A stretch of DNA of 64,000 bases from Candidatus Hermodarchaeota archaeon (lineage in GTDB: Archaea > Asgardarchaeota > Lokiarchaeia > Sigyniarchaeales > SOKP01), in NCBI GenBank assembly GCA_048885925.1, contig JBHLLG010000013.1, forward strand, positions 1 to 64,000, in the 5' to 3' direction. Positions 1 to 64,000 of the stretch are shown here, in pieces (position 1 is the stretch's first letter; every line of letters begins with the position of its first letter). The translations under genes and the position numbers were made by a program. The notes under the pieces are model-generated. The model saw only the letters and a program-made list of their open reading frames with translations, ran no database searches and was not told the origin of the DNA.

Positions 1-1
1 T

Positions 2-517
2 CATCATTATTCATGGATTGAAAGTATAAAAAGAGTAACGGGTCCTAAAAACGAAGATTATGACATAACAAATTTTACTTTTTTATGGGCGTTTGATATT
101 CAAAATAGATTATACCAATTCCTTTTTCAGAAAGAAAAGGAACAAGGAATATTAGTTGGTATTGCTCCACCGGAACTAGCTAAATTATTTTCTACACATG
201 GAAAAGGAGCTATTTTAAAAACACTCTCTTTATTAAATGATCATTCAAAGATTAAATTTCTCATGATTCTTGCCCCAAAAGGGAAATCCATTGCTGAGGA
301 AAGGCAACTCTTCCAATTAAGTAAGGAACAATATGATAGAATGAAATTTATCGACATGCTAAAAAACCAACCTAACATTTCGGGTCAATGGTTCCCGTCT
401 TATGAACCAAGATGCCCTATTTGCAATGAATTATTAATGGATTTGTCGGGATTAGACTTCAGAGTTGGATTAGGGCAATTGATTTGTCCTCGTTGTGGAT
501 ATAAAAAGTTGAAATAG
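2..517 (+). CDS. Hypothetical protein with C-terminal zinc ribbon (5'-truncated by window edge)
   Basis: The frame of ORF 263..517 is open back to position 2 (HHYSWIESIKRV...). C-terminal CPIC...CPRCG zinc-ribbon motif. Confidence 0.7.
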   Translation, partial: HHYSWIESIKRVTGPKNEDYDITNFTFLWAFDIQNRLYQFLFQKEKEQGILVGIAPPELAKLFSTHGKGAILKTLSLLNDHSKIKFLMILAPKGKSIAEERQLFQLSKEQYDRMKFIDMLKNQPNISGQWFPSYEPRCPICNELLMDLSGLDFRVGLGQLICPRCGYKKLK

Positions 518-602
518 TCTATTATAATGAACAATGAACTTTATTAAGATCTATATCATTTATTTTAATATTAGAAGTCAATAAATTAGAGATTTAATAG
601 AA

Positions 603-2129
603 ATGTACATCGCTGCGTTAGATTTAGGAACAACAGGTTGCAGAACCTTCATTTTTGATTTAGCAGGAACGATAATAGCTAGCGATTATCAAGAATGGGA
701 AAGTTATTATCCTTCTCCATCGTTTGTTGAGCAAGATGCAAATGTTTGGTGGCGTTCTATTAAAATAACTACTGAAAACGCGATTAAAAAGAGTGGTATC
801 GATAAAACTGAAATTGTTAGTCTTTCTGTCACCAATCAAAGAGAAACTATTGTACCTGTAGATAAAGAGGGAAATCCACTTCATAATGCATTAGTTTGGC
901 AAGATAGGCGAACATTAGATCAAGTAGATTACATCAAATCAAAAATAGGAATTGATAAAATTTATGAAACCACGGGATTAACAGTTGATCCTTACTTCTC
1001 TGCAACTAAAATTTTATGGTTTAAAGATGTACAACCAGATATTTACCAAAAAACTCATAAATTTTTACTTGTCTCAGATTTTATAATTTATAAATTAACA
1101 GGTAAATTCTGTACTGATTTCTCTAATGCTTCTCGGACAATGTTATTTGATATCAATGCTTTAAAGTATTCAGATGAAATAGCAACTGATTTAGAACTAG
1201 ATTTAGATAAAATGCCAGATACAATAGAGAGTGGTACTGATATAGGAGAAATTGTAACTGACGAAATATCCTTTGATAAAAAAACATTAGTAATAACAGG
1301 AGCAGGAGATCAACAATCTGCCGCTTTAGGTGTTGGAGTAGTAGCACCTGGTCAAATGAAATGTACAACGGGAACAGGAAGTTTTATTCTAGCTTATTTA
1401 TCCCAACCTAAATTCGATCCCAAGAAACGCGTTTTATGTAGCTGTCACGCAATTCCAGGTACGTGGGTACAAGAAGCTAGCATTTTTACAACTGGGGCAG
1501 TATTAAGATGGTTTAGGGATCAATTAGGACATGCAGAATGCGTAACAGCTCAAGCAGGGCAAGATCCTTATGATCTTATAACTGCTGAAGCAGAAAAGTC
1601 TTCCATTGGAGCAAATGGATTACTTCTTATTCCTCATTTTGTTGGTGCTGGAGCCCCTCATTGGAATCCTCTCGCAAAAGGTATTATTTTTGGATTATCT
1701 TTAGGCCATCAACGTAAAGATCTCTACCGAGCAGTACTTGAAGGTACAGCTTATGAAATACGAAAGAATATTGAAATTTTTAAAGAATTAGGAATTCAAC
1801 CAAAAGAGCTTATGCTAACAGGAGGAGGTTCTCGTTCTGAGTTTTGGAATCAAATTTATGCTGATGTATTAGGAATCACATGTGTTAGGAATGTTATTGA
1901 AGAATCTACCTCATTAGGCGCAGCGATATTAGCGGCTTCAGGAGCGGGAATCTTTCCAGATATCGCAAAAGCAGCTGAAAATTTATGTAAAGTGGATAAA
2001 AAGTGGCTTCCCAATGATGATCGACATAAATTTTATGATGTCTTTTATAATTTTTCGAATGAGATGTATGAATATATTCAGAGCAAAAATTTATATCGAA
2101 AATTCAATAATATAATTTTAAAACAATGA
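603..2129 (+). CDS. FGGY-family carbohydrate kinase (xylulokinase/glycerol kinase-like)
   Basis: DLGTTG phosphate-1 motif, TNQRET, WQDRRT, DFSNASRTMLF, GDQQSA, GTGSF, GGGSRS; 508 aa. Confidence 0.92.
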   Translation: MYIAALDLGTTGCRTFIFDLAGTIIASDYQEWESYYPSPSFVEQDANVWWRSIKITTENAIKKSGIDKTEIVSLSVTNQRETIVPVDKEGNPLHNALVWQDRRTLDQVDYIKSKIGIDKIYETTGLTVDPYFSATKILWFKDVQPDIYQKTHKFLLVSDFIIYKLTGKFCTDFSNASRTMLFDINALKYSDEIATDLELDLDKMPDTIESGTDIGEIVTDEISFDKKTLVITGAGDQQSAALGVGVVAPGQMKCTTGTGSFILAYLSQPKFDPKKRVLCSCHAIPGTWVQEASIFTTGAVLRWFRDQLGHAECVTAQAGQDPYDLITAEAEKSSIGANGLLLIPHFVGAGAPHWNPLAKGIIFGLSLGHQRKDLYRAVLEGTAYEIRKNIEIFKELGIQPKELMLTGGGSRSEFWNQIYADVLGITCVRNVIEESTSLGAAILAASGAGIFPDIAKAAENLCKVDKKWLPNDDRHKFYDVFYNFSNEMYEYIQSKNLYRKFNNIILKQ

Positions 2130-2276
2130 TTTTGATTGAGGATAAGACTTTCCTTATAATAATCAATTTTATATAGTTTAAATATTATATTTTCTATAAT
2201 TAAAACTTCTTAGTATTATAAAGAATAAAGCTTTATTTATATTACAGAAAGCATTAGATAAAAAAAAGAATATCAT

Positions 2277-2894
2277 GTGAAAAAAATGGAATATAATTCT
2301 ACAAGTATAGTAAAAGAATTTACCAAAAATCAAAAAATAGTTGCTTTAGTATTTTATATATTAGTTGTTTGTGCGAGTTTAATTACTATTGGAGGAGTAG
2401 TATGGACCTTTGCGGATATCTTTATCGGGACAACTGGAAAATGGGACATGTTTTTAGAGCTCAATTTAGGATATCAAATAGCGGTTATCGGTGGGCTTTT
2501 AGCAGGGTTATTTTTCCTTTTGATTTTCTTTTTTGGATTATTTAAGAAGACTTCAAAATCATTAATTAACTTTATTTATAGAAAGAGAGAAATTGAGGAA
2601 AAATACAAAAATCGCATTGATGTGAAAATTGCAGCTGGGGGATTATTAATCAGTTTAATTGGTATTATTATTGGAATAATTTTTGCCGTCGTTTTAGACA
2701 TTTTTAGTGTCTCAGTAGGAGAATCTTCTGTTTTACTGGACTTCTTAGGAAGTTGGGGACCTAGGGTTTTATTTATTGGAATTGGACTCTTTTTAATTGT
2801 AGGCGTTGCTCTCTTTATGATTTACTTTTGGAAGAATGGAAACTACACAATACTTAGACTTATAGGGGCTATAGAGAAAGAAAAAAAGAAATAA
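2277..2894 (+). CDS. Hypothetical integral membrane protein (about 4 TM, apparent two-fold internal repeat)
   Basis: Four long hydrophobic segments arranged as two similar helical hairpins. Confidence 0.75.
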   Translation: MKKMEYNSTSIVKEFTKNQKIVALVFYILVVCASLITIGGVVWTFADIFIGTTGKWDMFLELNLGYQIAVIGGLLAGLFFLLIFFFGLFKKTSKSLINFIYRKREIEEKYKNRIDVKIAAGGLLISLIGIIIGIIFAVVLDIFSVSVGESSVLLDFLGSWGPRVLFIGIGLFLIVGVALFMIYFWKNGNYTILRLIGAIEKEKKK

Positions 2895-3044
2895 ATGCCC
2901 TAAACAAGAAGGTTAAAAAAGAAATCCTCTCATTTTTTTAACTAAATCAGTAATTTTTTGCTCTTATCCTTTTTTTATTTAAAACCCTCATCTAATAAAT
3001 TCAAAGTAGAAATTTAATCAATCTAATGACGCTTATTTGATAAT

Positions 3045-4571
3045 ATGGCAATAAAAGTTGGTACGGTTTTTAATTATTTACAATTACCCAATGTTTCTAA
3101 ATTTGCGTTTGTTATTAATAAGAGGCAAGATCAAATATTTATCCAAAAAGGATTATTCGTTTTTACAAAATCCAATGAAGGGTATCTTATTGGAATTGTT
3201 GAGGAAATAGCCCTATTAAATGAATATTTCACCGATGCTCTAACAATTAAAGCCTTTAATAATAATAACAATCCAAATATTCTAAAAGGCTTATTCCCTA
3301 GCGAAGATTTTGAATATGCGATTGGTATTGTTAAATGCTTAGGGATAATACGATTTAAAAGTAAAGAAGAAAAGGAAATTGATAGAGTTCATCGAATGTC
3401 ATATCCCGCCAGTCCTGGAAAAGGAGTTTACATAGTGGAGGAAGAAATTCTCAATAAATTTCTTGGTTTTGACATGGAATTCGGTTTAAATATAGGTAGA
3501 CTAAAGGTTACGAGCTCTAACGCTATGATTAATATGAATAGGTTATTAAACAAACATTTTGCTATTTTATCTATTTCAGGAGGAGGAAAAAGTTATCTCA
3601 CATCAATTCTTATTGAAGAATTATTAAATAGAAAAAAGGATTCTGGTACACCTGCTATAATATTATTTGATGTTCATGGAGAATATACATATTTAAAAAA
3701 CGTTCCTGAATTAAAAAATAAAGTGAAAACTCAAGATATTTCATATTTTCAAATTGGAGTTCCTAAATTATTGATTTATTCATATCAGAAATATGAAGGA
3801 CAAATTTCAAATGTCCAAATGAGAGAACTTTCAAAATATATAAAGAAATTAAAAAAAGTTCCAAATAAAAAAGACCTATATACGTTAAACGATATTATTG
3901 AGCAGATAGAAAATGAGTCTGATGGAAATAAAAGTACAAAACAGGCGTTGATAGGGTGGTTATCAGAATTAGATCGATTAACCCTATTTGGTTCTCAAGA
4001 AAATCCAATCTTAGATAAAATAGTAAATAATCAAGAGATTACAATTTTTAACTTCCAAAATGAAATCAGCATAAAAAAAAAACAAATAATTGTTGATTAT
4101 ATCTGTAATAGGTTATTTTACCTTCGGAGAACCAATAAAATTCCTCCCTTTTTATTGATTGTGGAAGAATCTCATCAATTTTGTCCTGAAGCAGCGCATT
4201 CTAAAGCAATATCAAAATCAATTATTGAAACAATTGCTCGAGAAGGGAGAAAATTCATGGCTTGTTTGTGTTTAATAAGTCAAAGACCAAAGAAATTAAG
4301 TACAACCGCTCTCTCTCAATGTAACTCTAAACTAGTATTAAATATAAAAAATCCATATGATTTAAAACATCTTATGGACAGTTCAGAAGCAATAACCAAA
4401 GAATATGCAAATATGGTTTCTAGTTTAGGAGTAGGAGAAGTGTTATTAATGGGAAATGCTATAAATTATCCGATTTTTATTGATGTAAGAGAGCGAAATT
4501 ATAAATCTAAAATTGAAGAAATTTCATTAGCACAGTATTGTTTAAATTGGCAAAAAGGAGATTTAAATTAA
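3045..4571 (+). CDS. herA: HerA/FtsK-family ATPase (HerA-like helicase, DUF87)
   Basis: N-terminal HAS-barrel-like region, KHFAILSISGGGKS Walker A, FDVHGEY, LLIVEESHQF Walker B, IAREGRKF, ISQRP. Confidence 0.85.
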   Translation: MAIKVGTVFNYLQLPNVSKFAFVINKRQDQIFIQKGLFVFTKSNEGYLIGIVEEIALLNEYFTDALTIKAFNNNNNPNILKGLFPSEDFEYAIGIVKCLGIIRFKSKEEKEIDRVHRMSYPASPGKGVYIVEEEILNKFLGFDMEFGLNIGRLKVTSSNAMINMNRLLNKHFAILSISGGGKSYLTSILIEELLNRKKDSGTPAIILFDVHGEYTYLKNVPELKNKVKTQDISYFQIGVPKLLIYSYQKYEGQISNVQMRELSKYIKKLKKVPNKKDLYTLNDIIEQIENESDGNKSTKQALIGWLSELDRLTLFGSQENPILDKIVNNQEITIFNFQNEISIKKKQIIVDYICNRLFYLRRTNKIPPFLLIVEESHQFCPEAAHSKAISKSIIETIAREGRKFMACLCLISQRPKKLSTTALSQCNSKLVLNIKNPYDLKHLMDSSEAITKEYANMVSSLGVGEVLLMGNAINYPIFIDVRERNYKSKIEEISLAQYCLNWQKGDLN

Positions 4572-4838
4572 ATCTTTTAATACTCCTTCTCTAATAGATT
4601 GAGTGTTTTTGTTAAGAACTAGCATTTTTTTATTCTTTGAAACTCTGAAAACATTAATTATACCCATGCTCTCTAGTTTCATAAACAGCTCCTCTAACAT
4701 TAATGAATTCACAAAAGGAAATTCCTTCTTTAGAAGTTCCTCTAATCTTTTATCCAAAATTTCTCCTTTGTTTTTTATCATAATATCAATAACAGAATTT
4801 AAGATTGGTTTTTGATTCCAGCGATGAGATTCGATAAT
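4563..4838 (-). CDS. Small winged-helix-like protein downstream of cdc48; probable ATT/ATC start upstream of the annotated ATG (4781)
   Basis: LEELFMKLESMGIINV wHTH-like pattern. The frame is open to 4841 (IIESHRWNQKPILNSVIDIM) directly behind AGGTGA. Confidence 0.6.
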   Translation of the reverse strand: MIESHRWNQKPILNSVIDIMIKNKGEILDKRLEELLKKEFPFVNSLMLEELFMKLESMGIINVFRVSKNKKMLVLNKNTQSIREGVLKDLI

Positions 4839-4914
4839 ATTTCACCTGATAAATAAAATAAGAAATAGAACTTAATAATATAGAATATGTTCTATCTAAT
4901 TAACTTTTGGTATG

Positions 4915-7146
4915 TTATACAAACAATCGATCTTCTTTTGATTCTTCTATTCTTCTACTTTTTAGTTTGTCACCAAATTTTTCATACCACTCGATTACTT
5001 CTTTCGATAAAGTTGGATTAACCATATTTCTTGCTTCTTTAAAATGTTCTATTGAAACTTTTCTTGCTCTGATATTTTCCCTTAAAGCAATCATAGCAGC
5101 TTCTCGACACCAAGTTTCAATATCTGCTCCAGAAAATCCATCAATCATATCATTCAGCTCTTCCAACTTTATATTATTTGTTAAAGGCATATCTTTTGTA
5201 AATATCTTTAAAATTTCCAGTCGTCCTTTTTCACTTGGTGCGGGAACAAGTAATATCCTATCAATTCTACCAGGTCTTATTAGTGCGGGATCTAAGATAT
5301 CGGGACGGTTAGTAGCCGCAATTACAACAATGTCTTTCATTACTTCTAAACCATCTAATTCAGTTAAAAATTGAGATAGAACCTTCTCTGATACACCAGA
5401 ATCCGAACTATGTCTTCCTCTGCTTGGTGCAATTGAATCAAATTCATCAAAAAAAATAACACAAGGAGATGCCATTTTAGCTTTACGAAAAACTTCTCTT
5501 ATTGCTTTTTCAGATTCTCCAACCCATTTTGATAAGAGTTCTGGACCCTTTATTGATATAAAGTTAGCTTTACTTTCAGTTGCTACTGCTCTTGCTAATA
5601 AAGTTTTTCCACATCCAGGTGGTCCATATAATAGAATTCCCTTTGGAGGGGATATTCCCATACGCTTAAAGATTTTAGGATATGATAATGGCCATTCAAC
5701 AGCTTCAATTAGTTTTTGTTTTAACTCATCCAAACCACCTACCTGTTCCCAATTAACGTTTGGTACTTCTACAAACACTTCCCTTATTCCGGAGGGTAAA
5801 ACTTCTTTTAATGCTTCTTTAAAATCGCTTTTTGTAACCTCTATTTGTTCTAATAATTCTGGGTCGATCATTTCTGATTCCAAATCAATTTGAGGCAAAT
5901 ATCGTCTTAAAGCTGACATTGCCGCTTCACGACAAACTGCAGAAATATCTGCTCCCACAAAACCATGAGTTATTTGAGAAAATTCTTTTAAAGAAATTTT
6001 TTTATCAAGCGGCATATTTCGTGTATGAATTTGAAATATTTCTCTTCTACCTTTTTCATTTGGTACCTTTATCTCAATTTCGCGATCAAATCTTCCTGGG
6101 CGTCTAAGAGCAGAATCAAGGCTGTTTGGTCTATTTGTGGCACCAATAACAATAACTTTACCTCTACTATGCAATCCATCCATTAAGGCAAGTAACTGTG
6201 CAACAACTCTACGTTCTACCTCACCTGTAACAGTTTCTCTTTTTGGAGCTATTGCATCAATTTCATCTATAAAAATAATTGAAGGTGCTTTTTCTTCTGC
6301 TTCAATAAAAAGTTTTCTCAATTTTTTTTCCGATTCTCCATAAAATTTACTCATAATTTCTGGACCATTAATTGAAATGAAATGTGCTTCACTTTCATTT
6401 GCTACAGCTCTAGCTAATAATGTTTTCCCACATCCTGGAGGACCTCTTAAAAGAACTCCTTTTGGTGGATCTATTCCTAAACGTTTGAAAAGAGAGGGAT
6501 GTCTTAATGGTAATTCTACCATTTCTCTTACACGTTGAATTTCTTTATCTAATCCTCCAACATCCTCATATGTTAAATAATTAGCTCCTGTTTCTGCCTC
6601 TTCAGTAATTCGATCACTAATATTAAGCATAGTGTCTTGTTTTATAATACACACTCCATTAGGTCTCATACTTATTACTTTAAAAGTGATTTCTCTACTA
6701 ATTCCAATTGAAATAAAAATATAATCATCAAGCGTTATTGGATAGTTATTTAATTTCCTTTTAACAAAACTCTCAAATCTTGGGTTATTCTTAATTGGAA
6801 AATTTGAGGGAGCCAATACAACATGTTGAGCAATATCAGTTTTCACTTTCTGAATTTCAATAGTATCATCAATTCTAGTACCAGTATTTTTTTGTAATCT
6901 AGAATCTACGCGTACGATACCCAATCCATTATCTTGAGGATAACTAGGCCAAGCAATTCCAGCACTTTGTTTCTTACCCTTAACAGCAATGACATCACCA
7001 GTTTGGATTTTTAATTTTTCCATTGTTTTAGGATCAATCCTTACAATATTTCGGCCTATATCTCTCTTCTTCGCCTTTTGAACTCGTAAAGTAATACTAA
7101 GAGTGTCATCATCATTCTCCTTACTATTATTACCTTTTGATGACAT
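4915..7146 (-). CDS. cdc48: CDC48/VCP/VAT AAA+ ATPase
   Basis: N-domain plus two AAA modules (GPPGCGKT twice, [26 protein letters not shown]); C-terminal HbYX-like tail RLFV. Confidence 0.97.
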
Positions 7147-7241
7147 AAAATATCAATTTTAATTAATTTATTTTATTCTAATATTAAGAAATATTAATTT
7201 TGTAAAAATTTTTGCTTTTTTCTATTATAAGATAAATAGTT

Positions 7242-8291
7242 TTATTTAATAAAATCATCTAAAGAAACTTGAATTTTTGATTTATCTAATTTTCTTAATC
7301 TTTCTAAAGCATTTTCAACTCTCTTTTTTGAAAAATTATGTTGTTCGATGAGTAATTCCTCTAATCTTTCGAAATCGATCTTCGATGGTTTTGGGATTTT
7401 ATAATCCTTTTTTACGTTAGGATGTGAAAATATATTTTTAATCTCATTTACTAAATCTAAATCTATAATAATTTCCTTTCCCCCAACTTTTACTTCATTT
7501 TTTACTATTTCTTCTATTGTATTATATTTTTTGATCAAATCTAATGCTGTTTTTTGACCAATACCTTTTATACCAGGAAAAAAATCGGTTCCAATCAGTA
7601 TTCCCATCTCAATTAACTGTTCCCTTGATATTCCAAGATAATCTAAAAATTTAGCTAATGAAATATATTCTATATCTAAGGTGACTGTAGTATCTTTTAC
7701 TTTTCTGCTACGACTTATAGCAAAATTACGTATCAGTCTTTCTCCGCCGAATAATAAAGTGTCATAATCTTGAGAAGCACATGCCCATGCATCTCCTTTT
7801 TCAACTAAATAAGCAGATTGAGCTTCACCTTCAGATTCAGCTTGAATGATTGGAATTCCCATATAATGGATTAATTTTTTACTTTCCTCTATCATCCCAG
7901 AATCGAGGGTAGAAGTTAATTGTGCAAATTTTTTTGCTTCTTTAAAATCTTCAGCATCTTGAGCTTTAATCATTTTTTCCCTCGCTTCCTCTTTCACTTT
8001 TTTTCTCTCTTGGATTGTTTCTAATTTTAATATAGAAGGAGTACCATCAAAAACATAAATAGGATTTACACTATGCTCTAAGAAATTGATAGTTCGATAA
8101 AAAAGCCCAGAAAGATGAGATGTAACATTTCCCTGGTAATCCTTTAAAGGTGTTCCATCTCTTTGGCGAATTATTGCTAAAAATTGATAAATTGTATTGA
8201 AAGCGTCGATAGCGATATCTTTTTTAAAAAGATTTTCAAAAGTTATTGTTCTTTTAACCTCTTTTACTAAATCACTTATTTGAACGCCCAT
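7242..8291 (-). CDS. fen1: Flap endonuclease 1
   Basis: MGV start, IDAFNTIYQFLAIIRQRDG, EGEAQ, SQDYD, GTDF, C-terminal PIP box QVSLDDF. Confidence 0.97.
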   Translation of the reverse strand: MGVQISDLVKEVKRTITFENLFKKDIAIDAFNTIYQFLAIIRQRDGTPLKDYQGNVTSHLSGLFYRTINFLEHSVNPIYVFDGTPSILKLETIQERKKVKEEAREKMIKAQDAEDFKEAKKFAQLTSTLDSGMIEESKKLIHYMGIPIIQAESEGEAQSAYLVEKGDAWACASQDYDTLLFGGERLIRNFAISRSRKVKDTTVTLDIEYISLAKFLDYLGISREQLIEMGILIGTDFFPGIKGIGQKTALDLIKKYNTIEEIVKNEVKVGGKEIIIDLDLVNEIKNIFSHPNVKKDYKIPKPSKIDFERLEELLIEQHNFSKKRVENALERLRKLDKSKIQVSLDDFIK

Positions 8292-8372
8292 ATATCTATA
8301 CTTACCTTTTTATTTTACTAATTCAATAATTAATTAATATCCATCTTATATAATTCCCACGAATATATTATT

Positions 8373-8909
8373 TTATTTCTTTGGACGTCTTCTAAGTTTT
8401 AATCCGCATCTCTCACATATTTTATTCAAATCTTCAGCTTCATGAACAGTCCCACAATTTATACAATAAATTTCCCAAACAATTTTTGATTTAATGCCTT
8501 CTTTATATAACGAAGAATACGGGATATTCAATTCAGAGCATACATTTTCAATAGAATAATCATTAGAAAACAACTTCACATTTTTATTTGATTTCTCAAT
8601 TAATTCTAAGGTTAATGCTATCAATTCACTGTCGGCATCTGATAAAACTCTCAAATCTCCTGTTTTTTTTGATATTTCTTTTATCTTATCTATGTATTTA
8701 TTTTCAGGAAATTTTATCTTTAATTTTTTAGTATCTATTGCAGCATTTATTCTGTTGATGATATTACGATTCTTTTCACTGTATCTTTGATCTTTTACTT
8801 CTTTAACTATAGAAGGAGTGGTATAAATAACACCCTCAAATACATTAAAATCGATACCCATAAGAAATATATTAGTGTCGAAAATTAAAATTTGAGATTG
8901 TTTATTCAT
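8373..8909 (-). CDS. nob1: Nob1 rRNA-maturation endonuclease (PIN domain plus zinc ribbon)
   Basis: IFDTN, TGDLRVLSDAD, SNDYSIENV, CINCG...CERCG. Start taken at ATG 8909, just after the NAD kinase stop. Confidence 0.9.
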   Translation of the reverse strand: MNKQSQILIFDTNIFLMGIDFNVFEGVIYTTPSIVKEVKDQRYSEKNRNIINRINAAIDTKKLKIKFPENKYIDKIKEISKKTGDLRVLSDADSELIALTLELIEKSNKNVKLFSNDYSIENVCSELNIPYSSLYKEGIKSKIVWEIYCINCGTVHEAEDLNKICERCGLKLRRRPKK

Positions 8910-8913
8910 AATA

Positions 8914-9810
8914 TTATTCTTCAGGTGAATCATCAATAGGAACTTTTAATGTTCCTATAATTTTTTTTCTTAGACGAGTATAATAACTCTTCTTAAATCG
9001 TATGAATTTTGTTTGAGAGTTTGCTTTACGAATCCTTACTATTGTGTTAGGTGGTATCTTTTTGAACGTTCTTTGTCCATCTATAATTATTCTAGCATTT
9101 AATCGAGGTCTTAAGAGTTGAATTTCAATCTCAGAGTCCAATGAAACTATTATAGGTTTTATACCTGATCCCGCAAAACTATTCAAGGGGGTTAATTGCA
9201 TGATTTCTAAATTAGGATCGACAATTGACCCTCCTGCGCTTAAATTATAAGCTGTAGACCCAGTTGATGTTGAAATAATTACTCCATCCAAATAGCTTCT
9301 ATTTAAGAAAACTCCATCAATTTTAATGGATACCTGTAAAACTTTTGAACTTTTAGAGGAAACAATCAAGACTTCATTTAATGCATTATTCAGTTTGATT
9401 TCATCTGAATTTTTAATTATATACGCAGTTATTTTAGAACTTGCTTGTGTTTCAAATTCATTATTTAGAGCCCTTGTTAAATCCTGAAAAATATTCCGTT
9501 TATTAGATTCATCTAAAAATCCTACAGAACCCACATTAACCCCTAAAATCGGTGGAGGATTTTGTTGAGATAATCCTCCTGCAACCCTTAATATTGAACC
9601 ATCTCCACCAATAACTACGATAAACTTGATATTATCAGCTGTCATTTCGTTTAAATCCATTCCATTATGCGGAAAAATTTTTGGCGCTATACGTGTTTCT
9701 AAGTATACAACCTCTCCCTTTTGAACTAAAAACTCAAAAATTCTCTTTGCCAATTTGATTGCTTTTTCTGAATCCAATCTACAAGCTAAAGCAATGGGCT
9801 TTTTATTCAT
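8914..9810 (-). CDS. nadK: NAD+ kinase
   Basis: GGDGS, GVNVGSVGFL, ALNE, DGVIISTSTGSTAYNLSAGG. Confidence 0.95.
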   Translation of the reverse strand: MNKKPIALACRLDSEKAIKLAKRIFEFLVQKGEVVYLETRIAPKIFPHNGMDLNEMTADNIKFIVVIGGDGSILRVAGGLSQQNPPPILGVNVGSVGFLDESNKRNIFQDLTRALNNEFETQASSKITAYIIKNSDEIKLNNALNEVLIVSSKSSKVLQVSIKIDGVFLNRSYLDGVIISTSTGSTAYNLSAGGSIVDPNLEIMQLTPLNSFAGSGIKPIIVSLDSEIEIQLLRPRLNARIIIDGQRTFKKIPPNTIVRIRKANSQTKFIRFKKSYYTRLRKKIIGTLKVPIDDSPEE

Positions 9811-9895
9811 GATTTTTAAATAATTTTAAAAAAAATTCAATTTATTTTAATATTTTTTTAAAAAATAATTGAAAAATAAAATTAATTCTTTTTCT

Positions 9896-10353
9896 TTAAG
9901 TTGAAAATATTCTGTTTATTAACATCCTTCCAGCTATTTGCCAAAATTCTACCTGAGCTGTTGAAAGAAGTTTCGGATTTGCTTGAAGTTCTTTCAATTT
10001 ATTTTTTAATTCCTCATCTTGAGGCCATTTTACATCAATTGACTCATAAGATTCTAAATCCATAATATTAACTGAATTTTCTTCTATGAAATTAATCTGT
10101 GCATTACCCTTGGTAATTTCTGGTATTTCAACCATCGAACCGCTTGGGAAGGTTAAAGATCTTTTGTTATTATCAAACATTCCAACACATACAACACGGA
10201 CTTTTGCACTATATGAGAAATTCATATAAAATTTGCATGTCCGTGTTTGCCAGACTTAGATCTCTCTGTTGACTTTATTATACAAGGCTCGCTTTCAACC
10301 ATTATATATTGTCCAGTTTTTAATTTCTGTATCTCTGTTCTTCTAATAGACAA
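9896..10353 (-). CDS. eif5a: Translation factor aIF5A/eIF5A, two exons (10353-10232 and 10202-9896), 142 aa after removing a 29-nt insert
   Basis: TTG start at 10353 behind AAGGTG. Exon 1 reads MSIRRTEIQKLKTGQYIMVESEPCIIKSTERSKSGKHGHA, exon 2 reads KVRVVCVGMFDNNKR...IMDLESYE. Joined length 429 nt restores the hypusine motif SKxGKHGHAK. Confidence 0.93.
10203..10231 (-). other. Putative 29-nt bulge-helix-bulge-type mRNA intron in aIF5A
   Basis: Minus strand: AACACGGAC A TGCA AA|TTTTATATGAATTTCTCATATAGTGCAAA|A GTCCGTGTT. 9-bp exon-exon helix, 4-bp TGCA/TGCA central helix, 7-bp intron hairpin. The insert shifts the frame and contains TGA. Confidence 0.8.
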
Positions 10354-10489
10354 TTTCTTTTACACCTTAGTTTGTATATTATTATCCAAATATTTTTTAT
10401 TTTTTAAGATATATTATATTTATTAAAAAAAAAATATTAGTGTTTAAGAACTAATTCAATTACCTATAAAAGATTAAAGCTTGGAAATA

Positions 10490-11863
10490 ATGGTTTTAGA
10501 GAAATTAGGTAGATCATTAGACACGGCAATTAGAAAAATTAGACGACTACCTTTAGTGGATAAAGATGCTATTAATGCTCTTATTCAAGAATTACAACGT
10601 GCCTTGCTTCAAGCAGATGTACGCGTGGAACTTGTATTTGAAATGACGGAAAATATTAGAAAAGAAGCAATGAACACAGAACTTCAGAAAGCAAGAAGGA
10701 AAGATTTTGTAATTAAATTAGTTCATGATGAATTAATAAAACTTTTAGGAGGAAAGCCTTCCCCTATAAGAATAAAACCAGGAAAAAAAAATGTAATACT
10801 TCTTGTAGGAATTCAAGGTTCTGGAAAAACTACTACTGTTGCTAAATTAGCAAAAAATTATAAAAACAAAGGTTACAAAGTTGCAACTCTAACGACTGAT
10901 ACATGGCGTCCAGGAGCTTATGAACAATTAGCACAATTATCAGAACAGGTTGGTGTTCAATATTATGGAAATCCAAACGAAAAAAATGCTGTAAAAATTG
11001 CAATTCAAGAAACGAAAAAAGCATTAAATGATGGAAATGATATCATTATAGCGGATACCGCAGGTAGACATAAAGAAGAAAAAGAATTGATGAAAGAAAT
11101 GGCAATTCTTGAACAGAAACTAAAACCAAATGAAATAATTCTGGTAATTGATGGAACTTTAGGTCAACAAGCATTTAATCAAGCTGAAGCTTTTGCTCAG
11201 ACAACTAATTTAGGTTCAATTATAGTTACTAAATTAGATGGAACTGCTAAAGGTGGTGGTGCTTTATCAGCCTGTAGTGCTGCAAACGTGGGTATTAGAT
11301 TCATTGGTACTGGGGAGAAAATAGATAATTTTGAAGAATTCGAACCATCAAAATTTGTTGGAACATTGCTTGGTATTCCAGATATAGAATCATTAGTTCA
11401 AAAAGTACAAGAAGCTGAAGTAGATTTTGAACCAGAAATGATAAAAAGAATGGTTCATGGAAAATTTACATTAGAGGATCTTTACCTACAATTGAAGAGT
11501 ATAAAAAAAGTAGGTAAATTTAGACAGATTTTATCAATGATGGGCGGTGGAAATATCCCAGATGCTTTAAAGGAAGATGCTGAAGCAAATTTAGCAAAAT
11601 GGGAAGTTGTTCTCAATTCTATGACCCAAGAAGAAAAAGAAACTCCAAAAATCATTAAAAAAACTCGAAAAAGACGAATTGCAATAGGAAGTGGGACTGA
11701 TTACTCAGTAATAAACAAAATGTTAGATCAATTTCAGCAAATGAAAAAATTCATGAAGAGATTTCTTCAAATGCAGAAAAAAGGTAAAGGAATTCCAGGA
11801 ATGCCTGGATTCCCTGGTGGAAAGGCAGCAGCTGATTTTATGAAAAAGTTAGGCAAGTTTTAA
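10490..11863 (+). CDS. srp54: Signal recognition particle protein SRP54
   Basis: ALLQADV, GIQGSGKTT, DTWRPGA, DTAGRH, TKLDGTAKGGG, Met-rich M domain. Confidence 0.97.
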   Translation: MVLEKLGRSLDTAIRKIRRLPLVDKDAINALIQELQRALLQADVRVELVFEMTENIRKEAMNTELQKARRKDFVIKLVHDELIKLLGGKPSPIRIKPGKKNVILLVGIQGSGKTTTVAKLAKNYKNKGYKVATLTTDTWRPGAYEQLAQLSEQVGVQYYGNPNEKNAVKIAIQETKKALNDGNDIIIADTAGRHKEEKELMKEMAILEQKLKPNEIILVIDGTLGQQAFNQAEAFAQTTNLGSIIVTKLDGTAKGGGALSACSAANVGIRFIGTGEKIDNFEEFEPSKFVGTLLGIPDIESLVQKVQEAEVDFEPEMIKRMVHGKFTLEDLYLQLKSIKKVGKFRQILSMMGGGNIPDALKEDAEANLAKWEVVLNSMTQEEKETPKIIKKTRKRRIAIGSGTDYSVINKMLDQFQQMKKFMKRFLQMQKKGKGIPGMPGFPGGKAAADFMKKLGKF

Positions 11864-11888
11864 ATTATAATTTATATCAATAAATCAT

Positions 11889-12545
11889 TTGATTAGATTG
11901 GTAAATTTCTTACTACTTATTGAAAAAATTATAAATTATAGTAAAGAAAATATTGATAACGGACTTACACCTAAAGAAATTTATCAGTTGTGTTCGTGTA
12001 TAAGAGAAACATTTTTTTTATCTTATTCAATAAGAAAAGAAAATAATTTATATTTACTTTTTCAAAAGGAGTGTACTTTAATTAAATTTGAAGGAAAAAG
12101 CTTACGATATTTAGGTCCTGATGAAAGATCCCAAGCATTACTTTTAGAAAAAGCTTTATTTAAAGTGAGAAAAAATGGTTCTAATAATAATGGCCTTTGG
12201 ATAAAATCGACTCCTGGTATTTATATTAGACAATTTTCTAATAATAATCACTTTATTGAATATTCTAATTCAATACTTGACGGTAAAACTTATCTAATTT
12301 TCGATAACTATAGTGAATTTGATGAAGGATTAGGTTCACCAATTTTAGACAAGCATATCGATGAAATCAATGAAAATGATTTTTTCATTCTTCTAACTTA
12401 TAAAACAACAAAAGAAAATTCAAAAATATTAAGCTCATTTATCAAATTGCAAAATACTAATGTTATATTACTTTCAAAAATTAAATCTATCGAAGATAAA
12501 ATTTTATTTATAAATTTTCGAAAAGATAATCAAAAAATTACTTAA
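11889..12545 (+). CDS. TrmY (tRNA m1-pseudouridine54 methyltransferase, DUF358)-like protein, divergent
   Basis: FFLSYSIRKE and LRYLGPDERSQALLLEKAL, STPGIY resemble the TrmY N-terminal half. The C-terminal SPOUT motifs are poorly recognisable. Confidence 0.6.
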   Translation: MIRLVNFLLLIEKIINYSKENIDNGLTPKEIYQLCSCIRETFFLSYSIRKENNLYLLFQKECTLIKFEGKSLRYLGPDERSQALLLEKALFKVRKNGSNNNGLWIKSTPGIYIRQFSNNNHFIEYSNSILDGKTYLIFDNYSEFDEGLGSPILDKHIDEINENDFFILLTYKTTKENSKILSSFIKLQNTNVILLSKIKSIEDKILFINFRKDNQKIT

Positions 12546-13946
12546 ATGAGAATGATCCTAAAAAATGCTAAAATTTACTCTGAAGGTTTAATTCAGAGTG
12601 GAGAGATACTTATAACTAATGGGATTATACATAAAATTGAATTTAATCCTGATGAGAAAAAAATTAAAGATTTAGTTAATAAAAATCATAATGATATGGT
12701 AATTGATTGCGAAAATAAATTAATCTTACCAGGAATAATTGATATTCATTCTCATTTACGAGATATGGATCAAAGCGAAAAAGAAACTTTTCTCACGTCA
12801 ACTAAAGCAGCTGCTTTTTCAGGAATTACGACTGTATTCAATATGCCAAATACAAAACCCCCAGCAATTACATCAAATCAAATCAAATTATGGATGCAAA
12901 AGGCAAAAAACAATATATATGTAGATGTAGGTTTTATAGCAGGTGTTCCTAAAAGTATTGATAACAATGAAATAAAAAAAATTATTGATTTAGGTGTTAT
13001 TGGATTTAAAGTCTACTCAATCGGCGATCTAAGTGAAATTGACTGGAATAATCCAGAAAATTTATACAAACTATTTAATATTTCATCATCATATCAAATT
13101 CCAATATTCATACATGCATTATCTCCTTTATCATTAGAAGAAAAGGAACAAATTAATCAAGAATTTCATCAGAATAGGTACACTTTTTTAGAATATCATG
13201 ATAAGTTAAATCCAGTTAAAGCAGAGGAACAATATGTACAGTTTGTTATTGATAATTATTTAGGGTATATTACTGATTTTCATTTAGATCCTAAAAGTTA
13301 TCCAATAATACATTTTTGCCACATAAGTTGTACTGAAAGCCTTTTAATAATACAAAAAGTATTAACAAAGGACAAAAATCTTAAAATAACATTTGAAGTT
13401 ACTCCACATCATTTAATCTTATCAAATAAAATTCTAATAAGTAATACAAATTTCGGAAAAGTATTACCTCCCCTAAGAAATGAGGACCATCCCAAATTTC
13501 TTTTTAATGAATTAAAAAAAGGAACGATTAAATTAATAGGAACTGATCATGCGCCCCATACAATCGAAGAAAAATTCTTTAAATTTGATAAAGCTCCGTC
13601 TGGATTTCCAGGTTTTGAAACCTATCCATTAGTATTACTTCATAAAGTATTTAATTTTGAATTTTCCCTGGAAAGTTTTGTTAGAATTGCATCAGAGAAT
13701 CCTGCAAAAATTTTTAATCTAAATAAGAAAGGTTTAATTAAAGAAGGTTATGATGCTGATCTATTAATTGTTGATAAAGGACCAATTTATAACATTGATC
13801 CTCAAAATTTTAAATCTAAGGCAAAGTTTTCTCCTTTTGAAAAATATAGTACAAGTGTTTATATTTGGAAAGTATTTTTAAGAGGAATTGAAGTTAATAT
13901 TGATAATTCTATTCCAAATGGAAAAATAATAAGAAGAAAATTATAA
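12546..13946 (+). CDS. pyrC: Dihydroorotase (amidohydrolase family)
   Basis: PGIIDIHSHLRD, NMPNTKP, EVTPHHL, PPLR, GTDHAPH, SENPAKIF. Confidence 0.85.
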   Translation: MRMILKNAKIYSEGLIQSGEILITNGIIHKIEFNPDEKKIKDLVNKNHNDMVIDCENKLILPGIIDIHSHLRDMDQSEKETFLTSTKAAAFSGITTVFNMPNTKPPAITSNQIKLWMQKAKNNIYVDVGFIAGVPKSIDNNEIKKIIDLGVIGFKVYSIGDLSEIDWNNPENLYKLFNISSSYQIPIFIHALSPLSLEEKEQINQEFHQNRYTFLEYHDKLNPVKAEEQYVQFVIDNYLGYITDFHLDPKSYPIIHFCHISCTESLLIIQKVLTKDKNLKITFEVTPHHLILSNKILISNTNFGKVLPPLRNEDHPKFLFNELKKGTIKLIGTDHAPHTIEEKFFKFDKAPSGFPGFETYPLVLLHKVFNFEFSLESFVRIASENPAKIFNLNKKGLIKEGYDADLLIVDKGPIYNIDPQNFKSKAKFSPFEKYSTSVYIWKVFLRGIEVNIDNSIPNGKIIRRKL

Positions 13947-14004
13947 AATATAAATGTATAACCGGTATAATAATACATAATTATAATATTTTGAGGATAC
14001 CTAA

Positions 14005-14646
14005 ATGTCTGATGATGATAAATTTAGCTTAGAAGAAGGCAAATTGCTAATTAAATTTACTCGGGATAATATTGAATATTTTTTAAAAAATAATAGACCT
14101 ATTCCAATTCCAAATTTAATAAAAGAAAAGTTTTCAGATAAATATGGAGCTTTTGTTACATTAAATACATATAATGTTAGTGGAAATCCTCTAAGAGGTT
14201 GCATTGGTTATATTGAACCAACTTACTCTTTATATGATGTGATTCATAAAGCATCAATAAGTTCTGCAACAGAAGATCCAAGATTTCCTTCTGTATTACT
14301 TGATGAAATGGATTCTATTATAATTGAGCTTTCAATTTTAACACCCCCCAAATTATTAGAAGTAAATGATCCAAAAGAATATCTCAATAAAATTATTATT
14401 GGTAGAGATGGATTGATTGCAGAGAAAGGAATGAGACGTGGATTGCTTTTACCACAAGTTCCTATAGATCACGGTCGAAATTGGGACGTAGAAACATTTC
14501 TTTCCCAAACTTGTTCAAAAGCTTGGTTGGATAGTAATGCATGGAGAGAAAAAAATACTAAAATATATTCATTTCAAGCTATTCTATTTGAAGAAAAAGA
14601 ACCTCGCGGAGAAGTAGTTAGAAAATATCTTACTAAAAAAGCTTAA
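14005..14646 (+). CDS. AMMECR1-domain protein
   Basis: GAFVTL, LRGCIG, DPRFP, ELSILTPP, GRDGLI, GLLLPQV, C-x-KA. Confidence 0.93.
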   Translation: MSDDDKFSLEEGKLLIKFTRDNIEYFLKNNRPIPIPNLIKEKFSDKYGAFVTLNTYNVSGNPLRGCIGYIEPTYSLYDVIHKASISSATEDPRFPSVLLDEMDSIIIELSILTPPKLLEVNDPKEYLNKIIIGRDGLIAEKGMRRGLLLPQVPIDHGRNWDVETFLSQTCSKAWLDSNAWREKNTKIYSFQAILFEEKEPRGEVVRKYLTKKA

Positions 14647-14766
14647 TTATTTTCTTTATACCAAGGAAATTTTTAGATTCATTTGTATAATAAAAGCTAA
14701 TTTATTTAAAATGGACTAGATATTACTCTTATAAAAGAATTCAAACGTAAGATTAATAATTTCATC

Positions 14767-16284
14767 ATGCTCAATTCTGAAAATAAAATTTTAGTAATTG
14801 ATATATCGTCAAATAAAATCAAAGTTGGTCTAGTATCAGAAGATTTAAAATTAGGTTCCACCATAAATCAAAATTTAACTATTATAAATGAAGATGTCGA
14901 TGGGTTTGCTAAAAGATTCGATATGAATGATATGTGGAACAAATTAAAAAAGAGTATTTATGAATTATTGAATGAACAATATAAAAGTAAGAGAATAAAT
15001 ATTATTGGAATTTCTTCTTGTGCTCAACGAATGGCAGTAGTATTTCTTGATAATAAAGGAGATACAATATATGGTGGTCCAAATATTGATGTTCGAGGAA
15101 TTGATAGTGCTTATTTGATTGAAGATCAGTTTTCAGAAGAAGAATTATTTCAAATTACGGGTCATAGTCCTTCTATTTTATTTTGTCTCGCACGCTTATT
15201 ATGGTTTAAAGAAGAACAGGAGCACTATTATAATAAAATTGGTAAGGTTTTAATGCTAGACGATTGGATCATTTATAAACTAACAGGGGAATTTTGTACT
15301 GATTTATCATCTGCAGGTGAATCTCAAATGGTTGATATTGAAAAGGAAAATTGGAGTTTGGATATTATTGAAGCTTTCGATTTTAATCCTGATTTATTTC
15401 CTGAATTTATAGATTCGGGTATGATTGCAGGAGATTTATTACCTGAATTAATTAGTTACTTTAACTTTAATCAAAAATCCATTCCTGTAATAAAATCTGG
15501 AGGGGATACTCAGGCAACACTGTTAGGGATGGGGGTTATTAATGATGGTAATATTGGTATTAGCTTGGGATCTACGGCTCCTATTCATTTAGTTGTGAAT
15601 AAACCTATTTTGGATCCCAATTGTAATTTTTGGACAACATTTCATTCTATTAAAGGAAAATGGTTAATTGAAGGAAATTCTGGAAATACGGGAATTGTAT
15701 ATGATTGGTTAAAGGATTATTTTTTATTCACTGAAGGAGTTGATAAAAATGAACTTATCGAAAATTTAATACAAGAAATTAAACCTGGCTCAGATTCTAC
15801 CTTTGCTTTTTTAGGACCAGAACTTATGAATATTAAAGATCAAACTTTGCTAAAAAGAGGTGTATTCGTCTTTCCACCACCAACCCTAATAACCGAGAAA
15901 CTTCCAAAATTCGGAAATTTTCTTAGAAGTGGTATTGAAAATATCGGTTTTGGAATTAATGAAAACTTTATAGAACTTAAAAAATATACTCAATCTGAAA
16001 TTAGAACTTTTTCTGCAGGGGGAATGTCAAAATCTACCGAATTTTGTAAAATTCTAACAAACATTCTTGATCAAAAATTAATTATTCCTCAGTTTAAAGA
16101 TTCGGCTTTTCTTGGATGTGCAATGAATACTCTAATCGGATTAAATAAATATCCAAACTATAAAAAATTAATTGACGATTTAATAGAATTTGAAGAATTT
16201 TTGGTTGATAAAAAAATCTCAGATGAATACAAGAAAGTCTACAATCAATGGAAAAATCTAAAAAAGCATTTAAGTAAATTATAA
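14767..16284 (+). CDS. FGGY-family carbohydrate kinase (divergent, LsrK-like)
   Basis: CAQRMA, NIDVRG, ARLLWFK, MLDDW, GGDTQ, GST, AGGMSKS. Confidence 0.85.
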   Translation: MLNSENKILVIDISSNKIKVGLVSEDLKLGSTINQNLTIINEDVDGFAKRFDMNDMWNKLKKSIYELLNEQYKSKRINIIGISSCAQRMAVVFLDNKGDTIYGGPNIDVRGIDSAYLIEDQFSEEELFQITGHSPSILFCLARLLWFKEEQEHYYNKIGKVLMLDDWIIYKLTGEFCTDLSSAGESQMVDIEKENWSLDIIEAFDFNPDLFPEFIDSGMIAGDLLPELISYFNFNQKSIPVIKSGGDTQATLLGMGVINDGNIGISLGSTAPIHLVVNKPILDPNCNFWTTFHSIKGKWLIEGNSGNTGIVYDWLKDYFLFTEGVDKNELIENLIQEIKPGSDSTFAFLGPELMNIKDQTLLKRGVFVFPPPTLITEKLPKFGNFLRSGIENIGFGINENFIELKKYTQSEIRTFSAGGMSKSTEFCKILTNILDQKLIIPQFKDSAFLGCAMNTLIGLNKYPNYKKLIDDLIEFEEFLVDKKISDEYKKVYNQWKNLKKHLSKL

Positions 16285-16312
16285 AGATACAAATTTAAAT
16301 CATTAACCACAT

Positions 16313-17092
16313 TCAAATTTTTATAACAGATTCTATACTGACTCCTTCTTCCCAATACCAATTAAATAATTCCTCTGTCCATTTTATAAAAAATTCACCA
16401 GTGTCGAATAAACATTCACTATAATCCACTTTCCCTTCCTTAGCTAAAAAAAATACTGCTCCTTTGTCAGTCACTAAAAGAGAGAAATCTATCTTTTGTA
16501 GCATTCGAATATTTTGTGAAATATTTAATTTTTGATAAAAAGTATGGCGATCTTTTAATTTTTTATAACCTTTTGACTTAAGAACACTTTTATCTACAAG
16601 GGCTCGTATTTCAATTGATAAATTATTAATTTTTCTTTCTACTGCTGGTAAAACGGATTCTTGGAATTGATCTGAGATAGCTAGAATTACTTTTTCCGAT
16701 TTGTTGATTAGATCTGACCATAATTCTATATTTTGCATTACTCCACTTTTAATTTTTATAGTTTTTACATTTCCTAATTGTAAGATAAGATTTAATGGTA
16801 AATCATTGATATTGTGGTTATTGAAATAATTCTCATAATTTAGAGAAACTTCAAAGATATCTAATATTTGCAAAAATATTTTACCAATATTCGTAATTGT
16901 ATATTCATTCTCAATCGTCTTTTTAATTAAATTTTTTTCTATAAGCCTTTTTAAGTGGCGAGAAATTTCAGATCCTCGAATCTCTAATTCTTTCTCAAGT
17001 TCACTATGTCTCATATTTTCTTTAGATAGACTTTTAAATACTTGAAATCGTCCTTCATTTGAAAATTCAAAAAACAAATCATTAATCTTCAA
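16313..17092 (-). CDS. Archaeal HTH transcriptional regulator (ArsR-type wHTH plus DUF1724-like domain)
   Basis: N-terminal EISRHLKRLIEKNLI helix-turn-helix; C-terminal W..ELFNWYW motif. Confidence 0.8.
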   Translation of the reverse strand: MKINDLFFEFSNEGRFQVFKSLSKENMRHSELEKELEIRGSEISRHLKRLIEKNLIKKTIENEYTITNIGKIFLQILDIFEVSLNYENYFNNHNINDLPLNLILQLGNVKTIKIKSGVMQNIELWSDLINKSEKVILAISDQFQESVLPAVERKINNLSIEIRALVDKSVLKSKGYKKLKDRHTFYQKLNISQNIRMLQKIDFSLLVTDKGAVFFLAKEGKVDYSECLFDTGEFFIKWTEELFNWYWEEGVSIESVIKI

Positions 17093-17320
17093 TGTTTCTC
17101 AAGTTTACTTCTAATTACTTAAAATTTTCAGTAAAATATACTAATTGTATAGGAATTTAGATCAATTTAAAATTATTTTTATCCTTCAAATTTTTTTTCT
17201 ATTAATAAAATGGTTTTTAAAGTTGTTATAGGGATTGTTTATTAGTTTTAATAAACTCTCTATAATTAGTAAAATATTAGTTATATCAATATAAATAATG
17301 TTAACAATAATGTGAAAAAG

Positions 17321-17671
17321 ATGACAGAATTTAAAAAAGTAGAAGAATGCTTGGAAGAAATAAAGAATCGATATGATAGCAATGAAAAGATAAGAAATAA
17401 ATTAGCTAAATATGATGAACCGATTCAAATGACATTTCTGGATACGAATAGAAAAGCTTTGATTTTAATTAATAAAGATCAGGGTATTGAAATAAAAGAT
17501 CAGACTGGAGATGACTCAGCAAGTGTTAAAATAAATTTTTCAGAAGAGCAGGTAATTTTGGATTTGTTTAATAAAGAATTAGGAGCCATTAAAGCCTATT
17601 CTGATGGAAAAATAAAAATTATAGAAGGAAATATGAGAAGTTTGATGAAACTTCGAAGTTTAATGTTTTAA
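17321..17671 (+). CDS. SCP2 sterol/lipid-binding domain protein
   Basis: C-terminal LFNKELGAIKAYSDGKIKIIEGNM matches the SCP2 signature (L..G.L....A...GK.K..G.). Confidence 0.75.
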   Translation: MTEFKKVEECLEEIKNRYDSNEKIRNKLAKYDEPIQMTFLDTNRKALILINKDQGIEIKDQTGDDSASVKINFSEEQVILDLFNKELGAIKAYSDGKIKIIEGNMRSLMKLRSLMF

Positions 17672-17741
17672 TAATTTTTTTATCTATTATTTATTTTAAT
17701 TTTAAAATCACATATCAACATATTTATAGAGGATAATTATA

Positions 17742-19421
17742 ATGAAAGCATTAATAACAGCCAGTATTTCAGAGGAAATTTTGAGAGAATTAAATACATT
17801 AATGGAAATAACTTATGAGCCATGGAGAGAAACAGGAATAATATATTTTGATGTACGGGAGCTTGTAGAAAAACTTAAGAATTATGATATTTTTATTACT
17901 GAAGTAGATGATTTAAAGAAAGGAGAACTTTTTGAACAATCTAGTCTTAAACTATTAATCTCATGTCGAGGGGATCCATTCAATGTTAATTTAAAATCTG
18001 CCACTCTGAAGGGTATTCCTGTTCTCAATACTCCACTTAGAAACGTTGATGCTGTAGCAGAATTGACAATAGGCTTAATGTTGATGTTAGCTCGAAAATT
18101 GCATAAAGTGGACAGAATAATCCATTCTAAAGAATTTGAAATTACTGATTTTGAAGATTATGTTGGATATTTAAATCAATTTCAAGGTATTGAACTAAAA
18201 GGAAAAACAATCGGAATAATAGGATTAGGGCAAATTGGAAGAAGAATTTTGAATAAACTTATACCTTTTGAAGTTAAATTTCTTATTTATGATCCTTATA
18301 TTAACACTGAATTTGCAGAAAAGTATGGGAACGTTGTTGATATTGATTACCTTATGAGGAACTCAGATTTTATCACAATCCATGCTGTAGCTACAGATGA
18401 AAATGATAAATTAATCGATAAAGAAAGAATTAATATAATGAAAAAAACCGCCTTTCTAATCAACACCTCTAAAGGAAGTCTTATTGATTATGATGCATTA
18501 AACAATGCTTTACAAGAAAATAAAATTGCAGGAGCAGCGCTTGATGTATTTCCTCTTGAACCTATAGATGAAGATAATGAATTCATCAATTTAGATAACG
18601 CTATAATTACACCTCATATAGGTGGAAATACAGAAGAAATAATCAAAAGACAATCAGAAATATTACTTAAAGACATTAAAAACTGGTTAAACGGAAAAAA
18701 ACCTCAGCATATTATGAATCCAGAAGTGTTTAAAGAAGGAGAAATAAAAAGTCTTTCCGATAATAATATCTTTAATTACAAAAGTGAAATTGTTAATTTA
18801 TGTAAACAATTATTACAAGAAGGGCATGTAATCGGTTCCGCTGGAAATGTTAGTGTAAGATTAAATGATGAAGAAAAAGAATTTTTATTAATAACACCTA
18901 GTAATGTTCCATATAATGAAATGACACCCGAGGATATTCTGATTATTGATATGGATGGAAAAGTAATTGAAGGAAAAAGGAATCCTTCTGTTGAAAAAAA
19001 AATGCATTTAAGAATTTATAAAAATAGAAAAGATGTAAATGCCATTATTCATGCTCATAGTATTTATTCTACTGTACTTAGCACGCTTGATCTAAGTATT
19101 CCCCCCATTTTTGAAGAATTTATCCCATATATCGGTGGCGAAGTATTATGTGCTAAATATGGAGAAGCAGGAACTGGAGAATTAGCTGAGGGGGTTTTAG
19201 ATGCATTAGAAGAAAGAAATGCCGTCTTACTTGCAAACCATGGAAATTTATGTTGTGGAAGTCATTTAGATGGAGCTTATACAGTTTTAAAATATCTTGA
19301 AAGAGGAGCAAAGATATATTACTTATCAAAACTAGTTAAAAATCCTAAACTATTACCTGAGGATACCGTAGACTATGAAAAGGAGATATTTGAAATCTTT
19401 AAAGAATCTAAAAAAATCTAA
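17742..19421 (+). CDS. Fusion of D-2-hydroxyacid dehydrogenase and class II aldolase (FucA/AraD-like)
   Basis: N-part: AVAEL, GIIGLGQIG, DVFPLEP, TPHIGG. C-part: AGNVSVR, ITPS, PSVEKKMH, IIHAHS, LLANHG. Confidence 0.9.
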   Translation: MKALITASISEEILRELNTLMEITYEPWRETGIIYFDVRELVEKLKNYDIFITEVDDLKKGELFEQSSLKLLISCRGDPFNVNLKSATLKGIPVLNTPLRNVDAVAELTIGLMLMLARKLHKVDRIIHSKEFEITDFEDYVGYLNQFQGIELKGKTIGIIGLGQIGRRILNKLIPFEVKFLIYDPYINTEFAEKYGNVVDIDYLMRNSDFITIHAVATDENDKLIDKERINIMKKTAFLINTSKGSLIDYDALNNALQENKIAGAALDVFPLEPIDEDNEFINLDNAIITPHIGGNTEEIIKRQSEILLKDIKNWLNGKKPQHIMNPEVFKEGEIKSLSDNNIFNYKSEIVNLCKQLLQEGHVIGSAGNVSVRLNDEEKEFLLITPSNVPYNEMTPEDILIIDMDGKVIEGKRNPSVEKKMHLRIYKNRKDVNAIIHAHSIYSTVLSTLDLSIPPIFEEFIPYIGGEVLCAKYGEAGTGELAEGVLDALEERNAVLLANHGNLCCGSHLDGAYTVLKYLERGAKIYYLSKLVKNPKLLPEDTVDYEKEIFEIFKESKKI

Positions 19422-19428
19422 AATAATT

Positions 19429-20163
19429 TTAAAAACTTCTTCTACTACTTAGAAATTTCAAAGCAATTTTAGTCGATTCTTCCGCTTGAAATTTTGTTAC
19501 CATACCAATTGTTACAGCTGATATATTATGCTTAGAAATATAAGTAAAGGCTTTTTCAGGATTAATCCTCCCTGCAGCTAAAGTCTTCATAGCAATGAAA
19601 TCGTACATTTTCGTTTTATCTACAATTTCTTCTAGTTTTTTAGCATTTTCCATATATGATCCATGAGCGTTAAATGGAATAAGAAATACTTTAACATTTA
19701 GATTTTTCTCTACAGCATGACTAATAGTTACTATTGGATCATGAGAAGCGATTCCTGGAATTATTCCGTGATTAGAAATTTCATCTAACAGCTCAATTAA
19801 TTTACTATTTCTCTCATCTGAAATCATCCCGTGAACATAAATTAACTTTGCCCCTACTCCTATTAAAGAATCAATTTTTGAATCTATTCCTGGATAAGTT
19901 GAACCTGTAATAACATAATCATTATGAGTTTCTACCATTATCTTAGCAGCATCTAAAACTTTACCAATCGGTATCACTTCAACACCTCGAGCTCCAACTT
20001 GATAACTTGCTTCTAGAATTTCCAACATCGCTTTTGGATGATTTAAAAATTTTTCACACCATTCTAATCCTTTCATCCCAAATTGACCTGCACCAATAAA
20101 AGGAGAAGTACCCGTGCTAACTAGCGGGATCTTTTTCCCTCCAATTTTACGAAAAATTGTTAT
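19429..20163 (-). CDS. Aldo/keto-reductase-like TIM-barrel hypothetical protein; probable ATA/ATT start upstream of ATG 20076
   Basis: IAMKTLAAGRI motif. A 29-codon open extension (ITIFRKIGGKKIPLVSTGTSPFIGAGQFG) follows AGAGGG. Confidence 0.7.
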   Translation of the reverse strand: MTIFRKIGGKKIPLVSTGTSPFIGAGQFGMKGLEWCEKFLNHPKAMLEILEASYQVGARGVEVIPIGKVLDAAKIMVETHNDYVITGSTYPGIDSKIDSLIGVGAKLIYVHGMISDERNSKLIELLDEISNHGIIPGIASHDPIVTISHAVEKNLNVKVFLIPFNAHGSYMENAKKLEEIVDKTKMYDFIAMKTLAAGRINPEKAFTYISKHNISAVTIGMVTKFQAEESTKIALKFLSSRRSF

Positions 20164-20333
20164 TCCCTCTTAAAAAGTTTATAAAATAAATTTGAACTAG
20201 AATTGTTATTAATTATTGCAACTACTATCAATGAAATTAATATTCAAAGATCATATTAACTCAAAAAGATTATTATCCATAAAATGCTATAGAAATTCAA
20301 GTTTGCCTTCATATTATAGAAGATGAGATTACA

Positions 20334-22412
20334 ATGCCTCAAATTAATGGCGTTATATGCAATGCCTTAATATTTTACGATAACAACTTTCAAATCATTG
20401 AAAATTTAAATGCTTTTTTAATGCGTCATATCCTTACAAATGAAGCAAATTCTCTTCTTCTTTTTGGTCGTAAAGGTGATGATAATCTATTTTCTACTAT
20501 AGAAAAAATGAAACTTATCGACCTTGCATTAGAAAGTACAGAGCATAAAATACCTCTACTTATAGGGATCTATGGAAATCATATCGATGAAATTATAGAT
20601 CAAATTGATTATTTAGGAAAAAAATTTAATGATCTTAACTATTTAATCTCCCCACCTATTACAGAAAAGAAGTCAATTGATGCATTAGAATCTTATTTTG
20701 AAAATATTCTGGGGTCAGTTAATCCTAATAATTATATTTATTTACTTAATAATCCTCTTGAGTTTTCGAGAAATGAGATAGACCCTAATTTGCTTAATAG
20801 TTTGATAAAATTTACTAATTTGAAAGGAATTGATGACTCTTTTTATAATATTAAAAATTGTAAAGCATATATCCAACTTTTAAATGAAAACTTTTCTGTT
20901 TTATGCGGAATGGAAGAAAATGCTCAAAATTTTTTTCAACTTATTCCATTAACTCAGAGAAAATATAGTGGAATTGTCTCTAATATTAGTAATTTAGTTA
21001 ACATGTGCTCAAAATTGTATAATTATGCTGTAGAAGATAATATTTTAGAACTTCTTCAATTACAGGATCAAATTAATGATACAAGAATTAAAATTTATAA
21101 TTTTAAAGATAAAGAAAGCAAAGAGACTCTTGGTTTGAAATATGCTTTTTTATATTTATATAGAGAATTACTATCAAAAACTAACAATAATATAACTTAT
21201 ATTACCAAAGAATTATATAATCAAATTGAATCAATAATTAAGGAGAGAATAGAGGCTACAGTTAATTATTTACTCAATCATAAACAAATTTATCAATTAT
21301 ATTACCTAGGAAAAAAAGAAATTTACCAATTTAGCGAAATCATAAAAACTTTCTCACAAATTGATGAATTAGTAAGTCAAGGTAAAGTAAAGAAAATAAA
21401 AGGGCCTTATATTGTTGATAGTAATACAATCTATAGAGTACGATTTGAAAATAGTCAAATTGTTTTTAGATTCCAGGCAGAAAAACCTCTCCAGATTGAT
21501 AATCTAATTAAAGAAAAAGTATTATATCCATTTCTAGATAAAAGTTTGGTTCCTAATGATCTTAATTTAGGGCAAAAAGTAAAGGAGATCATTTCAAAAA
21601 AAAAGGGAAACTATATCTTCAATAAAGAGAAACCTCCAGTAATTCCAGTCTGTAACATAATCTATTATGATGAGACTAGGGAATTAGTTCCTTCAATTTT
21701 TTCAGCACAGGAATATATCAGAGGCAAACCTTTATTTCAAGTTATAAATCAATATATTACTGAAGGGAAAAATTTACAAACTAAAAAATTTGAGAACTTA
21801 TTTAGTGATTTAGGTAATTATTTGGGAAGTCTCCATGAAATCCAATTTGATTCTTTTTTCCCACATATTAATGATATTGGAAACAATAAAAACATCCCCT
21901 ATTCAGAATACTTTGAATCTAACTTAGAAAATCATTTACAAGTAGCAAAGAAAAATAATCTTGGTTTAGATAAAGAAATCAGGGATTTTTATAAAAATAA
22001 TAAAGCCTTAATAGATGATGTAACTGAATATGTTCTTTTACATAATAATTTTCAAAGTCAGAACATTATTGTTAAAGAAGATTTGGGTGTAATTAATATT
22101 AATGGCATTGTTGATTTTGATAAATGGTGTATAGGCAGTAGAGCACAGGATTTTATCAAAATTGATTACTTGATTTTAAAACCACTAAATATTCCTTTAT
22201 TTTATACAACTTTTTATGATGCTTATTCAAAATACCATAAAATAAATAAAGATTTTAAGAAAAGAATAGAATTGCATAAATTATTATGGCTGGTAAATGA
22301 ATATAATTATGAATCAGAATTAGTTAAAACTTCTGTTCAAAAAGATTCTATTAGTATAGCTTCAATGTCATTAGAAAATTATAAATTGGAAATAGAATCA
22401 ATAATTCAATAG
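20334..22412 (+). CDS. Fusion of DHDPS/NAL-family TIM barrel and APH/choline-kinase-like domain (catalytic residues substituted)
   Basis: N-terminal DapA-like pattern (IPLLIG, LISPP, YLLNNP, LKGIDDS); C-terminal QEYIRG, LGSLHEI, LLHNNFQSQNII, IVDFD. Confidence 0.8.
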   Translation: MPQINGVICNALIFYDNNFQIIENLNAFLMRHILTNEANSLLLFGRKGDDNLFSTIEKMKLIDLALESTEHKIPLLIGIYGNHIDEIIDQIDYLGKKFNDLNYLISPPITEKKSIDALESYFENILGSVNPNNYIYLLNNPLEFSRNEIDPNLLNSLIKFTNLKGIDDSFYNIKNCKAYIQLLNENFSVLCGMEENAQNFFQLIPLTQRKYSGIVSNISNLVNMCSKLYNYAVEDNILELLQLQDQINDTRIKIYNFKDKESKETLGLKYAFLYLYRELLSKTNNNITYITKELYNQIESIIKERIEATVNYLLNHKQIYQLYYLGKKEIYQFSEIIKTFSQIDELVSQGKVKKIKGPYIVDSNTIYRVRFENSQIVFRFQAEKPLQIDNLIKEKVLYPFLDKSLVPNDLNLGQKVKEIISKKKGNYIFNKEKPPVIPVCNIIYYDETRELVPSIFSAQEYIRGKPLFQVINQYITEGKNLQTKKFENLFSDLGNYLGSLHEIQFDSFFPHINDIGNNKNIPYSEYFESNLENHLQVAKKNNLGLDKEIRDFYKNNKALIDDVTEYVLLHNNFQSQNIIVKEDLGVININGIVDFDKWCIGSRAQDFIKIDYLILKPLNIPLFYTTFYDAYSKYHKINKDFKKRIELHKLLWLVNEYNYESELVKTSVQKDSISIASMSLENYKLEIESIIQ

Positions 22413-22555
22413 ATAACTCACTTAAAAATCAATATATATCTTAAAATTCAATAGAAAAAAATATAAAGTTTTCTTGAATTTTTCATTAATTAACTAGAAA
22501 TAATTATATTTAGAAACCTATAATTATTTTTTATAAAAAAATAAAGATTTTAAAG

Positions 22556-23491
22556 TTGCGATTTAATAAAGAATTAAAAATTGGCATTAAATTAGTCCAA
22601 AAAGCTATACAAATTACGGAATGGTTTAGAAAAAAAGGTTTTAAATCTTTTTTGAAGAGTGACCAATCCCCTGTTACATTAGCTGATTTTGCTTCTCAAA
22701 ATTATTTAATTTCTATGTTGAAGGATTACTTTCCAGATGATGAAATAATAGCAGAAGAGGAGAGTGTTGATTTAATTGATGAGCAAGCAGAAAATTTGAT
22801 AAATGAATGTTTCAGTGACTTAAATTTAATTGATTTAGATAATATAAAAGAAAATATAGGTTTTCGAGGTCTTTCTTCTGAACGCCAATGGACAATAGAT
22901 CCTATTGATGGAACAATTGGATTTCAAGAAGGATTACCCTATGCAGTAGGAGTTGGGCTTATGATAAATCATATTCCTAAAGTTTGTGCTATTGGAGTTC
23001 CAAATTATAATAATTTTCCATTTGCAATTTTTTGTGCTGAAGAGAATCAAGGAGCTCATGTTTTATATAATAACAGCGATTTTATTCAAATAAGAGTCAG
23101 TCAAGAAGCTAATATAGAAAATATAAGACTATGTCATTCCTTACATTATGATAAACCTTGGGTTAAACATTTTGCTACACGTGTTGGGATAAAAAACTTA
23201 ATACAGCTTGATAGCATGAAAAAATTTTGTATGATTGCTGATGGAAGTGCAGATCTTTATCTAAAACCTCTCAAAGTTGATCAATCATTCTCATGGGATT
23301 TTTTACCTGGAGATTTAATTGTTAAAGAAAGCGGGGGTAAGGTGACAGATTTAAATGGAGAAAAGTTAAAATTTAACAATAAAAAATGTATTTGGACGGC
23401 TCCAGGGATCATAGCTTCCAATGGAATTGTCCATAATAAAATAACAGACCTTCTTAAAAGTCAAAATCTTGATTTTTTTAATCAAAAATAA
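22556..23491 (+). CDS. 3'(2'),5'-bisphosphate nucleotidase / inositol monophosphatase family (HAL2/SAL1-like)
   Basis: KSDQSPVTLADFASQ, AEEE, WTIDPIDGT, SWD..PG.LIVKESGGKVTD. Confidence 0.9.
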   Translation: MRFNKELKIGIKLVQKAIQITEWFRKKGFKSFLKSDQSPVTLADFASQNYLISMLKDYFPDDEIIAEEESVDLIDEQAENLINECFSDLNLIDLDNIKENIGFRGLSSERQWTIDPIDGTIGFQEGLPYAVGVGLMINHIPKVCAIGVPNYNNFPFAIFCAEENQGAHVLYNNSDFIQIRVSQEANIENIRLCHSLHYDKPWVKHFATRVGIKNLIQLDSMKKFCMIADGSADLYLKPLKVDQSFSWDFLPGDLIVKESGGKVTDLNGEKLKFNNKKCIWTAPGIIASNGIVHNKITDLLKSQNLDFFNQK

Positions 23492-23496
23492 ATAAT

Positions 23497-24585
23497 TTAA
23501 ATATAAGCATAATTCAAGAGATTTGTTTGTCTAACTTTTTGATTCTTTTCAAAATTGGATAATTTAATACCGACAAGCCTTACTTTTTTTTTATTATTGG
23601 AAAACTCGTTAAATAAATCTAAAACTATTTTCATTACCATCTTTGCATTTTTAATATGATAGGCAAGGGTTTTTGATCGAGTAAAAGTTTGATACCCTTC
23701 AAATCTAATCTTAATAGTTATAGTTTTATAAGAAATGTGGTTTTTAAATACTGATTTATGTATTTTCTTATTAATTTCTTCAAATTTTGTGAGAATCTCA
23801 TTAAAATCATCAGTATCAGAATAAAAGGTTCTCTCTGCGCTTATAGATTTCCTCTCTTCATGAAATTCTTTTACTTTGCGATTATCTAATCCATTTACAA
23901 TTTTCCATATCCATTTTCCATGTTTTCCAAATAGCTCAATCATGTTAGATAATGATGTATTAAGGATATCTCCAATCTTTTTTATCCCTTTTTTATAGTA
24001 ATATATTTTTGATTTTTTTCCAATACCAGGTATACGAGTAATATCCATATCTCTCAGAAAACTACTAATATTTTCCGGTTTTACTATCGTAATACCGTTT
24101 GGTTTATTTTCATCAGAAGCAATTTTAGCCAAAGATTTAGTTTGGGCAATACCTATTGAAATAGTCACACCTACCTTTTCTAAAATTTCATTTTGAATTT
24201 CTACTGCAATCTTTTTTGCTTGGTCATAATCATTTGCAATCTTCGTTAAATCTAAATATGCTTCGTCCATGCCTACTATCTGGAATTCATCACTATAAGT
24301 CTTTAGAACATCCATCACATTTTTAGATACTTTTATATATTTTTTAGCATCTGGTTTTAAATAAATTCCATGAGGACATCTTTTATAAGCTTGAGAGATA
24401 GGCATTGCTGAATGTAAACCATATTTCCTAGCTTCATAATTACATGTTGAGACTACGCCCCTCCCTTTTCCTTCTTTTGGATCTGCCCCTATAATTACAG
24501 GCTTTTCTTTATATTGTGGATTATCTCTCATTTCTACTGCAGCAAAAAAGCAATCAAGATCACAATGAAAGATAAGTCGATTCAT
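23497..24585 (-). CDS. dinB: DNA polymerase IV (Y-family, DinB/Dbh)
   Basis: HCDLDCFFAAVE, STCNYEARKYG, MDEAYLD, AKIASDENKP, C-terminal PIP-like QTNLLNY. Confidence 0.96.
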   Translation of the reverse strand: MNRLIFHCDLDCFFAAVEMRDNPQYKEKPVIIGADPKEGKGRGVVSTCNYEARKYGLHSAMPISQAYKRCPHGIYLKPDAKKYIKVSKNVMDVLKTYSDEFQIVGMDEAYLDLTKIANDYDQAKKIAVEIQNEILEKVGVTISIGIAQTKSLAKIASDENKPNGITIVKPENISSFLRDMDITRIPGIGKKSKIYYYKKGIKKIGDILNTSLSNMIELFGKHGKWIWKIVNGLDNRKVKEFHEERKSISAERTFYSDTDDFNEILTKFEEINKKIHKSVFKNHISYKTITIKIRFEGYQTFTRSKTLAYHIKNAKMVMKIVLDLFNEFSNNKKKVRLVGIKLSNFEKNQKVRQTNLLNYAYI

Positions 24586-24768
24586 TATTTATCAAAGGAA
24601 AGAGAATAGATTCAAATTTTTATTGACAAATTTAATATTATTAAGTACACATTTAAAAAAAAAGACCAACCTGAATTATTGTAAATAAAAAATATATTAT
24701 AAGTATTCAGAAGTGAAGAACAATAATTTTCAAAATATATTTTTAATTGAATTTTAATTATACTATAT

Positions 24769-25449
24769 ATGGCTATAAATAAAGAAGATCAACTTCGGAC
24801 GGAAGTTGTTAAAGGAGCAAAAAGTATTTTTGCAAAAGGATTAGTAGAAGCAGGAGAAGGTAATGTAAGTGTAAGAAATGGTAAGAAAGAAGAATTATTT
24901 ATTACACCTTCATTTAATCAGTATGAGACTCTTAAAAAAGGCGAAATTGTACATTTAGATTTCAATGGAAATCCTTTAAGCTCAAGAAAATTACCTTCAA
25001 CAGAAGCAAAAATGCATATAGCAATCTATAAATCAAGACCAAAGGTTCAATCAGTAATCCATACTCATTCCCCTTTTGCAACAACGCTTTCAATTGTGAG
25101 AAAAAACATTCCGATTATTATGGAGGAGATGTACATTTTTTTAGGTGGTTCTATTGATGTCTCTGAATTTGGAGAAGCCCACACAGGAGAGATAGGCGAT
25201 GTTGCTCTTAAAGCCTTAGGAATCAAAAATGCTGCCCTCTTAGCAAATCATGGAGTCATTGTTTGTGGAAAAACTTTAGACCATGCAGTCAAATTTGCTG
25301 AATTAGTTGAAAAACTTGCCAAGATGTATTGGGGAGCCTTACAATTAGGAGATCCAATAATAATTTCTAATGAACATCTTGAAAGATTTAAAAAACTCTT
25401 TGAAAGTCTTTTTGCGAGCTATCCACGAAGTAAGCAGAAAAAATTGTAA
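24769..25449 (+). CDS. Class II aldolase/adducin family protein (L-fuculose-phosphate aldolase-like)
   Basis: EGNVSVR, ITPS, PSTEAKMH, IHTHS, LLANHG. Confidence 0.92.
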   Translation: MAINKEDQLRTEVVKGAKSIFAKGLVEAGEGNVSVRNGKKEELFITPSFNQYETLKKGEIVHLDFNGNPLSSRKLPSTEAKMHIAIYKSRPKVQSVIHTHSPFATTLSIVRKNIPIIMEEMYIFLGGSIDVSEFGEAHTGEIGDVALKALGIKNAALLANHGVIVCGKTLDHAVKFAELVEKLAKMYWGALQLGDPIIISNEHLERFKKLFESLFASYPRSKQKKL

Positions 25450-25467
25450 ATAAAAAATTAATATAGG

Positions 25468-26307
25468 GTGAAATTTATGCAATTAGGTATTAGTACTTTA
25501 GGACACCTTGTTGAAATTGGTCTTAAAAATAATTTTAAAAACCTAATAGATTTACAGCTTAAATCTTTTAAAGAATGTCTTAATTTTGCCGAGGAAAATG
25601 GAATAAATATAGTAGAATTAGTAATTGAACCTCCAGAATTGTTTAAAAATGAATATCAACAGAGATTCATTGAATTAGTAGATTCTTATTCTTTAAATTA
25701 TCAAGTTCATGCCCCTTTTATTGATATAAATTTATGCTCTCATAATAACCGTATTAGTGAGGCTTCAATAAAATCATGTATAGATACAATAATACTCTGT
25801 CATAAAATTGGTGCTAACATACTAACAATCCATCCCGGTTTAGCCAATTTTATGTTAGAATCAATTAGAGCATTTAATAAAGAACAACTTAAACGAGCTA
25901 TTTATAAATTGTTAGATTTTACAAAAAAGCAGAATCTAATTATTTGTTTAGAAAATATGCCTCAACAAGCCAAAATAATGACAGATAATAAAAATATTGA
26001 GGAAGTATTAGGTTTTATTAATCATAAGGATCTTTTTCTTACTTATGATACAAGTCATTTCTATATGTGTGAGGGAAATGTAGAACAATTATGGTCAAAA
26101 TTTCATAGTATTATAAAAAATGTTCATATTGTTGATAATTTAAGTAAAGAATCAGATACACACCCCTCTTTAGGTAGTGGAAAGATTGATTTTAAAAAAA
26201 TTTTTCATATTATTAATAAATTCAATTACAAAGGACCATTAATTATTGAATTATCTTCTGTGAAATCATTAAATCAATCTTTAACCTATATAACGAAATT
26301 TATATAA
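25468..26307 (+). CDS. Sugar-phosphate isomerase/epimerase (xylose-isomerase-like TIM barrel)
   Basis: VHAPF.DINL, TIHPG, LENMP, YDTSH, HIVDN, DTH..LGSG.IDF, IIE. Confidence 0.88.
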   Translation: MKFMQLGISTLGHLVEIGLKNNFKNLIDLQLKSFKECLNFAEENGINIVELVIEPPELFKNEYQQRFIELVDSYSLNYQVHAPFIDINLCSHNNRISEASIKSCIDTIILCHKIGANILTIHPGLANFMLESIRAFNKEQLKRAIYKLLDFTKKQNLIICLENMPQQAKIMTDNKNIEEVLGFINHKDLFLTYDTSHFYMCEGNVEQLWSKFHSIIKNVHIVDNLSKESDTHPSLGSGKIDFKKIFHIINKFNYKGPLIIELSSVKSLNQSLTYITKFI

Positions 26308-26558
26308 CAGAAAAAAAAAGTAGATGGATTTAAAGTCATACTTATGATGTTAGAATTAATCATAAATTCTATTTAGACTAATATGGATAATTAAACAATT
26401 TAAATATAATATACAATTAAAAAGATTGTTAAAATAAATAAATAGTTCTTCTATATCTTAGGTTTTATAAAAAAACTGAAAAAAGATTTTATTAACAAAT
26501 TAATTTTAATAACTAATTATAAAATATTTTTAATTAATATTAGAAATCTTCTAACAAA

Positions 26559-26567
26559 AAGGAGGAG
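26559..26567 (+). promoter_or_regulatory. Shine-Dalgarno sequence AAGGAGGAG for the NikR-like gene
   Basis: Purine-rich SD-like motif ending 8 nt before ATT 26576, in an otherwise very AT-rich spacer. Confidence 0.7.
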
Positions 26568-26575
26568 AAAGTTAA

Positions 26576-26968
26576 ATTCCGATTATCTCATTACAAATTA
26601 ATGATGATTTATTAGAGCGGTTTGAAAAAGTTAGAAATCTTAGTGGATTTAATTCGAAAAGTGAAGCTTTAAGGGACTCTATTGTAAGTTTTATAGAGAA
26701 TTATGAAAAATTTGAAAACCTACAAGGATATAAAATAATGAGTATTAATTTGGTTTATCCTTTTAAAGAAATAATTATTGACCAAATAACAGAAGTATAT
26801 TCTCGATATCACCAAATTATCAAAACAGTAACTGACTGGCGAATTGCAGAAAAAAAAATTGAATTGCTTCTTTTAGTAGGTGAATTTGGACCTATCAAGG
26901 ATCTTTATAAAGAATTAACCAAAATAAAAGATGTTATTTGTTCAATTCGTGAAATTGTTATAGATTAA
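26576..26968 (+). CDS. NikR-fold transcriptional regulator (RHH plus ACT), ATT start
   Basis: The frame extends 54 codons upstream of ATG 26738 as (I)PIISLQINDDLLERFEKVRNLSGFNSKSEALRDSI, a ribbon-helix-helix. It is preceded by an in-frame TAA and by AAGGAGG. Confidence 0.8.
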   Translation: MPIISLQINDDLLERFEKVRNLSGFNSKSEALRDSIVSFIENYEKFENLQGYKIMSINLVYPFKEIIIDQITEVYSRYHQIIKTVTDWRIAEKKIELLLLVGEFGPIKDLYKELTKIKDVICSIREIVID

Positions 26969-26975
26969 ATTTTAA

Positions 26976-27839
26976 TTAATCAAAACGTAGTGAAAAATCA
27001 ACTCGTTCGGAAGGAAATTGAGTTAATAAACTTGAACTTATTATATCAGGTTCTGAGAGTAAATAGTCTACAATATTTTCCTGAGTTATCCCTCCAGAAA
27101 CTTCAACAATAACCTTATCTCTAAGATTATTCTTTTTTAATAAATTAATTGCATCTTCAACCTGATCTGGACTCATATTATCTAACATCACAATATCGGC
27201 TCCATTCTTTGCAGCTATTAAAATGTCTTCCACGTTTTCGATTTCGATCTCAATTTTTTTTGTAAAACTACTTTTATTTTTGGTATCATTTAATAGATTT
27301 GCAATATCTCCTTTATAATATCTTAAATGAGTATCCTTTAGCAAAATCATATCATCGAGAGAGAATCTATGAACATCTGCTAGTCCGAGTTCAGCAGCTC
27401 TTTTCTCAAAAATACGAATACCTGGATTAGTTTTACGTGTACAGGCTATTTTAACCTTTTTTCCAGAATCTTTAATTATTTTTACAAATTTTCTTGAAGT
27501 AGTAGTAATAGCACTCATATGTGTTATTAGATTTAATCCCGTTCTCTCTCCTAGCAAAATATCTCTTGCATTTCCTGTTAATTCTATTATAATATCACCA
27601 TTTTTAACCTCCTCTCCATCTTTTTTTTTTAAAGAACAGGAAACGTTTAATATCTCATACAATATTTGTAATTCTTTTAATCCTGAAACATATCCAGTAC
27701 TTTTAGCATATATTTTTGCCGAAGATTTTGCATTCTCAGGAATTATTTTAGAACTTATATCAATATATCTACAATCTTCTTGTAAAAAATCCCTAATTTT
27801 ATGTTCAATAACAATCCTATTATAACTCATATTCCGCAC
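26976..27839 (-). CDS. nadC: Nicotinate-nucleotide pyrophosphorylase (quinolinate phosphoribosyltransferase)
   Basis: ERTGLN, CTRKTNPG, HRFSLDDMILLKDTH, EIEIE, MLDNM, EVSGGI. Confidence 0.95.
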   Translation of the reverse strand: MRNMSYNRIVIEHKIRDFLQEDCRYIDISSKIIPENAKSSAKIYAKSTGYVSGLKELQILYEILNVSCSLKKKDGEEVKNGDIIIELTGNARDILLGERTGLNLITHMSAITTTSRKFVKIIKDSGKKVKIACTRKTNPGIRIFEKRAAELGLADVHRFSLDDMILLKDTHLRYYKGDIANLLNDTKNKSSFTKKIEIEIENVEDILIAAKNGADIVMLDNMSPDQVEDAINLLKKNNLRDKVIVEVSGGITQENIVDYLLSEPDIISSSLLTQFPSERVDFSLRFD

Positions 27840-27885
27840 ATTCTTGTATAGTATTATTATTATAGTATAAAAATTAAATAAAATT

Positions 27886-28524
27886 ATGGTAGAAAAAGAA
27901 TTATTATTTATTAGATATAATGAAATAAATCTAGAAGGTGAATATTTTAAATCAAAATCTTTAATTCAAAACCCCGTAGTCTTAATTTGTCATCCTCATC
28001 CTCAATATGGTGGAAATATGCATAATAATGTTGTATCTGGAATTTTTGATAAGTTAATTAATAACGACATTTCATGTTTACGGTTTAATTTTAGAGGTGT
28101 TGGAAGATCAACTGGAATTCATTCAGATGGTTTAGGAGAAATGAGTGATGTAAAAGCATGTATCGATTTCTTAATAAACAAGAAAAATTATGAAAGAATC
28201 ATTATTTGTGGCTATTCCTATGGAGCAGCAATAGGTTCTTCTGTAATAAATTATTCTGAAAAAATTATTGGGTACGCTTCAATATCATTTCCCTGGGAAT
28301 TTATGGGATCCAAATATAAGGAATTATCACAGTCAAAAAAACCAAAATTATTCATACAAGGCAATCGCGATACAATTGCCAGCTATAACAAATTTGAAGA
28401 AAATTACGAATATTACTTAAATCCAAAAACGAGTAAAATTATTGAGGGTGCAGATCACTTTTACTGGGGCTATGAAGAACAAGTAAGTAACGAGTTTTTA
28501 AATTTTTATTCTTCCCTTATTTAA
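27886..28524 (+). CDS. Alpha/beta hydrolase (KANSL3/Tex30-like)
   Basis: CHPHPQYGGNM, RFNFRGVG, GYSYGA nucleophile elbow, GNRD, GADHF. Confidence 0.9.
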   Translation: MVEKELLFIRYNEINLEGEYFKSKSLIQNPVVLICHPHPQYGGNMHNNVVSGIFDKLINNDISCLRFNFRGVGRSTGIHSDGLGEMSDVKACIDFLINKKNYERIIICGYSYGAAIGSSVINYSEKIIGYASISFPWEFMGSKYKELSQSKKPKLFIQGNRDTIASYNKFEENYEYYLNPKTSKIIEGADHFYWGYEEQVSNEFLNFYSSLI

Positions 28525-28621
28525 TGAAATAAAAGTTAAACGTTCTCAATCATTTGATTTATCTTAATTAATATCTCGCCTTTCATAGAATGGTATAAGA
28601 TAAAAAAACGTAGAACTATAC

Positions 28622-29020
28622 TTATAAGCTTGAAAGTTTTTCCAAATCAGCTTGTGAATTATCAACAGCCCAATCAAGTAACTGATCAAAATAACGCTCC
28701 ACATCTTCGCTTTCAGGTGCTTTTGCTAAAATTGCTAAAAGGAATTGATTTTTATTATCAGACATGATAATATTTCTCATCATTATAAAATCTTCTTTAT
28801 ATTTGATTTTCATACTTTGAATATCAGAGAGTTTTAACTCCTCAGCAGCTTTATATGCAGAATCACTTAATAACGAACCCATGGCAGCTACCACTCGTTC
28901 ATCTATATTTTCTTCTTTTTGGGATGCAAGAACTAATCCGGTAGACGTAGCAAAAAGTGAAGCTCTAAAATTACCATTTTCGTTTAATTCTTTAAGCACT
29001 AATTCAAGTCTACTTACCAA
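28622..29020 (-). CDS. Roadblock/LC7 (MglB-like) domain protein
   Basis: SLFATSTGLVLAS...VVAAMGSLL pattern; 132 aa. Confidence 0.8.
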   Translation of the reverse strand: MVSRLELVLKELNENGNFRASLFATSTGLVLASQKEENIDERVVAAMGSLLSDSAYKAAEELKLSDIQSMKIKYKEDFIMMRNIIMSDNKNQFLLAILAKAPESEDVERYFDQLLDWAVDNSQADLEKLSSL

Positions 29021-29278
29021 ATCTACACACGCTCTATAAAAGTAATTTTATTATTATATTAAATAATAGTATTAAAATTTTAGTTTAAATATGTTTTTAT
29101 TCTAATAAACCTACTTTAAATTTCCTTGTATGAATAATATGAGTTATTTAATATTTAAAATTATTCAATATGTATAACATGCTATTTCCCAACATATTAG
29201 CATTCGTTTAAACAAAATTTCTCTTCATTTTAAAAACAAAACTGATTTTCAAGATTCTTTATGAGGGCAAATAATTAA

Positions 29279-29809
29279 TTACTTTTTAAGGTTAATAATA
29301 AAAGTTGATAAAATCTCATTATGATCAATATTAAGAGTAATTACACTTGGTCTTGGTATTGGTTTCATAAATCCTGGTTTTTCAGGAGGAGCTTTTGGTT
29401 TTGTTGGAGAACCTGGATTTATAAGAAGTAAATTGAATTTTGTTCCCTTTATAAGAGGTTGATGAGTATGTCCAAAAACTAAAATATTTAAACCATACTT
29501 TTTAGCGAATTCTTCTATATTTTCAGGAATTTTATGAATTACACCGATATGGTAACGACCTACAGAAAATTGAATAAAATTTTTTAAGTTTTTAATATTG
29601 TCAAGGTTTCCTTTTACACATCTTACCGGAGCAATCTCTTTGATTTCATCTAAGAAACTTTCTTCACAAACATCACCAGAATGAATAATCACATCAACAT
29701 CATTAAAAATTCTTTTTAATTGATTAAGCAAGGCTGTAATTTTGCTTTTATCGTAATCTTTGGTGATATGAGTGTCAGATAAAATCCCAAATTTCATTGA
29801 GAAAGCCAT
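29279..29809 (-). CDS. YfcE/Vps29-family metallophosphoesterase
   Basis: LSDTH, HSGD, KGNLD, FGHTH, INPGS. Confidence 0.9.
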   Translation of the reverse strand: MAFSMKFGILSDTHITKDYDKSKITALLNQLKRIFNDVDVIIHSGDVCEESFLDEIKEIAPVRCVKGNLDNIKNLKNFIQFSVGRYHIGVIHKIPENIEEFAKKYGLNILVFGHTHQPLIKGTKFNLLLINPGSPTKPKAPPEKPGFMKPIPRPSVITLNIDHNEILSTFIINLKK

Positions 29810-29812
29810 CCT

Positions 29813-30886
29813 CTAAATAGCAATCATTATCCCCAAAATAAAGATTAGACATGCTATAATTATATCGAAAAAAACTCGAAAAATTTTATCTCCTCTAGTT
29901 TGTTCACTTGTTTCATCTAATTCAAAATATTGTTTTAACATATTAAATCCAATTGAAAGACTTTCCTTTACTCGTGAAAATTGCCAGATAAATAAAATAA
30001 TACCAATTATGAGCAGGGGAATATATAAATATAGTGTAATTAACATAAAATCATTTCCTTGAAAATAACTCCATACACTATGTGCAGAAACAATATTATT
30101 TAATGTATGAGCGATAATTGCGGGAATTATCCATTTTCTTCTTAGTAGTAATAAAGAAAGAATTATACCTACAATAAATGCTTGTAAAAACATAATAAAT
30201 GGATACGAAATAGGATAATTTCTACTAATGGGATCTAAAAAATAAGCAAAATGACCTAAACCAAAATACAGCGCTGATACCATCACTGCAGACATTTTGA
30301 AAAAATATAGACTACCTCTAATAGTTATAAATCCTCTGGATATTGTTTCTTCAGCTATAGATACTGAAAGTTGAATAATTATTGCGGAGATAAGAAATAT
30401 AAAATAATCCTCCGTTACCAAATAGGAGCCTGTTGACTTATTTGCAATGGACTTGCCCTGATATTCAAGCATTCCAGGTATAAATAAATAAGGAAAAAAA
30501 TCGATTGGTAGAAAAACAAAGAAAAAAATTAAGATACCATATAAAATTTGATATTTATAATTTTTTTTGGACATTTTATATAATTTTAAATGGCTAACTG
30601 CAGGCGATATATCTTCTTGTATTATTATATTTCTTTCTTGAGATTCAAAGATTATGTTCGAGAGAGTTAAAACAATTGGTATTGCAATAAATACAAATAC
30701 TGCTCTTAATGAATAAAATAATACCCCATAAAGGATTGAACCTTCATCTACGATTAAAGGTATTAAAAAGAGTGGTATCAATAAAATTAAAAATATTAAA
30801 ATAAAAACTAATGATATTTCATAAACAAAAAATCGCATTCTATCAAAAACAATTTTTTTTTTTGGACTTTCTCCTAATCTTCTCAT
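29813..30886 (-). CDS. CPBP (CAAX/Abi) family intramembrane metalloprotease
   Basis: EETISRG, FGLGH, AHTLNN motifs in a multi-TM protein. Confidence 0.88.
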   Translation of the reverse strand: MRRLGESPKKKIVFDRMRFFVYEISLVFILIFLILLIPLFLIPLIVDEGSILYGVLFYSLRAVFVFIAIPIVLTLSNIIFESQERNIIIQEDISPAVSHLKLYKMSKKNYKYQILYGILIFFFVFLPIDFFPYLFIPGMLEYQGKSIANKSTGSYLVTEDYFIFLISAIIIQLSVSIAEETISRGFITIRGSLYFFKMSAVMVSALYFGLGHFAYFLDPISRNYPISYPFIMFLQAFIVGIILSLLLLRRKWIIPAIIAHTLNNIVSAHSVWSYFQGNDFMLITLYLYIPLLIIGIILFIWQFSRVKESLSIGFNMLKQYFELDETSEQTRGDKIFRVFFDIIIACLIFILGIMIAI

Positions 30887-30999
30887 TCAATAACACGATT
30901 AAACTTTGAATAAAAAATTATTAATTTAACAAATTAAAAATTTTGTTATTTTATAACTCAATGATTTTAATAAATAGACTCTTAAGTAAAAAATCTTCT

Positions 31000-32181
31000 T
31001 TAACTATAATTATAGGTTCCAAATTCTGTTTTTAATTCCAACATATTTTTATTTCTTATGGGGGATTTCTCACAATACCCAATTATTTTCGAGTCAATTT
31101 CATATTTTTTAACAATACTTATTATCTCAGATGCTATTGATTCATCACATAGTAATTCCATTCTGTGTCCCATATTAAACACACTAAACATTTCTTTCCA
31201 TTGTGTTTTAGAGGATTTTTGAATTATTTTAAATAGTGTAGGGCTTTCAAATAAATCATTTTTAACATATTTTATACCTTTTCCAAAATTTAGAATTTTT
31301 ATTTGGCCCCCCCCTGTATTATGGATAATTCCATGAATATCTTTTCTATATTTTTGTAAAATATCTATAATAATTGGAGCGTATGTTCTTGTTGGTGACA
31401 GTAATGCTTTTCCTACATTTAGGTTTAATTCATCAATCAAATCTGTCAATTTATATTCTCCAAAAAAAATAAATTTCTCATCAAGATGTTGATCATAGCA
31501 TTCTGGATATTTTTTGTAATATTCATGTGAGAGCATGCCATGTCTAGCTAAAGTTAAACCATTACTTCCAATACCACTATTATATTCAGTCTCATAAGAT
31601 GCTTTTCCAAAGCTTGCCAATCCAATTATCACATCTGAAGATTTTATTTTATTAGCATCAATAACGTCCTCTCTTTTCATTCTAGTAAAAATAGACGCAA
31701 ATATTGAAAGAGTTTTAACTAAGTCTCCTAAATCTTCAGTTTCACCACCACAAGTTATAATTTTTAACCCATATGTACTTAATTTTTTACTATAGGACTC
31801 ATACTCATTTATTATAGTTGATAAAATTTTTCCAGAAATAAAATTAGTATTTCTAGTTATTGTATTGGATAAAAAAAGATCTCCTGTAGCGCCTACACAT
31901 AATATATCATCGATATTCATAGCCATGGCATCATGAACTATTCCTTTAAAGACATTAATATCTCCTGTTTCTTTATAGTACATGTAAGCGAGACTAGCTT
32001 TTGTTCCTGCTCCATCTTCATGAAATATAGAACAAAAATCTGGACTTCCAGCAATATCTTCAACAATTTTGCAAAATGCTCCCGGAAATAGACCCCTATC
32101 AATAGTTTCCAAAGCCTTTTGAACCTCTTCCTTTTTAGAAGATACTCCCAGCTTTTTATACAAATTATTATTTTCAACCAT
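31000..32181 (-). CDS. purM: Phosphoribosylformylglycinamidine cyclo-ligase (AIR synthase)
   Basis: DGAGTK, AMNIDD, GGET, GSNGLT, HNTGGG, FNMGH. Confidence 0.93.
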   Translation of the reverse strand: MVENNNLYKKLGVSSKKEEVQKALETIDRGLFPGAFCKIVEDIAGSPDFCSIFHEDGAGTKASLAYMYYKETGDINVFKGIVHDAMAMNIDDILCVGATGDLFLSNTITRNTNFISGKILSTIINEYESYSKKLSTYGLKIITCGGETEDLGDLVKTLSIFASIFTRMKREDVIDANKIKSSDVIIGLASFGKASYETEYNSGIGSNGLTLARHGMLSHEYYKKYPECYDQHLDEKFIFFGEYKLTDLIDELNLNVGKALLSPTRTYAPIIIDILQKYRKDIHGIIHNTGGGQIKILNFGKGIKYVKNDLFESPTLFKIIQKSSKTQWKEMFSVFNMGHRMELLCDESIASEIISIVKKYEIDSKIIGYCEKSPIRNKNMLELKTEFGTYNYS

Positions 32182-32184
32182 TTT

Positions 32185-33543
32185 CTAAAATTTATATTTA
32201 GTCTTCATAATTTTTACTAAATTATCAACTTGTTCTACAGCTTGACCAATATATTTGTGAGGATCAAAAATGTTTGCCAATTCTTCTTTTGAAAATTTCT
32301 CTTTAATTTGCTTATTTTCCATTAGAATATCTTTCATGTATAGATTTTCTTCTCGAGCTTTTATAGATGCTTTTCTTAGAATTTCATGACCATATTGTCT
32401 TCCTATTCCTTTTTTAACCAACTCAACCATTACTTTTTCAGTAAGACAAGCACCCCTCGTAAGATTAAGATTCTCTTCAATTTTTTTTTCGTTGAATTCA
32501 ATTCCTTTTAGATTTTCAATTAATTGATTTATCATATAATCTAATAATATAAAATTTTCAGCAAATATTATTCTCTCAGAAGCAGAATTTGTAATGTCTC
32601 TTTCATCCTCAAGAACTATATTATCTAATGCGACAATAACGTTAGATTTTAAAATTCTCGCTAAACTACAAATTCTTTCTGATTTATGAGGATTCCTTTT
32701 ATGAGGCATTGTTGAACTACCAACTTGCTTTTTTTTAAAAGGTTCAAACATTTCAGAAATCTCATTTCGTTGAAGTATCCTAAATTCTCTTGCGATTTTA
32801 TCTAATGTTTGGCCAATTAAAGCAGTTAAGAAAATAACTTCTGCATGCCTATCTCTTTGTATGACTTGATTAGCAATAAGTACTGGATTTAAATCAAGTA
32901 TTTTCATTACAATTTTTTGAATTTCCATCCCTTTATCATCAAAACTTGCCATTGTCCCAACCGCGCCAGACATTTTTCCAAAAGATATTCGACTCATAAT
33001 CTCGGAGATCCGATCTAAGTGTCTATATACCTCATAAACCCATACACCAAATCTCATACCATATGTTGTAGGAATTGCATGTTGGCCATGGGTTCTTCCT
33101 ATACAGATTAAATTCTTCTTTTTTTCAGAAATCTCTACTAATATTTTTATCAAATCCAATAATGCATTATTTAGGTATTTTAACGCTTCTTTTAATTGTA
33201 GAGCGGTAGCAGTATCTTCAATATCGTAACTAGTTGCACCAAGATGAACATATTTACCAGATTCTCCTTCACATTGTTCTGATAATGCTTGAACCATCGC
33301 CATTAAATCATGATGAATTTTTTTGTCAATCTCATTTACTTTCTCTAACTTTACATAATTTAAATTAGCTTTTTTTTCAATTTCATTAGCATCTTCAAAA
33401 GGAATATTACCTAATTTGGCATGTGCTTGAGCTAATGCGGCCTCTACTTTCATCCAATTCTCTAATTTCTTCTCCTCTGTAAAAAGGTTAGCCATTTCGG
33501 TTCTATACCTTGTCTCTAATGGATGAATAAATTTATGATTCAT
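32185..33543 (-). CDS. purB: Adenylosuccinate lyase
   Basis: HLGATSYDI, GRTHGQHA, GSSTMPHKRNP signature. Confidence 0.96.
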   Translation of the reverse strand: MNHKFIHPLETRYRTEMANLFTEEKKLENWMKVEAALAQAHAKLGNIPFEDANEIEKKANLNYVKLEKVNEIDKKIHHDLMAMVQALSEQCEGESGKYVHLGATSYDIEDTATALQLKEALKYLNNALLDLIKILVEISEKKKNLICIGRTHGQHAIPTTYGMRFGVWVYEVYRHLDRISEIMSRISFGKMSGAVGTMASFDDKGMEIQKIVMKILDLNPVLIANQVIQRDRHAEVIFLTALIGQTLDKIAREFRILQRNEISEMFEPFKKKQVGSSTMPHKRNPHKSERICSLARILKSNVIVALDNIVLEDERDITNSASERIIFAENFILLDYMINQLIENLKGIEFNEKKIEENLNLTRGACLTEKVMVELVKKGIGRQYGHEILRKASIKAREENLYMKDILMENKQIKEKFSKEELANIFDPHKYIGQAVEQVDNLVKIMKTKYKF

Positions 33544-33706
33544 AATAATGCTCTTTTTTTATTTAATCTTAATTAAATTAATGAATCCTCCCAAAATATA
33601 TCTTATTTTATTCGATATATTAATCTTAAAATATTTTTAAGATTAGAATCAGAAAATTTTATGGCTGATATAAATTTTATAAATTCCTACAATCTTCTTT
33701 AACAGG

Positions 33707-33904
33707 ATGAAGGATGCGAAAAAATACTTTTTTTTTCGGTGTTATAATTGTGGAGAGTGGTATTATACTAAAAAGATTATTAAATCAAAAAAATGTTGGA
33801 AATGTAACAAATCCTTCTTATTTAAAAATTCTAATAAGTTCTCTAAATTATGTTCTTTAAATGACGCTATCCATACTATTAAAACACTAAAAGCTAAAAA
33901 TTGA
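33707..33904 (+). CDS. Small zinc-ribbon protein (DUF1922-like)
   Basis: FFRCYNCG...KKCWKCN; 65 aa. Confidence 0.65.
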   Translation: MKDAKKYFFFRCYNCGEWYYTKKIIKSKKCWKCNKSFLFKNSNKFSKLCSLNDAIHTIKTLKAKN

Positions 33905-34047
33905 AAGCTATTCTCAACAAAATTTACCTTATTATATAGAAGATAAATTAAAAAACAAAGATATTTAAGCTATTTTTCTACAATTTTTTTTAGGATAGAC
34001 TCATTAGCTATAGATAAATCGTAAAAATAATATAAAAAGTAATTCTT

Positions 34048-35499
34048 ATGGAAATTGGGCATGATTTAAAAGATATTGATGAAAAATTAATTAACGCTTT
34101 AAATCAAATAGCCAAGGATAGAGTTGAATATTGGGATATCAGAGTTGCCGTAAATCATGGTACAAATTTAGATTTTACAGATCAAAAAAGCAAAGAAATT
34201 TCTTCATATGGGATTACTGAATGTGGAATCCGGGCTTTCGTTAATGGAGGATGGGGTTTTTGTGTTTTAAAACATCTAAATAGAGAATCAATTAAAAATG
34301 GATTTCATCAAGCAATAAAATTAGCTAGACTTTCAGAATCTCTTAGTAAAAATAAGTTTAAAATTATCGAACGAGATCCATTAATTCAAAATTTTGAAAT
34401 TCTTGGTAAAAAGAATCTAGATAATATTGATATTGAAGAAAAAATAAAGCTTGTCAAAAACCATGAAAAAATCGCTTCAAACTATTCATCAAAAATAAAA
34501 AATACTCACACACTATACCTTGATGGACACACTCAGAGTATTTTCTTAAACTCTTCAGATAGTTACATTATTCAGGATTTATCACTTCTAAGATTATTTA
34601 CTTTAGTATATGCCCAAGAAAATGGTATTCTTCAAAGATCAATAAACTCTATTGGTGGGATTGGAGGATATGAAATTATTGAAACCCAACAAGCGAAAAA
34701 CCTAAGTAAGGTAACTGCTCAAGAGGCAGTAGAATTGTTAAAGGCAAAATCTCCCATTGGAGGGAAATTTACAGTAATAATGGATCCTAAATTAACAGGA
34801 ACATTTATTCATGAGGCTTTTGGCCATGCTTGTGAAGCTGATTCTGTTTTAAATAAAGAAAGTATCTTAGAAGGAAGAATAGGGGAACAAATTGCGATAG
34901 AAGACGTTAATATAATCGATAATCCGACTATGAATCAAAGTAAAAAATTTAAATTACCATATGAGTTATTTGGTTGTTATTTTGTTGATGATGAAGGAAT
35001 ACCTTCTCAGAAAACCACTATCATTGAGAATGGGATTTTTAAAAATTATTTACATAATTTAGAAACCTCTTCAAGAATGGATGAGCTCCCAAATGGCCAT
35101 GGTAGAGCATCATCAAGTTCAGAAAGACCTCAAGTAAGGATGGGTTTTACATATCTAAAACCCAAGGATTGGAGTCTTGAAGAGATGATTGAAGACGTAA
35201 AGAATGGGATTCTATGTGAAGACTTTCAATACGGTTACACTGATCCTACTACAGCAAATTTCCAGTTCAAGTGTAAACGTTCTTATAAGATTGAAAATGG
35301 TGACAAAAAACATCTAATGAGAGATGTAGCTCTTTCGGGTATGACGCTTGAAATCCTTAATAAAATAACCGCTATTGGAAATCGAGATACTTACAATTAT
35401 TCAGACGGAATGTGTGGAAAGAACGGTCAAAGTGTTAGAGTGTGTGATGGAGGGCCATATATTCGAGTAGAAAATGTAACTGTAGGGGGTTTGAATTAA
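34048..35499 (+). CDS. tldD: TldD metalloprotease
   Basis: FIHEAFGHACEAD, DDEG, NGHGR, GMCGKNGQ. Confidence 0.93.
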   Translation: MEIGHDLKDIDEKLINALNQIAKDRVEYWDIRVAVNHGTNLDFTDQKSKEISSYGITECGIRAFVNGGWGFCVLKHLNRESIKNGFHQAIKLARLSESLSKNKFKIIERDPLIQNFEILGKKNLDNIDIEEKIKLVKNHEKIASNYSSKIKNTHTLYLDGHTQSIFLNSSDSYIIQDLSLLRLFTLVYAQENGILQRSINSIGGIGGYEIIETQQAKNLSKVTAQEAVELLKAKSPIGGKFTVIMDPKLTGTFIHEAFGHACEADSVLNKESILEGRIGEQIAIEDVNIIDNPTMNQSKKFKLPYELFGCYFVDDEGIPSQKTTIIENGIFKNYLHNLETSSRMDELPNGHGRASSSSERPQVRMGFTYLKPKDWSLEEMIEDVKNGILCEDFQYGYTDPTTANFQFKCKRSYKIENGDKKHLMRDVALSGMTLEILNKITAIGNRDTYNYSDGMCGKNGQSVRVCDGGPYIRVENVTVGGLN

Positions 35500-36873
35500 T
35501 TGGAACACTTAGATATTTTTTCCTTAGCTAATTTCGGACTGAATTTAGTAGAAAAAAAAAGCTCAAATCTCAAGTGTGCTGAAATTTTTTTCAATAAAAA
35601 TAAATATATTAATATTGAAGTTGAAGAAAATTCATTAAAGAACAGTGAAACTGGAGAAGATATTGGAGTTTCAATTAGAGTTATTAATAACAAAGGATCA
35701 CTCGGATTTGCTTTCACTAATAGACTAGATAAAAAATCTATTGAATTTATAGTTAAATTAGCTATAAAAATGATGAATGTTGGAACTCCAAACCCTGATT
35801 TTATAAATTTACCCTCCAAATTTAAAAAATATCCCGATGTAAAACAATTATTTGATGATGACTTAAAGAATTTACCGCTAGAAGATTCTTTAGGATATGC
35901 CAAAGAATTAATAAAGATTTGTGCTGATGACGATTTAGCAATTTCTCAATCTGCTAATTTTTCATCAAGTTATGTAAAGACTTATATTTTTAATTCAAAT
36001 AATTTAGTAATTTCAGGAAAAGAAACAAATTGCACATTATATTCAGAGATTATCATCAAAGATAAAGTAACTAAAGAGATGTCATCAGGTTCTGATTTTC
36101 AGTCTGAGAGAATGTTGAAAAATATTAATGTTAAAATGATAGGTAGAAAAGCTCTAAATGATGCAAAAAAAAATTTAAACAGAATAAAAATAAAAAGTAT
36201 GAAATGTCCTTTGATTTTAACTCCAAGAGGAACGATCAGTTTAATATTAAAACCAATTGCTGCAGCAGTAAATGGAGAAACATTTCAATATAAAAGATGT
36301 TTTCTTTTTGATAAAAGAGATGAAATTTTAGGTTCCGAATATTTAAATATTGAAGATAATGGCTTAATTGATGGTGCAGTAGGATCTTCAAAATTTGATG
36401 GAGAAGGAGTTCCATGTAAGAATAAAAAGATCTTTCAAAAAGGGAAATTCTTAAAAAATGGGTTATTACATAATAGTTTTACAGCAGGAAAGGAAGGAGT
36501 TGAAAGTACTGGAAATGCTTCTCGAAATTCATATAGCTCAATTCCTTCAATTGGGATTACTAATTTTATTATGAAACAGGGTGATATCTCCTTTGAAGAA
36601 ATAGTAAAAGATACTAAGAAAGGTATTATTTTAGATTACACAGGAGACTCTCCTAATATATCAACAGGAGATTTCTCTGGCTTGATTTTACATGGAAATT
36701 TAATTGAAGATGGACAGGTAAAACAAGCTTTGAATGAGACAATGATAGGTATAAATCTTTTAGACCTTTTTAAAAAAATCGAAATGGTCTCGAAACAATA
36801 TAGAGTTTACGGTTCACTTCAAGCTCCTTATGTAAAAATTGAAACCGCAAGTATAGTTGGAGGAGCAAACTAA
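35500..36873 (+). CDS. pmbA: TldE/PmbA protein
   Basis: FDGEG, STGNA, TGDFS; lacks HExxxH; directly follows tldD. Confidence 0.9.
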   Translation: MEHLDIFSLANFGLNLVEKKSSNLKCAEIFFNKNKYINIEVEENSLKNSETGEDIGVSIRVINNKGSLGFAFTNRLDKKSIEFIVKLAIKMMNVGTPNPDFINLPSKFKKYPDVKQLFDDDLKNLPLEDSLGYAKELIKICADDDLAISQSANFSSSYVKTYIFNSNNLVISGKETNCTLYSEIIIKDKVTKEMSSGSDFQSERMLKNINVKMIGRKALNDAKKNLNRIKIKSMKCPLILTPRGTISLILKPIAAAVNGETFQYKRCFLFDKRDEILGSEYLNIEDNGLIDGAVGSSKFDGEGVPCKNKKIFQKGKFLKNGLLHNSFTAGKEGVESTGNASRNSYSSIPSIGITNFIMKQGDISFEEIVKDTKKGIILDYTGDSPNISTGDFSGLILHGNLIEDGQVKQALNETMIGINLLDLFKKIEMVSKQYRVYGSLQAPYVKIETASIVGGAN

Positions 36874-37388
36874 TTAGTAATATTTAATCGAAGCCATAAT
36901 ATATTATTAAATTCTTCAACAGCGTTTTTTATTTGCCATAATTCAGCAATAATAATCTGATTTTCTCCTATTTCTGAGAAAGACATGTTATAAGATCCAT
37001 AAATCTGTTCAATATTGTCTTCTAAAGTAAAATTTCCTATTGTAAGATACAATGTCCCATTAGAGCCACTTGAACTCAAATTTGTATCATTATTCCCTTT
37101 CATTATTTTAAATCTAAATGAAAACCTTCGATCTAGATAATTTCCTACAGTTAGATAAAATGATATAGTCTCATTAACGGATGCTTTAGTAGGGTAGTTT
37201 TCTGCTTCTTGATTTTCATTTAAGATTCCAAATGTAACGTAACCAGGTTCAGGTGTGAAAATATAATAGATAATAAATCCTGAAACAATAATGATTCCAA
37301 TAATTAAACAAACCTTGAGTATTATCTCAAATTGTTTATTGCTAATTTTAGAGTCTTTTAAATGATCTTTAGTATTGATTTCGTTCAT
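36870..37388 (-). CDS. DUF1616-like membrane-anchored protein
   Basis: Single TM followed by F.ILNEN..AENYP and C-terminal LWLRLNIT. Confidence 0.7.
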   Translation of the reverse strand: MNEINTKDHLKDSKISNKQFEIILKVCLIIGIIIVSGFIIYYIFTPEPGYVTFGILNENQEAENYPTKASVNETISFYLTVGNYLDRRFSFRFKIMKGNNDTNLSSSGSNGTLYLTIGNFTLEDNIEQIYGSYNMSFSEIGENQIIIAELWQIKNAVEEFNNILWLRLNITN

Positions 37389-38442
37389 TATCTTTAAACC
37401 ACGCTATTGTTTTTTTAAGGCCCTCTTCTAAGGATGTTGTTGGCTCCCAATTTAGAATTTTTTTAGCTTTTTCTATAATAGGGCATCTATATATCGGATC
37501 ATCAATGGGTAATGGTTTAAAAACGATTTTTGAATTGGAATTTGCTAAATTTTTTATAATTTGGGCCAATTCTAAGATACTGTATTTTTTATTATTACCC
37601 AAATTTATTACTTCTCCCATTGCTTCATCTTTATAGACCATTTTAAGTATTCCCTCAATTTCATCTACTACATATATAAAAGATCTTGTTTGTGACCCAT
37701 CTCCAAACACCGTCATATCTTCATCATGTAAGGCTTGATGTATAAAATTTGGAACTACTCTTCCAAATGCTGGACCGTGTCTAATTCTCGGCCCTGAAGT
37801 ATTAAAAATTCTTACAATTTTAGTTCTCATTTTATGCTGAAGTTCATAAGCTTTAATAAAAGCTTCTCCAGCTCTTTTAGATTCATCATAACAACTTCTA
37901 GGACCTACAGGATTTACATTTCCAAAATAACTCTCTGGAGTCGGAATAGCCTCTTTTGGCGGATTTCCATAAACTTCAGAGGTACTAGTATAAAAGAAAA
38001 TAGCATTATGGAATTTGGCTATTCCTAGAGAATTCAATGTTCCAAGAGTATTACTTCTGAGAATTGATATTGGCTCTTGCTTAAATTCAAAAGGAGAAGC
38101 TCTACTTGCCATATGCATTATAATATCAATTTTTTTAATATCGCCTATACAAATTCCTAACGGGTGATAACTCATTCCAAAATATATTGGATAAGAGATA
38201 TCATGATTAATAAATCGGAAATTATCTTTATTCATAAGGTGTAATATGTTTTCAGGTTTTCCTGATGATAAATTATCTAAACATATACAGTATGCTTTTT
38301 GTTCGACCAGAACATCACATACCCAAGAACCTAAAAAACCAGCACCCCCAGTTACCAAAATTGTTTTATCTTTAAAAGAAATTTCTTCTTTTTTAAGTCT
38401 CTTTAATATCTCCTGAATGTCTTGATTAATATCATAGTTCAA
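37369..38442 (-). CDS. NAD-dependent epimerase/dehydratase (UDP-glucuronate decarboxylase-like)
   Basis: TGGAGFLG, STSEVYG, GPRSCYDESKR, RIFNT.GPR, GDGSQTRSF. Confidence 0.92.
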   Translation of the reverse strand: MNYDINQDIQEILKRLKKEEISFKDKTILVTGGAGFLGSWVCDVLVEQKAYCICLDNLSSGKPENILHLMNKDNFRFINHDISYPIYFGMSYHPLGICIGDIKKIDIIMHMASRASPFEFKQEPISILRSNTLGTLNSLGIAKFHNAIFFYTSTSEVYGNPPKEAIPTPESYFGNVNPVGPRSCYDESKRAGEAFIKAYELQHKMRTKIVRIFNTSGPRIRHGPAFGRVVPNFIHQALHDEDMTVFGDGSQTRSFIYVVDEIEGILKMVYKDEAMGEVINLGNNKKYSILELAQIIKNLANSNSKIVFKPLPIDDPIYRCPIIEKAKKILNWEPTTSLEEGLKKTIAWFKDNERNQY

Positions 38443-38572
38443 ATTTCATAACCTTTGTATACGGTAATATATCTTCTCTTATTTATTGTTTTAAATAAAT
38501 TTTTCTTAATGATAATTGCTTTTTTATAAAATATTAGTTCAATATTGAATCAAAACTTAATGATATTGAAAT

Positions 38573-39157
38573 TTAAAGACTCTTTGTACCGCAATATTGA
38601 CAAAACTTTAATTCTAAGGGATAAAACTTTTCACAATTAGGACATTTCCTTAATGAATTTTTGAGGATTTCATGTCCTAACATTTCAAAAGCTTTTTCAA
38701 CATTTTCGCCAGTTTTTGATGAAGTACCTAAAATCTCTCCTTGAAATTTATATTTTTCAAATAATTTTAAGACCTCTTCTCTTTGTACTTTTCTTTTTAA
38801 ATCAATTTTTGCTTCTATCAATATTTTTGTTTTAGGAGAATTAGGAACAGATGAGATAACGTTTATCCAGTCATAAAGATCGTTTAAAGAATCTTCATTT
38901 GTAACATCATAAAGCATTAGTGCTCCTGAAGCACCAGATACGTAAGATGGGAACAGAAGACGAAATTTTTTTTCTCCGGCAAAATCCCAAATATTTAGTA
39001 ATATTTCAGTACCATCAACAACTACTTTCTTAGTCTCAAAATCAACACCAATAGTAGATAAAGTGGATTTTTCAAATTTACCTGTTGCATAACGTCTAAT
39101 AAGTGAAGTTTTCCCTACATTTTTGGCTCCAGCAACAACAACCTTAAATTTTATCAT
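38573..39157 (-). CDS. Rab/Ras-like small GTPase with C-terminal zinc ribbon
   Basis: GAKNVGKTS, TIGVDF, IWDFAGE, AKID, TSSKTGENV; CPNC...CQYCG tail. Confidence 0.93.
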   Translation of the reverse strand: MIKFKVVVAGAKNVGKTSLIRRYATGKFEKSTLSTIGVDFETKKVVVDGTEILLNIWDFAGEKKFRLLFPSYVSGASGALMLYDVTNEDSLNDLYDWINVISSVPNSPKTKILIEAKIDLKRKVQREEVLKLFEKYKFQGEILGTSSKTGENVEKAFEMLGHEILKNSLRKCPNCEKFYPLELKFCQYCGTKSL

Positions 39158-39284
39158 ACTGTTCCTCGTAATAAATGTTATTTAAAAATTAGTTTCTTTA
39201 CGATAATATTAATAATTATTATTGAAAACGTTAAAAATCTTTTTTATTGTTTTGATATACAAAATAAAAAGTAATTAAATGAAA

Positions 39285-41678
39285 CTAGTGGTCATTTTTG
39301 TATCTATATCTGCTAATTTTATAAATTTGAGTAGCAATCTTTTTCCCAATATTTTCGATTTTCGTTAAGTCTGGGATATCTGCTAAGAAGATGTTTTGTA
39401 TTGTCTTTAATTCTTTTAATAGTTTTTTAGCCCTTAATGTATTTACACCAGGTATTCCTGCAATTATATGCTCTAATAAACGAGAGTTTTCTATTGGTGC
39501 CTTGTCAAATCTTAATTTAAATGTGGATTTAGTTAATGTTTGTTCTTTTCTTGCCAAGTGATATAAAAATTTAGCTGTTTCGATAGAATTTTCTGTTTTA
39601 TACACTGAAATTCCTAAATTGATTATTATTGAAGTTATTGCTCCATATAAAGCGTTCTCATTAATATTAGTATTCTTTAATAGATCTCCCTCCAAGACCA
39701 AAATTGGTCTTGAAAATTGCTTTGTTAGCTCAATCAATTCATTGAATAATCGTCCGTCGATAATAGAATCGTTAAAGTCTTTTGATGACTTTCTTTCTAT
39801 TCCTACATATTCCGAAACTATATAATCTGCTACGGGTAATTGTTCTAATTTAAGTTTAAGTCCCATTAGTGATAAAGTTCTAACAACTGGTGAAGCTGTT
39901 TCTCGGTTATCGCATATAATTTCAAACTCTTGAGCATCATCTATTTTCTTAACAGAACTCAAATCTAAAAGATTTTCATCATTCTCTTGAGTTTCTTCAT
40001 TTGCTTTTTGAGACATAAAGTTTAAAAGATTTAACTGACCTACTTTGGAATGAACCTCAGAATTCTTAATTTTTTCTAAACTTAATTTCATGCTTTTTTC
40101 CTTTGTCTTTTCAGCCCAATAATAGCCTTCATCCCGAGTATCCTCTGCCATTAATACATATACTTTACCTTCTTTTTTTCTACCAGTACGCCCACGTCGT
40201 TGAATAGATCGTATAGCACTGGGTACAACATCATAAAAAACTACTAAGTCACACTCTTCTATATCTAATCCTTCTTCTGCTACACTTGTACCTACCAGTG
40301 TATTATAAATTCCTTCCTTAAATTCCCTTAGAAGATTTATTTGTTCTTTTTGAGTTAAGCCCTTATCTGATCCTCTTGTCGCTTGTCCTACAAATTTATG
40401 GATTTTTATTAGTGTATCTTTTTTAAAAATTTGCACCAAATTATTAACAGAATCTCTAAAATGACAGAATACTAGTATTCTTGAACTTGGATTTTCCCTT
40501 AGTTGACAATTTAAAATTTCTTTCAATTTTTCTATTTTCGGATGAATAATTCCTTTAGAGTGTAGTTCATACGTCAATATTTGAGCACGTTTAAAATCTT
40601 TATCAATAAATAATTCTTTTAAAGACTTATTGGCAGTGCTTTTTTTAATCTTTTCATTATTTTTTTCAAAATAATCTTTAAGAGCTGAAACTCCTTGAGT
40701 TTCAATTAATTCAATCATATGTGATAATCTAATAGCATTCGCTACTAACTTTTTGGCGTTAAACATTTGGAACTTATCATCCTTATCTTTTGCTATAGAA
40801 ATTCTTCGATTAATTAAATGATTTAGTTTTAGCAAATCCTTTCTATTGATCTTTAATATATCATAAGACGGTAGTAAATCATTTTCTTTTAAGAATCTAT
40901 AACAATCTTTTAATTTTTCTTCCAAAATTTTTTTTATTTCTAAGAATTTAGCTGGAAGTTTAACTTTTATCCATTTATTTTCTACGTTATGGATATATGG
41001 AATAACATCTAAATCCTTTTCTGTTCTGATTTCGATGTGATCTATAAATAAATTTTGTTTAATCTCATTTATCTTTCCTTCAGTTGAGCCAGGACTTGCT
41101 GTAAGGCCTAATATCTGGGCATAATTTGATATATCACGATATTTTTTAGCAATAAAACAGTAAGCATAATCTCCCACAGCTCGATGACATTCATCAAAAA
41201 TCATTAATGAAACATCTTTGATTGAATATAATCCTGCAATAAGGTCATTTTGAAGTACTTGAGGTGTCATGAAAGCAATTTTTATACCTGTCCATAATTC
41301 TTTCCTTTTTTCAGGAAGAATTGCACCCGTAAGAGAGATAAGGGATTCGTTAGGGAGATTAGTTAATTCTAAAAAAGAATGGTAGTGTTGTTCTACTAGA
41401 GGTTTAGTAGGAGCTAATATTATTACTTTCGAATCTTTTATCTCTGTTAATCTTTGTACAGCAAGCATTAACGCTATGATTGTTTTCCCTAAACCTGTGG
41501 GAATGACTACTAAACAATTCTTATTTAAACAATTAATAAAAATATTTTCTTGATATTCCCGTCGAGTTATAATGTCTTGTTTAATCAATGGGTGAGAAAT
41601 AAACCCTTCATTTGTAGATACAAAAATCACCCGGAGGATTGAGAATTTTATAATTATTGAGTATTGAATTCTATTCAA
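39285..41678 (-). CDS. hef: Hef/FANCM helicase-nuclease (true start probably near 41620-41630)
   Basis: REYQ, PTGLGKT, DECHRA, GLTASPG, EEGLD, QRRGRTGR, ERCC4 ERKSSKD, tandem HhH. Confidence 0.95.
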   Translation of the reverse strand: MNRIQYSIIIKFSILRVIFVSTNEGFISHPLIKQDIITRREYQENIFINCLNKNCLVVIPTGLGKTIIALMLAVQRLTEIKDSKVIILAPTKPLVEQHYHSFLELTNLPNESLISLTGAILPEKRKELWTGIKIAFMTPQVLQNDLIAGLYSIKDVSLMIFDECHRAVGDYAYCFIAKKYRDISNYAQILGLTASPGSTEGKINEIKQNLFIDHIEIRTEKDLDVIPYIHNVENKWIKVKLPAKFLEIKKILEEKLKDCYRFLKENDLLPSYDILKINRKDLLKLNHLINRRISIAKDKDDKFQMFNAKKLVANAIRLSHMIELIETQGVSALKDYFEKNNEKIKKSTANKSLKELFIDKDFKRAQILTYELHSKGIIHPKIEKLKEILNCQLRENPSSRILVFCHFRDSVNNLVQIFKKDTLIKIHKFVGQATRGSDKGLTQKEQINLLREFKEGIYNTLVGTSVAEEGLDIEECDLVVFYDVVPSAIRSIQRRGRTGRKKEGKVYVLMAEDTRDEGYYWAEKTKEKSMKLSLEKIKNSEVHSKVGQLNLLNFMSQKANEETQENDENLLDLSSVKKIDDAQEFEIICDNRETASPVVRTLSLMGLKLKLEQLPVADYIVSEYVGIERKSSKDFNDSIIDGRLFNELIELTKQFSRPILVLEGDLLKNTNINENALYGAITSIIINLGISVYKTENSIETAKFLYHLARKEQTLTKSTFKLRFDKAPIENSRLLEHIIAGIPGVNTLRAKKLLKELKTIQNIFLADIPDLTKIENIGKKIATQIYKISRYRYKNDH

Positions 41679-41819
41679 ATATATAAACTAAAGGACTTTA
41701 TTAGATCATTAAAAAATACTTAAATTCTTAAATCGATTTAACAACAATTTAATAAATTGAAGAAAGTAAGGAGTAAAGTAACATTTAATTCAAATGCTTT
41801 ATTATTTAAATAAGAATAA

Positions 41820-41923
41820 GCGCGGGTGGTCTAGTGGTATGACGACACCTATTTTATTAATAACATATAAAGCGTTAAACGCTCACACCGTGTAAATCAG
41901 GGGTTCAATTCCCCTCCTGCGCA
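41820..41923 (+). tRNA. trnV: tRNA-Val(CAC) with a 32-nt non-canonical intron
   Basis: Acceptor GCGCGGG/CCTGCGC+A; D arm GTC-TAGTGGTAT-GAC; T arm AGGGG-TTCAATT-CCCCT. After removing 32 nt the anticodon arm is ACACG-CTCACAC-CGTGT (72-nt mature body, no encoded CCA). Confidence 0.88.
41847..41878 (+). other. tRNA intron at position 28/29 (could slide to 29/30 or 30/31)
   Basis: Central helix GACG/CGTT with AC|A and AA|A 3-nt segments. Cutting after the second base of each restores ACACG. Confidence 0.7.
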
Positions 41924-42035
41924 TTAATAAAGGTGAATATTACTATACACCTATTAAAAACTTAGTCAAAACCAAAAAAGTTATATGAAATTATGCATTT
42001 AAAAAGTTAAATTATTCTTTTTCTTAGGGTTAATA

Positions 42036-42338
42036 ATGTCTAGTTTTTTTGAGTCTCAAGAATTACGCAAACAATATAAAAAAGTTAGAGAATATGTTAA
42101 GATTGGTCCAATATTTTTAACCAGATATGAAAAAGCTAGGATTGTGGGAGCTAGGGCATTACAAATTTCTTTTGGAGCACCAATATTAGTGGAAAAGCCT
42201 AAAAATCTAATAGATCCAATAAAAATTGCCCAGTTAGAATTAAGATCAAAAATTCTACCACTAACTATCAGAAGGGAGAATCCAAGTGGAGAATATCAAG
42301 ATCTACCCATAAATAAGTTAATCCTAAAAAAGGATTAA
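42036..42338 (+). CDS. rpoK: DNA-directed RNA polymerase subunit K (Rpo6)
   Basis: [28 protein letters not shown]. Confidence 0.96.
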
Positions 42339-42350
42339 CTATTCCATAAA

Positions 42351-42824
42351 TTATTGAACCCGATATTTTCCACGTTCAGTTAAAAAATAAACTGGTTTAT
42401 TTTCAACCATTTCAGATTGTATATATCCTTTAGAAATTAAATCGACAATAATTTTTTCTAAATCTACTTTTGTAAAGCCAGGAATACCTAAAGGTATTCT
42501 TGATTGGTTCGCGATTATTGCAATTCGTTCTAAAAATAATCTTTTTCCCATAAATGTTTCAAGGATTGTAATCTCATCATTCGTTAGCCTTTCAAATTGG
42601 TCATGTTCCAATAATCTCTCTTTTAAAGTTTGCGCAAGATCTCTTGCTTCCGGGCTGATTTCTTGTCTTTGCACTTCAACATGTTTTAATTTAACTAAAT
42701 CTTTTGCAACTAGTTTCTTTTTATTATCTGATGTTTTTTCTATAGATGGTTTTTCATTCTTCTTCTTCTCTTGCTCGTTTATATCAGATTTATTAATATT
42801 TTCCATAATATTACCATAAGGCAT
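42351..42824 (-). CDS. Hypothetical protein with C-terminal winged helix
   Basis: Charged N-terminus; LISKGYI...YFLTERG wHTH wing motif. Confidence 0.7.
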   Translation of the reverse strand: MPYGNIMENINKSDINEQEKKKNEKPSIEKTSDNKKKLVAKDLVKLKHVEVQRQEISPEARDLAQTLKERLLEHDQFERLTNDEITILETFMGKRLFLERIAIIANQSRIPLGIPGFTKVDLEKIIVDLISKGYIQSEMVENKPVYFLTERGKYRVQ

Positions 42825-42851
42825 TTAATTATAAAAATTTATATTCAAGTA

Positions 42852-43418
42852 ATGAAAAAGGTAATAGAATTAAAAACCGGAGAAACAATAATTATTAGAC
42901 ACTTAACTAAACCAGATATCAACGGTGTTTGGTATAACTTTAATGAGGTAATAGAAGAGGGTCTTTATTTACCTGTATTCTTACCCGTGAGATCTCAACT
43001 CGAAAAAGATTCTTGGTATATTAACCTTAAAAAAGAAAATGAACTTTTTATTGTAGCAGAACATCAAGATCTTAAATCCCCATATAATGTTATTGGACAA
43101 TGCGAGATTTTAAATTCTGAATGGGATGCAGCTAAGCATGTTGGCACTTTAGGAATTATTGTTAGGGAAAAGTACAGAGATTTGGGTATAGGTAAACAAC
43201 TTATTGATATGGCAATTCGAGAATCTAAAAAATTGAATGGTAAAGAAAAAATAATTCTTAGCAGTTTTTCTACTAACGAAAGAGCACTCCATCTTTTTAA
43301 AAAGCTAGGGTTTAAAACCATTGGAATTAGAAAAAAGCAGTTCTTAATGGAATCTAATTATATTGATGAAATTTTAATGGAACTTTGGATTGATGATTAT
43401 CTTAAAGAAAATAAATAA
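42852..43418 (+). CDS. GNAT-family acetyltransferase
   Basis: V..KYRDLGIGKQL motif A, NERALHLFKKLGF. Start taken at ATG 42852 to avoid overlapping the divergent gene. Confidence 0.9.
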   Translation: MKKVIELKTGETIIIRHLTKPDINGVWYNFNEVIEEGLYLPVFLPVRSQLEKDSWYINLKKENELFIVAEHQDLKSPYNVIGQCEILNSEWDAAKHVGTLGIIVREKYRDLGIGKQLIDMAIRESKKLNGKEKIILSSFSTNERALHLFKKLGFKTIGIRKKQFLMESNYIDEILMELWIDDYLKENK

Positions 43419-43546
43419 ATATTCGATACCAATTTTGCTTTTTAGTATTAAAAAAGTATTTGATAGAAATTCTTGTATAGAAACGTATTAATAAGAACAT
43501 TCTTTAACTTTAATTTAATAAGATTATTACAAATGGTTGTAGATTC

Positions 43547-44128
43547 ATGCTGAAATTCAAAGTTTGTCTTGCTGGTTCCAAAGGTGTCGGAAAATCTTCT
43601 CTAATCTCCAGATATATAGACGATATTTTCATCGAGAACTCTATTCAAACCATTGGAGTAGCATTTAAAAGAAAAGAGATTAAAATTAAAGAAAATCTAA
43701 AAGTAGATATGAACATATGGGATTTTGGAGGAGAAGAAAAATACCGTATTTTGTTTCCTGCTTATGTGAACGGTGCAACAGCAGCTTTATTATTATATGA
43801 TACAACAAATAAGGATTCTTTAGAAGATCTTATAAATTGGGTTCAAATAATCGACGACAATTCAAAAGAAATCATAAAAGTAATAATCGGTACGAAAATT
43901 GACTTAAAAGAACAACGAGAAATTTCTAAAGCGGATGCTATTAGTTTTAGTACTAAATTCAACTGTTATGGAGACCCTATTGGTACTTCCTCTAAAACGG
44001 GCGAGAATGTCGAAAAAGCATTTTATAACATAGTTGAGGCAATTATTGAAAGAGATTTACAAGAATGCAAAAGCTGTGGTGAATTTTTTTCAAAAAAATT
44101 AAAACACTGCAACTTTTGTGGAGAATAA
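43547..44128 (+). CDS. Rab/Ras-like small GTPase with C-terminal zinc ribbon
   Basis: GSKGVGKSS, TIGVAF, IWDFGGE, TKID, TSSKTGENV; CKSCG...CNFCG tail. Confidence 0.93.
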   Translation: MLKFKVCLAGSKGVGKSSLISRYIDDIFIENSIQTIGVAFKRKEIKIKENLKVDMNIWDFGGEEKYRILFPAYVNGATAALLLYDTTNKDSLEDLINWVQIIDDNSKEIIKVIIGTKIDLKEQREISKADAISFSTKFNCYGDPIGTSSKTGENVEKAFYNIVEAIIERDLQECKSCGEFFSKKLKHCNFCGE

Positions 44129-44159
44129 CCAGAAAATAGAATCAAAAAGCTATCTTTTA

Positions 44160-44990
44160 TTACAAATCCTCTTCCTCTCTCCTATAAAGCGATGGTGGAA
44201 TTCTCACACTTTCTAAAGGTTTACTTTTAAGTCTTTGAATAAATACTTGAAGTTCCATCCTAGCATTTTCTATTGAAGCCTCGATTTCTTTCTTAACATT
44301 CTCTTCACCAAGAACAAAATCTCCATGACTAGGAAAAAAACTATTAATTCTTAACGTATTTAAAATGTGTAAGGAATTAATATATTCAGAAATTGAACCA
44401 GACTCATAAATGTTAGTAATAGCTCCTTTATACAATGTGTCACCTGTAAAGATATATTGCTTAACTGGTTCATAAAGGCAAATGCAACCAGATGTGTGTC
44501 CTGGTGTTTCAACAATTTTTAACACCACACCTCCTAAATCAATGATATTTCTATCCTCAAGCCATATATTAATTTTCAAATTAGATAAATCGACACCACA
44601 CTTTTTTCCTTTTGTTATCAACTCATCAGTATGTTGGATTTTAGTGGCAGCCCACCTATGTGCGGCAATTGGGCAATGCAGATAAGCATTAGAACTGATA
44701 TGATCAAAATGTTCATGAGTATTAATCACTAAATTAATATCTTCAATTTTTAAACCTATTTCAGTCGTGAGTAGATAATTAAGACTATTGAATTTAGTAA
44801 TAATCCCCGTATCAATTAATAAATTTATATCTTCCCCAATAATTAAATAAACATGACAACCGGTTCCTCTTGCATGGAATTGATATACGTTGGGTTTTAC
44901 AAGGTTTAATCTATATCCCTCTTTTCCATAAATATCATCTTTTTTAATTAATCGTGGAGTAAATATGGTAGATTCTTTGCTTTGTTCCAT
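44160..44990 (-). CDS. MBL-fold metallo-hydrolase
   Basis: THEHFDH, TPGHT, FTGD, PSHG. Confidence 0.9.
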   Translation of the reverse strand: MEQSKESTIFTPRLIKKDDIYGKEGYRLNLVKPNVYQFHARGTGCHVYLIIGEDINLLIDTGIITKFNSLNYLLTTEIGLKIEDINLVINTHEHFDHISSNAYLHCPIAAHRWAATKIQHTDELITKGKKCGVDLSNLKINIWLEDRNIIDLGGVVLKIVETPGHTSGCICLYEPVKQYIFTGDTLYKGAITNIYESGSISEYINSLHILNTLRINSFFPSHGDFVLGEENVKKEIEASIENARMELQVFIQRLKSKPLESVRIPPSLYRREEEDL

Positions 44991-45072
44991 TATTGTTCAC
45001 ATTGAAGATTAAAAAAACTTAATTTTATATATTAAATATTTTGAGAATAATAAAAACCAATCTATTAGAGAA

Positions 45073-46515
45073 TTAGGGATATTTGAACCTTTTCTTAAAC
45101 TGCTCCCAACTCTTTTGATCTAAGGGATTTTCATTTAAAAATAAGAAATTTAAATTTTTTAAATCTTCAACATTTTCATTTCTATAATTCGATATCTTAT
45201 TCCTACCAAGGTGTAACATAATGAGGCTGGCTAAGTTTTCCAGACCTTCAATTTTTTGAATATTATTATTATCCAAATAGAGTTCTTGCAAATTTGTTAA
45301 TTCATTTAATCCTTCTATTTTTTTAATTCTATTACTAGATAATTCTAACTTCCTTAAATTCACTACATTCTCGAGTGATTCGATTATTTCTATAAGATTA
45401 CTCGAAAGATACAATCCTTTTAATTTACTAAGTGTAGATAATCTATCAATTTGAGATATTTTGTTATCGTTTAGATATAACCACATTAAATTCTCTAAAA
45501 AACTAAGCCCAGTCATCTTTTTAATTTGATTGAATGACAGATTCAACCTTGTTAGGTTGGTTAAACCCTCAAGATTCTTAATTTCTGAAATATGATTATA
45601 ATTTAATGTTAATTCTTCCAACTTACTTAAATTTTTAAGATTACTAATCTCTTCAATCTGATTATTGTTTAAAAATAATCTTTTTAAATTTTCTAAGGAA
45701 TCCAAATTTTCAATGTTTCTAATCTTATTATTTGATAAATTTAATTCTACTAATTGTATTAAATTCTCTAAATTTTGAATTTTTTCAATATTATTATAAG
45801 ATAAATCTAAACTTCGTAATTTTTGCAAAAATTCAAGGCCATCCATAGTTCTAAGTTTATTCCTATGCACATGAAGATGCTCTAAATCCGTCAAGTTTTG
45901 AAGTTCAGTTATTTCCAAAATGCTATTTAAGTTCGAGCTTTCACAATTTAACGAAATAATTTTCCCCTTTCTAAGTGTTACATGATATCCACACTTGTTT
46001 ACATAATAATTATTTAAAACTAAACTGATAAATATTTGCTCAAATACTTCTGGGAAAGGTTCACGAAAATCAAAATTTAAAATATCTTTCGGAAACTCAT
46101 CAATTTTATTTTTGTATTTAACCATAATTAATTTCACTAATGAATCAATTAATACTTTTCGTGTTTTTGAATTATTGATTGAATTTAAAGTTTTTAACAC
46201 GAAAAGCTGTTGTTCGACATTATCTACCTTATCTAAAGCATAAGCTAACAATGAAACCAATTTTTTGTTACTTGAATATTTATCTTTCAAAATTTGACCG
46301 GAAATTATTCTAATTTTAATATCTTCATCCGAGAGAAATAAATGCTCGAAAAACTTGAAGTTTTTTCCATTATCAAGTGATCCATAGTTCTCTAAGGCTC
46401 TTTGACGTAATATTGGATCAGTTGAACTATCAATCCACTCTTTCAAAAGAGCTAATCCCTCTTTTTTACCAATTTGATCTATATTTTCTTTTATATTATC
46501 AGGATGCAATTCCAT
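45073..46515 (-). CDS. Leucine-rich repeat protein (SDS22-like 22-aa LRRs) with helical/HEAT-like N-terminus
   Basis: About 12 tandem LxxLxLxxNxIxxIxxL repeats; LNENPL C-cap. Confidence 0.92.
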   Translation of the reverse strand: MELHPDNIKENIDQIGKKEGLALLKEWIDSSTDPILRQRALENYGSLDNGKNFKFFEHLFLSDEDIKIRIISGQILKDKYSSNKKLVSLLAYALDKVDNVEQQLFVLKTLNSINNSKTRKVLIDSLVKLIMVKYKNKIDEFPKDILNFDFREPFPEVFEQIFISLVLNNYYVNKCGYHVTLRKGKIISLNCESSNLNSILEITELQNLTDLEHLHVHRNKLRTMDGLEFLQKLRSLDLSYNNIEKIQNLENLIQLVELNLSNNKIRNIENLDSLENLKRLFLNNNQIEEISNLKNLSKLEELTLNYNHISEIKNLEGLTNLTRLNLSFNQIKKMTGLSFLENLMWLYLNDNKISQIDRLSTLSKLKGLYLSSNLIEIIESLENVVNLRKLELSSNRIKKIEGLNELTNLQELYLDNNNIQKIEGLENLASLIMLHLGRNKISNYRNENVEDLKNLNFLFLNENPLDQKSWEQFKKRFKYP

Positions 46516-46739
46516 TTTGAAAAATCATGAATCTTAAAATTTCAAAAGAACCTTAATTTATCACATATGGTAGAATAAGTTTAAATCTAATCCGTAAAAA
46601 AATAATAAAATATAGAAAAATAAATTCATAAAATAACTTATATGACTAATTTACTTAAATTTACATTTTTTTATAATATTAATATATCTGTTTTAATCAT
46701 AAATTTTAATTCAAATATTTTAAATTTCGATGAATAAAA

Positions 46740-47282
46740 ATGAAGAATTATGAGAAATTTATGATTTATGAACTCGATGATTCGGGAGAAAAGATAAAAG
46801 TTGAAGTAGCCGAAGAAAAACTTCAATCTTTCTTAATCTCTCATCCAGAACAAATATTTATAATAATTCGGGAAGATCTAAAAAGGATTTTCATATGGAA
46901 AGGACCTAAATCTCCAATTCGTAAAAGATTTATAAGCCCCAGAAGTACCATTGCTTTCCAAGAAGAACTCAGAATGGAATTTGGACCTCTTCCTTGTAAG
47001 ATTATCTCTGTAGATGTAGGAGATGAACCGTTAGAGTTTTTAAGTGCTTTCCACTTTCCACCTACGGGGAAAGCTTTAAGAAAAATTATAATTATGATGG
47101 GAGAACTTAAAGAAGTAACGATCATGAGAAAATATCTTCCAGAAATATTCACTGAGGATCTATTAGAAAATTCTAAAGTTGACGGACTTCCAACTTTTAC
47201 ACCCTTATCTTTAGAATATTTTAAATCTTGTGGAATTTTAAATAGATTTCACAATGATAAAATAGTATTTTTTGAAGATTAA
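46740..47282 (+). CDS. Gelsolin-like domain protein
   Basis: IFIWKGPKS ... ISVDVGDEPLEFLSAF matches the gelsolin repeat (IyvW.G..s ... v.qG.Ep.eF...F). Confidence 0.75.
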   Translation: MKNYEKFMIYELDDSGEKIKVEVAEEKLQSFLISHPEQIFIIIREDLKRIFIWKGPKSPIRKRFISPRSTIAFQEELRMEFGPLPCKIISVDVGDEPLEFLSAFHFPPTGKALRKIIIMMGELKEVTIMRKYLPEIFTEDLLENSKVDGLPTFTPLSLEYFKSCGILNRFHNDKIVFFED

Positions 47283-47481
47283 ATCCATATAAAATTTTTA
47301 AACCTTAAACTCTAATTTGAGAAAAAAAATAATAAAAAAAGAAAAATAAAAAACTTAAAATATTAAACCCTATTCTGATTGGATTGTCATGGACTAATTC
47401 TTTTCCAAGAATTCAGATCTCATGAATTACATTGCCTACAACTCCCAAATTTTTAAATACTGGTTCGGTGATTAATTTCAT

Positions 47482-47868
47482 ATGAAAAAGAAAAAGACAA
47501 TAATATTAAAAAACCCTCGATTACAAAAAGTAAGGAGTAATCTAAGGATGATCTTTATTAAATGGGCTCAGGAACAGTGGTTTCAGTTAAATAAAGAAAA
47601 AAAAGTAATTGATCGTGATGCATATGGAAAACCGAGAAAGATAGGGGATTTTAGCTCTGAAGAAAATGAAAAATTTGATAAAATTCGTGCCAGAGTGCGT
47701 GAGATTGACCAGATTGTTAATCATTCCATTTGTAAGTGCACTGTGTGTTCCGCTTCAGACAAGGACATGACATATAATCCTGAGCAGAAAAGCTGGTTCT
47801 GTGTCGGTTGTTATCAGCAATTACAAGCAGCTTATAAGGGAAAAGAAGAGTCCGTATCATATCCCTAA
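47482..47868 (+). CDS. Hypothetical protein with C-terminal Cys cluster (CKCTVC...WFCVGC)
   Basis: 128-aa ORF with a zinc-finger-like Cys arrangement. Confidence 0.65.
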   Translation: MKKKKTIILKNPRLQKVRSNLRMIFIKWAQEQWFQLNKEKKVIDRDAYGKPRKIGDFSSEENEKFDKIRARVREIDQIVNHSICKCTVCSASDKDMTYNPEQKSWFCVGCYQQLQAAYKGKEESVSYP

Positions 47869-48165
47869 AATCTTTTTGTTTTTCTCTATGTTTATTTTTT
47901 AGGTCTCCATACTTTTATTTTCTCAGATCCTAATCTGGATTAGTTCACTTATTTAATTACACGAAGAGATTTTTAGAATATTTTTCATTACTTTCTCAAA
48001 AAAATCCCCTATTTTTGCCTTTTTAGGTATCTACATTTGATTTTTTTCCCTATATTTCTCTCTCTATCTTTTATTAAAAATTAACAATAAAAAAAAAAGA
48101 AAAGAAAAATAAAAATCTTTTAATTATTTACCCAATTTGCTGATTTGACTAAGCGAATTGCTCGA

Positions 48166-49311
48166 TTAAAAGCATCGGTGAATCACTTGTGGACCCATCT
48201 CTTTATATTCTCTACGAGTTACCCACATACGATGAAACGTTTTAAGTGAACTTAGGATGCTTCCACCAATCCAGACTGAATACATACGCTCTGGAGGAGC
48301 TATGATTTTGACGTCTACGCTCTCCGGGATTTGCTCTTTTATCTCTTTAGTTAGTCTTTCTTTTATACCCGGGAACATTGTTGAGCCTCCAGACAAAACG
48401 ATGTTTGAGTATAAATCTCTACGTAAATCAACGTCACATTCTGAAATAGCACCAACAATCACATCATCTAAAGGTTCTAATTCTTTACCAATTACGCTTG
48501 GATTAAAGAAACATTCGGGAGCAAGGAATCTTTCAACACCAACATTAATAGTTTCTCCATCAGGAAGCATATAGCTCTTTTCCATCCCAGCTACTTTTTT
48601 AGAAAGCATCATTTCTTTCTCAGGATCAATCGCTACATAACATAATTTTTCCTTAATGTCTCGAACAATTTCTTTTTCTGCCGATGTTGTGAAAGAATAA
48701 CCCTTTTGTCTAAGAAGTCTTTGCAAATAGGTTGTTATATCTCGACCTGCGAGATCAATTCTCTGGATAGCATGGCTTAAGGCGAATCCCTCAAAGATTG
48801 GTACAACATGGGAGACTCCATCACCAATATCTATAACACATCCAGTAGTACGACCAGAAGCATAAAGACTCAATACTGCTTGCATTGCTACATATAATGC
48901 AGGTGTATTAAATGTCTCGAACATAATTTCGGCCATCTTTTCACGATTAGGGCGTGGATTTAATGGTGCCTCTGTTAAAAGTACAGGATGTTCGCTTGGA
49001 TCGATGCGTAAATCAGTATAAAAGGTATAATGCCAGATTTTTTCCATAGCAGTCCAGTCTTCAATGATACCATGTTCAACAGGGAACATTAACTTTAAAA
49101 CGCCTTTTAATTGCATAGCTTCCTCACCAATATAGTATTCCCGAGTATAATGTTCGACATCAGTCATAATACTTTCATACTTTGGGTATCCAATTAGTGT
49201 GGGGAAGACTGACCTTGGTTGATCCTCACCAGCAAATCCATTCTTGGAAATTCCGGTACCATTGTCAACAACCAGGGCTTTTGCGTTCAAAAAGCTTTCT
49301 TCCTCTGCCAT
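48166..49311 (-). CDS. act: Actin (Lokiactin-type Asgard actin)
   Basis: [81 protein letters not shown] end. Confidence 0.98.
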
Positions 49312-49649
49312 TTTTCTAATTCAGCTCTTATTTTTAATTATTTTTTTTAATTCGATTAATTTCTTCGGATTAATTAATTTTTCTTATTTTAATAAACTTA
49401 TTGGTATTTTTTTCTTATAATTTATCTTAAATTGATAAATTTCAAGATTAAAATTAAAATAATAATAATGCTTCTTCTTTATAAATTTTTTGAATACAAA
49501 ACAATAAAACATTATAAATGTATGTAAAATCCTATTTAATTATATGTACAAATATAGCGAATTTTTTATCATTTAGGATAACAATTTTAAAGTACAACTC
49601 TCTTTAACTTATTTTGTCCTCATATTATTGAATGCAAAATTTATGATTA

Positions 49650-49664
49650 TTACGAAATTCGTAA
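49650..49664. promoter_or_regulatory. Perfect 7-1-7 inverted repeat TTACGAA-A-TTCGTAA upstream of actin (candidate operator)
   Basis: Dyad symmetry containing CG dinucleotides in an AT-rich divergent intergenic region. Confidence 0.35.
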
Positions 49665-49817
49665 GGTAATTTCAATCAAAAACATAGTTTAAAATAAATT
49701 ATTTCATTGATTACAATCTTCTTTAATCTATCTTTAAAAATTGGACTCAAGAAGTAAATAATATAGTGAAATTCAATTTTTACTCAAGGTTAAAAAAAAT
49801 ATGATTTAGGTTTTAAA

Positions 49818-49970
49818 ATGAAAGATGAAAAAATTGTTATAGATCGAGAAGTATGGGAATATTTTCGTAGTTATAGAAAAGCACCATTTAAGAAAAAATA
49901 TTTAGAGTTTACTAAAATAGAACAAATAAATCCAGATAATCAAAAATTTCTCCAAGTCAGCTCTTATTAA
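49818..49970 (+). CDS. Small hypothetical protein (50 aa), below the ORF-track cutoff
   Basis: ATG...TAA, MKDEKIVIDREVWEYFRSYRKAPFKKKYLEFTKIEQINPDNQKFLQVSSY; purine-rich, coding-like composition. Confidence 0.45.
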   Translation: MKDEKIVIDREVWEYFRSYRKAPFKKKYLEFTKIEQINPDNQKFLQVSSY

Positions 49971-50233
49971 TAAAATTAAAATCCTTATACAATTATTTAT
50001 GTAGCATATTCATAAAATTTGATAATCTTTCTCATATTTATAATTTTTACAATGCTATCATATTCATGAAAGACTATTAAAATAGATTTTTGAATTTGAA
50101 TTATTATAAATAGTCTGATTTTAAAATAGTATCAATAATAAATTTATTATATATAAAAGACTAATTTATATATTGATAAAAAAGAGGGTTATTCTTAAAT
50201 TTTATATATTTATACGGGTAAGGATTAAATAGC

Positions 50234-51208
50234 ATGCCAGAAAGCGGAACAATATTATATGATTTAAACAAGGTTTTTATTCCCTGTCGAACAGTTTTAG
50301 AAATGGAAGCATTAACATCTTTATTTTTGGAATATTATAATTATGATTTAATTAAAGAATTACCACAAGCTCAACCCTCAAGTGAAAAACTTATAGAAAA
50401 ATTTCGAGTACTAGATTGTGGACCTCTCGAAAGAATTATTTCATATTTTATTGATGTTATTGTAAGTAAATTGAAGCCTATTGTAATGTATGCTAGAGAT
50501 TATCATGATAGGTTTAGAATGGGAAATGTTGAAGCGTATACTAAAACAAGATTATGTTTATTCTTCGCGTTACATAGATTAAAACTGAAATTTTTAATAA
50601 TTAAGAGATTTATGGACATTTTTAAAGAAAATAATTACCAATTGAAACATTTTAAGGATCAAGAGATCCTGGGAGCTCATACTTTTCTTTCTGCTTTTTA
50701 CAAGGATTATTATGAAAGAAATTTGATGAATCTTAAATTAATGTTATCTTCAAAAAGGATCTCAGAAAGAGTAAGTGAATTGATGGATACTTCAGATACT
50801 ATTACTAATGAAGATATAATTAATGCCCTTACTTTTAAGAAATTTTTAGATGATAAAAATAGAATTAAATTTATCATGAAAGAAATAAAGGCATCTCTAT
50901 TTGTCTGTAAAATCATGTTTGCTAAAATGGATGTTTACAATCCCTTCACACTAGCTAAAGAAATTGAGATTGATGCCGAGGAAATGATGGTCAGTCAAGA
51001 TTTTATTCCAGAGTTGATACCAGCAATTTCAAATTGCTATGCTAATAAAACTATGACTCAATTAGAAGATTGTTTTAGAGCTTATGAATTTATGATGAAA
51101 AGAGTTTTAGAAGGAATAAATTATGCTGTAGAAATTGCTTCTGGCGGACAAATTAATCTTGGGATAGATGATACTATTTATAACACCGGAAATATTTTTG
51201 AAATTTAG
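50234..51208 (+). CDS. Hypothetical helical protein
   Basis: 324-aa ORF with AAGGA upstream; no motif recognised. Confidence 0.75.
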   Translation: MPESGTILYDLNKVFIPCRTVLEMEALTSLFLEYYNYDLIKELPQAQPSSEKLIEKFRVLDCGPLERIISYFIDVIVSKLKPIVMYARDYHDRFRMGNVEAYTKTRLCLFFALHRLKLKFLIIKRFMDIFKENNYQLKHFKDQEILGAHTFLSAFYKDYYERNLMNLKLMLSSKRISERVSELMDTSDTITNEDIINALTFKKFLDDKNRIKFIMKEIKASLFVCKIMFAKMDVYNPFTLAKEIEIDAEEMMVSQDFIPELIPAISNCYANKTMTQLEDCFRAYEFMMKRVLEGINYAVEIASGGQINLGIDDTIYNTGNIFEI

Positions 51209-51227
51209 AAATCATCCATAAAAACAG

Positions 51228-51518
51228 GTGCAAAAAATAGTAACTATTGAAAAATCAAGAGATCCCTACAAGAAATTTAAATTTATTACTTATATTTTTA
51301 TGATATTTAGCTACTTTTTGATATTAATGGCAATAATCCTTTGTATCTCCAGTTTTATTAACTTACAAATTTTAACACAACCAGGACAGTTAACTGATGC
51401 AGAAAGATTTTGGAAATTTTCTGAGATTGTTTATAGTAGTTTATGGGGTATAAGTTGTATGATAACGGGCTCAATATTATTAATCGGATCAATAAAACTT
51501 CTATTAAGTCTAAAATAA
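51228..51518 (+). CDS. Small 2-TM membrane protein
   Basis: Two hydrophobic segments; follows the preceding gene on the same strand. Confidence 0.6.
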   Translation: MQKIVTIEKSRDPYKKFKFITYIFMIFSYFLILMAIILCISSFINLQILTQPGQLTDAERFWKFSEIVYSSLWGISCMITGSILLIGSIKLLLSLK

Positions 51519-51719
51519 TCAACAAAAAATTCAAATCTAAATACATTATCTTCCTTTAATATTTTGGCATTATTGAAGACCTTTTATTTAAATATTGAAT
51601 GAGTTTCAATTCTTTAAAAAATAGAAGGATTATAAAAAAGTCTATGATTTTGATGTAAAATAATATATCAAATCAATTATTTAAGGATTTAAAGAATTCT
51701 TTTACTTTGTCATAATACA

Positions 51720-53018
51720 ATGAAGATATTTAAATCAGATGAACTGCGGTTTACTAAAGATTTCAATGATATGATAAAAATTGTATTATTAAACAGTTTA
51801 GGCTTTTTTTTTATTAGTTTTTGGATACCAGTAATCGCTCGTACAAACATGAATGCAACAGGTATTCAATTAAGTTTAGTTGTTTCTGTACAAGTACTAG
51901 GACGTATGATTAGCGGTTTTTTTACTGGATTTATAACAGATCGTATTAAATCAAGAACGATATTAGTTTTAATAGGTTCTTATGGTAGAGCAATCTCATA
52001 TTTTATTATTTATGCTGCAATAATTGCCAATTTAATGATTCTTCTAGGGATAGGAACTTTTTTTCTTGGATTCATGGCAGGAATCTTTTGGGTTCCATTT
52101 AATACATTTGTAGCAGAAAAATCAAATAAAGATAATCGTTCTCAAGCTTATGGTAAGAGAGACTCAGCGAATGCTATAGGTCAAATAATAGGTTCTCTAC
52201 TTGGCTTCAATTTAGTAATGATTGCTGGAGTATTTACTAACAAACTATTTATTATATATAGTGCAATTCCAGTGTATGGAATTGGAAACTTTATAGCAGG
52301 ACTTAGATTTCACAGAAGAGTAGATGAGTCAATTAAGTTTTTAGAAAATTCTTACGAAAACAAAACCCAAATTAATAAATCTTCAAATAAATCAAGTATT
52401 TTCCATTCAAGGGCTATTATAATAGGTGTAATTTTTTTAATGAGTGTACTTTTTTTAGGAAGTATTAATAGCTCAATTGCAAGGCCTTTTCTGAATATTT
52501 ATTTATTAGAAAATATAGAAAGTAATGTCAATTTAGTTATATGGGCGTATTTACCAGCTGGAATTTTAGCAACTCTTTTTGCTCCTAAACTTGGAGCAAT
52601 TGTAGATAGAATTCGCCCTTCAATTGGCATTACCGTTGTTAGTTCATTGGGTGCATTAGTCACATGGCTGTTAATTAATTCTGCAAACATTTGGATATTT
52701 GCTGGTTTGTTATTAGTGGATATGACTATTATGATCGCTGCTGGACTAATATTTCAAAATCTTGTAAGTAGAATTTCAACAGAGCATCGAGGTAAAATTT
52801 TGGGGATTGGTGAATTTTTTGCATTTTTAGGAAGTTTTATTGGCCCAATTTTAGGAGGTATAGTTTGGGATTTTATGGGTCCAAAATTCCCTTTTATTAT
52901 TTCTATATTTGTGGAACTATCCTTAATTCCACTATATTTAGTTGTTGTATTTTATTTACTGCCCCATTTAGCAGAGAGTTACTATATCAATCATAAAAGA
53001 AAAGAAATAAAAACTTAA
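51720..53018 (+). CDS. MFS transporter
   Basis: About 12 TM; GFITDRIKSR and GAIVDRIRP motif-A loops; GPILGG. Confidence 0.92.
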   Translation: MKIFKSDELRFTKDFNDMIKIVLLNSLGFFFISFWIPVIARTNMNATGIQLSLVVSVQVLGRMISGFFTGFITDRIKSRTILVLIGSYGRAISYFIIYAAIIANLMILLGIGTFFLGFMAGIFWVPFNTFVAEKSNKDNRSQAYGKRDSANAIGQIIGSLLGFNLVMIAGVFTNKLFIIYSAIPVYGIGNFIAGLRFHRRVDESIKFLENSYENKTQINKSSNKSSIFHSRAIIIGVIFLMSVLFLGSINSSIARPFLNIYLLENIESNVNLVIWAYLPAGILATLFAPKLGAIVDRIRPSIGITVVSSLGALVTWLLINSANIWIFAGLLLVDMTIMIAAGLIFQNLVSRISTEHRGKILGIGEFFAFLGSFIGPILGGIVWDFMGPKFPFIISIFVELSLIPLYLVVVFYLLPHLAESYYINHKRKEIKT

Positions 53019-53044
53019 AAATATAGATATATTAGTTATAAATA

Positions 53045-54154
53045 TCACTTACTTTTTAACGTATTTTCTGCTCTTTTAATTTTCTTTTCACTGAAATCTT
53101 TAATCTTATTTAATATTTCAGCTTTATTTTTTGGTTTATTTAGTTCATTTGGTTCTTTAATATATCCTTTATTTAAAGCATCCTTATAGATTTTTTCTCC
53201 GATTTTAGTACGTATAATTGTTGTAGTTAATTTCTCTTCTGATCCAAGACCCCCAAATGAAATATCAGCATAAACATTAGAAAAATCAGAACATGCATAA
53301 CAAGCTGGGCGTCCAATTTCATGTAATTCTGAAAAAGAAATACGTAAAGCATCATCATTTTTAAAATAGAGGATAAGATCTTCTCTAATATTCATACTTT
53401 CAACATCTTCAAAAGAAAAATTAAACTGTTTTTCTAATCTTTTTCTATCTTCATCATTAAAAGAAAAGTTAAGATAGCAGAATAATCCCAATGTATATCT
53501 AACAATATGCGCGGGTAGAATACTTAATTCCTGCATTTTCCGAATTGAATTTAATTGGCAAGGCGTCCCTACAACAGCTATATTTAATAAATCTGGGCTC
53601 ATAACTCTTTTCAAAGCAATATTAGCGGGTATAAATGTATTATATTTTTCCAATCCAACTACTTGACTAGAAAAATCAAAATGTGATCCAGCAGCATCAA
53701 TTAGATCTTCTTTACTTGTCGCTAAAAATGGAACTCTGTTGAACGGACCTTTTCTTTTACAGACAATAGCTCCATCTATTAACTTATTATCTAATAAATA
53801 ACTTAAAATAGCAGTAACAGCCCCTCCATCAGTTGCTTTACTTCTAATTTCTTCTGAAGATGCATAACAGGAAGCAATCTTTATCTGATTCCCAATAGGG
53901 GGTTGATAATTGTACTTCTTATTAAGTTTGTCGTTTAATACATGAGTTTGAGGACATACATAATAACAAATACCACATTTAAGACATTTATCTTTATTTA
54001 TGTATTTTGGAGGTCCTGATTCTGACATTTCAATTGCTTTAATTTCACCAGCTGAGCAAAAACTAACACAACCACCACACTCTCCACATAATCCTGGTTC
54101 ATGTACTTCTTTTATTAAATCTTCAAATGTTTTTGAGATTGGAATAGTAGCCAA
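53045..54154 (-). CDS. FrhB/FdhB-family F420-interacting subunit with N-terminal 2x[4Fe-4S]
   Basis: CGECGGCVSFC, CLKCGICYYVCP, DGGAVT, VGTPCQ, LGLFC, CYACSD, ADISFGG. Confidence 0.9.
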   Translation of the reverse strand: MATIPISKTFEDLIKEVHEPGLCGECGGCVSFCSAGEIKAIEMSESGPPKYINKDKCLKCGICYYVCPQTHVLNDKLNKKYNYQPPIGNQIKIASCYASSEEIRSKATDGGAVTAILSYLLDNKLIDGAIVCKRKGPFNRVPFLATSKEDLIDAAGSHFDFSSQVVGLEKYNTFIPANIALKRVMSPDLLNIAVVGTPCQLNSIRKMQELSILPAHIVRYTLGLFCYLNFSFNDEDRKRLEKQFNFSFEDVESMNIREDLILYFKNDDALRISFSELHEIGRPACYACSDFSNVYADISFGGLGSEEKLTTTIIRTKIGEKIYKDALNKGYIKEPNELNKPKNKAEILNKIKDFSEKKIKRAENTLKSK

Positions 54155-54201
54155 TTTTTTTCACCTATTTTTGATACATTTTAAAAATTTAGTTTATTAA
54201 T

Positions 54202-55041
54202 TTAATATTCATTTGGCATTTTCTTGAGTTCAGCAAGAGAAAAGACTGGACCATCAACACAGACAAATTTATTACCAATATTACATCTTCCACATTTGCC
54301 AATTCCACACTTCATTCGCATCTCTAAACTATTAAGAATTTGTTCCGGGCCCCAATTTAATTCTTCCATAACAGCAATTGTAGTTTTAATCATTATCGGT
54401 GGTCCACAGATAACCGCAACAGCATTATCAGGACTTGGAGCAACTTTTTTAACCACGGGTGCAACAAATCCCACTTCTTCAATCCATCCAGGTGCTTCAC
54501 GATCAATGGTTAAAACTACTTTAATATCATCTCGTTTTTTCCATTCTTCTAAAATATCTCGATATAACACTTCTCCAGGATCGCGATTTCCATAAATCAC
54601 TGTTATATCACCATAATCTTTTCGATGTTTCTCATCTAGTAAATATATTACCAATGATCGGAGTGTTGAGAATGCAAATCCTCCACCAATTACTACAATA
54701 TTTTTACTTTTCATTTCTTCTACTGGCCAACCATTTCCACAAGGACCTCTAACTCCCACTATATCTCCTATTTCACAATTATGAAACCCTGAAGTAACAG
54801 TTCCCATTTTTTTAATGGTAAATTTAATAGTTCCTTCTTCAGTAGGAGACGAAGCAATCCCGATAGGACACTCACCTTTTCCAATTAAACTGATTTCAGC
54901 AAATTGTCCTGGAATATAATCAAATTTCTTATAATCTTTTTCTTTTTTAAACTCTAACTCGATAGTCTTAATATCATTAACTTTATTCTCAGAAACTATC
55001 GATTTCACTTTCGTTAGATAAGGAATATAAGGATTAGGCAA
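54202..55041 (-). CDS. FlxA-like FAD/NAD(P)-binding oxidoreductase (AsrB/HydG family)
   Basis: PGQF, RGP.GNG, GGG, CGPPIM, MKCGIGKCGRC...VCVDGPVF. Confidence 0.9.
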   Translation of the reverse strand: MPNPYIPYLTKVKSIVSENKVNDIKTIELEFKKEKDYKKFDYIPGQFAEISLIGKGECPIGIASSPTEEGTIKFTIKKMGTVTSGFHNCEIGDIVGVRGPCGNGWPVEEMKSKNIVVIGGGFAFSTLRSLVIYLLDEKHRKDYGDITVIYGNRDPGEVLYRDILEEWKKRDDIKVVLTIDREAPGWIEEVGFVAPVVKKVAPSPDNAVAVICGPPIMIKTTIAVMEELNWGPEQILNSLEMRMKCGIGKCGRCNIGNKFVCVDGPVFSLAELKKMPNEY

Positions 55042-56107
55042 CTACTTTCTCATCCTCCTTTTTTTCGATTTTTTTTATTTTATCTAATATAACTCGAAGA
55101 TCATTATTAGCAGGACAAACAGAAACACATCTACCGCATCCAACGCATCCCAATAAATCATAATTTGTTGGATAATAACTAAATTTGTGCATTATACGAT
55201 TTCGACAACGTTGTATCTTGGTATTTCTGGGATTATGCCCACTTGTTTCCAGAGTATAAAGACAAGATTGACAGGTATCCCAAATTCTAATTCGTCTACC
55301 TCGATTATTATAATGGTCTGTTTCATCAATAACATCAAAACAAGTACATGTTGGACATAAATAAGCACATGAACCACACCCTATACAAGCTTCACTAATT
55401 TCATCCCATACAGGATGTTCAAAGCATATTTCTAAGTTATTAACAACAGTATCAACATCAATATTTGTAGATATTAATTCTTCAGCCTTTTTTGCTAATT
55501 CTCCCGACTTTTTCATATCAGGCTTAGACGCATTTGAAAGCCACGATAATTTTTGGATTATTTGTTTTCCATTCTCACTAATTGCTTCAACTAAATATTT
55601 ATCTCCTAAATCAGTAAGAAAAATATCCATATTGTCTTTTTTGAAAGGATTTCCATTTACAGAGGTGCAAAAACAAGTATTTCTTGGAGTATTACAGCCA
55701 ATCCCGATAAGTAATGCATTTTCTCTCTTCTTTAAATAGATCTCATCTTTCCAGTTCCCATGAAAAGAGAAGAAATTAGCCATTAATTCAAAGCTATACG
55801 CATCGCACGGACGGATTCCAAATATTAGGATTTTTTGATCTAGATCCTGCCTATCAGTGATTTCAACATCCTTTTCATCTAAACTATATTCAAATAATAC
55901 TTCCATTTGAGGAAATAAAACTGATTTTGGCGGAATTTTAGAATTCAAATAATCTAAAACTATATCTTCTGGTTTTTCTATTTTTTCAAAAACAATATTT
56001 CCCTTCTTTTTTATAGGAGCATAAATGTTATATTCTACTACAAGTTCATTATATAACTTTACAATCTGATCTTTTTTCAATATTTTCTGTTCCATTCTTT
56101 TACTCAC
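55034..56107 (-). CDS. FlxB-like 4Fe-4S protein (AsrA/HydB family)
   Basis: GIRPCD, CFC, CIGCGSC..LCPTCTCF, HKF, CVGCGRCVSVCP. Confidence 0.88.
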   Translation of the reverse strand: MSKRMEQKILKKDQIVKLYNELVVEYNIYAPIKKKGNIVFEKIEKPEDIVLDYLNSKIPPKSVLFPQMEVLFEYSLDEKDVEITDRQDLDQKILIFGIRPCDAYSFELMANFFSFHGNWKDEIYLKKRENALLIGIGCNTPRNTCFCTSVNGNPFKKDNMDIFLTDLGDKYLVEAISENGKQIIQKLSWLSNASKPDMKKSGELAKKAEELISTNIDVDTVVNNLEICFEHPVWDEISEACIGCGSCAYLCPTCTCFDVIDETDHYNNRGRRIRIWDTCQSCLYTLETSGHNPRNTKIQRCRNRIMHKFSYYPTNYDLLGCVGCGRCVSVCPANNDLRVILDKIKKIEKKEDEKVVA

Positions 56108-56111
56108 CTTT

Positions 56112-57134
56112 TTAATCTTCCTCTAACATAAATTCTTGTGCATCAGCCATATCAAAATCCATCATTGGAGGAACTGTCTCAGCATTGAGCCCTGATGTAT
56201 AATTAAACCGTTCTTTTACTATCTTTTCCAATTTCCTTGTAATAATATTTAAATCTATGCCAACTGGGCATACTGATGAGCAAGTTCCACAAGCCACACA
56301 TCTACCAGCTAAATGTTGGGCTCGTATTAAATGGAATGTTAATATATCGGTAAATTGAGTAGTTTTGCCAAACCATATCGGCATATTTTGATCTACAAAA
56401 CAAAGATTACAATAACACACAGGGCATGCTTGGCGACAACTATAACACAGAGTACATACTTGTAAGGCTTTTTTAATATATGCCCATTTCTCGTCAGCAG
56501 ATTTGGATTCATATTCAACGATATCTTCAAATTCATCATGGATTGATTCTAATTCTTGGCATTCACCTACGCAACTTGCTTCAGTAGCAGATGGAACTTT
56601 TACTTTACACACTTTACATAGTTCGTTAATATATTGGTCATAGGGAAATTTTTTCTCCCAATCTTTCCCTTTCACAATAATTTGATCTCCAGATATCGAA
56701 ACATCAAGAATCTCCTTTTCACCAATTTCCAAATCGATTTTACTTCGGTTAATTATTCCATTGCAGTTAAATCCAATCATCTTAATTTTACCCAAATCTA
56801 CTTGCTTCTCCACAGCTAAAAGGTTTACCGCTCGACCAACGCACCCTTTAGCTACTATTCCAATTCTCAATGGCTTTTTTTCAGAATCACAAAGTTGGGG
56901 CATTAGAGGAGCTAAATATCGAGCTAAATTAATATAACATAAATTGTTCCATACTAATTTATCTACGTCCTCTTCTTTTCTTATAATTATTGGTGTAGAG
57001 CTTAAAGGAACAGTGCCTTGAGAATATCCAATAACCACATCAACTTGGTTTTCACTGAGTAATTTTTTTGCATGTTCTCTTATAGAATTTGTAATTTCCT
57101 TATTTTCTGTTTCAATTCCCATTTTTAACACCAC
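56112..57134 (-). CDS. FlxC-like 4Fe-4S protein (FdhB-like)
   Basis: KGC, CTLCYSCRQACPVCYC..C, HLAGRCVACGTCSSVCP. Confidence 0.85.
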   Translation of the reverse strand: MVLKMGIETENKEITNSIREHAKKLLSENQVDVVIGYSQGTVPLSSTPIIIRKEEDVDKLVWNNLCYINLARYLAPLMPQLCDSEKKPLRIGIVAKGCVGRAVNLLAVEKQVDLGKIKMIGFNCNGIINRSKIDLEIGEKEILDVSISGDQIIVKGKDWEKKFPYDQYINELCKVCKVKVPSATEASCVGECQELESIHDEFEDIVEYESKSADEKWAYIKKALQVCTLCYSCRQACPVCYCNLCFVDQNMPIWFGKTTQFTDILTFHLIRAQHLAGRCVACGTCSSVCPVGIDLNIITRKLEKIVKERFNYTSGLNAETVPPMMDFDMADAQEFMLEED

Positions 57135-57586
57135 TCCTTTTGAAATTTTGTATTTGGACCCAATTGCTTAACTATCTTTGTTGCCTTTCTAATTAATACA
57201 GCAAAACGTTCTCCTTCAGCGGCAGAAGCCCACATAAAGTTAACTCTGCCTGGTTCAATCCCAAAAAATTCTAGAAGTTCTTTTAAAATCGCAAATCTTC
57301 TTCTTGCAACGAGATTTCCGCTAATATAATGACAATCTCCGGGATGACAACCACTTACAACTACTCCATCCCATCCATCTGTTAAACTTTTTATAATGAA
57401 GTAGGGATTAACCCGTCCAGAACAAGGAACCCTCACTATTCTTATATTTGGAGGATATTGAATTCTACTAACCCCCGCTAAATCTGCTCCAGCATAAGAA
57501 CACCAATTACATAAAAAAGCAATAATTTTTGGTTCCCATTTCTTTTCAACTTTCTTTTCTTCTAAAATGGTTTCAGTCATTTTCAA
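57125..57586 (-). CDS. mvhD: MvhD/FlxD [2Fe-2S] subunit
   Basis: FLCNWCSYAGAD, VPCSGRV, GCHPGDCHY, WASAAEG. Confidence 0.93.
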   Translation of the reverse strand: MKMTETILEEKKVEKKWEPKIIAFLCNWCSYAGADLAGVSRIQYPPNIRIVRVPCSGRVNPYFIIKSLTDGWDGVVVSGCHPGDCHYISGNLVARRRFAILKELLEFFGIEPGRVNFMWASAAEGERFAVLIRKATKIVKQLGPNTKFQKEWC

Positions 57587-57599
57587 GCCTCTTATAAAT

Positions 57600-60500
57600 T
57601 TAACCTATACGACCTGTTATCATTTCATATATTTGCTCACTTGTAAAACCTAAAATATCGATGGCACCACATCGACAATTCCCACTGCAAGCTCCACATC
57701 CCTTGCATAAAGCTTGATTAATGGATGCTACTAGTCCAAATCGTCTATCTTCAATTAGTTCTATAGCATTATATGCACAATTCTCTACACACATACCACA
57801 CCCTATACAACGAGTCATATCAATTACTGCTGTTTTTCCTTCTACTTCAATTTCATCTTTGGAAAGAATTGTACATGCTCTCGAAACAGCAGCATTAGCT
57901 TGTGAAATTGAATCTTCAATAGTTTTTGGACAATGAGCTAATCCCGCAACAAATACTCCTTCTGTTGCGAAATCTACTGGACGAAGCTTAACATGGGCTT
58001 CTAAATAAAAATTATCATCATTTAAAGGTACTTTTAACATTTTAGCAAGCTCTTCATTTTCCTCTTTTGATGCTACAATTCCAGCACTTAATACTAATAA
58101 ATCTGCGGGAATTGATAAATCTCCTTCTTTTGGATTTTTAACATTTATATTTAAGAAAGAGTCCTCCGAGATAATTTCTGGAGGATATTGTTCATCATAT
58201 CGAAGAAAAATGACTCCCTCTTCTCTCGCTTTTCTATAATACTTTTCTTTAAATCCATAAGTTCTAATATCTCGAAATAGAACTGTTACTTCTGTGGATG
58301 GATTTAAATTTTTAATTAACAATGCGTTTTTAATAGCTTCAGCACAACACATTTTACTACAATAAGGATGTTCATCGTTTCTTGACCCAACGCATTGAAT
58401 CATAACTATTGACTTTTTATTTTTAAATATACTATCTGTGTTTAGCATCTCTTCTAATTCAGATTGTAAAACTACATTTTTATTTTGCCCATAGAGAAAT
58501 TCTTTTGGTTTATATTCATTAGCTCCTGTGGCTACGATAACAACACCATGATCAAATTCAGCTTTTTCTTTATTCGGGCCATGAATAACGGTAGTTTTAA
58601 AATTTCCAATATACCCCGCTAAATTTTCTATTTCAGCATTAGTATAGACATGAACAAATTTATTAGAATTAACTTGTTCTATTAAGTTCTTTAAATAAGC
58701 TTGAACATCTCCTCCTTCAAGGGTGTGATAGATGTGTCTAGCAAAACCTCCTAACTCGGGTTCTTTTTCAACTAAGTGAGTTTCAATTTCCTGACTAGCA
58801 AAATTAAGCGCAGCAACCATACCACTTATTCCCCCACCAATTACCATAGCCTTTTGGGTGACTCCTAATTTTATTCTGTCAATAGGAGCTATTCGTCTTG
58901 CCTTATTTACCGCCATTCTTACAAGATCTTTTGCTTTCTGTGTAGCTTCTTCAGGTTGATTCATATGAACCCATGAGCATTGATCTCGGATATTTGCCAT
59001 TTGAAACAAATACCTATTCAATCCTGCTTCTCTAATTGTTTCTTGAAATAATGGTTCGTGTGTTCTCGGAGTGCAAGAAGCAACAATAACACGATTAAGA
59101 TGATACTCTTCTATTTTTTCTTTAATTATCCCTTGGGTATCAGCGGAACAAGTATATAAATTACGATCTGCCATAACAACATTTGGAAGAGTGCTTGCAT
59201 ACTTTGTTACTTCAGGAACATCTACATACCCTCCAATATTGATCCCGCAATGGCAAATAAATACACCTATACGCGGTGGTTGTCCTGCTACAAAAATCTC
59301 AGGAGGTAATGTCTTTTCCGTAATTAATGTTCCTCTTTTTTCATATAAAAGCTGATTTACACATCCCGCCGCTGCACTTGCTTGTGTAACAGTCTCAGGG
59401 ATATCTTTAGGTTGAGAAAATGCACCACATGCAAAAATTCCTGGTTTAGAAGTCTGTACTGTATTAAATTTATCTGTTTTTGCAAAACCAAATTCGTTAA
59501 GTTCAATTCCAAATTTCTCTGCAAGATATTTTGCATCATTTGGAGGATTTAATCCGACACCTAAAACTACCATATTGTAATCTTCTTCGACAACTTTTCC
59601 ATCTTCAGTTTCATATCTGAGTCTTAAATCTTTTGTCTCAGAAACTTCTGTTACTGAAGAAATTCGGCTTCTAATATAGCGAATACCGTATTCTTCTTGA
59701 GCTCGAATAATATATTTATCAAAATCTTTACCATAAGCTCTAATGTCCATACTGAAAATAGTGGGTTTTACTTCATGTTGATGCTCATGAGCAATTACAG
59801 CTTCTTTAGCAGTATACATACAACAAACCGATGAACAATATGGTCGTCCCTCTCCAGTATAATCACGAGATCCAATACATTGAAGGAATGCTACCTTTTC
59901 TGGAATGTCTCCATTTGATGGTCTTAAAACTCGTCCAGCATAAGGTCCACTTGCACTTAATATACGTTCAAATTCAATGCTAGTTACAACATTTTTAAAT
60001 TTACCATAACCATATTTGTTAGCTTCTTGAGGCACAAATTCATCAAAACCGGGAGCAAGAACAATTGCTCCAACATTAATATTTACTTTTTCATCACTTC
60101 TATCATATTCTACTGCTTTTGCTTTACAAACACCAGCACATACTCCACAGCCTATACAATAATCTTTATTAATTGCATACACGAGTGGGACTGCTTGAGG
60201 ATACTTCACAGAAGTAGCATGATATTTAGCTAATCCCTCATTGAATATATCAATAGCTTCAACTGGGCAATTTCGACCACAAACTCCACAACCTGTACAT
60301 TTTTTAGGATTAATATATAAAGAGTTTTTTTTCACTTTAACAATGAAGTTTCCTGCCTCTCCGGAAACATTTAAGATTTCACAATTAATGCTTAAATCAA
60401 CATTTTGGTGTCTACCTGTTTCTACTAATTTTGGGCTAACTATACACATAGCGCAATCATTTGTGGGAAAAGTTTTATCTAATTGAGCCATAACTCCTCC

Positions 60501-60623
60501 AATACTCGTACTAGATTCAATTAAATAAACTTTATAACCTGAATCACCTAAATCTAATGCTGTCTGAGAGCCTCCTATTCCCGCTCCAACAACCATTACA
60601 GCTCCAACTTTTTCCATTTTCAT
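57600..60623 (-). CDS. hdrA: Heterodisulfide reductase subunit A-like flavoprotein (large, two FAD modules)
   Basis: GAGIGG, LDKTFPTNDCAMC, QCIGSR, CSSVCC, CHCG.NI, SCTPRTH, NIRDQC, C-terminal 2x[4Fe-4S]. Confidence 0.93.
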   Translation of the reverse strand: MKMEKVGAVMVVGAGIGGSQTALDLGDSGYKVYLIESSTSIGGVMAQLDKTFPTNDCAMCIVSPKLVETGRHQNVDLSINCEILNVSGEAGNFIVKVKKNSLYINPKKCTGCGVCGRNCPVEAIDIFNEGLAKYHATSVKYPQAVPLVYAINKDYCIGCGVCAGVCKAKAVEYDRSDEKVNINVGAIVLAPGFDEFVPQEANKYGYGKFKNVVTSIEFERILSASGPYAGRVLRPSNGDIPEKVAFLQCIGSRDYTGEGRPYCSSVCCMYTAKEAVIAHEHQHEVKPTIFSMDIRAYGKDFDKYIIRAQEEYGIRYIRSRISSVTEVSETKDLRLRYETEDGKVVEEDYNMVVLGVGLNPPNDAKYLAEKFGIELNEFGFAKTDKFNTVQTSKPGIFACGAFSQPKDIPETVTQASAAAGCVNQLLYEKRGTLITEKTLPPEIFVAGQPPRIGVFICHCGINIGGYVDVPEVTKYASTLPNVVMADRNLYTCSADTQGIIKEKIEEYHLNRVIVASCTPRTHEPLFQETIREAGLNRYLFQMANIRDQCSWVHMNQPEEATQKAKDLVRMAVNKARRIAPIDRIKLGVTQKAMVIGGGISGMVAALNFASQEIETHLVEKEPELGGFARHIYHTLEGGDVQAYLKNLIEQVNSNKFVHVYTNAEIENLAGYIGNFKTTVIHGPNKEKAEFDHGVVIVATGANEYKPKEFLYGQNKNVVLQSELEEMLNTDSIFKNKKSIVMIQCVGSRNDEHPYCSKMCCAEAIKNALLIKNLNPSTEVTVLFRDIRTYGFKEKYYRKAREEGVIFLRYDEQYPPEIISEDSFLNINVKNPKEGDLSIPADLLVLSAGIVASKEENEELAKMLKVPLNDDNFYLEAHVKLRPVDFATEGVFVAGLAHCPKTIEDSISQANAAVSRACTILSKDEIEVEGKTAVIDMTRCIGCGMCVENCAYNAIELIEDRRFGLVASINQALCKGCGACSGNCRCGAIDILGFTSEQIYEMITGRIG

Positions 60624-60628
60624 TCCCT

Positions 60629-61390
60629 CTACATTTTATAAAACATTGGTGTAATTCCCATAAATTCCCCGAAGTCGACTTGACCTCGACTTTTTAAAGT
60701 TACCATATGTTCTAAAACTATACTTGGATCTATTTTTAATTCATTTGCTAAATCTTTAACTGACTTAGAATCTTTTTCCAAAGCGATTAAAATTCTATGT
60801 CTTTCATATTCTTCTATAATTGCTGAATCAAAAATCTGATTAAATTTCTCAAGAGATACTTTTTCTCCATATACATTTTCTTGTTCTGTAATCTTTCTTT
60901 CTCGCCCTACAAGTGCTCTCATTCGATCGCCTCCTGCAGCTTCTTCAATAGCTCTTAATTGATCTAGAATTTCCATATCAGGATAATCTCCTCCAACTGG
61001 AGAAGGTCCAAGACTTTTAATATGATTTGTAAATTCTGTAATAACTGAAGCATATCTAGCTCCTTCTGATGCAGATACCCAATCCAGTTTTACTCTATTA
61101 TCAAAATCAATAAGTTTTAGGAATCTTTTAACCATATCAAATTTTTTCTCGGCTTCATAATTACCTTCAAGATAATGGCAATCTCCTAAATGACATCCCA
61201 AAACTATTACTCCATCAGCTCCAACTCGGAGTGCTTCAAAAATGAATTTAGGGTCTACTCGACCACTACACATAACCCTAATTACTCTAATATTAGGAGG
61301 ATACTGCATTCTACTTACTCCCGCAAGATCAGCACCTGCATAAGAGCACCAATTACATAAAAAACCTAAAATTTTTGGTTCAAAACCCAT
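60629..61390 (-). CDS. mvhD: MvhD [2Fe-2S] subunit with C-terminal extension ending in a winged HTH
   Basis: Start ATG 61390 (MGFEPKILGFLCNWCSYAGAD); GCHLGDCHY; tail KSVKDLANELKIDPSIVLEHMVTLKSRGQV. Confidence 0.88.
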   Translation of the reverse strand: MGFEPKILGFLCNWCSYAGADLAGVSRMQYPPNIRVIRVMCSGRVDPKFIFEALRVGADGVIVLGCHLGDCHYLEGNYEAEKKFDMVKRFLKLIDFDNRVKLDWVSASEGARYASVITEFTNHIKSLGPSPVGGDYPDMEILDQLRAIEEAAGGDRMRALVGRERKITEQENVYGEKVSLEKFNQIFDSAIIEEYERHRILIALEKDSKSVKDLANELKIDPSIVLEHMVTLKSRGQVDFGEFMGITPMFYKM

Positions 61391-61394
61391 AATA

Positions 61395-63077
61395 TTAGCT
61401 CCCTCCAAATGCATATATTTCAGATAAAATTTGTTCATCTGTAAAATGCCTAATTATTATAGCTTGATTAGTACAAGTTGCTCCGCAAACTCCGCATCCT
61501 TTACAAAGAACCTGTGTAATTTCAATCTCGTCATTTTCATTCTTACTTATCGCTTTATATGGACATACAGTAACACAGACTTCACATCCACTACATAAAT
61601 TCTTATTATATTCAGGCAGGAAAGAGGTTGCCCCCTCTACTTCTATGGTATCATGGGATATAATTGTACTCGCTCTTCCTGCTGCAGCATACCCTTGAGT
61701 TATAGATTCGGTAAGATCAACAGGCCATTTTGCTGCTCCACAGATAAATACACCATCAGTTGCAAAATCCATAGGTCTTAATTTTACATGAGCTTCTAAA
61801 AAGAATTTATTTTCTTCTAATGGAACTTTTAACATTTGAGCCAGCTCTTTATTATCATCATTTGCGATTAGAGGGGTAGATAGAACTAATAAATCGTAAG
61901 GAATACTTATTTCGTCTGCTATATATTCATTGAATACTTTTATATTATTTTCTTCAACAATTGGTTCCTTTTCAAGTTTATAACTCAGAAATATAACTCC
62001 AGCTTCTCTTGCTCTTCTATAATATTCTTCATAGTGGGTTCCAGGAGTATATAAATCTCGAAATAAAATTGTTATATTAGTATTAGGAATTTTTTCTTTA
62101 AGTAATAAAGCATTTTTCAAGGCTGTCATACAACATACATTTGAACAGTACTTTCTTTCGTCATTACGAGCCCCAACACATTGAATCATTACAATGTCTT
62201 GAGCATGAACTTCATCATTTTTTAATTTCTTTTCTAATTCATATTGAGTGATTCTTTTATTACCATCATAACCAAATTTTCCATTTGGGGTAAATAAAGA
62301 GGCTCCAACAGCAACAACAATAACTCCTATAGTTAAATCAAAGCTATTACCATTTTGTTCAACTTCTACTTCATAATTTCCAACAAAGCCACCAATTTCC
62401 TTTACTCTTGCAGAAGTATATACTGTTAAATTCGGGTTATTTGCAACCCTTTTCTTCAAGCTTTCTAAAAGTTCAGAAGCATCCTGCCCTGTTGGGAATA
62501 ACTTATTTATTATATTTAGCTTTCCACCCAATTGATTCTCTTTTTCCACCAAATGAGTCTCAAATCCTTGATTAGCTAAATTTAGAGCTGCAGTCATTCC
62601 TGCGACGCCTCCGCCTATAACCATAGCAGTAGAAGTAGCATCAACTACAATATTTTCAAGGGCTTCAAGTTTAGTAGCTTTTGCTACACCCATTCGAATA
62701 ACTTCTTTTGCTTTATCGAGAGCTTCTTTAGGGTATTTCATATGAACCCATGTACATTGATCACGAATATTAACAAACTGAAAAAGATATTCATTCAAGC
62801 CTTCCTCTTTAATACAATCACGAAATAGAGGCTCATGGGTTCTTGGTGTACATGATGCTACCACTACTCGGTTTAAATTATGTTCTCTAATCCCATTTTT
62901 GATCTGAGCTAATCCTGTTTCTGAGCAAGTATATAAATTATCTTCAGTGAATACAACATTAGGTAAGGTTTTAGCATATTCCGCTACTTCTTTAACATCT
63001 ATTAAACCTCCAATGTTCGAACCGCAACTGCAAACGAACACACCAATTCTGGGGGTTTCTTCTTTCTTTTCAGACAT
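61395..63077 (-). CDS. hdrA: HdrA-like subunit (C-terminal module of a split HdrA)
   Basis: RIGVFVCSCGSNI, SCTPRTHE, GGGVAG, QCVGAR, CSNVCC, terminal ferredoxin. Confidence 0.9.
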   Translation of the reverse strand: MSEKKEETPRIGVFVCSCGSNIGGLIDVKEVAEYAKTLPNVVFTEDNLYTCSETGLAQIKNGIREHNLNRVVVASCTPRTHEPLFRDCIKEEGLNEYLFQFVNIRDQCTWVHMKYPKEALDKAKEVIRMGVAKATKLEALENIVVDATSTAMVIGGGVAGMTAALNLANQGFETHLVEKENQLGGKLNIINKLFPTGQDASELLESLKKRVANNPNLTVYTSARVKEIGGFVGNYEVEVEQNGNSFDLTIGVIVVAVGASLFTPNGKFGYDGNKRITQYELEKKLKNDEVHAQDIVMIQCVGARNDERKYCSNVCCMTALKNALLLKEKIPNTNITILFRDLYTPGTHYEEYYRRAREAGVIFLSYKLEKEPIVEENNIKVFNEYIADEISIPYDLLVLSTPLIANDDNKELAQMLKVPLEENKFFLEAHVKLRPMDFATDGVFICGAAKWPVDLTESITQGYAAAGRASTIISHDTIEVEGATSFLPEYNKNLCSGCEVCVTVCPYKAISKNENDEIEITQVLCKGCGVCGATCTNQAIIIRHFTDEQILSEIYAFGGS

Positions 63078-63084
63078 TTTAATT

Positions 63085-64000
63085 TTATCCTCCTTTAATT
63101 ACTTCCGCTGCTCTTGCTGCTGCACCACTCGCTTCAGCTACAGAGCGAGGGATATCCATTGGTTCACGAGCACAACCACAGGTGAAAATTCCTTCCATAC
63201 TCGTCTCAACTGGTAAAAATGGATTTGTTTTTATAAAATTATAATTATTTAATTCAATTCCTAATATTTCTGCTAATTTTTCAATCCCTTGTGGTGGGAT
63301 TATACAAGTTGCTAAAACAGCCAAATCTACTTTCAGTTGCTTTATTTCAGATGAATCGTAATCTTCATAAGTAATAATCGGACTTTCATCCTTATCGATA
63401 TCAATATGAGATATTTTACTTTTAATATATTTAATATTATACTCTTCTGCTCCTCTACGGAGAAACGTTTGAAATCCTTTTCCCCCAGCTCTCATATCAA
63501 TATAAAAAATGTATGATTCTAAATCGTTATTATGTTCATAAGCTATCATTGCTGCCTTTGTACAATACATGCAACAAATAGAAGAACAGTACTTGTGATC
63601 TCTATCGGATCGTGAGCCTATACATTGTAGGAAAGCAATTTTTTTAGGATCTTCGCCATCAGATAGTCTCTTTAAATGCCCTTCAAGTGGTCCTGAAGCA
63701 CAAATTAATCGTTCAAATTCTAAAGAAGTTACTACATTTCTATAACTTTTATATCCATATTTTGTAAGTGGATTGACATCTTCCATCAAGCCATAACCAG
63801 GCGCAACAATTATACAACCAACATTTCCTATTTCTAAAACTTCATCTTTTTGCGTAAAATCAATTGCTTTTGCGCCGCAATTTGTAGCACACAATCCACA
63901 AATACCATAATTTAGATACACACATGAGTTCTTGTCAACAATATGAACAGGAGGAACTGCTGAAGGGAATGGTATATATACGGCCGCCATATTTTTTAAA
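63085..64000 (-). CDS. hdrA: HdrA-like subunit (N-terminal module; 5' end beyond window)
   Basis: Frame open to the window edge; YIPFPSAVP, EFERL..ASGP, QCIGSR, CSSICC, P.DIP.SV..AS.AA. Confidence 0.88.
   Translation of the reverse strand, partial: LKNMAAVYIPFPSAVPPVHIVDKNSCVYLNYGICGLCATNCGAKAIDFTQKDEVLEIGNVGCIIVAPGYGLMEDVNPLTKYGYKSYRNVVTSLEFERLICASGPLEGHLKRLSDGEDPKKIAFLQCIGSRSDRDHKYCSSICCMYCTKAAMIAYEHNNDLESYIFYIDMRAGGKGFQTFLRRGAEEYNIKYIKSKISHIDIDKDESPIITYEDYDSSEIKQLKVDLAVLATCIIPPQGIEKLAEILGIELNNYNFIKTNPFLPVETSMEGIFTCGCAREPMDIPRSVAEASGAAARAAEVIKGG

What the first reader, a model, noticed from the sequence alone, without database searches (positions are those of the whole stretch)
10193..10247. 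Candidate bulge-helix-bulge mRNA intron splitting the hypusine loop of Asgard aIF5A
Seen in sequence: the aIF5A frame reads ...SKSGKHGHA-NFI-stop, and the rest of the protein (KVRVVCVG...) resumes in another frame 29 nt later. On the mRNA strand the flanking exons form a perfect 9-bp helix (AACACGGAC/GTCCGTGTT) using GC-rich codons (CAC, GTC, CGT) in an AT-rich genome. Next comes a 4-bp helix TGCA/TGCA, each strand followed by an A-rich bulge (AA|T.. and AA|A). The insert is capped by a 7-bp hairpin (TATATGA-ATTTC-TCATATA). Cutting after the second bulge nucleotide on each strand gives exactly GGA CAT GCA AAA GTC = GHAKV and a normal 142-aa aIF5A. Established knowledge: archaeal EndA cuts BHB motifs at these positions and RtcB ligates; the well-known protein-coding substrate is cbf5 pre-mRNA in Crenarchaeota/Thermoproteota; aIF5A is near-universal in archaea and its GKHG loop carries the hypusinated Lys. 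Inference: this is a spliced mRNA intron in an Asgard translation factor, making aIF5A expression depend on tRNA-splicing activity, conceptually like the frameshifting, RtcB-ligated XBP1 intron. The geometry is relaxed (one extra A opposite the 3' bulge, 4-nt 5' bulge), not a strict BHB. I do not know of a prior description but cannot search.
Basis: partly seen in the sequence, partly recalled or inferred. Interest (0 to 1): 0.95.

Follow-up and report, generated by a model that had tools for sequence, protein, structure and literature searches.

The report
Small splicing-type intron inside Asgard aIF5A
A 29-base insert that breaks the only copy of an essential translation-factor gene in an Asgard archaeon has the shape cut by the tRNA-splicing enzyme, and similar mini-introns sit in at least two other protein genes of the same genome, although no RNA data were available to show the splicing itself.

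Summary
The minus-strand aIF5A gene is split after ...GKHGHA by 29 nt (window 10203-10231). That stretch folds into a relaxed bulge-helix-bulge (BHB): z = -5.0, and 0 of 200 shuffles fold as well. Cutting two bases 3' of each strand of the central 4-bp helix gives a gap-free 142-aa aIF5A.

The insert is real DNA: contigs from 4 runs of 4 studies span it. The gene is single copy. All 50 same-genus aIF5A matches have uninterrupted frames, but a syntenic metagenome contig of another species (76-81% nt identity) has a homologous 30-nt insert at the same site. The exons are under strong purifying selection (dN/dS about 0.08).

My genome-wide scan found two more frame-restoring mini-introns of 32 nt each. 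One is in a Ni-CO dehydrogenase, where the Pfam profile reads 3-457 then 458-512 across the predicted junction. The other is in a 4Fe-4S protein, where removal rebuilds CxxCxxCxxxC, and three congeners carry inserts at the same codon in two unrelated forms.

EndA and RtcB are encoded. No RNA data could be laid, so splicing is inferred. My searches found no prior description. I read this as a new member of the cbf5-type archaeal mRNA intron class, and probably as part of a wider Asgard phenomenon.

The parts
10232..10353 (-). aIF5A exon 1. It begins at a TTG at 10353 (start codon uncertain) and runs through the hypusine loop ...SKSGKHGHA plus the first two bases of the Lys junction codon.
   Evidence: Pfam IF5A-like_N PF21485, E = 1e-09, protein residues 7-41 on profile positions 7-41 of 63. 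Exon boundary.
10203..10231 (-). 29-nt candidate BHB intron: the rest of the 5' bulge, an 8-bp hairpin with a 5-nt loop, the 3' strand of the central helix, and two bulge bases.
   Evidence: Present without gaps in contigs of 4 runs. 25 of 30 aligned columns are identical in the second species, L142.
9896..10202 (-). aIF5A exon 2: the third base of the junction codon, then VRVVCVG... to the stop codon at 9898-9896.
   Evidence: Pfam eIF-5a OB fold PF01287, E = 2.2e-4, 21.8 bits, which is below the curated cut-off of 24.2. 70-85% identical to same-genus aIF5A.
10239..10247 (-). 5' strand of the exon-exon outer helix h (AACACGGAC), in exon 1.
   Evidence: It forms 9 of 9 pairs, against a median of 5 of 9 in 40 distinct intron-less orthologue sequences.
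10193..10201 (-). 3' strand of the outer helix h (GTCCGTGTT), in exon 2.
10234..10237 (-). 5' strand of the central 4-bp helix H (TGCA). The predicted 5' cut lies two bases downstream, between 10232 and 10231.
10205..10208 (-). 3' strand of the central helix H (TGCA). The predicted 3' cut lies two bases downstream, between 10203 and 10202.
10209..10229 (-). Inner helix h': 8-bp hairpin (arms 10229-10222 and 10216-10209, including one U-G pair) with the loop ATTTC.
   Evidence: In L142, 7 of these 8 pairs are kept, and one changes from U-G to C-G.

Best explanation
The 29-nt insert is a genuine archaeal BHB-type intron in the aIF5A pre-mRNA. The transcript folds so that exon 1 and exon 2 pair in a 9-bp GC-rich helix. 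A palindromic 4-bp helix (TGCA/TGCA) sits between two A-rich bulges, and the intron body forms an 8-bp hairpin. The tRNA-splicing endonuclease EndA cuts two bases 3' of each strand of the central helix. RtcB joins the exons and probably circularises the 29-mer. This restores the Lys codon and the frame, and a normal 142-aa aIF5A is made. What is shown: the structure, the exact frame restoration, the reality and conservation of the insert, single-copy status, purifying selection on both exons, the presence of the enzymes, and sister introns in other genes. What is inferred: cleavage by EndA, ligation by RtcB, and any regulatory consequence.
For: (1) Structure. The minimum-energy fold is the hBHBh' architecture, z = -5.04, with 0 of 200 shuffles as good.
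(2) Product. BHB-rule excision gives 142 aa with 0 gaps against intact relatives.
(3) Not an artefact. Contigs from runs X1, X2, X3 and X5 (4 studies) cover 10196-10288 with 0 gaps and at most 1 other letter. No 29-nt deletion variant is listed.
(4) There is only one aIF5A in a genome that is 95% complete, and two deoxyhypusine synthase genes are present.
(5) Second species. Contig L142 is syntenic (SRP54, aIF5A, NAD kinase) and 76-81% identical in nucleotides. It carries a homologous insert at the same site, but 30 nt long, in frame, with a TGA inside. The spliced coding sequences differ at 70% of synonymous sites, yet dN/dS = 0.079. The insert keeps 25 of 30 columns. Both the exons and the insert are therefore constrained.
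(6) Exon adaptation. Compared with the closest intron-less relative (G217), 5 synonymous base changes in 27 nt all create or strengthen BHB pairs. The helix has 9 of 9 pairs here, 7 of 9 in L142, and a median of 5 of 9 in 40 intron-less sequences.
(7) Same rule, other genes. On G000:C4 a 32-nt insert splits a Ni-CODH gene, and the two pieces match Pfam Prismane profile positions 3-457 and 458-512 of 513. On G000:C31 a 32-nt insert with strict 3-nt bulges splits a 4Fe-4S protein, and excision rebuilds CxxCxxCxxxC. G206, G023 and G016 carry 32-nt inserts at the same codon of that gene.
(8) Machinery. EndA scores 101.7 bits. Its best solved relatives are full-length matches to chains 3p1z_B, 3ajv_B, 2cv8_A and 2zyz_B, which I recall to be crenarchaeal catalytic subunits. 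RtcB scores 569.6 bits.
(9) Context. Passages of PMC5829648 state that Asgard EndA is (alpha-beta)2 with the L1 loop, the broad-specificity kind. The preprint 10.64898/2026.10.13.758758 reports repeated gains of tRNA introns in Asgard archaea.
Against: There is no RNA evidence. No listed run that holds the locus is on record as RNA, so neither a spliced junction nor a circular intron was seen.

The motif is relaxed. The 5' bulge is 4 nt, and a 1x3 internal loop replaces a clean 3' bulge.

In L142, 4 of the 21 pairs are broken and there is no compensatory double change. Covariation therefore does not prove the fold, and the fold was derived from this sequence in the first place.

Only one EndA homologue was found. 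No beta subunit was detected with PF01974 or PF02778 even at E <= 10, so broad substrate range is not shown for this organism.

All 50 same-genus aIF5A matches have uninterrupted frames, so the intron is rare.

My scan's frame-joining filter is not specific on its own: 9,018 hits at the true cut offsets against 8,985-9,433 at wrong offsets.

The 6-nt repeat TGCAAA at both ends means the same product could formally arise by a ribosome hop from GCA to GCA.
Confidence: 0.8

Rival explanations
1. Programmed translational bypassing, as in phage T4 gene 60 or the mitochondrial 'byp' elements. The ribosome takes off at the GCA (Ala) codon, slides over the hairpin, and lands on the second GCA 29 nt downstream. 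The product would be the same, with no RNA cutting.
For: The identical TGCAAA on both sides provides matched take-off and landing codons. L142 keeps GCA at both places. A hairpin lies in the gap. The features of gene 60 and byps are recalled, not taken from a call.
Against: The stop codon lies four codons after the take-off codon, not next to it. The repeat is an automatic by-product of a palindromic central helix plus A-rich bulges. Bypassing does not explain the 9-bp exon-exon helix built from 5 synonymous changes. The two other inserts in this genome have no matching codon pair that restores the conserved residues, yet the BHB rule restores them exactly. No bypassing system is known to me in archaea.
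Confidence: 0.06
2. -1 programmed ribosomal frameshifting on the heptamer A-AAT-TTT just before the hairpin. This would read through the insert in the exon-2 frame and add about 10 residues after GHA.
For: The heptamer fits the X-XXY-YYZ pattern (the rule is recalled). The exon-2 frame is open through the insert for 18 codons upstream. A hairpin follows.
Against: In L142 the insert is 30 nt, in frame, and contains a TGA. The heptamer there reads A-AAT-CCT. The two homologous inserts would therefore need two different recoding tricks. The spacer to the hairpin is 1 nt. The product would carry 10 extra residues three positions from the hypusine lysine. For the CODH and 4Fe-4S genes the exon-2 frame is closed within 0-2 codons upstream of the junction (open frames 77 and 81 aa for queries of 75 and 81 aa), so frameshifting cannot rescue them.
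Confidence: 0.02
3. A dead or dying gene. A small palindromic insertion, or an assembly error, has inactivated aIF5A, and the BHB-like fold is a coincidence.
For: All 50 same-genus aIF5A matches have uninterrupted frames. The genome is a draft of 181 contigs at 95% completeness, so a second copy could be unassembled.
Against: The insert is found in 4 runs of 4 studies and in a second species. dN/dS = 0.079 across both exons, with synonymous sites near saturation. There is no other frame damage. The fold has z = -5. Two other genes are interrupted in the same way and restored by the same rule. There is no second copy of the insert sequence in the genome, which argues against a repeat family.
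Confidence: 0.03
4. The insert is removed from the RNA, but by machinery other than EndA. For example, a different structure-specific nuclease could recognise the paired flanks, followed by RtcB ligation, in the manner of the SOS splicing of inverted-repeat transposons in animals.
For: The motif departs from the strict BHB. L142's version is weaker still, with a 3-bp central helix and a mismatch in each of the other helices. No beta subunit was found. SOS splicing is known to me only from the search listing and abstract start of PMC12779559.
Against: The cut positions that restore the frame are exactly those of the EndA rule in 3 of 3 genes of this genome and in G016 and G023. One of the three motifs is a strict hBHBh'. 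The tRNA genes of this genome appear heavily interrupted, with 19 of 31 ARAGORN calls carrying an intron, so EndA must be active.
Confidence: 0.08

Closest known systems
cbf5 pre-mRNA intron of Crenarchaeota (Desulfurococcales and Sulfolobales). Source: PMC2738675, of which I read passages and the start of the abstract; its references to Watanabe 2002 and Yoshinari 2006 were seen only as citations.
   Same: A short BHB-flanked insert in a protein-coding gene. It breaks the frame, is removed by the tRNA-splicing endonuclease, occurs in organisms whose EndA is of the hetero-oligomeric broad-specificity kind, and shows patchy gain and loss among relatives.
   Different: The host phylum is Asgard rather than Thermoproteota, and the host genes differ (aIF5A, Ni-CODH, a 4Fe-4S protein). 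cbf5 itself is uninterrupted here, with a 342-aa frame. There are at least three interrupted genes in one genome, and two structurally unrelated introns at one codon across species. Splicing is not experimentally shown here. PMC2738675 states that splicing had been confirmed for no gene other than cbf5, although introns in others had been predicted.
BHB introns of Asgard tRNA genes (bioRxiv 10.64898/2026.10.13.758758; I read the abstract and sections 2.2 and 2.6).
   Same: The same presumed machinery and motif. Gains are repeated and often lineage-specific, and the route of arrival is unknown.
   Different: Those introns lie in tRNA genes. The preprint contains the word 'mRNA' 0 times and uses 'protein-coding' only for neighbouring genes. 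Its intron-rich classes (Jordiarchaeia, Atabeyarchaeia) are not shown to include this genus.
IRE1/RtcB splicing of XBP1 and HAC1 mRNA in eukaryotes (recalled; also mentioned in abstracts listed).
   Same: A small, frame-shifting, non-spliceosomal mRNA intron defined by RNA structure. The exons are joined by the tRNA ligase RtcB in animals.
   Different: There the endonuclease is IRE1, not the tRNA-splicing endonuclease. The motif is two stem-loops rather than a BHB. Splicing is a regulated stress switch, whereas no regulation is shown here.
Translational bypass elements: T4 gene 60, and the byps of Magnusiomyces mitochondria (recalled, not from a call).
   Same: Inserts of 27-55 nt containing a hairpin inside coding sequence, with identical codons at both ends in the aIF5A case.
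   Different: Those inserts are not removed from the RNA. Here 2 of the 3 inserts lack matched codons, and all three obey the EndA cut rule.

Membership tests
Archaeal BHB intron spliced by EndA and RtcB (pre-mRNA subclass, cbf5 type) | A central 4-bp helix with one cut site on each strand, two bases 3' of the helix, in two-fold pseudo-symmetry. | tested here: met
   TGCA/TGCA, with cuts after AA on both strands. The geometry rule is recalled from the tRNA-splicing literature; the motif definition itself is quoted in PMC5829648.
Archaeal BHB intron spliced by EndA and RtcB (pre-mRNA subclass, cbf5 type) | Two clean 3-nt bulges (strict or canonical hBHBh'). | tested here: not met
   The 5' bulge is 4 nt. 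The 3' bulge faces one unpaired A, making a 1x3 internal loop. This is a relaxed form. The sister intron on G000:C31 does meet the strict form.
Archaeal BHB intron spliced by EndA and RtcB (pre-mRNA subclass, cbf5 type) | Flanking helices h (exon-exon) and h' (inside the intron). | tested here: met
   A 9-bp outer helix and an 8-bp inner hairpin.
Archaeal BHB intron spliced by EndA and RtcB (pre-mRNA subclass, cbf5 type) | Excision at the rule positions restores the reading frame and the conserved protein. | tested here: met
   142 aa, 0 gaps, 124 of 141 residues identical to G217. The same holds for the CODH gene, where the Pfam profile reads 457 then 458 across the junction.
Archaeal BHB intron spliced by EndA and RtcB (pre-mRNA subclass, cbf5 type) | The genome encodes the splicing endonuclease and the RtcB ligase. 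| tested here: met
   PF01974 at 101.7 bits and PF01139 at 569.6 bits.
Archaeal BHB intron spliced by EndA and RtcB (pre-mRNA subclass, cbf5 type) | An endonuclease of the broad-specificity type ((alpha-beta)2 with L1 loop, or epsilon2), which relaxed motifs require. | tested here: inconclusive
   The 198-aa alpha-like protein aligns end to end with chains 3p1z_B, 3ajv_B and 2zyz_B. No second subunit was found with two Pfam models at E <= 10. The L1 loop was not examined.
Archaeal BHB intron spliced by EndA and RtcB (pre-mRNA subclass, cbf5 type) | A spliced exon junction and an excised (circular) intron detectable in RNA. | not testable with these tools
Programmed translational bypass (gene 60 / byp type) | Matched take-off and landing codons flanking the gap, with a stop codon directly after the take-off codon. 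| tested here: inconclusive
   The matched GCA codons are present in G000 and L142. The stop lies four codons later, not adjacent. There are no matched codons at the other two inserts.
-1 programmed ribosomal frameshift | A conserved slippery heptamer, plus an insert whose length requires a -1 shift. | tested here: not met
   The heptamer is present in G000 only. The homologous L142 insert is 30 nt and in frame, with a TGA inside.

The most novel reading that the evidence does not exclude
In this Asgard (Promethearchaeia) genus, BHB mini-introns are actively colonising protein-coding genes. They land in places where the mRNA can already form a hairpin, and the exons are then tuned by synonymous changes. 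Evidence so far: one genome has at least three such introns (aIF5A, Ni-CODH, a 4Fe-4S protein). One codon of the 4Fe-4S gene carries two structurally unrelated 32-nt introns in different species. Some intron-less relatives already show the exon helix. If this reading is right, mRNA splicing by the tRNA-splicing machinery is a routine layer of gene expression in close prokaryotic relatives of eukaryotes. The supply of the hypusinated elongation factor aIF5A would then depend on EndA and RtcB activity.
Probability: 0.4. Interest if true: 0.9.

Novelty: new member of a known kind. Interest (0 to 1): 0.8.

Why it matters
By the papers I could read, the only archaeal protein-coding gene with confirmed endonuclease-type splicing is cbf5, in Crenarchaeota (PMC2738675). 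A 2025 structural paper still cites only the cbf5 work for mRNA substrates (PMC12397907 reference list).

This case has three notable features:
- The intron sits next to the hypusine loop of an essential, single-copy translation factor.
- The organism belongs to the archaeal group closest to eukaryotes.
- The same genome holds at least two more such introns, and related species have independent introns at the same codon.

If RNA data confirm it, three things follow.
- Gene callers systematically mis-annotate such genes as split or truncated.
- Intron gain into protein-coding genes becomes directly observable in Asgard archaea, with intron-bearing and intron-less species pairs to compare.
- The archaeal side of the RtcB-dependent, XBP1-like mode of mRNA splicing gains concrete substrates that can be tested in vitro.

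Tried and rejected
RNA evidence. The run search listed no RNA holder of the 3-kb stretch. The four RNA runs shown were added only by shared study and held next to none of its words.

Copies of the insert. blastn-short of the 61-nt region against the genome gave only the locus itself plus short AT-rich chance matches. It is not a repeat family.

Scan specificity.
- The frame-joining filter alone is not informative: 15,511 hits at the true offsets against 15,594-15,883 at wrong ones, and 9,018 against 8,985-9,433 after tightening. Most hits are ordinary gene boundaries.
- Among the 103 short, high-scoring loci, 4 join frames at the true offsets. Offset pairs that change the length removed give 0-3, and offset pairs that keep it return largely the same loci, 3-4.
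- The fourth locus (C17, AT-only, 41 nt) looks like a gene boundary and was dropped.
- The three I accept rest on protein logic and Pfam coordinates, not on the scan statistics.

Scan sensitivity. Only 1 of 19 ARAGORN-called tRNA introns coincided within 3 nt with a scan hit. Either ARAGORN's single-intron model is wrong for these heavily interrupted tRNAs or my scan is insensitive. Three introns is therefore a lower bound.

Paralogue test for more introns. 95 of the 947 short candidates had a gapped paralogous HSP across the junction. None passed a gap-free window test, and the accepted 4Fe-4S case did not pass either. The test is uninformative.

First metagenome pattern. It gave 0 hits. The relaxed pattern gave 22 stretches, of which 1 (L142) is aIF5A and the other 21 are unrelated chance matches.

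G004:C103 (L088). This short-frame second copy of the 4Fe-4S gene is a truncated fragment with non-coding sequence upstream, not an intron case.

G013 CODH. It has a TAA inside the match. I did not examine it further, and my scan of the fetched loci listed no BHB hit there.

Covariation. With two sequences there is no compensatory change.

EndA beta subunit. Not found.

Supplements of papers were not consulted because they are closed. Those of the Asgard tRNA preprint and of PMC5829648 (EndA types per genome) might bear on the beta-subunit question.

Claim of no prior description. It rests on these searches. One search ('bulge-helix-bulge' plus 'aIF5A') found 0 papers. For some searches I read the listings only. 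I read passages of five papers. Subscription-only literature was not searched.

It was corrected and sent again.
Full report
WHAT IS THERE

On the minus strand of the window an aIF5A gene reads ...SKSGKHGHA, then NFI and a stop. The remainder, KVRVVCVG... to the C-terminus, continues in another frame. The N-terminal piece matches Pfam IF5A-like_N (E = 1e-09). The C-terminal piece matches the eIF-5a OB fold only weakly (E = 2.2e-4, 21.8 bits, below the curated cut-off of 24.2). It is nevertheless 70-85% identical to the aIF5A of same-genus relatives.

- a 9-bp exon-exon helix (10247-10239 with 10201-10193);
- one unpaired A (10238);
- a palindromic 4-bp helix TGCA/TGCA (10237-10234 with 10208-10205);
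- A-rich bulges;
- a hairpin capping the insert.

RNAfold returns this architecture as the minimum-energy structure: -23.8 kcal/mol, shuffles -12.05 +/- 2.33, z = -5.04, with 0 of 200 shuffles as stable. The fold adds one U-G pair to the hairpin, making it 8 bp, and so gives a 4-nt 5' bulge.

In the canonical BHB, as I recall it from the tRNA-splicing literature, each strand is cut two bases 3' of the central 4-bp helix. PMC5829648 defines the motif as two 3-nt bulges separated by a 4-bp helix (passage). Applied here, exon 1 ends at 10232, exon 2 starts at 10202, and the intron is 10231..10203, 29 nt. The computed product is 142 aa with no internal stop. It aligns with intact relatives over 141 columns with 0 gaps, and 124 of 141 residues match G217.

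IS IT REAL DNA, AND IS IT THE ONLY COPY?

The run search found 20 rows in 9 studies that hold the 3-kb stretch or part of it. I laid contigs of four runs from four studies. One of them may be the source of the assembly.
- X1: a 416-nt contig covers 9938-10353 with 0 other letters and 0 gaps.
- X2: a 3,394-nt contig covers 9700-10439 with 1 other letter.
- X3: a 171-nt contig covers 10151-10321 with 0 other letters.
- X5: a 369-nt contig covers 9965-10333 with 1 other letter.

No deletion of the insert is listed. Contigs can hide rare variants. Two joints in X1 have sides under 30 letters, and I take them to come from other organisms.

The genome (3.9 Mb, 181 contigs, 95.0% complete, 4.4% contamination) has a single aIF5A match and two deoxyhypusine synthase genes.

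WHO HAS IT?

Titles of related records read Promethearchaeota or Promethearchaeia, so the organism is an Asgard archaeon.

All 23 same-genus genomes of the first search read GKHGHAKVR without interruption. In the phylum-wide search, 374 of 399 genomes had a match. All 50 same-genus matches are among the 150 listed, and all have long frames. The two shorter ones, G014 (128 aa) and G215 (139 aa), lie at contig ends. Only G000 is cut right at the first query residue. A further 226 weaker matches were not listed, and I cannot speak for them.

A degenerate DNA pattern that demands 28-58 extra bases between the loop and the downstream Cys-Val-Gly gave 22 metagenome stretches. One of them, L142, is aIF5A. 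L142 is syntenic (SRP54, aIF5A, NAD kinase) and 76-81% identical in nucleotides to the window, so it comes from another species. Its insert is at the same site and is clearly homologous: 25 of 30 aligned columns are identical. It is, however, 30 nt long. It is therefore in frame with the exons and contains a TGA.

Between the two spliced coding sequences, 112 of the 142 residues are identical, pS = 0.70, and dN/dS = 0.079. Both exons have thus stayed under strong purifying selection while carrying the insert, and the insert itself changes far more slowly than synonymous sites.

On the G000-derived structure, L142 keeps 17 of 21 pairs. One pair changes from U-G to C-G, four are broken, and none shows a change on both sides. 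That is conservation, not covariation proof.

THE EXONS ARE TUNED TO THE STRUCTURE

In the 9-bp register of the outer helix, G000 has 9 of 9 pairs and L142 has 7 of 9. Forty distinct intron-less orthologue sequences have a median of 5 of 9. Only one of them, G003, has 9 of 9.

Against the closest intron-less relative (G217, 85% protein identity), G000 differs by five bases in the 27 nt involved. All five are synonymous:
- three create outer-helix pairs;
- one turns a U-G pair into C-G;
- one completes the central helix.

These were read from the sequences printed.

THE SAME RULE RESTORES TWO OTHER GENES

I wrote a relaxed-BHB scan of the whole genome. It required a 4-bp central helix, bulges of 3-4 nt, an outer helix of at least 4 bp, an inner helix of at least 3 bp, and an intron of 12-200 nt. 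It produced 668,861 raw candidates.

Joining of open frames alone does not discriminate, because wrong cut offsets give as many hits. Ranked by helix strength, however, the top three frame-joining short candidates are a 32-nt insert on C31, the aIF5A insert, and a 32-nt insert on C4.

C4 insert. The upstream piece matches Pfam Prismane/CO dehydrogenase at profile positions 3-457 of 513 (E = 2.6e-117). The downstream piece matches positions 458-512 (E = 3.8e-10). The predicted junction is therefore exact to the residue. Of 16 same-genus matches, 14 have uninterrupted frames of 557-648 aa. The two exceptions are G013, which has a TAA inside the match, and G006, which gives only a partial match. 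Nine loci that matched my motif read ...APEYMEQKA... without any insert.

C31 insert. The motif is a strict hBHBh' with two 3-nt bulges. Excision rebuilds a CxxCxxCxxxC cluster motif.

In a genus-wide search of 53 genomes, 40 had a match to the C31 gene. Most frames are 184-188 aa. G000, G206, G023 and G016 each carry a 32-nt insert at the same codon. The G000 and G206 inserts are related to each other, as are the G023 and G016 inserts. The two pairs share no recognisable sequence, use different exon-exon registers, and place the 5' cut one base apart (my reading of the printed sequences). A version of the scan that allows one mismatch in the central helix recovered G016 and G023 with the correct ...FC(V/I)|RAC... 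junction.

Between G023 and G016, one change repairs a mismatch in the inner helix and another turns U-A into U-G.

MACHINERY

There is one EndA homologue, 198 aa, with both Pfam domains. Its best solved relatives are full-length matches to chains 3p1z_B, 3ajv_B, 2cv8_A and 2zyz_B. I recall these to be catalytic subunits of crenarchaeal heterotetrameric enzymes; the tool names them only as tRNA-splicing endonuclease.

No second subunit was detected. Passages of PMC5829648 state that Asgard archaea have the (alpha-beta)2 type with the L1 loop. The preprint reports two paralogues in 44 of 60 Asgard genomes. RtcB is present.

cbf5, the classical archaeal spliced mRNA, is uninterrupted in this genome. 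ARAGORN tRNAs, 19 of them with an intron. These calls are rough.

RIVALS

An assembly artefact or pseudogene is excluded.

A -1 frameshift is formally possible in G000, which has the slippery A-AAT-TTT heptamer and an exon-2 frame open through the insert. It would add about 10 residues beside the hypusine lysine. It is contradicted by the in-frame, stop-containing 30-nt homologue in L142, and it is impossible for the other two genes.

A ribosome hop from GCA to GCA cannot be excluded for aIF5A alone. It explains neither the tuned exon helix nor the other two inserts.

Removal by a nuclease other than EndA remains possible. The exact agreement with the EndA cut rule argues against it: 3 of 3 genes here, and also G016 and G023.

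COMPARISON AND NOVELTY

The closest known case is the cbf5 pre-mRNA intron of Crenarchaeota. PMC2738675 states that splicing had been confirmed for no other gene, although introns in other genes had been predicted. The 2025 EndA structure paper cites only the cbf5 work for mRNA substrates.

A search for 'bulge-helix-bulge' with 'aIF5A' found 0 papers. Four further searches turned up nothing on Asgard mRNA introns in the listed titles and abstract starts. The October 2026 preprint on Asgard tRNA introns does not mention mRNA.

I therefore file this as a new member of a known kind: the same presumed mechanism in a new lineage and new host genes. The added points are that one genome holds several such introns, and that one site was hit by two different introns.

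VERDICT

My confidence that this is an intron removed by EndA and RtcB is about 0.8. Interest is 0.8.

Noticed in passing
G000:C4:38336-38367 (+), outside the window; locus L034 2337-2368: A 32-nt BHB-flanked insert splits a Ni-CO dehydrogenase (Prismane family) gene. The two pieces match Pfam profile positions 3-457 and 458-512 of 513. Of 16 same-genus matches, 14 have uninterrupted frames of 557-648 aa.
   Followed up: yes
G000:C31:18957-18988 (-), outside the window; locus L033 1258-1289: A 32-nt insert with a strict hBHBh' motif splits a 4Fe-4S ferredoxin-like gene. Excision rebuilds CxxCxxCxxxC. G206 has a related insert. G023 and G016 have an unrelated 32-nt insert at the same codon, with a different exon-helix register.
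   Followed up: yes
L014 (G003 aIF5A), L047 and L043 (CODH of G003 and G005): Some intron-less relatives already carry the exon-exon helix. G003 aIF5A has 9 of 9 pairs with no insert. The CODH genes of G003 and G005 have the same 6-bp GCTCCA/TGGAGC helix. This could mean precise intron loss, or a pre-existing hairpin that served as a landing site. The question is not resolved.
   Followed up: partly
window 41820-41923 (+): Rfam finds a 104-nt tRNA (47.7 bits), which is too long for an uninterrupted tRNA. The find_trnas tool on the window found none. ARAGORN run with the intron option on the genome calls it tRNA-Tyr with an odd anticodon and a 16-nt intron. It is probably a tRNA gene with several or non-canonical introns.
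   Followed up: no
whole genome G000: ARAGORN finds only 31 tRNA genes in a genome that is 95% complete, and 19 of them carry a called intron. Only 1 of the 19 called introns matches a BHB hit of my scan. tRNA annotation in this genome is clearly unreliable. This fits the preprint's claim that standard tools miss many Asgard tRNA introns.
   Followed up: partly
G000:C75:3574-4416 and G000:C70:3633-4514: There are two full-length deoxyhypusine synthase homologues (298 and 297.6 bits) in a genome with a single aIF5A.
   Followed up: no
L051 (G013:C46:110237-110449): The CODH orthologue of G013 has a TAA inside the match and an open frame of only 210 aa. This may be a pseudogene or a different kind of interruption.
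   Followed up: no
window 8914-9810 (-) and 10481-11863 (+): The neighbours of aIF5A are an NAD kinase and SRP54. The same three genes lie in the same order in the second intron-bearing species (L142).
   Followed up: yes
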